17,361 nucleotides of DNA from Thermodesulfovibrionales bacterium (GTDB lineage: Bacteria > Nitrospirota > Thermodesulfovibrionia > Thermodesulfovibrionales > UBA6898). A program made the position numbers and the translations under genes. How positions within the stretch are numbered: position 1 is the stretch's first letter; every line of letters starts with the position of its first letter. The stretch lies in the NCBI GenBank assembly GCA_044450345.1, contig JBIOIY010000061.1, positions 1 through 17,361 on the forward strand, written 5' to 3'. Shown here one piece after another: positions 1-17,361 of this stretch. The notes below the pieces were generated by a model. It saw only the letters and a program-made list of their open reading frames with translations, made no database searches and had not been told where the DNA came from.

Positions 1-25
1 GCTTATCGCTGCAGGAGATGGAATA

Positions 26-988
26 ATGGAAAGCGTGATGGCACAAGCCGCCGCGGGTGTTACCGAAGTAGATAAGTTGGTCCTTTGGGTGTTGACTGAC
101 AACTATTATGACAGAAATAGACTTGACAACAAGATTACAAAGCGGTACCGCTCCATGCCGGGGAAATCAATTCACGCGGAACACGGCCTTTCTTATTACG
201 TAGAAACAACAGTGAGTGGAAAAACCAGTGCCTGTATGTTCGATTTCGGGCTGGACCCCGTAGGCGTCATGAACAATATAGCGCTACTCGGGATCGACGT
301 TGGGAAGGCAAATGCCTTTAGTCTGAGCCATGGTCATTGGGATCACTATACGAGCGCGGTCAGCATCCTCAGGCAAAACCAGTCGCGGATCGCCGCAGGA
401 ACGCCGTTCTATGTTGGTGAAGAGGCTTTTGCCCAAAGATACGCACTCCGTCCTGGAACAACTGAACTCACGGACTTTGGGCAACTGAAGAGGGAAGACA
501 TCGAAGCTATCGGGCTCAAGGTTGTGGAGGTGAAAAACCTGGTTGAGATTGTTCCCGGCGCGTACTTTACGGGTAACATTGAGCGGGTTACCGCCTATGA
601 GAAGGTGCCGATGATGTTTCAGATAAAGCGCGGCGAAAAGATCGAACACGATACATTCCCCGGTGAGCAAGCGGTTTTTTTCAAGGTAAAAGGCAAGGGC
701 TTGGTGGTTCTTTCCGGATGCGCGCATGCCGGGATCGTCAATACGATCAAACAAGCGCAGAAGGTTGCCGGTGCAGACAAGGTCCATGCGATTATGGGTG
801 GTTTTCATCTGATCAATGCGAAGCAGGAGCTTATCCAGAGTACGGTGGCCGATATCAAAGCGATGAAGCCGGACTATATCGTGCCGACCCATTGTACCGG
901 ATTCGAGGCGATTGTAGCTTTCAGCAGAGAGATGCCCAACGAATTCGTAATGAATACGGCCGGAACGCAGTATACATTTACTGCTTAA
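26..988 (+). CDS. MBL-fold metallo-hydrolase (COG1237/MJ0448-like); may be 5'-partial
   Basis: HxHxDH motif (SHGHWDH) plus AEHGLS, FDFG, SGCAHAG, GGFHL and PTHCTG. The frame stays open to the window edge (LIAAGDGI before M), so an upstream signal peptide ending near AQA is possible. An AGGAG at 13-17 also fits a start at 26. Confidence 0.85.
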   Translation: MESVMAQAAAGVTEVDKLVLWVLTDNYYDRNRLDNKITKRYRSMPGKSIHAEHGLSYYVETTVSGKTSACMFDFGLDPVGVMNNIALLGIDVGKANAFSLSHGHWDHYTSAVSILRQNQSRIAAGTPFYVGEEAFAQRYALRPGTTELTDFGQLKREDIEAIGLKVVEVKNLVEIVPGAYFTGNIERVTAYEKVPMMFQIKRGEKIEHDTFPGEQAVFFKVKGKGLVVLSGCAHAGIVNTIKQAQKVAGADKVHAIMGGFHLINAKQELIQSTVADIKAMKPDYIVPTHCTGFEAIVAFSREMPNEFVMNTAGTQYTFTA

Positions 989-1000
989 TAGGAGGAAATT

Positions 1001-1480
1001 ATGTTTAAAAAAGTCTTGGTTTGCACGGCACTTGTCACAATGGCGATGGCCAATCCTGTCAGTTCGCAGCAATCTCCACCAACGTCCGAACAAGCGAAGC
1101 GGATCGAGACGCTGGTCAACAAGGCTGTGGCGATGGTCGAAACCCAAGGAAAGGCGGCCTTCTCCGAATTTAGAAAACGCGATAGCGAATGGTGGTTCGG
1201 TAACACGTATCTATTCGTCTACGATAAAGACATGAATGTGTTACTCAACCCCGCTTTCCCGAAGCGAGAGGGAACCAATGTACATGGCGATAAGGATGTC
1301 AACGGCAAGCTATTTCATGACGAGTTTATGAAAGTGGTTCAGTCCAAGGGGTCAGGCTGGGTCGATTATATGTTCCCTAAACCCGGGCAGACCCAACCGT
1401 CCCAGAAATGGAGCTACGTGAAGGCGGTGAAGATAGATGGAATTCCGGGGCTGATCGGTGCGGGTTTCTATCCCGAGTAA
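1001..1480 (+). CDS. Secreted stand-alone single Cache domain protein
   Basis: Sec-type signal peptide (MFKKVLVCTALVTMAMA); Cache motifs YLFVYD, DVNGK, GWVDYMFPKPG, KWSYV, GAGFY; SD AGGAGG; no second TM helix or output domain. Confidence 0.85.
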   Translation: MFKKVLVCTALVTMAMANPVSSQQSPPTSEQAKRIETLVNKAVAMVETQGKAAFSEFRKRDSEWWFGNTYLFVYDKDMNVLLNPAFPKREGTNVHGDKDVNGKLFHDEFMKVVQSKGSGWVDYMFPKPGQTQPSQKWSYVKAVKIDGIPGLIGAGFYPE

Positions 1481-1583
1481 CACTGGCCGGGATTTTGTCG
1501 GGTGCTACGGGAGCGAAATAGGGACCCCTGAATCAGGAAACAGTAGTTTACATCCGCAGCCAATCCAAAGGAGGAACATCAAC

Positions 1584-2117
1584 ATGTCTATAAAATCCGC
1601 CTTGATCATTGCCATGCTCTGCGCCGGGTTGCTCAGAGCCAGCCCGGTTCGAGCGCAACAATCTGCGCCGCCGAATCCTCTCGATACCGTACCGGAAAAG
1701 ATGCCTTTCGACATCCCTTACGGAACGCCAATATCACTCGAACGTGCCGAGTCGTCCATCGCCGCGACCGTGGCCGAAGCGAAGAGGCGTGATTGGAAGT
1801 TGTGCGTTGCCATAGTGGACTCCGGCGGGAATCTCGTCGCCTTCCAACGCATGGATGGGACGCAACTTGCCTCGATCCAGATCTCCCAGCACAAGGCGCA
1901 CGCTGCGGTGATCTTCCGTCGCGAAACAAAAGTATTCGAGAACAACATTCAGCTCGACAATCGGAACTTCGTTCTGACACTCGATGGGATGATCGGTTCA
2001 CGCGGCGGGATCCTGCTCGTCGAGGGGGGCAAGATAGTCGGCGCGATTGGGTGCTCCGGCGGGACGCCCTCGCAGGACGAGGTAGCTTGTAGAGCAGGCA
2101 CTGCGATCTTCAAGTAA
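1584..2117 (+). CDS. GlcG/HbpS (DUF336) heme-binding family protein with signal peptide
   Basis: VAIVDSGGNLVAFQRMDG, KAHAA, GGILL...GAIGCSGG..QDE motifs. Start moved to ATG 1584, which follows SD AAGGAGG and begins a signal peptide ending VRA/QQ. Confidence 0.85.
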   Translation: MSIKSALIIAMLCAGLLRASPVRAQQSAPPNPLDTVPEKMPFDIPYGTPISLERAESSIAATVAEAKRRDWKLCVAIVDSGGNLVAFQRMDGTQLASIQISQHKAHAAVIFRRETKVFENNIQLDNRNFVLTLDGMIGSRGGILLVEGGKIVGAIGCSGGTPSQDEVACRAGTAIFK

Positions 2118-2261
2118 GCCTAATCCAAGAGGAATCGAGGTCTACGCCAAAAGCGGAATGGCGCATAAGTAGTGTTCAGGACAAATGATAACCAGCTGTG
2201 CAGCAAGTCTCTTTTTTTTCGAAGCTTTCTTTCATCTGGAAATCTTGAATCATGGCATCGC

Positions 2262-2418
2262 GTCTGAGGCGTGACTTAGTGGCTGAAACAGAGGGACTCA
2301 GGTCTTTCCGAAGGTCTCATTTTCTGGGTGTATTCCTCGTGGAGTTTCGACTTATGATGACTGAGGATACGTCGGTGCTATTCGATAAAAATGCTATGGG
2401 TCGTGCCAGATGAAAGTG
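2262..2418 (-). repeat. Degenerate dispersed repeat, copy A (homologous to 8921-9063)
   Basis: Shares collinear blocks with copy B: cactttc.t.tgg.a, ccgac.tatcc.ca, cgaaactc, ataca, agaa, ttcgga and an exact 14-mer gtttcagccactaa (2276-2289, minus). Copy A has a 17-nt insertion before the 14-mer. Confidence 0.65.
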
Positions 2419-2489
2419 GCAGAAGAGCAATAGGGAAGCTTTATTGCAATCTTTATATAGTGGAGAAGGGCGGACGAGACGACGGAGCT

Positions 2490-3272
2490 TTACGGATAGT
2501 TGATCTGGAGCCTCTGAATACCGGTTGCTTTTCCGCTATCGCCACTGATCTCAATAGCGACGGCGGAAAGAATAGCGTCACCCTGAGCGGTCTCAAACTT
2601 TGCCGGCACGCTGGTCAAAAACCGCTGGATGATCTGGTTGATCTCCATCCCGATAACTGAATGGCTCGGGCCGGTCATGCCGACATCGGTTATATAGGCG
2701 GTCCCGTACGGGAGTATCTTTTCATCCGCGGTCTGCACATGGGTATGGGTGCCGATCACGGCGCTCACCCTTCCATCGACAAAATAACCGAAGGCGACTT
2801 TCTCTGATGTAGCCTCTGCATGGAAATCGACAATAATGATATCGGTCTCCCGTGAAAGTCTTTCGATCTCGGCCCGGCCTGTCCTGAAAGGGCAGTCCAT
2901 ACCGGTCATGAAAACCCTCCCAGAGATGTTCATCACTGCCGCCTTCAATCCGTTTTGGAGGGATATGACTATGCTGCCGCTCCCCGGCACGCCGGGCGGA
3001 TAGTTGAGAGGGCGCAAGACCCTGTTGTCCTTGGATATGTAAGGGATGAACTCTTTCTTGTCCCATACGTGGTTGCCCGTAGTGATGATATGGACCCCGA
3101 CCTTGAAAAGCTCGTCGACGAGCGACTCGGTAAGGCCGAAGCCGGCCGCGATATTCTCGCCGTTGGCGATGACGAAATCGATTTTATATTTGTCGACGAG
3201 GCTCGGCAGCAGGGCCTTGACAGCTGTCCTGCCGCCTTTTCCGACAATGTCACCTATGAAAAGGACTTTCAT
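2490..3272 (-). CDS. ymdB: YmdB/TIGR00282 family metallophosphoesterase
   Basis: FIGDIVG, NGEN, TGNH, DFHAEATSEK, GTHTHV and TDVGMTG motifs; conserved position downstream of rny. Confidence 0.95.
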   Translation of the reverse strand: MKVLFIGDIVGKGGRTAVKALLPSLVDKYKIDFVIANGENIAAGFGLTESLVDELFKVGVHIITTGNHVWDKKEFIPYISKDNRVLRPLNYPPGVPGSGSIVISLQNGLKAAVMNISGRVFMTGMDCPFRTGRAEIERLSRETDIIIVDFHAEATSEKVAFGYFVDGRVSAVIGTHTHVQTADEKILPYGTAYITDVGMTGPSHSVIGMEINQIIQRFLTSVPAKFETAQGDAILSAVAIEISGDSGKATGIQRLQINYP

Positions 3273-3282
3273 GTATCAAGTT

Positions 3283-3357
3283 AATAGTAAGTAGTGAGAA
3301 GTAAGTAGTAAAAGACCCTCTTTTACTTACTATTCACTATTTACTTCTTACTATTTA
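3283..3357. repeat. Inverted array of heptanucleotide repeats forming a long hairpin
   Basis: Units tagtaag/tagtgag/aagtaag/tagtaaa (3285-3312) face cttacta/ttcacta/tttactt/cttacta (3326-3353); perfect inner stem agtaaaaga-ccc-tcttttact (3307-3327). Confidence 0.85.
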
Positions 3358-3366
3358 CCCCCTGTT

Positions 3367-4929
3367 TTATTTTGCGTATTCAACATATCTCGACTCTCTT
3401 ATGACGGTCACCTTTATCTGGCCAGGATAAGACATTTCGGCCTCGATCTTCTTCGAGAGGTCCCTTGCGATCAACGACGACATCTCATCGTTGATGTCCT
3501 CCGGTTTCACGATGATCCGTATCTCTCTTCCCGCCTGGATGGCATAACACTTATCGACGCCCTTAAAGGAAAGCGCCATCTTTTCAAGTGCCTCGAGCCT
3601 CTTCAAATAGTGCTCGATACTTTCCCTGCGCACACCCGGTCTTGCCGCCGAGAGGGCGTCCGCAGCCGCAACGAGCGAGGCCTCGACCGTAATCGGGTCG
3701 CCTTCGCCATGATGTACCAGGATGGCATTTATGACCTTATTGTTTTCACTGTGTTTCCGTGCGAGATTCGCGCCGATCTCCTGGTGGGTCCCCTCGATTT
3801 CGTGGTCGACGGCCTTGCCGATATCATGGAGAAGGCCGGCCCTCTTAGCCAGTTTGGCATCGACGCCGATTTCTCCGGCCATCATCCCTGCGATGTAGGC
3901 CACCTCACGGGAATGCTGCAGCACGTTTTGGCCGTAGGAAGTCCTGTATTTCAGCCTTCCGAGAGTCTTGACGAGCTCCGGGTGGATGCCGGAAAGCCCC
4001 AGGTCGAAGACGGCCTTTTCCCCTTCTTCCCTGAGATTGATCTCCACTTCTTTTTTTACCTTTTCCACTATCTCTTCTATCCGTGTGGGATGGATGCGTC
4101 CGTCGGCGATTAGGCGCTCGAGCGAAAGCCTTGCGATCTCTCGCCGGACAGGGTCGAATGCGGAAAGTGTTACCATCTCAGGCGTATCGTCCACGATCAG
4201 GTCTACCCCGGTGGCCGCCTCGAGCGCCCTGATGTTTCTGCCTTCTCTGCCTATGATCCTGCCTTTCATTTCGTCGTTCGGAAGACTGACCGCCGTAACG
4301 GTCGCATCTGCAACATAATCGCTTGCGTACCGTTGTATTGCAGAACCCATGACCTCTTTGGCCTTCTTCTCTGCATTCTCCTTCGCCTCATCTTCGATCC
4401 TCTTGACAAGCTTTGCGATTTCGAAACGGCTGTCGTCTTCGGTGCGCCTGAGGATCTCCTGTTTCGCCTCTTCCGAGGTAATCCCGGAGAGTTTTTCGAG
4501 GACGAGGGTCTGTTCCTTCAGGAGGTTGTTGTACTTGTTCTCTTTTTCCTGTATCGTACGTTCCTTCCCGTTGTATTCTTTCTCCCTCTTGGAGAGTTCG
4601 TGATCCCGTTTGTCTACCTGATCGAATTTTCTCTCGATCGTTTCTTCCTTCTGTCTGAGCCTCTTTTCAAGATGGCCCAGTTCGGAACGTCTTTCACGCA
4701 ATTCTTTCTCCGCATCGGTCTTTGCCTGGTACACGATGTCCTTGGCCTCGAGAGACGCCTCTTTTTTTATTGATTCCGCCTCTTTGAGCGCCACATCGAC
4801 TATCTTTTTCTTTTCGGTATTGATTGAATCCCTTTGTGTCTTGAGGGCGTTTCTGTAAATAAGACTCAAGATCAGGCCGATCACGATTCCAGCGCCGACA
4901 GAGGCAAGCAGATAAACCATGTTAATCAT
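3367..4929 (-). CDS. rny: Ribonuclease Y
   Basis: N-terminal TM anchor, coiled coil, KH domain ([13 protein letters not shown]) and HD domain (LLHDIGK). Start moved to ATG 4929 (SD AAGGAGGAG 8 nt upstream), giving 520 aa; overlaps the end of rarA by 8 nt. Confidence 0.97.
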
Positions 4930-6199
4930 CAGTAGTGCTCCTCCTTTTTTGCAGCCGTGATTTAATGACCTTTTCATATCCTTCCGTGGAAGGAGTATAA
5001 AAAGATTTATGGATATGCATATAGTCCTGTTTAATGTAATGTCCGTCGAAGCTGTGAGGATACAGGTATCCCTTTCCGGCTCCCAGCCTCTTAGCCCCGG
5101 CATAGTGGGAATCCTTAAGGTGGTCGGGGACAGGCTGAACGGGTTGGGTCCTGATCTCCTCGATCGCCTTTTCTATGGCGGAACACGAGGCATTGCTCTT
5201 GGGGGCCGCGGCAACGTAGATGGCCGCCTGTGACAGCGGTATCCTGCCTTCCGGCATCCCGATCCTCTCCAGTGCCTGCATGGCGGCTACTGCCACTGCG
5301 AGCGCCTGCGGGTCTGCATTGCCGACGTCTTCCGAGGCGCAGATGACGATCCTTCGTGCAATGAAGAGCGGGTCTTCTCCTGATTCGAACATCTTCGCCA
5401 TCCAGTAGACAGCTGCGTCCGGGTCTGACCCCCGCATGCTCTTTATGAAAGCGGAGATAGTATCGTAGTGGTCATCTTCATCATAGTAGAGTGTCTTGTT
5501 CTCTAAAACCTCTTTGACATGGCGGAGGGTTATGATGCGTCCGCCTTCTCCCCCGTCACCTGAAGAAAGGAAGGCGAGTTCGAGTATATTCAGCGCCCTT
5601 CTCGCATCGCCTTCGCTCACAGAGGCGATAAAGTCTATCGCTTCGTCTTCGATAGAGGCGCGATGGTCGCCGAGGCCCCTTGTGTCTGAAAGCGCCCTCG
5701 TTACAAGCCTTTTCAGATCGTCTTTAGGTATAGGACGGAACTGAAAGATCACAGACCGCGAAGAAAGTGCCGGGACAAGTGAAAAGAAGGGGTTTTGTGT
5801 AGACGCACCGATAAGCGTCAGTTCACCGGTCTCGATATAGGGGAGGAGGGCGTCCTGCTGTATCTTATTGAAACGGTGGATCTCGTCGACAAAGAGTATT
5901 GTTTTTTCAGACCTTATCGAAGAGACCGCCTCCCTTATCTCCTTTATGCCGGCGGTGACGGCGTTTATTGAGATGAATTCCGCCCTTGTTTTTTTTGCGA
6001 TAATATGGGCGAGGGCGGTCTTGCCTGTTCCCGGCGGACCGTATAATATAACGGAGACGATCTTGTCTTCTTCTATAAGCCGTCTGAGCGGTCTGAGCGG
6101 GCCAAGCAGATGGGATTGGCCGAGGAAGTCACCGAAATCCTCAGGCTGCATGCGCCAAGCAAGCGGAGAAGTCCTTCTCTGGGTCTTAAAAAGTTCCAA
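4922..6199 (-). CDS. rarA: Replication-associated recombination protein A (RarA/MgsA AAA+ ATPase)
   Basis: Walker A GPPGTGKT, Walker [47 protein letters not shown] start. Confidence 0.95.
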
Positions 6200-6201
6200 G
6201 T

Positions 6202-6228
6202 ATCATAGTCCTCGACCGGGACTATGAT
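6202..6228 (-). promoter_or_regulatory. 10-bp hairpin covering the rarA ribosome-binding site
   Basis: Minus strand reads atcatagtcc-cggtcga-ggactatgat-ac-TTG; the SD-like GAGGA spans the loop and 3' arm, 9 nt before the TTG. Confidence 0.6.
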
Positions 6229-6402
6229 TTACGCATGACTTTTGGTGTTGGGAAAGGACTGAATGTAAATGAAAATTGTTCTTGAAAATCTATGAGATAG
6301 CCCACAAAGGAGGGCCCGGATGTGCTGTATTTTCTTTTTTCCCTGATGCTTCCACCAAAAAGTGCGAAAACCATAGCCGCCAGCTTCATCAAAAATATAT
6401 GT

Positions 6403-6579
6403 ATCCCGCCCTGTCGTGTACATGAAGAATCAGATCCGCCTATTGGATAGGTGGGTGCCGTAAAGGTGGCTTTAGGCTTTTGACACCTGGTCAACATGCA
6501 CACCGACACCTTACGCAGGCTCCCAAAAGATCTAATTTGCCGGACCAACTTTTTCATATATCACTTACAGGGCAGGTAA
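6403..6579 (-). ncRNA. ssrS: 6S RNA
   Basis: About 177-nt rod: cctgccctgt (6576-6567) pairs with acagggcggg (6414-6405); also gtg/cac, tatatgaa/ttcatgta and ggtccg/cggatc, then a central bubble. Motifs gggagcc, ggtgtgcatg, aagcctaa and ggcacccacct resemble deltaproteobacterial-type 6S (from recall). Lies upstream of rny. Confidence 0.8.
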
Positions 6580-6603
6580 TTACCCTCAATACTTCCATAT
6601 TTA

Positions 6604-6633
6604 GTTATACCAGAACAGGGACTGTTTGAGCAA
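6604..6633 (-). promoter_or_regulatory. Putative sigma70 promoter for ssrS-rarA-rny-ymdB
   Basis: TTGCTC (6633-6628), 18 nt, TATAAC (6609-6604) with an extended TG motif. Confidence 0.5.
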
Positions 6634-6805
6634 GGAAAAATTCTTTTGGCACGCGGCCTGGGTATTGTATTAATAGTTGTTTTTTAATAAACTATTGAAA
6701 TGTGTATGAATCAGCCCGGTAATAGTGTGTCTATTGGTAGTCGCGGCGGGACCCGCGGCTCACTTAAGTAAGGACAGCGCTGCACAGACGACAGGAGGTC
6801 ATATT

Positions 6806-7024
6806 ATGTTTGGTCTGGGAATGCCTGAGCTTATCGTCATCCTTATTATAATCCTCGTCCTCTTCGGGGCGAACAGGTTGCCTGAGATCGGCAGAGGCGT
6901 CGGCCAGGCGATCAAGAACTTCAAGAAGGCCACTTCAGAGCCCGACGAGATAGACGTCACACCGAAAAAAGAGGTGACGAAGGACAGCGACAAAGGAGAC
7001 GGGGAAAAGGGTAAGGGTGAATAG
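6806..7024 (+). CDS. tatA: Twin-arginine translocase subunit TatA/E
   Basis: [49 protein letters not shown]; start moved to ATG 6806. Confidence 0.95.
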
Positions 7025-8114
7025 AGGACCTCTCGCAGAGATCGACCTTTCCGCGCTTCAACACAACCTCGAAACAGTCAGAAAGATCATCGATAAAAGA
7101 CCAGTCATTGCCGTTGTCAAGGCCGATGCCTATGGACATGGCTCGGTAGAGATTGCGCGAAGGCTTGTCGGTCTGGGCGTTACTCACCTTGCGGTAGCCT
7201 ATACCGGGGAGGCGAAACTCCTCCGGGAGTCTGGTATATCTGCAGAGATCATCGTGCTTTTCGACCGGTCCGACATAGAAGATTATTTTACCTATGGGCT
7301 TGTTCCGGTCGTCCAGGACAAGGGAACGGCCCGGGAATTCGGCGTTGAGGCGGTAAAAAGGGGCAGAAGCATCCGCGTCCATATGAAGGTAGATACCGGG
7401 ATGGGGAGGATAGGGTTCATGCCCGAAAAAGCGGTATGCGATGCCGTCGAGATCTCCGGTTGGGAGGGGATAGAACTGGCGGGACTCATGAGTCATTTTT
7501 CGGAGGCCGACCTGGCTGACAGGTCCTACGCTCTGCACCAGCTGAAGCTGTTCAACGAGATAAGGAGCGCCATCTCCGCCAGGATCGGGAGGCCGCTCAT
7601 GTCCCACATCGCCAACAGCGCGGCGGTCCTCACCTTTAAAGATGCCCTGATGGATGCGGTGCGGCCGGGGCTTCTCCTCTACGGATCTTCCCCTTTTCAG
7701 GATGGGTTCGGCCTCAGGCCGTTAATGACGATAAAGACCAGGGTGCTTGCAGTGAGGAGTCTTTGTGCAGGAACGCCGGTGAGCTACGGCAGGACCTTCG
7801 TTGCAAAGAACGACTGCAAGATAGCTGTTGTCCCGGTGGGATATGCAGACGGGTACAACCGCCTTTTTTCGAATAACGGGGAGATGCTTGTCTGCGGCGG
7901 GAGGGCGCCAGTTGCCGGAAGGGTCTGCATGGACGTGACGATGCTTGACGTTACCGGAATCGGAGGCGTATGCGAGGGTGACGAGGTCGTTATTTTGGGG
8001 CGCCAGGGGAACGAAACGATCACAGCGGCCGATCTTGCCGCCAGGATCGGCACGATCTCATATGAGATACTCACGTCTCTCGGCGGGAGGTCGAGAAGGG
8101 AATATATAAATTAA
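7017..8114 (+). CDS. alr: Alanine racemase
   Basis: PLP-lysine motif [50 protein letters not shown] start overlapping tatA. Confidence 0.97.
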
Positions 8115-8133
8115 CTGACGAAGGGGGTAAATC

Positions 8134-8454
8134 ATGTCCAGACTGCCTAACCAATATGTGGGGATAGGGAAAAGGTTCAAGAAGTATTTTAATGCACTTA
8201 ACGCGCTTGGAAAGGCCGCGAAGGGCTCGGGACCGCTCGATGAAAGAATGTCCCAGCTCATACAACTTGCCGGGGCGGCGGCCGTACGGTCGGAAGGGGC
8301 AGTACATTCCCACGCGAGGAGGGCGCTCGAGGCCGGGGCAAAGCCGGAGGAACTGTACCATACCCTCCTTCTGCTTACGAGTACGATCGGCTTTCCGACT
8401 GTTTCCGCGGCGATCTCATGGATTGACGATGTCCTGGCGAAAAAGGGGCGGTGA
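8134..8454 (+). CDS. Carboxymuconolactone decarboxylase (CMD/AhpD-like) family protein without CxxC
   Basis: LDER...LIQLA, SEGAVHSHARRALEAGA..EEL and TIGFP motifs. Confidence 0.85.
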   Translation: MSRLPNQYVGIGKRFKKYFNALNALGKAAKGSGPLDERMSQLIQLAGAAAVRSEGAVHSHARRALEAGAKPEELYHTLLLLTSTIGFPTVSAAISWIDDVLAKKGR

Positions 8455-8920
8455 TTATTTTGCGGAAGTCAAAGAGGGCTTGCGATCTAAATAATATCCT
8501 CAGGACCCTCATATGCCTTTAACGCATCTTCAACGAAACAACATCCAGCTGAATGCGGAACAATCGAACTCGCAGAGTTTTTACTTGTAGACGGAAGCCC
8601 TGTAACCCGACGTTATTGCATTGTAGAAAACAAAAAAACCTTACACACTATGCGATGGTGACTATGCAAACGTGGCTATTAGGAAACCACTGCTTGGCGA
8701 TTAGCCGAAGCTTATCACCATCGTACAATGAATAAAGTTTTCTCCTAATATTTTGTTTGCACATCAGGTGGCTAATATATCTGTAATCACAATATCAGTC
8801 ATTAGAAATCTGTCAAGGACAGATATCCACAGGAGCCTTTTCAGGAAAGGGGGCGCTAAGAGAGAGTAACAGCAGGTGGGCAGGTCAGTGACATCTCTTG
8901 TAAATGGAATTAGCGACTTT

Positions 8921-9063
8921 CACTTTCTTTTGGAAGTCTTCGCTCCCCGCTTATAGCGGTGCCGAGAAGCCGACTTATCCGCACTTTCAAAAAACCGAAA
9001 CTCTATCAAGGATACAGTAAGAATAACATGTTCGGAGTTTCAGCCACTAACTTACATCATCAG
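8921..9063 (+). repeat. Degenerate dispersed repeat, copy B (homologous to 2262-2418, minus)
   Basis: By hand count, 24/34 ungapped identity over 8970-9003, 22/33 over 8996-9028 (these two blocks share cgaaactc), 12/15 at 8921-8935, and an exact 14-mer at 9037-9050. Confidence 0.65.
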
Positions 9064-9143
9064 CGAAATTGAATGTTAGTGATTATGAACGAAACGTGCC
9101 AAACAACCGCTCTTGTCTCACAGAGAGTCGCAATTCCCAAATG

Positions 9144-9172
9144 TTCCATTATGAGTTAATGAGGGGTATAAT
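9144..9172 (+). promoter_or_regulatory. Putative sigma70 promoter of the accessory membrane/lipid cluster
   Basis: TTCCAT (9144-9149), 17 nt, TATAAT (9167-9172), about 40 nt upstream of the first ORF. Confidence 0.5.
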
Positions 9173-9213
9173 GACAAAAGTAGCCAATGAGGTCGGCGCA
9201 GGGGAAAAAAGTG

Positions 9214-10011
9214 ATGGAGAGTCGATCGAATTTCCAGCTTTCAAAATGGTACATGGACTGCGTCGCGGGGGACGGAGCGGTTATTATCGCCTATTGTGCA
9301 GTGCTTCGCTGGCGGCGCCTATCTATTAATTACGCAAGTATCTTGGAACATCGTGACAGGATGGGGACAACGATGAACACTTCGCTGCGAAGGCATCCCT
9401 TGCCAAAAGTGATAGGCCCGGCGCTTTTCTGGAATTCGCATCGTTTAGGGATTGAAGGGAGATGGAAAGCCCTTTCTTCTCCCCTTCACAGGACACTGTT
9501 TGAGTCGGATCAGGGGATAGTAGAATGGCACTGTTACCAGCCTCAGTCTGAAGTTTCTATTCAGATTTCTCCTAATACTTCCATTCTCGGTTACGGATAT
9601 GCCGAGCACCTCCTGATGACCATCAAGCCCTGGGAACTGCCCATTGAAGAATTGAGATGGGGCAGGTTTGTTTCCAAGAGGGATAGCCTTGTTTGGATAG
9701 ACTGGAGAGGCCAGTCGCCTCAAAGCCTTGTGTTCTATAATGGCGTTCAAATAGGACATGCCTCTGTCGGTGATCGCAATATCGTTCTTGATGAGGGGAA
9801 GACGAGTCTATCTTTTGAGGAAAGCATCGTATTGCGCGAGGGCTTCCTCTTTTCCAACGTGCTTCACATGATTCGGGTTTTCAGAAAGATTCTGCCTGCG
9901 CGTTTTCTGCAGACTTACGAGTGCAAATGGCGTAGTCGTGGGATTTTGAGAAGTGGGCAATTTATATCAAGTACTGGCTGGGTAATTCATGAGGTGGTAA
10001 AATTTGGCTAA
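9214..10011 (+). CDS. Hypothetical Trp-rich beta-strand protein, tentatively CrtC/AttH/tocopherol-cyclase-like fold
   Basis: Long ORF without signal or TM segments; KWYMDCV, GYGYAE and LRWGRF resemble the W-Y-x-D, G-x-G-Y-x-[DE] and W-x-W-G-R motifs of CrtC/AttH-like barrels. Alternative starts at 9187 and 9211. Confidence 0.55.
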   Translation: MESRSNFQLSKWYMDCVAGDGAVIIAYCAVLRWRRLSINYASILEHRDRMGTTMNTSLRRHPLPKVIGPALFWNSHRLGIEGRWKALSSPLHRTLFESDQGIVEWHCYQPQSEVSIQISPNTSILGYGYAEHLLMTIKPWELPIEELRWGRFVSKRDSLVWIDWRGQSPQSLVFYNGVQIGHASVGDRNIVLDEGKTSLSFEESIVLREGFLFSNVLHMIRVFRKILPARFLQTYECKWRSRGILRSGQFISSTGWVIHEVVKFG

Positions 10012-10082
10012 GAGGGGAATATCAAGGGCATTTTTGGCCAACGAAGTCTTTCCAAAGAAGAAGAAACGCGAGAAGTTCGAAG

Positions 10083-10712
10083 ATGCCTCCTGAACTCATC
10101 CTTGAGACAAAAAGCATAAAAAAGTTCTTCGGCCATCACAGGGTACTCGAAGATATCACCTTTCAGATGGGGCAAGGTCAGATAGTCGGGATCGTGGGCG
10201 AGAACGGTTCGGGGAAGAGCACACTCCTCAAAATCCTCGCTGGTCTTCTACCGCCGACTTCGGGTGAGTTGCACATAGAGGGCCGCGTCGGATTCTGTCC
10301 GCAGGACCCATTACTCTTCGAGACCCTGACGGTGAGGGAGAATTTCCGATATTTCGCTACTGCCTACGGATTGGACAAAACCGGTACCATGCCTCTTTGG
10401 GAATCTGTGAAGAGGGAGTTGTTGGACCGATTCCATTTCTATCATTATGAAAATAGAATTGTCTCGGAGTTGAGCGGAGGGACGAAGCAGAAATTGAACC
10501 TTTCCCTGGCGCTTCTTCACTCGCCCGACACGGTACTTCTCGATGAACCGTATTCGGGATTTGACTGGGAGACCTATCTCAATTTCTGGCAGTATGCTGA
10601 AGAACAGAGGTCAAAGGGGAAGGGTATTATAGTCGTCACACATTTTGTGTACGAGCGAGCTAAATTCGACACCCTCTTTGAGCTGAAAGAAGGCATCCTA
10701 CGATGCGTATGA
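10083..10712 (+). CDS. ABC transporter ATP-binding protein (exporter type)
   Basis: Walker A GENGSGKST, Q-loop CPQ, signature LSGGTKQK, Walker B VLLDEP, H-loop VTH. Confidence 0.93.
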   Translation: MPPELILETKSIKKFFGHHRVLEDITFQMGQGQIVGIVGENGSGKSTLLKILAGLLPPTSGELHIEGRVGFCPQDPLLFETLTVRENFRYFATAYGLDKTGTMPLWESVKRELLDRFHFYHYENRIVSELSGGTKQKLNLSLALLHSPDTVLLDEPYSGFDWETYLNFWQYAEEQRSKGKGIIVVTHFVYERAKFDTLFELKEGILRCV

Positions 10713-11467
10713 GCTACATCAGAACTTCCACCATGATGACGGGAAAAGACCTTTTGCGGAATCGAATCGCAGTGATTCTCTTCCTGCTGATCCCAAGTCT
10801 TTTCTTTGCACTCATTATATTGACCACGTCGGAGCGACCCATTTTCTTTAAACTGGCCTCCGTTTCCGGGGAGACACTTCTTCAAGTGAGCGAAAGAAAA
10901 GAGGCTCTGATTTTTATCGGCCTCGCCGCCACTGGGCTCATATCTTCGTTTCTCGGTCTAAACCTCCTTCAAGAGCACTCCGGAGTTGATCGCAGGCTAG
11001 TCCTGTGCGGATATAGCACATCGGAATTGATAGTCTCGAAGCTCGTTGTTTTGCTATGCGTTATTTTAATCACAGGAGTTTATGTCGCATCGATGATTCT
11101 GGTGTCTTTTCAACCCCGCCATTTTCTACAGATGATCTCCGGTTTCATTCTGGGTGGATTCGTATACGGATGCTATGGGTTACTCGTTGGTACGATTTTC
11201 AAAAAGGAACTGGAAGGCATCCTCTTCATTGTCCTCTTAGCCAACATCGACGCAGGATGGTTGCAAAACCCGATCTACTATGCTGAGGCGCAGAACAAAG
11301 CAATTATTCGAAGCTTACCCGCTTATTTCCCGTCACAGGCGAGTATGGCCGCTGCCTTTACTGATCATTCGGTCATCAATCCCTTAATGCGGGGGATAAT
11401 TTATGGGATTGTTCTCCTGTTCGTCGCTCTCTTTATTTATTGGAGGAGAATGGGCATCAGGAAATGA
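10703..11467 (+). CDS. ABC-2 type exporter permease
   Basis: About six hydrophobic segments, DRRLVLCGYS coupling loop, overlap with the ATPase stop; alternative ATG at 10709. Confidence 0.8.
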   Translation: MRMSYIRTSTMMTGKDLLRNRIAVILFLLIPSLFFALIILTTSERPIFFKLASVSGETLLQVSERKEALIFIGLAATGLISSFLGLNLLQEHSGVDRRLVLCGYSTSELIVSKLVVLLCVILITGVYVASMILVSFQPRHFLQMISGFILGGFVYGCYGLLVGTIFKKELEGILFIVLLANIDAGWLQNPIYYAEAQNKAIIRSLPAYFPSQASMAAAFTDHSVINPLMRGIIYGIVLLFVALFIYWRRMGIRK

Positions 11468-11507
11468 AGGTTGAATATAAAGATCGTTGGCTGAGGAGAA
11501 AGTTCTA

Positions 11508-13442
11508 ATGGATAAGACATACACACAGATAATTGAAAAAATTCTTTACGCCTTTTTATTTCTGATCGTTTTGCCCGCTTCACTCATTCTCTGGGCACGG
11601 GCAACCGCAGGGTGTGTGCCACTCCTCGTTGTTGGGTCTTTTCAGATCGGCGCTGTTCTCGCCATCTGCGGCGCAGTCATCATGATTACAGGCATGGTAG
11701 CACTCTCGGCATATGGTAACGGACTTCCCATGAGCCCATTCCCTCCTTCCCGCTATGTAACCGAGGGCATTTACGGTTTCATGCCCCATCCAATTTACTC
11801 GGGCTTTTCGCTTCTCTGCGTCGGCACTGCTATGGCTGCAAAATCAGCAAGTGGTTTATGGCTTGTATCGCCGATTGTGATCTTGGCTTGCACTGCCTGG
11901 GTGCTTGGGTTCGAAAGAGATAGTCTGCGAAGGCGTTTCGGGTCTCTTATAACGAAAGCTTTTATCCACCTTCCCGAAGATAAAGCGAGTGCACCGACCC
12001 TCGCGGACCGGTTATCGGTGTACGTTCTGGTTTTCTTTCCCTGGCTTATCCTTTATCAAGCGGTTCGGATTTTTGGGATTCCTCCCGATGCGCACATTGC
12101 CTTCTTCTCTTTTGAGATCGATTTGCCGGTCTATGAATGGACAGAAGTCTTTTATATAAGCACGTATCCTTACGTTCTCTTGGCTCCATTGGCAGCTAAG
12201 AAAATGCATGATCTCCGGAAGTTTTCAATATCCGGATTGATAGCGACCGGAATAATCATTCCGTTATTTCTTATCGTTCCCCTGATCGCTCCACCGCGAC
12301 CGTTTACTCCCAACAGCTTTTTGGGAAATCTTCTAGCTTTGGAGCGGGTATTCGACACTCCAGCCGCTGCTTTTCCCTCTTTCCATGTTTTCTGGGCACT
12401 GCTCGCCGCATCCGTATACGCTGAGGCCAAGCCTTCTTGGAGGATATTTTGGTGGGGATGGGCATTCATAATCGTTGTAAGCTGTATAACCACGGGCATG
12501 CACGCCCTGGTGGATGTACTTGCAGGAGCGGTCGCCTTTTTGTTCGTTTTACATATAGATAAGATATGGGAAAAGATCCTATTAATTGTGGAGGGTATAG
12601 CGAATTCATGGAGGGAGTGGCGTTTTGGCTCTGTCCGGTTAATCAACCACGGAATATACGCTGGCATCGGTTCATTTCTCGGACTTTCTTTAGTCGGGGT
12701 GTTACTTGGCCAAGGGTATATCGCCCCATCCCTTATTGTCGCCCTGTCATCGGTCATCATATCGGCTCTTTGGGCCCAGTTTATTGAGGGATCGGCCGTT
12801 CTGCTGCGGCCATATGGTTATTACGGCGGTGTGTTCGGCGTTGTTTTAGGCTCGCTGATAGCGAAATGGGTCGGAGCAGATGTGTGGCTATTGCTCGCTG
12901 CTTTCAGCGTCGCGGGTCCATGGATTCAGGCCTTTGGCAGATTGCGCTGCCTGGTGCAGGGATGCTGCCACGGCCGCGAGGCATCGAGGGAAATCGGAAT
13001 CCGTTATGTCCATCCGCGCTCGCGCGTCACGCAGATTGCAGGGCTCACGGACATCCCTATTCATCCGACACCTTTATACTCGATACTCTGGAACATCGTT
13101 GTCGGGCTTATCATGGCGCGCCTGTGGTCACTTCACTCACATCCCCCTTTCATCGGAGGATTATATTTGATATTGACGGGGCTTGGAAGGTTTGTCGAAG
13201 AAAATTACCGCGGAGAACCGCAGACCCGCATTTTATGGGGACTCCGTCTTTATCAGTGGCTCGCCGTTGGCGCGGTCATTGCGGGTGCTATCGTTACCAC
13301 TGTCCATTATCGCGTTGAGGTGCCATCGCCAATGTTCAATTGGAAGTCTGTTATGGTGGCGGCGTGCGTCGGCATTCTAACGTTTTTTGCCTTTGGAGCT
13401 GATTTTCCTAATTCGAAGAAACGCTTCTCCCGGCTGGTTTAG
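11508..13442 (+). CDS. Three-domain polytopic membrane protein: PEMT/ICMT-like + PAP2/AUR1-like + Lgt-like
   Basis: N-terminal GNGLPMSPFPP..YVTEGIYGFMPHPIY and ERDSLRRRFG; central APPRP, AFPSFH and SCITTGMHALVDVLAG; C-terminal YYGG, GRLRCLVQGCCHG, HPTPLYS and RFVEENYRGEP. ATG 11508 preferred (SD GAGGAG at 11493-11498). Confidence 0.8.
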   Translation: MDKTYTQIIEKILYAFLFLIVLPASLILWARATAGCVPLLVVGSFQIGAVLAICGAVIMITGMVALSAYGNGLPMSPFPPSRYVTEGIYGFMPHPIYSGFSLLCVGTAMAAKSASGLWLVSPIVILACTAWVLGFERDSLRRRFGSLITKAFIHLPEDKASAPTLADRLSVYVLVFFPWLILYQAVRIFGIPPDAHIAFFSFEIDLPVYEWTEVFYISTYPYVLLAPLAAKKMHDLRKFSISGLIATGIIIPLFLIVPLIAPPRPFTPNSFLGNLLALERVFDTPAAAFPSFHVFWALLAASVYAEAKPSWRIFWWGWAFIIVVSCITTGMHALVDVLAGAVAFLFVLHIDKIWEKILLIVEGIANSWREWRFGSVRLINHGIYAGIGSFLGLSLVGVLLGQGYIAPSLIVALSSVIISALWAQFIEGSAVLLRPYGYYGGVFGVVLGSLIAKWVGADVWLLLAAFSVAGPWIQAFGRLRCLVQGCCHGREASREIGIRYVHPRSRVTQIAGLTDIPIHPTPLYSILWNIVVGLIMARLWSLHSHPPFIGGLYLILTGLGRFVEENYRGEPQTRILWGLRLYQWLAVGAVIAGAIVTTVHYRVEVPSPMFNWKSVMVAACVGILTFFAFGADFPNSKKRFSRLV

Positions 13443-13768
13443 GTATGCGATAAAGATGACACTAAAAGGCAGAAGATTTTACTTCGGAAGCCGTGAAGGC
13501 AAGCATTAAACAAACGCCCCTTGCGAATCAAATATCTTCATTTAGGGTTGGAAGCGTTACTGCTAAGGAGAAGGCTTCTCTAAAGGATATAGGGAGAATG
13601 CGTGAAAAATTGTTCCTTCCGGTGTGTATTTGTTGGAGGAAGGACATCACATTTTACATCTACCTCTTTCGAGAGTAGATGATTAACGGTAAAGAGAGTG
13701 CATGAGGGGAATGGACACCAAGTTATGAAATGCGTTTACAACACCTGTAAACAGAAATGCCGTCTACA

Positions 13769-13972
13769 TTATACTCTCTTTTTCTTTAAACCCAATTCTT
13801 CAGCTACGATATTAAATGCACGCCCCTTTTGATTGCGAGGATCAGATTTTGCTCGACGCAGTTCCAATAAATCGTGATAGTCTTCTAACTCTTCCTGCAT
13901 ACGCACAAAGTCTTTATAAGGGATCACAGCAAATTGTTTTTTGCCTTGTTTCTCAATGATCTGAGCTTCCAT
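13769..13972 (-). CDS. Putative type II antitoxin (RelB/Phd-like)
   Basis: 67 aa with FAVIPYKDF..MQEELEDYHDL and acidic core; ATG directly follows the toxin stop (TAAATG). Confidence 0.7.
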   Translation of the reverse strand: MEAQIIEKQGKKQFAVIPYKDFVRMQEELEDYHDLLELRRAKSDPRNQKGRAFNIVAEELGLKKKRV

Positions 13973-14221
13973 TTATCTATAGGCCTCCTTTCGATGAAGA
14001 ATTCGGTAAATTATAATCTTGTTTGTAGAAACTTCGAATAGCACACGCCAAACACCAACCCGTAGTCGATACTCAGGTGTATGATTCGTTAGTTTCTTTA
14101 TCTTTCCCGTAAGTCCATTTTCCAAAGCAAAAATTGCATCTGCGATTTTTTGAGCATCGGGCTTCGAAAGAGATGCCAAATCTTTTTCGGCCCGTTTGCG
14201 AATTTCTAATTCATATCGCAT
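13973..14221 (-). CDS. RelE/ParE family toxin
   Basis: 82-aa basic protein with IKKL, YRLRVGVWRVLF and ILHRKEAYR. Confidence 0.9.
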   Translation of the reverse strand: MRYELEIRKRAEKDLASLSKPDAQKIADAIFALENGLTGKIKKLTNHTPEYRLRVGVWRVLFEVSTNKIIIYRILHRKEAYR

Positions 14222-14227
14222 GGATTT

Positions 14228-14233
14228 ATTATA
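14228..14233 (-). promoter_or_regulatory. -10 box 6 nt upstream of the toxin ATG (probable leaderless transcript)
   Basis: Minus strand reads cggTATAATaaatccATG; no SD. Confidence 0.6.
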
Positions 14234-14480
14234 CCGCAGAACCTTTTAGAAAATGGAATGGGGTTTACCGAAAACACCGTGCTGACGATAAGATCAACTC
14301 GTCCGGCTGTTCGACCTGTTTATCTTCTCTTCAACAACACTTCTTTTTTTCACATACTGATGCCTCATCTAAGGCATTTTTTTCTCATAGCTCGATGACC
14401 CGATTTAGCTGCTCCGCGCTCAGCGGGGCAACGCTTAAAAGACTCCTGACTTTAATCCGATAGATAGGTTAAAATTGCTG

Positions 14481-16031
14481 GTGTCACTGAGTGAATGCAA
14501 TAACATATTGGTGAGAGGTGTTAACTGGATCGGCGATGCGGTAATGACGATGCCGGCATTGAGGGCGCTCAGACTTGCCAACCGGTCTTCGAGGATAACG
14601 CTGCTGGTAAAACCATGGGTCGCTCCGCTGTTCGAGAAGGACCCGAATATAGACGAGATCATGCTTTATTCGGACGAATATCAGGGCATTTCGGGAAGGA
14701 TCAAACTCTCAAAAAAACTCAGGAGACAGGGTTTCTGTGCTGCACTTCTTCTTCAAAACGCGTTCGATGCCGCCCTCGTCACAACGCTTGCAGGGATCCC
14801 TGAAAGGGTCGGGTATGGCAGGGACGCGAGGGGGTTCCTTCTCACAAAGGCTATCCGCGTTGATGGCCTGACAAAGGGTCTTCACCATATTGACTATTAC
14901 CTCAACCTCTTATCAAAGGCCGGATTGCCCGCAGTGAAAGCCTTGCCCTGGATTTATCTTCAGATTGAAGAACGGTTTGGAGCGAGGGATATGTTAAAAG
15001 ATCTGAAGCGGCCGGTCGTCGCGATCAACCCTGGGGCAGCATATGGGTCTTCGAAGAGATGGCACCCGGAGAGATTTGCCGAGGTCGCAATGAAAGTCAT
15101 CGATGACCTCAGCGGCAGCGTGCTGGTCTTGGGAGGGCCGTCTGAGGCGTCTATCGCAGATGAGATATGTAAAGTTTTAAACGGTTCACTTTCTAATGCG
15201 TTATATTCAGAGCGTGTCTTGTCTGTTGCCGGTAAGACGGACCTGCGTCAATTGGCGGCCCTGATCTCGGAGTGCGACCTTTTAGTGACCAACGATTCGG
15301 GTCCAATGCATATAGGATATGCCGTGGGCACCCCTCTTGTCGCGGTGTTCGGCTCTACGTCGTCTGATCACACGGGCCCCGTAGGCGAAGGTAACCGGGT
15401 GGTCAGAAAAGATATTGAGTGCGCCCCTTGCTATGAAAGGACCTGCAGACGCGGGGATTTGAAGTGCATGGACCTTATTACCGCCGATGAGGTATTCGAA
15501 CCGGTAAGAAGTCTTATGAGCCATCATAGGGCGGTATTCTTCGACAGGGACGGCACGCTCTGCAGAGATGCCGAGTATCTTAACAGGATGGAAGACCTTG
15601 AAATCTTCGGGAAGATTGATGCGCTGAAGAAGCTCAGGGAAAAGGGGTTCTCCCTGATCGGCGTTTCAAACCAGTCTGGGGTTGCAAGGGGAGTTGTGGA
15701 AGTAGAGTTCGTGAGAAAGGTGAACAGGCTCTTTATAGATGAATACGGGTTCGATGATTTTTATTACTGCCCGCACCATCCCGACGAACATTGTTCCTGC
15801 AGAAAGCCCGAGCCTGGACTCCTCTATCGGGCAAGGGCGGAGCATAACATCGACCTGAGGGCATCTTACGTAGTCGGTGATAAAGAGGCGGATCTACTCC
15901 TTGCCAGATCGGTCGGCGCGAAGGCAATTCTTGTAAGGACGGGAAAGGATGAGACTTCTCCTTACGCGGATTTTGTCGCGGAAGATCTTGAAGCGGCCGC
16001 AGGTTTTATCCTCGGAGCGAGCGGCGGATAG
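14481..16031 (+). CDS. waaF: LPS heptosyltransferase II (GT9) fused to heptose-1,7-bisphosphate phosphatase (GmhB, HAD)
   Basis: ILVRGVNWIGDAVM, NPGAAYGSSKRW and TNDSGPMH, then from about 15516 AVFFDRDGTL, SNQSG, CPHHP..CSCRKP and VGD in the same frame. Start is GTG 14481 or TTG 14475. Confidence 0.9.
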   Translation: MSLSECNNILVRGVNWIGDAVMTMPALRALRLANRSSRITLLVKPWVAPLFEKDPNIDEIMLYSDEYQGISGRIKLSKKLRRQGFCAALLLQNAFDAALVTTLAGIPERVGYGRDARGFLLTKAIRVDGLTKGLHHIDYYLNLLSKAGLPAVKALPWIYLQIEERFGARDMLKDLKRPVVAINPGAAYGSSKRWHPERFAEVAMKVIDDLSGSVLVLGGPSEASIADEICKVLNGSLSNALYSERVLSVAGKTDLRQLAALISECDLLVTNDSGPMHIGYAVGTPLVAVFGSTSSDHTGPVGEGNRVVRKDIECAPCYERTCRRGDLKCMDLITADEVFEPVRSLMSHHRAVFFDRDGTLCRDAEYLNRMEDLEIFGKIDALKKLREKGFSLIGVSNQSGVARGVVEVEFVRKVNRLFIDEYGFDDFYYCPHHPDEHCSCRKPEPGLLYRARAEHNIDLRASYVVGDKEADLLLARSVGAKAILVRTGKDETSPYADFVAEDLEAAAGFILGASGG

Positions 16032-16053
16032 TCCGTAAGTAGCTATGGGGAAA

Positions 16054-16062
16054 TGGTATACT
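16054..16062 (+). promoter_or_regulatory. Extended -10 element upstream of waaC
   Basis: TGgTATACT followed by aaatc and GTG 16068. Confidence 0.5.
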
Positions 16063-16067
16063 AAATC

Positions 16068-17117
16068 GTGTCCGGCGCACCAACTCATACGATATCGTTA
16101 GTGAAAACCCCGAAAAAAATCCTGATCGTCAAGCCGAGTTCCCTGGGCGACGTTGTGCACAGTCTCCCGTTTCTTTGTTCGATGAAATCCTGTTTCCCGA
16201 GGTCCGAAATCCATTGGGTCATCGCAAAGGGACTGGAGGGGCTGCTGGATGGAAATCCGATGATCAACAGGCTTATCGTCATTAATAAGGATGTCTGGAA
16301 GAAGATTTCGCACGCAGCTGATACGGTGCGGGAGGTAAGGAGGCTTTTTAAAGAAATCAGGGAGGAACGATACGATCTGGTGGTAGACCTGCAGGGACTT
16401 CTGAGGAGCGGCATCATCACGATGGCCTCCAGCGCCCCTGCGAGGATCGGGTTTACAGAGGCCAGGGAAGGCAGCAGTTTTTTTTATACCGATAAGGTAA
16501 GGGGAGGGAAGGGCCTGCATGCTGTCGATAGGTACATGAAGATCGCCGTTGCGCTGGGGTGTGAAAAGGTTGGAGCCGTCTTCCCGTTCCCCCCTTTTAA
16601 GAACGGAGATTCGTGGGTGAGGTCGTTCAAGAGGGACCTAAAGGAATATGTCGTTATTGTCCCGGGGGCGAGGTGGGAGACCAAGATCTGGCCTGCAGAG
16701 AATTTTGGTAAAGTTGCTTCCCTGCTCCCTGTGCGTTCCGTGGTGGTCGGAAGCAGCGCGGATATAGGGATTGGGGAAAAGATTGTCTCATCTTCCCGCG
16801 GCAGGGCGGTATCAGTGGCCGGGAAAACGACCCTCACGGAACTGATCGAAATAATGAAGGGGGCGAGGCTTGCTATATCGAACGATTCAGGCCCGATGCA
16901 CATTGCCGCTGCCTTCGGCGTTCCGGTAGTTGCCATATTCGGGCCTACGAGTCCGGAGAGGACGGGGCCATACGGAAGTTCTCATGTAATTATAAGAAGC
17001 GGCGCTGCCTGTGCCCCTTGCTTCAAAAAAAAATGCGCGGATTTGAAGTGCATGAAAGAAGTCACGCCTGAAGAGGTTGGTAAGAGGGTAAGGGAGTTTT
17101 TTGGAGCTTTGAAATAA
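16068..17117 (+). CDS. waaC: LPS heptosyltransferase I-like (GT9)
   Basis: KILIVKPSSLGDVVHSLP, DLQGLLRS, SNDSGPMHIAAA, FGPT; adjacent to waaF; alternative GTG start at 16101. Confidence 0.8.
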   Translation: MSGAPTHTISLVKTPKKILIVKPSSLGDVVHSLPFLCSMKSCFPRSEIHWVIAKGLEGLLDGNPMINRLIVINKDVWKKISHAADTVREVRRLFKEIREERYDLVVDLQGLLRSGIITMASSAPARIGFTEAREGSSFFYTDKVRGGKGLHAVDRYMKIAVALGCEKVGAVFPFPPFKNGDSWVRSFKRDLKEYVVIVPGARWETKIWPAENFGKVASLLPVRSVVVGSSADIGIGEKIVSSSRGRAVSVAGKTTLTELIEIMKGARLAISNDSGPMHIAAAFGVPVVAIFGPTSPERTGPYGSSHVIIRSGAACAPCFKKKCADLKCMKEVTPEEVGKRVREFFGALK

Positions 17118-17152
17118 ACCCCGTGAGAAGATATTGGACCTTCTCACGGGGT
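17118..17152. terminator. Perfect 13-bp inverted repeat after waaC (terminator or REP-like)
   Basis: accccgtgagaag, 9-nt loop, cttctcacggggt; no U-tract on the plus strand. Confidence 0.6.
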
Positions 17153-17361
17153 AAATCACGGGCACCCCGGACGTCTGTTAAGTACTTACGAAACCGCGCA
17201 ATTTTTAAAACTATATCGCTCATCATCAGCGTCCGACTGTTTTTTGCATAAAGCAATATAACTCATTGAAAGAATAATATAATAATGACATTTCGACCTG
17301 TTACCGACTTGAAATATTTTCAGCCAGTCGGTCATCGTTCCGGGGACACCCGGAAGGAGAC

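Follow-up and report, generated by a model that had tools for sequence, protein, structure and literature searches.

We show that a widespread gene pair forms the conserved core of a cluster that the earlier note had described as a four-gene system. The window, i.e. the whole stretch of 17,361 nucleotides analysed, stems from a Thermodesulfovibrionales bacterium and contains four co-oriented genes, g1-g2-g3-g4, all on the + strand between positions 9187 and 13442 (Table 1). As had been claimed, the genes are closely spaced, with a gap of 71 nt between g1 and g2, a 10-nt overlap of g2 and g3 and a gap of 19 nt between g3 and g4. The core, however, consists of g1 and g4 and not of four genes. 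We tentatively regard it as a self-contained module for the modification of membrane lipids that makes or remodels an undescribed lipid, a reading to which we give slightly less than even confidence. In agreement with the earlier note, no characterised pathway or paper matching this combination was found.

Table 1. Features of the cluster and its surroundings (positions in the window)
Feature	Position	Strand	Assignment
CMD gene, upstream flank	8134-8454		Pfam
Insertion island, 5,982 bp	8464-14445	.	carries module and ParE/Phd pair
Dispersed element of ~50 nt, one copy	~8978-9026	+	~160-210 nt upstream of g1
g1	9187-10011	+	274 aa, AttH/CrtC double beta-barrel fold by model
g2	10083-10712	+	ABC transporter ATPase, PF00005
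g3	10703-11467	+	ABC-2 type permease, PF12698
g4	11487-13442	+	651-aa PEMT/ICMT + PAP2_3 + Lgt polytopic membrane fusion
g4 domain 1, aa 54-152	11646-11942	+	PEMT/ICMT-type SAM-dependent membrane methyltransferase, PF04191
g4 domain 2, aa 219-353	12141-12545	+	PAP2_3, PF14378, structure matches
g4 domain 3, aa 365-610	12579-13316	+	Lgt-type diacylglyceryl-transferase fold, fold comparison
Phd/YefM-like antitoxin	13769-13972	-	PF02604 1e-4, 22.4 bits, below cut-off 29.8
ParE-type toxin	13973-14221	-	PF05016 7.4e-10
GT9-HAD heptosyltransferase, downstream flank	14475-16031		Pfam

Homologues of g1 and g4 co-occur across genomes, which argues for a functional system rather than a chance juxtaposition. 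A gene of the g1 family adjoins g4 in 77 of 80 genome loci, all from metagenome-assembled genomes, that represent at least 8 phyla, and the three misses lack upstream DNA. For 71 of the 80, BLAST placed both genes on one strand, the gap between them being estimated at -13 nt in the median. Apart from the g1 family, no gene cluster occurs near g4 in more than 6 of these loci. Pairwise distances of g1 and g4 correlate with r = 0.95 over 62 loci, matched by none of 999 Mantel permutations, although this value partly reflects shared phylogeny. Both genes also occur as natural fusions (17 protein clusters, 689-970 aa) in which g1 is the N-terminal part, followed by PEMT and LGT. No PAP2 family was detected in any of the 17, including P0172, where the PAP2 motifs are degenerate; in this lineage, the PAP2 step would thus be dispensable or provided in trans. 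A diverged version with 26-34% identity (L107-L110) comprises a g1-like gene, a PEMT::LGT fusion, a separate PAP2_3 gene and then the same ABC pair. To the four-gene arrangement it adds a radical SAM enzyme, the split-off PAP2, a PLP decarboxylase and an aldehyde dehydrogenase.

The ABC pair itself is a recurrent accessory. It lies between g1 and g4 in one of the 80 genome loci (L018) and is missing from the other 79, so that the module as such does not include export. Its accessory status follows from its recurrence in a set of metagenome loci seeded with the permease: permeases 57-70% identical to g3 were found in 16 such loci, and a g1-family gene is present in seven of the eight with at least 1 kb of upstream sequence. 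Three loci besides the present one (L018, L115 and L117) share the complete g1-g2-g3-g4 order, and orthologues of g2 with 52-66% identity adjoin g1-family genes in these, in L107-L110 and in L118. g2 matches ABC_tran at 5e-29 and g3 matches ABC2_membrane_3 at 3.1e-8 (33.5 bits, cut-off 31.6). Among the best 25 of 217 NCBIfam families for g2, the top models RbbA and DrrA both stay far under their cut-offs.

The likeness of g1 to CrtC/AttH proteins proposed in the earlier note is strongly supported by fold but finds nothing in sequence models: no Pfam or NCBIfam family matches g1 even at E<=10, and CrtC or AttH models match none of 42 family members. The structure model (pLDDT 94, pTM 0.89) adopts the AttH/CrtC double barrel and matches decalin Diels-Alderases, 25-phosphosteroid lyase, AttH (2ich) and kievitone hydratase, with Foldseek values of 3e-8 to 5e-7 and VIA Z scores of 17.1-22.4, the next-best unrelated fold reaching 9.0. 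Enzymes with such a barrel take long hydrophobic molecules as ligands; at double bonds, they catalyse the addition or the elimination of water or phosphate. Three subfamilies share nine invariant residues (K20, W21, Y22, D24, W114, Y138, R160, K247 and E269) and have D or E at position 140 without exception; the basic residues K20, R160 and K247 suggest an anionic group on the ligand. No 19-aa window of g1 attains a KD hydropathy of 1.6, and the protein is predicted to be soluble and cytoplasmic. The family profile match starts at 9214, which is likely the true start.

In g4, all three parts of the PEMT-PAP2-Lgt fusion recognised previously are detected by Pfam. The database form counts 644 aa from an ATG at 11508, mean column identity is 64% (alignment A1) and the structure model is of middling confidence (pLDDT 77.4, pTM 0.75). 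Domain 1 matches PEMT at 1.5e-8 (35.4 bits, cut-off 25) and, below the cut-off of 24, PF04140 with 17.9 bits. Its VIA matches are a eukaryotic ICMT (5vg9, Z 9.8, 126 aa, rmsd 3.8), a sterol reductase (4quv, 8.8) and Ma-ICMT (4a2n, 7.0), and Z scores of 7-10 are weak evidence by themselves for such a helical domain. H101-P102-I103-Y104, E143, F151 and G152 are invariant, with R150 conserved in at least 90% of the sequences. PAP2_3 is matched at 2.4e-14 (54 bits), and the model of this domain most resembles phosphotransferases such as sphingomyelin and IPC synthases rather than phosphatases like BcrC: SMSr (8ijq) reaches Z 12.1, IPC synthase (9vj4) 11.8 and Aur1 (9ivc) 11.6, followed by the lipid phosphatases LpxE of Aquifex (6ebu) with 10.8 and PgpB with 9.6. 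Since the latter score nearly equally, the domain could be a transferase or a hydrolase. Its R271, F296-P297, F299, S332, H339 and D343 are invariant, while S298 and H300 reach at least 90% (alignment A1). The C-terminal domain matches LGT (aa 444-604, 2.7e-21) and E. coli Lgt (5azb) by Foldseek at 2.9e-5 with probability 1.0 and by VIA with Z 14.4 (215 aa, rmsd 3.7, model 365-610 against chain 6-286). The host genome holds two ordinary full-length Lgt genes besides g4, the second of which has the same Tyr and Cys-rich motif as g4.

Module and island are horizontally acquired in the Nitrospirota host. Positions 8463 and 14446 lie only 57 bp apart in a genome of the same genus (G004, 84-89% nucleotide identity); no flanking direct repeats were found at the island edges. 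Of 301 sampled genomes of the host phylum, 3 carry the g1 family, and the g4-type fusion is found in none of 40 close relatives. The reported position between CMD and waaF holds for the flanks, but the cluster is not native there, and its place beside waaF-like genes is due to the insertion. The toxin-antitoxin pair noted earlier was found, is not conserved beside g4 at other loci and is probably a stabilising passenger of the island outside the lipid module. In contrast, two proposed elements were not recovered: a sigma-70 scan gave no + strand site upstream of g1 that could correspond to a single promoter (7 sites in total, 8.6 expected by chance), and TRF detected no tandem repeat within 8400-9250 where a degenerate repeat had been reported. 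The dispersed element upstream of g1 could be regulatory; it has five further copies (81-94% identity), each on a contig of this genome other than its own, shares a conserved core with them (alignment A4) and matched no Rfam family. A match resembling a CRISPR-DR at 8917-8941 is sub-threshold (28.4 bits, gathering score 36).

From the folds, conserved motifs, g1-g4 linkage, natural fusions, accessory genes and island, we infer a topology, substrates, an order of steps and a product. On the basis of the g1::g4 fusion, the helix count of the model and the topologies of reference enzymes, the N-terminus of g4 would be inside, the methyltransferase site cytoplasmic and the PAP2 and Lgt sites periplasmic. 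g1 would dock at the N-terminus of g4, bind a common cell lipid and probably hydrate or otherwise activate it. The PEMT/ICMT-type domain would then methylate the lipid with SAM at the cytoplasmic face, and the PAP2_3 domain might transfer or remove a phospho-head group at the outer face of the inner membrane. The Lgt-type domain may move diacylglyceryl from phosphatidylglycerol to an acceptor other than a normal prolipoprotein, making SAM and phosphatidylglycerol the likely co-substrates. In this genome, the ABC-2 exporter could flip or export an intermediate or the product, which would be a modified, methylated complex lipid hitherto undescribed. As the module moves alone between phyla, its substrate must be common.

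Alternatively, the cluster could remodel the envelope, acting on lipid A/LPS or undecaprenyl phosphate and changing surface charge and antimicrobial tolerance. We consider this unlikely as a whole. Here, PAP2 would resemble LpxE, LpxT or BcrC in acting on the periplasmic side, the Ste14-like domain LmtA, and the ABC pair BcrAB or Wzm/Wzt. The substrates present in any Gram-negative cell would suffice, all 80 named carriers are labelled as diderm phyla, the island adjoins heptosyltransferase genes, and LpxE and PgpB come within about 1-2.5 Z of the best PAP2 matches. According to the review PMC4402001, the Ste14p-like enzyme LmtA puts a methyl group on the 1-phosphate of lipid A, and position 1 is also where LpxE and LpxT work. 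Yet this explanation leaves the obligate AttH-fold partner and the Lgt-type domain without a role, and the best PAP2 matches are phosphotransferases, with PAP2_3 as the Pfam family. Moreover, NCBIfam models of BcrA, BcrC, LpxE or LmtA were reported for none of the cluster proteins (for g2, among the best 25 families), and the waaF-like neighbourhood, a result of the insertion, is not conserved at other loci.

Even less probable is a non-canonical lipidation of peptides or proteins, in which the Lgt-type domain would attach diacylglyceryl to a cysteine of a special substrate, the ICMT-type domain would turn a carboxyl group into a methyl ester as in CaaX processing and the ABC pair would export the product. 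The complete Lgt fold with its Arg/Glu set, the ICMT-superfamily fold and the source annotation of g4 as 'Ste14' agree with it, and ABC exporters often partner peptide systems. However, the 80 loci show no small ORF, protease or precursor gene conserved beside the pair of g1 and g4, enzymes of the AttH fold are known to act on small hydrophobic molecules, and the methyltransferase and Lgt sites would face opposite sides of the membrane if the predicted topology holds. In addition, H103 of the HGGL motif, proposed in PMC4728403 as the lipobox-peptide site of E. coli Lgt, is Tyr in g4. Still slightly more doubtful is the tailoring of an isoprenoid end product, either a carotenoid or a hopanoid, with g1 hydrating a terminal double bond like CrtC before an O-methylation as in CrtC/CrtF. 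It would account for the g1 fold, whose W114...Y138-x-[D/E]140 spacing appears to resemble W241...Y266-x-D268 of CrtC as given in PMC4717167; CrtC_C is found on 11% of the members of one nearby Atlas cluster, and the host has a squalene-hopene cyclase. This cyclase was, however, not found in four of five Bacteroidota/Ignavibacteria carriers of unstated completeness, the fifth giving a partial match of 20.5 bits, and the PAP2 and Lgt domains stay unexplained. A carotenoid substrate is unlikely in the host because its genome (91% complete) has no gene of the SQS_PSY family.

The entire 7-TM fold of E. coli Lgt (5azb/5azc) aligns with the C-terminal domain of the g4 fusion, in which the head region is shorter and a helix and an invariant basic tail are added. 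Conserved are G142, R143, G150, G154, H196, P197, Y201, R239, E243 and R246, and the equivalents of R143, R239, E243, R246, G154 and H196 are invariant (alignment A3); roles of these residues are described in Mao 2016 (PMC4728403), where H103Y in E. coli Lgt did not complement. In contrast, g4 carries H103Y, Y26H, N146C, N149Q, E151C and E202S and scores 41.4 bits against the NCBIfam Lgt equivalog (cut-off 118.9). Due to the changes at H103, Y26, N146 and E151, all of them important in E. coli, its donor or chemistry may differ from Lgt. Domain 1, related to the membrane methyltransferases ICMT/Ste14, PEMT and LmtA, matches the catalytic half of ICMT (5vg9) in fold and has the conserved HPIY and E...RFG segment, but spans only ~100-160 aa.

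The PAP2 domain shares its Pfam family and the His/His/Asp residues (H300, H339, D343) with IPC synthase, Aur1 and SMSr, whereas identity is 10-14%, the domain is embedded between two other enzymes and no ceramide pathway is linked to it here. This proximity weakens the analogy to BcrABC drawn before: an ABC ATPase, a permease and a PAP2 domain do cluster in both, but here the ABC pair is mostly missing, PAP2 is of the PAP2_3 type and fused to two enzymes, and an AttH-fold partner is obligatory. g1 in turn has the double beta-barrel and the conserved Tyr and acidic pair of carotenoid 1,2-hydratase CrtC, kievitone hydratase, 25-phosphosteroid lyase, fungal decalin Diels-Alderases and the archaeal hydroxy-GDGT synthase Hgs, but is smaller (~260 compared to 320-380 aa), lacks a sequence-model match and has a membrane fusion as partner. 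A precedent is the AttH-like hydratase of Garcia et al. (bioRxiv 10.1101/2025.10.20.683597), which hydroxylates the tails of membrane lipids and is encoded in overlap with a radical SAM desaturase gene. As for Ted-Hgs, the g1-family gene overlaps its partner gene, and at some loci (L017, L028, L041, L107 and L118) a radical SAM gene lies ahead of it.

The module consists of four genes, encoding a barrel protein (g1), the ATPase (g2) and permease (g3) of an ABC transporter and a triple fusion of PEMT, PAP2_3 and LGT domains (g4). ORF listing and Pfam scans confirmed them at 9187–13442, as four co-oriented genes, just as the earlier note had described them. ATPase and ABC-2 permease are encoded as a pair whose reading frames overlap by 10 nt (ORF listing, Pfam). 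Since the match to the g1-family profile starts at 9214 (profile search), the ATG at this position is the likelier g1 start.

Features of the module and its surroundings in the window
Feature	Position	Strand	Product or size	Basis or score
g1	9187-10011	+	274 aa	ORF listing
g2	10083-10712	+	ABC ATPase	PF00005, 5e-29, 102 bits
g3	10703-11467	+	ABC-2 permease	PF12698, 33.5 bits vs cut-off 31.6
g4	11487-13442	+	651 aa; 644 aa in database form	Pfam PEMT, PAP2_3, LGT
g4, PEMT match	aa 54-152			1.5e-8
g4, PAP2_3 match	aa 219-353			2.4e-14
g4, LGT match	aa 444-604			2.7e-21
Upstream of module			alanine racemase and CMD-family gene	Pfam scan
Downstream of module			ParE toxin and Phd-like antitoxin, both on the opposite strand; beyond them GT9-HAD fusion, followed by second GT9 heptosyltransferase	

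Relatives of g4 occur in 543 stretches of a species-representative genome collection when an alignment is used as query (the single g4 protein found none), and at 90% identity the fusion proteins fall into at least 2,175 clusters. The best 80 of the 543 loci were fetched, all of them from metagenome-assembled genomes. Their labels are mostly Acidobacteriota, with Bacteroidota, Ignavibacteria, Chlorobiaceae, Gemmatimonadota, Nitrospirota, Zixibacteria, Methylomirabilota, Desulfobulbales and Polyangiaceae also represented, and the named carriers are mostly uncultured bacteria of soil, peat and sediment. One record (L022) is labelled Synechococcus sp., and its g4 falls among Chitinophagaceae and Ignavibacteria rows in the tree; the label or the binning of this genome may be wrong.

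The linkage of g1 to g4 is obligate. By BLAST, a g1 homologue lies directly upstream of g4 on the same strand in 71 of the 80 loci, with an estimated gap of −13 nt in the median (range −28 to +74). A family HMM, built from an alignment that included the diverged loci L018, L032 and L041 and left out L017 and L028, raised this to a g1-type gene in 77 loci; at the three misses (L004, L035 and L063) there is no DNA upstream of g4. One locus (L023) carries the g1-like gene on the opposite strand, and the five diverged loci (L017, L018, L028, L032 and L041) have a longer g1 subtype. No other cluster of neighbouring genes occurs in more than six of the 80 loci; the commoner neighbours are unrelated, lineage-dependent housekeeping genes (MacB/FtsX, OprB, GlnD, a sigma-54 regulator, SSF, FtsK, peptidases, GH32 and GT4). 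Pairwise distances of g1 and g4 across 62 loci correlate with r = 0.95, a value to which shared ancestry contributes and which none of 999 Mantel permutations reached. Moreover, 17 protein clusters (P0172 and P0391–P0406; 689–970 aa), one of them labelled Polyangiaceae, are natural single-chain fusions with g1 at the N-terminus of g4. PEMT and LGT were the only families detected in these chains, with no PAP2 family, and the PAP2 motifs of P0172 are degenerate. Gene linkage and natural fusions suggest that g1 may bind g4.

The structural model of g4 is of middling confidence (pLDDT 77.4) and resolves three domains; mean column identity over 25 fusion proteins is 64%. Searches of PDB chain sequences with the g4 profile and with each half of g4 gave nothing useful. 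The methyltransferase part scores 35.4 bits with PF04191, above the cut-off of 25, and 17.9 with PF04140, below its cut-off of 24. In a wide structural alignment search (VIA), residues 17–181 align with the catalytic half of the eukaryotic ICMT 5vg9 (Z 9.8), and the N-terminal domain also with the sterol reductase 4quv (Z 8.8) and with Ma-ICMT 4a2n (Z 7.0); Z values of 7.0–9.8 are middling for helical proteins, and the model has a pLDDT of 46–85 in this part. Foldseek alone gave no ICMT match for this domain. The segment HPIY...E143...RFG is invariant in the 25 proteins except for R150, which is conserved in at least 90%. The PAP2_3 domain (PF14378, 54 bits, cut-off 27) resembles many PAP2 structures with Z 9–12. 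Residues ~157–359 match best the sphingomyelin-synthase-related protein SMSr, IPC synthase and Aur1 (Z 11.6–12.1), only about 1–2.5 Z above the PAP2 phosphatases LpxE (10.8) and PgpB (9.6). PAP2 active sites comprise three motifs with two histidines and one aspartate. The corresponding positions R271, F296-P297-S298-F299-H300 and S332...H339...D343 are invariant or at least 90% conserved in the 25 sequences, as seen in the strings FPSFH and SC..TGMH...D.

E. coli Lgt (5azb) aligns over its whole length with residues 365–610 of g4 (Z 14.4 over 215 aa, rmsd 3.7). The match spans chain residues 6–286 and thus the 7-TM Lgt fold, and Foldseek also finds 5azb (2.9e-5, probability 1.0). The domain passes the Pfam cut-off (76.4 against 24.9) and misses the Lgt equivalog cut-offs (TIGR00544, 41.4 bits against 118.9; NF000778, 62.6 against 334). 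Conserved Lgt-type segments in the 25 fusion proteins are GRLRCLVQGCCHG, HPTP.YS and RFVEE.YRGEPQT. We mapped residues on E. coli Lgt (from NC_000913), the two ordinary Lgt proteins of the host and six fusion proteins. R143, R239, E243, R246 and G154 are invariant throughout; according to Mao et al. 2016 (PMC4728403), these form the catalytic or phosphatidylglycerol-binding set, with R143 catalytically essential. G142, G150, H196, P197 and Y201 of E. coli Lgt are likewise kept in the fusion, whereas Y26 is replaced by H, H103 by Y, N146 by C, N149 by Q, E151 by C and E202 by S. Two of the replaced positions, Y26 (H388 in g4) and H103 (Y446), are at least 90% conserved in the fusion family. As described in PMC4728403, Y26 touches the sn-2 ester of phosphatidylglycerol, and H103 of the HGGL motif is the proposed site for the lipobox peptide, with H103Y failing to complement. 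This pattern of residues suggests that the phosphatidylglycerol-donor chemistry has been kept and that the acceptor site would be unlike that for prolipoproteins. A second full-length Lgt paralogue of the host (contig C47, 3205–3936; locus L002) also has a Cys-rich signature and a tyrosine at E. coli position 103. The H103Y and Cys-rich changes are therefore not unique to the fusion, and such 'C-type' Lgt proteins may be a distinct functional subgroup.

No Pfam or NCBIfam family matches g1, even at E ≤ 10, the CrtC and AttH/lipocalin-like sequence models match none of 42 g1-family members, and a search of the g1 profile against PDB sequences returned nothing relevant. The suggestion of a CrtC/AttH-like protein in the earlier note was nevertheless right at the level of the fold, though undetected by any sequence model. 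The model, calculated from a 42-sequence alignment, is all-beta and confident (pLDDT 94, pTM 0.89). In VIA, 14 entries of the AttH/CrtC-like superfamily reach Z 17.1–22.4, against 9.0 for the next unrelated fold, and Foldseek also gives the double beta-barrel (probability 1.0). MycB, Fsa2, CghA and Phm7, all fungal decalin Diels-Alderases, match best (Z 21–22); 25-phosphosteroid lyase (19.6), AttH 2ich (19.5) and kievitone hydratase (17.2) follow. Across three subfamilies the polar residues K20, Y22, D24, Y138, R160, K247 and E269 are invariant and position 140 is always acidic. The key residues of CrtC are given as H239, W241, Y266 and D268 in PMC4717167, and the spacing W114...Y138-x-[D/E]140 of g1 appears to resemble W241...Y266-x-D268, with no counterpart of the histidine established. 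The g1 family comprises 1,430 clusters at 50% identity (E ≤ 1e-3), or 731 at E ≤ 1e-30.

Because the natural fusions put g1 at the N-terminus of g4 and g1 has no hydrophobic segment, this terminus should be cytoplasmic. Counted from there, the helices of the model would place the SAM-binding loops inside and the PAP2 motifs and Lgt signature outside. The topologies of ICMT and PAP2 enzymes agree with SAM loops inside and PAP2 motifs outside. The outside position of the Lgt signature agrees with the Lgt topology in PMC4728403. Given that the module spreads across phyla on its own and that two Lgt genes are present in the host anyway, it presumably acts on lipids that any such cell has. In what we regard as the likeliest working, a lipid at the cytoplasmic face would be bound, and probably hydrated or otherwise activated, by g1 and then methylated by the adjoining domain of g4. 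The PAP2_3 and Lgt-type domains would work in the outer leaflet, where phosphatidylglycerol is the likely donor, and the exporter or flippase, where encoded, would connect both faces. It is conceivable, if at well below an even chance in our estimation, that the g1-g4 pair synthesises a lipid class that has so far not been described. Lgt-type chemistry might, for example, move diacylglyceryl from phosphatidylglycerol onto a lipid or head-group precursor that is hydroxylated or bears an amino group, with SAM-dependent methylation as the next step. Acidobacteriota, Bacteroidota, Gemmatimonadota and other bacteria of soil and sediment would thereby make a membrane lipid with ether or thioether linkage that is possibly poor in phosphate.

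The strongest rival to the proposed working is a remodelling of lipid A or undecaprenyl phosphate. LpxE and PgpB score nearly as high as the phosphotransferases in the PAP2 comparison, and the lipid A methyltransferase LmtA is Ste14-like (PMC4402001), but this reading offers no explanation for the obligate barrel or for the Lgt-type domain. For a lipidation of peptides in the manner of CaaX processing, no conserved substrate or protease gene was found beside the pair in the 80 loci. A tailoring of isoprenoids fails the pathway checks: a carotenoid substrate is unlikely in the host, as no SQS_PSY gene was found in its genome (91% complete), and hopanoids are unlikely as a general substrate because squalene-hopene cyclase, although present in the host, was not found in four of five carriers from Bacteroidota or Ignavibacteria, the genomes of which may be incomplete. 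With regard to BcrABC bacitracin resistance, the PAP2 domain of g4 is of PAP2_3 type, and no Bcr model is among the NCBIfam matches listed (for g2, the best 25 of 217). A role in anti-phage defence found no support: PADLOC gave g2 no more than generic ABC-ATPase similarity and had no match to g1, g3, g4 or the toxin-antitoxin pair.

The ABC-2 exporter is a recurrent accessory of the pair. Among the 80 genome loci, an ABC pair between the g1-type gene and g4 occurs only in L018 (Aminicenantes), with 58% identity for g2 and 59% for g3. A metagenome scan seeded with the permease gave 16 loci, two of which (L115 and L117) have the order g1-g2-g3-g4 of the window; of the eight permease-seeded loci that extend 1 kb or more upstream of the ATPase, seven carry a g1-family gene. 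The three ABC-bearing rows in a quick maximum-likelihood tree built from 72 g4 rows fall within one 12-row group (SH-aLRT 85) and are not monophyletic. Four loci (L107–L110) show a diverged version that starts with a radical SAM fragment, a g1-like gene and a 500–518-aa PEMT::LGT protein without PAP2 and continues with the ABC pair, a PLP-dependent decarboxylase of the Orn/DAP/Arg type and an aldehyde dehydrogenase. A separate 254-aa PAP2_3 protein lies between PEMT::LGT and the ABC pair in L107 (1–8269), and the contigs of L106 and L113 begin with such a protein. Fused or split, the four enzyme folds are thus kept together. L119 and L120 have the permease, the decarboxylase and the aldehyde dehydrogenase, and L118 combines a SPASM radical SAM gene and a g1-like gene with the ABC pair and an unknown gene. 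In L017, L028 and L041, too, a radical SAM gene lies ahead of the diverged g1. It encodes a protein of ~400 aa with a Cys-rich C-terminal region (L017:4782–6026, L028:4839–6071, L041:998–2191), for which NCBIfam gave generic similarity alone, all far below cut-offs. The larger cluster (L107, L110, L106, L119 and L120) hints at an amino-acid-derived head group, and versions with radical SAM enzyme, decarboxylase and aldehyde dehydrogenase would make elaborated forms of the lipid.

The module is mobile. Judged by the labels of its RNase Y relatives, the host is Nitrospirota/Thermodesulfovibrionales-like. In a same-genus genome with 84–89% nucleotide identity, the CMD gene and the GT9-HAD gene are 57 bp apart, so window 8464–14445 (5,982 bp) is an insertion or deletion difference. 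In 40 relatives from the same genus, family or order, g4 found single-domain matches at most, and of 301 genomes sampled across the phylum, three, counting the window's own, have the g1 family. The 72-row tree places the g4 of the window among Acidobacteriota and Aminicenantes rows, apart from the other Nitrospirota row. The island borders show no direct repeats and no tRNA-like or Rfam feature. In blastx against all neighbourhood ORFs, neither the left part, 723 bp of non-coding DNA, nor the right part found anything (best E 0.07). Inside the island, a toxin-antitoxin pair on the minus strand (13769–14221) has the ParE-type toxin gene first and the Phd/YefM-like antitoxin gene after it; it was not found beside g4 in other loci.

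Two elements of the earlier note, a promoter-like element and a degenerate repeat, were not reproduced: a promoter scan, with seven sites in total against 8.6 expected, placed none on the plus strand upstream of g1, and no tandem repeat was found within 8400–9250. A dispersed element of ~50 nt with a strongly conserved core lies at 8978–9026, 160–210 nt upstream of g1. It has five other copies on other contigs of the host genome (81–94% identity) and no Rfam family; it may serve in regulation or be a small mobile repeat. At 8917–8941 a single copy, without array, matches the CRISPR-DR25 model below threshold (28.4 bits against a gathering score of 36, E 0.014). Beyond the island, one ORF (14475–16031) joins a GT9 heptosyltransferase to a C-terminal HAD-type phosphatase domain (PF01075 plus PF13242/PF00702), and the second GT9 gene follows at 16068–17117. 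An RNase Y ORF on the minus strand (3367–5103) has 578 aa from the first ATG; its true start is probably further downstream, since all close database relatives have 520 aa.

A full-text literature search, with most subscription journals outside its coverage, returned no paper combining PAP2, diacylglyceryl transferase and ICMT, none with Lgt-like and PAP2 or with Lgt, PAP2 and PEMT, and none with prolipoprotein diacylglyceryl transferase and AttH. The literature on brGDGTs and Acidobacteria held no link to these genes among the matches listed. All four enzyme folds are known; no paper found describes their obligate combination, common as it is. As the module is small and self-contained, it is directly testable by heterologous expression and lipidomics. 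If a new lipid is made, a biosynthetic route would be gained for Acidobacteriota and their neighbours, whose lipidomes are poorly known, and Lgt-type alkyl transfer would be shown outside lipoprotein maturation. For g1, the nearest precedent is a hydroxy-GDGT synthase of archaea (Garcia et al., bioRxiv 10.1101/2025.10.20.683597). The gene of this AttH-like hydratase overlaps the gene of a radical SAM desaturase, and close homologues of the hydratase are reported there to be almost exclusively archaeal. A new lipid would extend the emerging role of the AttH fold in membrane-lipid tailoring from archaea to bacteria.

Follow-up and report, generated by a model that had tools for sequence, protein, structure and literature searches.

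Lgt, the prolipoprotein diacylglyceryl transferase, is regarded as a single-purpose, periplasm-facing enzyme and an antibiotic target; its chemistry is the S-alkylation of a cysteine, and ICMT, recognized by RHPxY and EE motifs, methylates an S-lipidated C-terminal cysteine. The PAP2 phosphatases carry the motifs KxxxxxxRP (with the C1 Lys), PSGH, and SRxxxxxHxxxD (with the C3 Arg). In work on E. coli Lgt (PMC4728403), the H103A, N, Q, R, and Y variants are inactive, and Y26, E202, and Y235 touch PG in the structure. For the AttH family, a recent preprint (bioRxiv 10.1101/2025.10.20.683597) describes enzymes that hydrate isoprene double bonds to tertiary alcohols, membrane-lipid tails included, and the catalytic residues of CrtC are given in PMC4717167 as His239, Trp241, Tyr266, and Asp268. 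We found no paper in the literature describing the two-gene module considered here, in which relatives of these proteins are combined. It lies in a window of 17,361 nucleotides, the whole stretch of Thermodesulfovibrionales DNA that was analyzed, with the following features:

9214..10011, + strand: partner, soluble, about 265 aa, two-beta-barrel AttH/CrtC-like fold, no signal peptide (AF2 model, VIA)
10083..10712, + strand: ABC transporter ATPase, DrrA/NodI-like (Pfam ABC_tran, 102 bits)
10703..11467, + strand: ABC-2 type permease (Pfam ABC2_membrane_3, 33.5 bits)
11508..13442, + strand: three-domain membrane enzyme, 644 aa, with an alternative TTG start at 11487
11508..11957, + strand: ICMT/PEMT-fold domain of the enzyme, residues 1-150, four TM helices (Pfam PEMT, VIA folds)
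12000..12557, + strand: PAP2_3 domain, residues 165-350, six TM helices (Pfam PAP2_3, VIA folds)
12570..13316, + strand: Lgt-fold domain, residues 355-603, Cys-type (VIA, Pfam LGT)
13341..13439, + strand: extra eighth TM helix (residues 612-630) and conserved basic tail GxDFPxSxxRFxRL (model helix list)

The enzyme is encoded by a single ORF (11487/11508-13442, +), with a GAGGAG Shine-Dalgarno about 9 nt 5′ of the ATG at 11508; the 644-aa form read from that ATG is also found in a public collection, as P0001. An earlier note, made from the letters alone, had proposed three fused domains resembling ICMT, PAP2, and Lgt, and both the Pfam scan and the structural alignments agree. In the scan, where residue numbers refer to the 651-aa form, PEMT (residues 54-152, 35.4 bits against a cut-off of 25), PAP2_3 (219-353, 54 bits against 27), PAP2 (30.4 bits against 27.2), and LGT (444-604, 76.4 bits against 24.9, spanning only profile positions 85-238 of 240) all scored over their cut-offs, and ICMT scored under its own (17.9 bits against 24). 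The structural alignments place the ICMT fold at 11-150, the PAP2 fold at 144/151-350, and the Lgt fold at 355-603, in agreement with the ranges first proposed, and the Atlas model of the enzyme has a pTM of 0.90. Moreover, each of the motif changes quoted in that note reads back at its own coordinates: in the ICMT-like part, PHPIY at 11784-11798 (HPIY at 11787-11798), belonging to GIYxxxxHPIYxGF, and GFER at 11907-11918; in the PAP2 part, APPRP at 12288-12302, PSFH at 12375-12386, and SCITTGMHALVD at 12480-12515 (SC....H...D; C326, H332, and D336); and in the Lgt-like part, YYGG at 12819-12830, the Cys-type signature GRLRCLVQGCCHG at 12936-12974, HPTPLY at 13062-13079, and RFVEENYR at 13188-13211.

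These substitutions are shared with homologues. Among 27 of them, aligned at 39-67% identity (a second alignment, of 120, gave the same picture), the invariant positions are H94, P95, I96, Y97, G99, F100, and E136 in the ICMT-like part; R264, F289, P290, F292, S325, C326, H332, and D336 in the PAP2 part; G440, R478, R480, C481, Q484, G485, C486, C487, H488, G489, H519, Y524, S525, R561 to E565, and R568 in the Lgt-like part; and A628, G630, D632, F633, P634, S636, R639, F640, R642, and L643 in the C-terminal tail. S291 and H293 of the PAP2 part and Y439 of the Lgt-like part are nearly invariant (at least 90% of the 27). The family is large, with 2,297 proteins at E≤1e-3 among 8,000 scored candidates; among the 120 matches listed, lengths run from 587 to 691 aa and LGT is present in all. 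Across GTDB species genomes, 528 stretches encode a relative; they come from Acidobacteriota, Bacteroidota, Ignavibacteria, Gemmatimonadota, Nitrospirota, Myxococcota, and other groups, and almost all are known from metagenomes only. The fusion gene is accessory: in samples of 151 genomes each, it was present in 1 genome of its own phylum and in 3 of another. Atlas clusters of 523-584 aa, and likewise the protein P0399, have LGT and PEMT with no Pfam PAP2 match, and hence some lineages may do without the PAP2 step or have it in degenerate form.

The Lgt-fold domain aligns with E. coli Lgt (5azb/5azc) at VIA Z 15.0-15.1, with 219-226 residues aligned to chain 3/11-286 (5azb: Z 15.1, rmsd 3.6, 219 aligned, model 366-603 on chain 11-286; 5azc: Z 15.0), and has the complete seven-helix fold with arm-1, modeled as an amphipathic helix and the arm-1 hairpin followed by seven TM helices. 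The equivalents of R143, G154, H196, Y201, and, in TM6, R239, E243, and R246 (the invariant R561, E565, and R568) are kept. Of the E. coli signature G142-R-L-G-N-F-I-N-G-E-L-W-G154, R143 and G154 remain, N146 and E151 are replaced by Cys and N149 by Gln, and the H103-G-G position is occupied by the nearly invariant Y439-G-G. That these changes signal a new substrate, as had been suggested, does not follow, because the same YGG and GR..C....GCC.G are common to stand-alone Cys-type Lgts (e.g., L002 and L098-L102; best NCBIfam model NF000778), and 4 related genomes, each 97-100% complete, have no Lgt homologue other than a Cys-type protein. Thus the YGG and GCC changes alone imply no new substrate, and a Tyr in place of the HGG His is tolerated in this branch, from which the fused domain is predicted to derive. 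The differences from Lgt lie elsewhere. The fused domain fails the NCBIfam equivalog TIGR00544 (41.4 bits against a cut-off of 118.9), and at the PG contacts it has, in E. coli numbering, Y26→H in 11 of 12 fusion domains and both E202→S and Y235→T/N/S in 12 of 12, whereas stand-alone Lgts of both types have Y (or a gap), E, and Y at these positions in 21 of 22. It stands C-terminal to two other enzymes, carries the eighth helix and basic tail that canonical Lgt does not have, is predicted to have the reverse membrane orientation, and is accessory and patchy in distribution. The check for a separate lgt proposed in the earlier note turned up two ordinary lgt genes in the source genome (G000), both full-length stand-alone LGT matches (274 and 222 bits) and both over the TIGR00544 cut-off (251.8 and 158 bits); the 158-bit paralogue is itself of the Cys type.

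The other half of the module is the partner gene. Of 80 related loci, 74 have it immediately upstream of the enzyme gene and in the same orientation (2 of the remaining 6 have no upstream DNA); no other conserved neighbor of the enzyme gene was found in these loci. Its ORF is open from an ATG at 9187, but the ATG at 9214 is favored because the family's modal length is 265 aa and an AGGGGA Shine-Dalgarno serves that start. No Pfam or NCBIfam match was obtained for 6 family members at E≤10, save the unrelated MPM1 at E 0.21, and the sole sequence lead to CrtC is a neighboring Atlas cluster in which 11% of members have CrtC_C. The AF2 model (pLDDT 93.9, pTM 0.89) matches the Fsa2/CghA/Phm7 pericyclases, 25-phosphosteroid lyase, AttH 2ich, and kievitone hydratase at VIA Z 16.6-22.5 over 229-246 of 274 residues, the next unrelated fold being at Z 6.4, with Foldseek E of 1e-7 to 8e-9. 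Compared with the enzymes of this fold (kievitone hydratase 7a0q, 25-phosphosteroid lyase 9fzn, AttH 2ich, the fungal decalin pericyclases Fsa2/CghA/Phm7, and the archaeal hydroxy-GDGT synthase Hgs), the partner has both beta-barrels but falls about 100 residues short of the solved proteins in length, is 8-10% identical to them, and has an invariant set of its own, namely K20, W21, Y22, D24, Y36, W114, C116, Y138, W158, and E269, and a C-terminus of HEVVxW. In 2 natural fusions the partner and the enzyme form a single chain: P0484 (906 aa) joins partner residues 4-263 to the whole enzyme at 267-905, 40% identical to P0001, and P0399 (854 aa) is similar. The partner therefore lies on the side of the enzyme's N-terminus.

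This placement bears on the orientation of the enzyme, for which we relied on helix counting, fold alignments, the positive-inside rule as applied to loop charges, and the natural N-terminal fusion. In the model, ten TM helices (four and then six) come before arm-1, and a charged amphipathic helix (350-365) is all that separates them from its hairpin. Loops of the whole enzyme hold 26.8 K+R on the predicted cytoplasmic side versus 4.9 on the other, and those of the Lgt-fold domain 17.3 on the head side versus 0.6, a pattern seen in 120 of the 120 homologues listed; the two stand-alone Lgts of G000 have the reverse pattern, with 13 K+R on the cytoplasmic side versus 6-7 on the periplasmic. Ten TM helices, a cytoplasmic N-terminal fusion before arm-1, and the loop charges together predict that the Lgt-fold domain is inverted relative to Lgt, so that its head and cavity, like the methyltransferase site, would be cytoplasmic and the PAP2 site periplasmic; on that reading it would have no access to exported prolipoproteins. 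The earlier idea that diacylglycerol released by the PAP2 part is channeled to the Lgt-like part fares poorly for the same reason, since prediction puts their active sites on opposite faces of the membrane. Neither the probable inversion of the Lgt-fold domain nor the conserved partner gene was noticed earlier, and it is these two features that argue for a new function.

The central domain was said to look more like AUR1/IPT phosphotransferases than like classic phosphatases, and it does resemble the Aur1/SMS phosphotransferases at least as closely as the phosphatases: PAP2_3 outscores PAP2 (54 versus 30 bits), and VIA Z is 12.3-13.0 for SMSr (8ijr, 13.0), IPC synthase (9vj4, 12.7), and Aur1 (9ivc, 12.3) versus 9.7-11.4 for LpxE (11.4) and PgpB (9.7-10.0; 8bm3, 10.0), so that the phosphatases match nearly as well. 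LPP1 (9l0i, Z 9.4, spanning 144-350) and SMSr alignments cover all six helices. With Aur1, IPC synthase, and SMSr (9ivc, 9vj4, and 8ijq/8ijr; Z 11.4-13.0), the domain shares the six-helix fold and the His-His-Asp triad H293 (at least 90%), H332, and D336 (both invariant), and neither has the C1 lysine or the C3 arginine: here V257 takes the place of the former, R264-P265 is kept, and an invariant S325-C326 replaces SR. Identity is only 10-15%, and specificity for a ceramide or headgroup is not readable from the fusion sequence; the domain is best described as a putative Aur1/SMS-like PAP2_3 lipid phosphotransferase or phosphatase. Model confidence is lowest in the N-terminal domain (pLDDT 47-86). 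Its fold, in line with an earlier caution, matches both ICMT (5vg9, Z 8.7, 127 aligned, a value within the chance range for helical bundles; Ma-ICMT 4a2n, Z 6.6) and sterol reductase (4quv, Z 8.1). Likeness to the ICMT/PEMT group (PF04191 and PF04140) extends to the PEMT match and to a GxYxxxxHPxYxG-type motif and first Glu that are invariant in the fusion, but only four helices are present, the position ahead of HP varies (Pro here), and the one following E136 is likewise unconserved (Arg here). Given that neither the Arg of RHPxY nor the second Glu of EE is conserved, and that the fold match is no better than that to sterol reductase, we describe the domain as a putative methyltransferase of the ICMT/PEMT type, probably SAM-dependent.

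Several readings of these data can be weighed. That the gene is a decaying or artefactual fusion without function is scarcely credible: several textbook motif residues are indeed altered, but the frame is open, the motif residues are invariant in proteins of 39-67% identity over many phyla, the two-gene arrangement is conserved, and the Atlas model is of high pTM. Changes conserved family-wide are not decay, and this reading was rejected on the conservation data. Another notion, that this is an ordinary prolipoprotein diacylglyceryl transferase with two accessory domains, lipidating exported lipoproteins, agrees with public annotations (prolipoprotein diacylglyceryl transferase, or family protein), with the complete fold and the retained R143, G154, R239, E243, and R246 equivalents, and with a Cys-type signature that is compatible with genuine Lgt function. 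We nevertheless consider it very improbable in view of the failed equivalog test, the loss of Y26, E202, and Y235, a charge pattern that is the reverse of real Lgts, the two full-length lgt genes already in the genome, and the accessory distribution. Most likely, the fusion is not the cell's lipoprotein-anchoring enzyme.

A stronger competitor, though still an unlikely one, holds that the substrates are polyprenyl or isoprenoid lipids rather than glycerophospholipids (carrier-lipid phosphates, quinone tails, or squalene-type chains), with PAP2 acting on a prenyl (di)phosphate, the Lgt-fold domain transferring a prenyl-type alkyl group, and the partner hydrating a terminal isoprene. Kievitone hydratase, 25-phosphosteroid lyase, CrtC, and the archaeal Hgs, all of the partner's fold family, act at isoprene units or tertiary carbons, but the family also holds pericyclases acting on polyketides. 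PgpB-type PAP2 proteins, which act on C55-PP, match the fold too, and the PG glycerol pocket has lost E202 and Y235. Of 81 same-strand flanking ORFs scanned, 7 (at L024, L026, L032, L034, L036, L038, and L040) encode a UbiA-family prenyltransferase immediately upstream, but since all 7 loci belong to one clade (Bryobacterales/Solibacter labels), the proximity may be lineage synteny. Moreover, SQS_PSY is no commoner in module-bearing genomes (28 of 36) than in a phylum sample (143 of 151), and a full-length squalene-hopene cyclase occurs in only 2 of the 36; because SQS_PSY is missing from the other 8 and from G000, carotenoids or squalene would not be general substrates of the partner. Improbable, in our estimate, is a protein or peptide cysteine lipidated and then methylated at the cytoplasmic face, in the manner of prenylation and ICMT, with the partner itself (Cys116) as a conceivable target. 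This would fit the known reactions of Lgt and ICMT, the predicted cytoplasmic location of both sites, the constancy of the LGT and PEMT pair among Atlas variants, and the invariant W114-x-C116 of the partner. But no conserved nearby gene for a candidate substrate with a C-terminal cysteine was found, the partner terminates in HEVVxW and not Cys, its many conserved polar residues look enzyme-like and not like those of a passive substrate, and in Pfam the methyltransferase-like domain scores higher as PEMT, a lipid N-methyltransferase, than as ICMT.

The explanation that we prefer, and to which we would give an even chance, is that an intact, selected, three-domain polytopic enzyme and a cytoplasmic AttH/CrtC-fold partner form a two-gene membrane-lipid tailoring module of an undescribed route. 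On this explanation, each chemical step of which we infer, the Lgt-fold domain, working at the inner leaflet, would take an alkyl or diacylglyceryl group off a phospholipid-type donor and attach it to a nucleophile that may be a thiol; the ICMT/PEMT domain would methylate the product; the partner would add or remove water or phosphate at a tertiary carbon of the lipid tail; the lipid would be flipped, a task that in the window probably falls to the ABC-2 exporter whose genes separate the other two; and at the outer leaflet PAP2_3 would perform a phospho-headgroup step, yielding a modified membrane lipid. A bolder reading, which we regard as distinctly doubtful, joins an inside-out Cys-type Lgt fold to the ICMT/PEMT methyltransferase in a machine for lipidation and subsequent methylation. 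Its substrate would be a cytoplasmic thiol, the product then being a new class of thioether, phosphorus-free membrane lipids, or else a protein cysteine, in a prokaryotic analogue of CaaX processing; the partner would tailor the lipid tail, and PAP2_3 would finish or recycle the headgroup on the outer leaflet.

A widespread accessory module has taken up the Lgt fold, apparently with its orientation reversed, and the cassette could reveal a previously undescribed class of lipids in the very phyla from which unusual membrane lipids are taken as environmental biomarkers. The two-gene cassette and its natural single-chain fusions are concrete expression candidates for lipidomics. From the perspective of Lgt itself, the changes of H103 to Tyr and of N146 and E151 to Cys would be taken as inactivating on the strength of E. 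coli work, yet they mark a natural Lgt branch that is the sole Lgt in some genomes, which matters for annotation and inhibitor design.

The ATPase of the exporter pair, which scores 123.7 bits against the NCBIfam drrA subfamily, under the cut-off of that model, is followed with a 10-nt overlap by the permease gene, whose stop lies 40 nt before the enzyme ATG. An ABC pair inserted between the partner and enzyme genes is confined to the window and 2 of 80 loci (L073 and L017), and for that reason we do not count export among the module's general functions; in those 2 loci, the permease orthologues are 57-59% identical.

The enzyme is encoded by a single plus-strand ORF that begins at 11487 (TTG) or 11508 (ATG) and ends at 13442, with GAGGAG, a Shine-Dalgarno sequence, some 9 nt 5′ of the ATG; a start at 11508 gives 644 residues, identical to P0001 in the public collections. 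The earlier note had described a triple-domain protein with altered catalytic motifs, and every motif it quoted was read back at its position. The three domains also held up: Pfam scores of 35.4 bits for PEMT, 54 for PAP2_3 (30.4 for PAP2) and 76.4 for LGT, the last over profile positions 85–238 only, all exceed the cut-offs, whereas ICMT, at 17.9 bits, stays below its own. PADLOC defence models matched neither the enzyme nor its upstream partner, and PDB sequence searches with the enzyme and with profiles of its family and of the partner returned nothing usable. A word-index search in which 8000 candidates were scored found 2297 proteins at E ≤ 1e-3, and the best 120 of these, 587–691 aa long, all carry LGT and mostly PAP2_3 and PEMT. 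Conservation was read from an alignment of 27 homologues (39–67% identity), and the picture was the same with 120 sequences. In the ICMT/PEMT and PAP2 domains HPIY, E136, R264, S325-C326, H332 and D336 are invariant, and FPSFH is kept, S291 and H293 being nearly invariant (at least 90%); in the Lgt fold Y439 is present in at least 90%, and G440, R478, R480, C481, Q484-G-C-C-H-G489, H519, Y524-S525, R561 to E565 and R568 are invariant. Altered motifs that are invariant or nearly so in 27 homologues are not decay, and a decaying fusion is excluded by this evidence. Residues 630–644 (window 13395–13439) form a conserved C-terminal tail, GxDFPxSxxRFxRL, which follows an extra eighth helix and has no Lgt counterpart.

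The YGG and Cys changes listed in the earlier note are not peculiar to the triple-domain enzyme, as comparison with stand-alone Lgts showed. Three LGT matches lie in the genome of the window, G000 (91% complete). A separate canonical lgt, for which the note had proposed a check, is there, reading FHGG and GRLGNFINGELYG and scoring 251.8 bits on the NCBIfam lgt equivalog TIGR00544; in the PDB sequence searches it alone matched the E. coli Lgt structure 5azb (E 7e-69). A second full-length Lgt of the same genome reads FYGG and GRLGCFCAGCCYG and scores 158 bits on TIGR00544 against a cut-off of 118.9, and the fused domain scores 41.4 bits. Stand-alone Lgts of the Cys type are located as follows.

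L002:1495–2268 (G000 contig C47), full-length Cys-type Lgt paralogue, FYGG and GRLGCF..GCC[YH]G
L098–L102, Cys-type Lgts in related genomes

An LGT match was present in 19 of 21 related genomes, and in G044, G035, G163 and G165 (97–100% complete) the sole match is of the FYGG and GRLGCF..GCC[YH]G type. Because this type is the only Lgt homologue in four near-complete genomes, the His-to-Tyr and Asn/Glu-to-Cys changes mark out a natural Cys-type Lgt branch, evidently one with the housekeeping role, and the textbook H103, N146 and E151 (E. coli numbering) are, judged from sequence, not universal in functional Lgts. In E. coli Lgt itself, H103Y is inactive (PMC4728403). The fused domain differs from canonical and Cys-type Lgts alike at three other positions: Y26 is replaced by H in 11 of 12 fusion domains, E202 by S in 12 of 12 and Y235 by T, N or S in 12 of 12, whereas 21 of 22 stand-alone Lgts have Y (or a gap), E and Y. 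All three residues touch the bound phosphatidylglycerol in the E. coli Lgt crystal structure (PMC4728403). R143, G154, R239, E243 and R246 are kept in the fused domain, and an ordinary lipoprotein Lgt is excluded by the evidence as the identity of the enzyme. Divergent Cys-type Lgt-like paralogues also occur in G122 and G090 (L109, 280 aa, and L111, 369 aa; Pfam LGT 85.5 and 38.9 bits, respectively), and L109 is without the equivalents of H196, Y201 and E202.

Two predicted folds were available for the enzyme, an AlphaFold2 model that took the 27-sequence alignment as input (pLDDT 79.4, pTM 0.77) and an Atlas model of the same sequence (pTM 0.90). Residues 355/366–603 align with E. coli Lgt (chain 3/11–286) over 219–226 positions at a structural-alignment score, Z, of 15.0–15.1, so that the modelled enzyme contains the whole seven-helix Lgt fold despite the partial Pfam match. 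Beyond these seven helices come an eighth and a basic tail that is conserved, neither of which Lgt has. Residues 144/151–350 resemble a sphingomyelin-synthase-related protein (Z 13.0), IPC synthase (12.7) and Aur1 (12.3), and also LpxE (11.4), PgpB (9.7–10.0) and human LPP1 (9.4, in an alignment that takes in all six helices). For residues 11–150, the least confident region of the model, the scores were 8.7 with ICMT 5vg9, 8.1 with sterol reductase 4quv and 6.6 with Ma-ICMT, values within the chance range of helical bundles, and assignment of the N-terminal domain to the ICMT fold is suggestive.

The modelled layout bears on membrane orientation. The N-terminal part has four helices followed by a charged linker (137–164), and the PAP2 domain has six, as confirmed by the LPP1 and SMSr alignments; the next helix, 350–365, is charged and amphipathic and cannot span the membrane, and after it come the arm-1 hairpin and the Lgt helices. 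PAP2 enzymes have both termini on the side opposite the active site (the LPP and SMS topology). The periplasmic side of Lgt is acidic and holds arm-1, the head and the active site (PMC4728403). Given this layout and these topologies, the modelled Lgt-fold and PAP2 active sites must lie on opposite sides of the membrane. Loop charges tell which side is which. With one side defined as the ICMT motif loop, linker, arm-1, Lgt head, L6-7 and tail, Lys plus Arg in the loops of 120 homologues came to 26.8 on that side versus 4.9 opposite; for the Lgt-fold domain alone the values were 17.3 versus 0.6, in 120 of 120 sequences. With explicit loop boundaries, the two stand-alone Lgts of G000 have the normal pattern (cytoplasmic 13, periplasmic 6–7). 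From these charges we infer a periplasmic PAP2 site, whereas the cavity of the Lgt fold would, like the methyltransferase site, face the cytoplasm. The signal-less soluble domain that precedes the first helix in natural fusions fits a cytoplasmic N-terminus and supports this topology.

Those fusions involve the partner, an AttH/CrtC-fold protein encoded upstream. Its ORF (9187–10011) has no Pfam or NCBIfam match, and the likely start is ATG 9214, giving 265 aa, the modal length of the family; the public gene call, P0242, has 212 aa and starts some 50 residues too late, so that the invariant KWYxD strand is missing from it. When 733 ORFs from 80 related loci were clustered, the enzyme appeared in 77 loci, the partner in 62 and the next cluster in 7, and no further conserved neighbour was found in the 80. 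By tblastn, 74 of them have a partner homologue immediately upstream in the same orientation. Among the exceptions, L005 and L077 are without upstream DNA, in L017 a divergent copy precedes the locus's own ABC pair, L062 has a distant copy elsewhere in its genome, and in L065 and L069 none was found. An ABC pair stands between partner and enzyme in the window and in two of the 80 loci (L073 and L017); in the window it consists of the following genes.

10083–10712, DrrA/NodI-like ABC ATPase
10703–11467, ABC-2 permease

The partner model (pLDDT 93.9) is a two-barrel AttH/CrtC fold, with Z 16.6–22.5 to the Fsa2/CghA/Phm7 pericyclases, 25-phosphosteroid lyase, AttH and kievitone hydratase, the next fold scoring 6.4. 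Hydration of isoprene double bonds to tertiary alcohols, in archaeal membrane-lipid tails among other places, is known in this fold family (bioRxiv 10.1101/2025.10.20.683597). When 1.84 billion representatives were searched with a profile, 1358 relatives of the partner scored E ≤ 0.001 and 737 of these reached 1e-30 or better; the 150 listed include two long proteins. P0484 (906 aa) joins the partner (4–263) to the whole three-domain enzyme (267–905; 40% identical to P0001), and P0399 (854 aa) is a similar fusion. Because of these natural fusions, partner and enzyme are, on sequence grounds, functionally tied; a complex prediction for the two, run without controls, scored 0.00 and speaks neither for nor against binding.

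The module is widely scattered. Scanning one genome per GTDB species yielded 528 stretches encoding an enzyme relative, and the best 80, metagenome-assembled genomes without exception, are labelled Acidobacteriota, Bacteroidota, Ignavibacteria, Chlorobi, Nitrospirota, Gemmatimonadota, Myxococcota, Desulfobulbales, Zixibacteria and Methylomirabilota. It is rare in the two phyla sampled: of 151 genomes from the phylum of the window, one (G000) has the enzyme gene, and of 151 from that of a Bacteroidota-labelled carrier, three do. It is therefore a patchy accessory module, which G000 may have acquired horizontally. A search with the Lgt part for shorter, split forms gave 629 matches; most were fragments from contigs near 1 kb in length, and a few (P0171, P0193, P0217 and P0224) lie on long contigs. 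Atlas clusters and P0399 have LGT and PEMT without a detectable PAP2 domain, which suggests that the methyltransferase and Lgt-fold domains are the constant core.

The most likely and most coherent reading is a lipid-tailoring module. The Lgt-fold domain would transfer an alkyl or diacylglyceryl group onto a nucleophile at the inner leaflet, the ICMT/PEMT domain would methylate, the partner would act at a tertiary carbon of the lipid tail and, after lipid flipping, the PAP2_3 domain would perform a phospho-headgroup step on the outer side. Thiols may also be S-methylated by enzymes of the ICMT family; a literature search on MddA in this connection returned nothing. An isoprenoid is an attractive substrate because of the partner's fold and because seven loci of a single clade (L024, L026, L032, L034, L036, L038 and L040, labelled Bryobacterales, Bryobacteraceae or Solibacter) have a UbiA-family prenyltransferase gene immediately upstream of the partner and in the same orientation. 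UbiA was one of two small themes, with peptidase M64 (5 loci), in a Pfam scan of the 81 same-strand ORFs among 146 flanking ones. However, co-occurrence with squalene/phytoene synthases (SQS_PSY) or hopene cyclase lends the idea no support. SQS_PSY was found in 28 of 36 module genomes versus 143 of 151 phylum-sample genomes, and is therefore not enriched with the module; none was found in the 91%-complete G000 assembly. A full-length squalene-hopene cyclase is present in 2 of the 36, and G000 has the following match.

C2:199224–200171 (G000 contig), minus strand, squalene-hopene cyclase in a frame of 677 aa (C-terminal domain model, 476 bits)

A carotenoid, squalene or hopanoid link of the partner was dropped as uninformative. 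The enzyme combines known folds in a new and conserved way, with an apparently inverted Lgt fold. Full-text searches for the three-domain architecture found no paper on the fusion, database labels describe the enzyme by its domains only, and the Lipocone paper (PMC12419801) names Lgt in another context.

Several other features of the window were recorded. Upstream of the partner gene, 8455–9186 is an ORF-poor leader of about 730 nt with promoter-like sites at chance level; promoter and terminator scans there were at or near chance, and Rfam detected no riboswitch or other RNA. A full-length 6S/SsrS RNA lies at 6399–6581 on the minus strand (RF00013, 71.7 bits against a gathering threshold of 46.4); an ORF called mechanically on the same strand (111 aa, 6222–6557) overlaps it and probably does not represent a gene. 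Immediately downstream of the module is a ParE-family toxin ORF (13973–14221, minus strand; Pfam 39.7 bits), and behind it, likewise on the minus strand, comes a 67-aa ORF (13769–13972) that could be its antitoxin. Farther on, a plus-strand ORF of 518 aa (14475–16031) fuses a heptosyltransferase (Glyco_transf_9) to a HAD-type phosphatase domain, and a second GT9 gene follows at 16068–17117.
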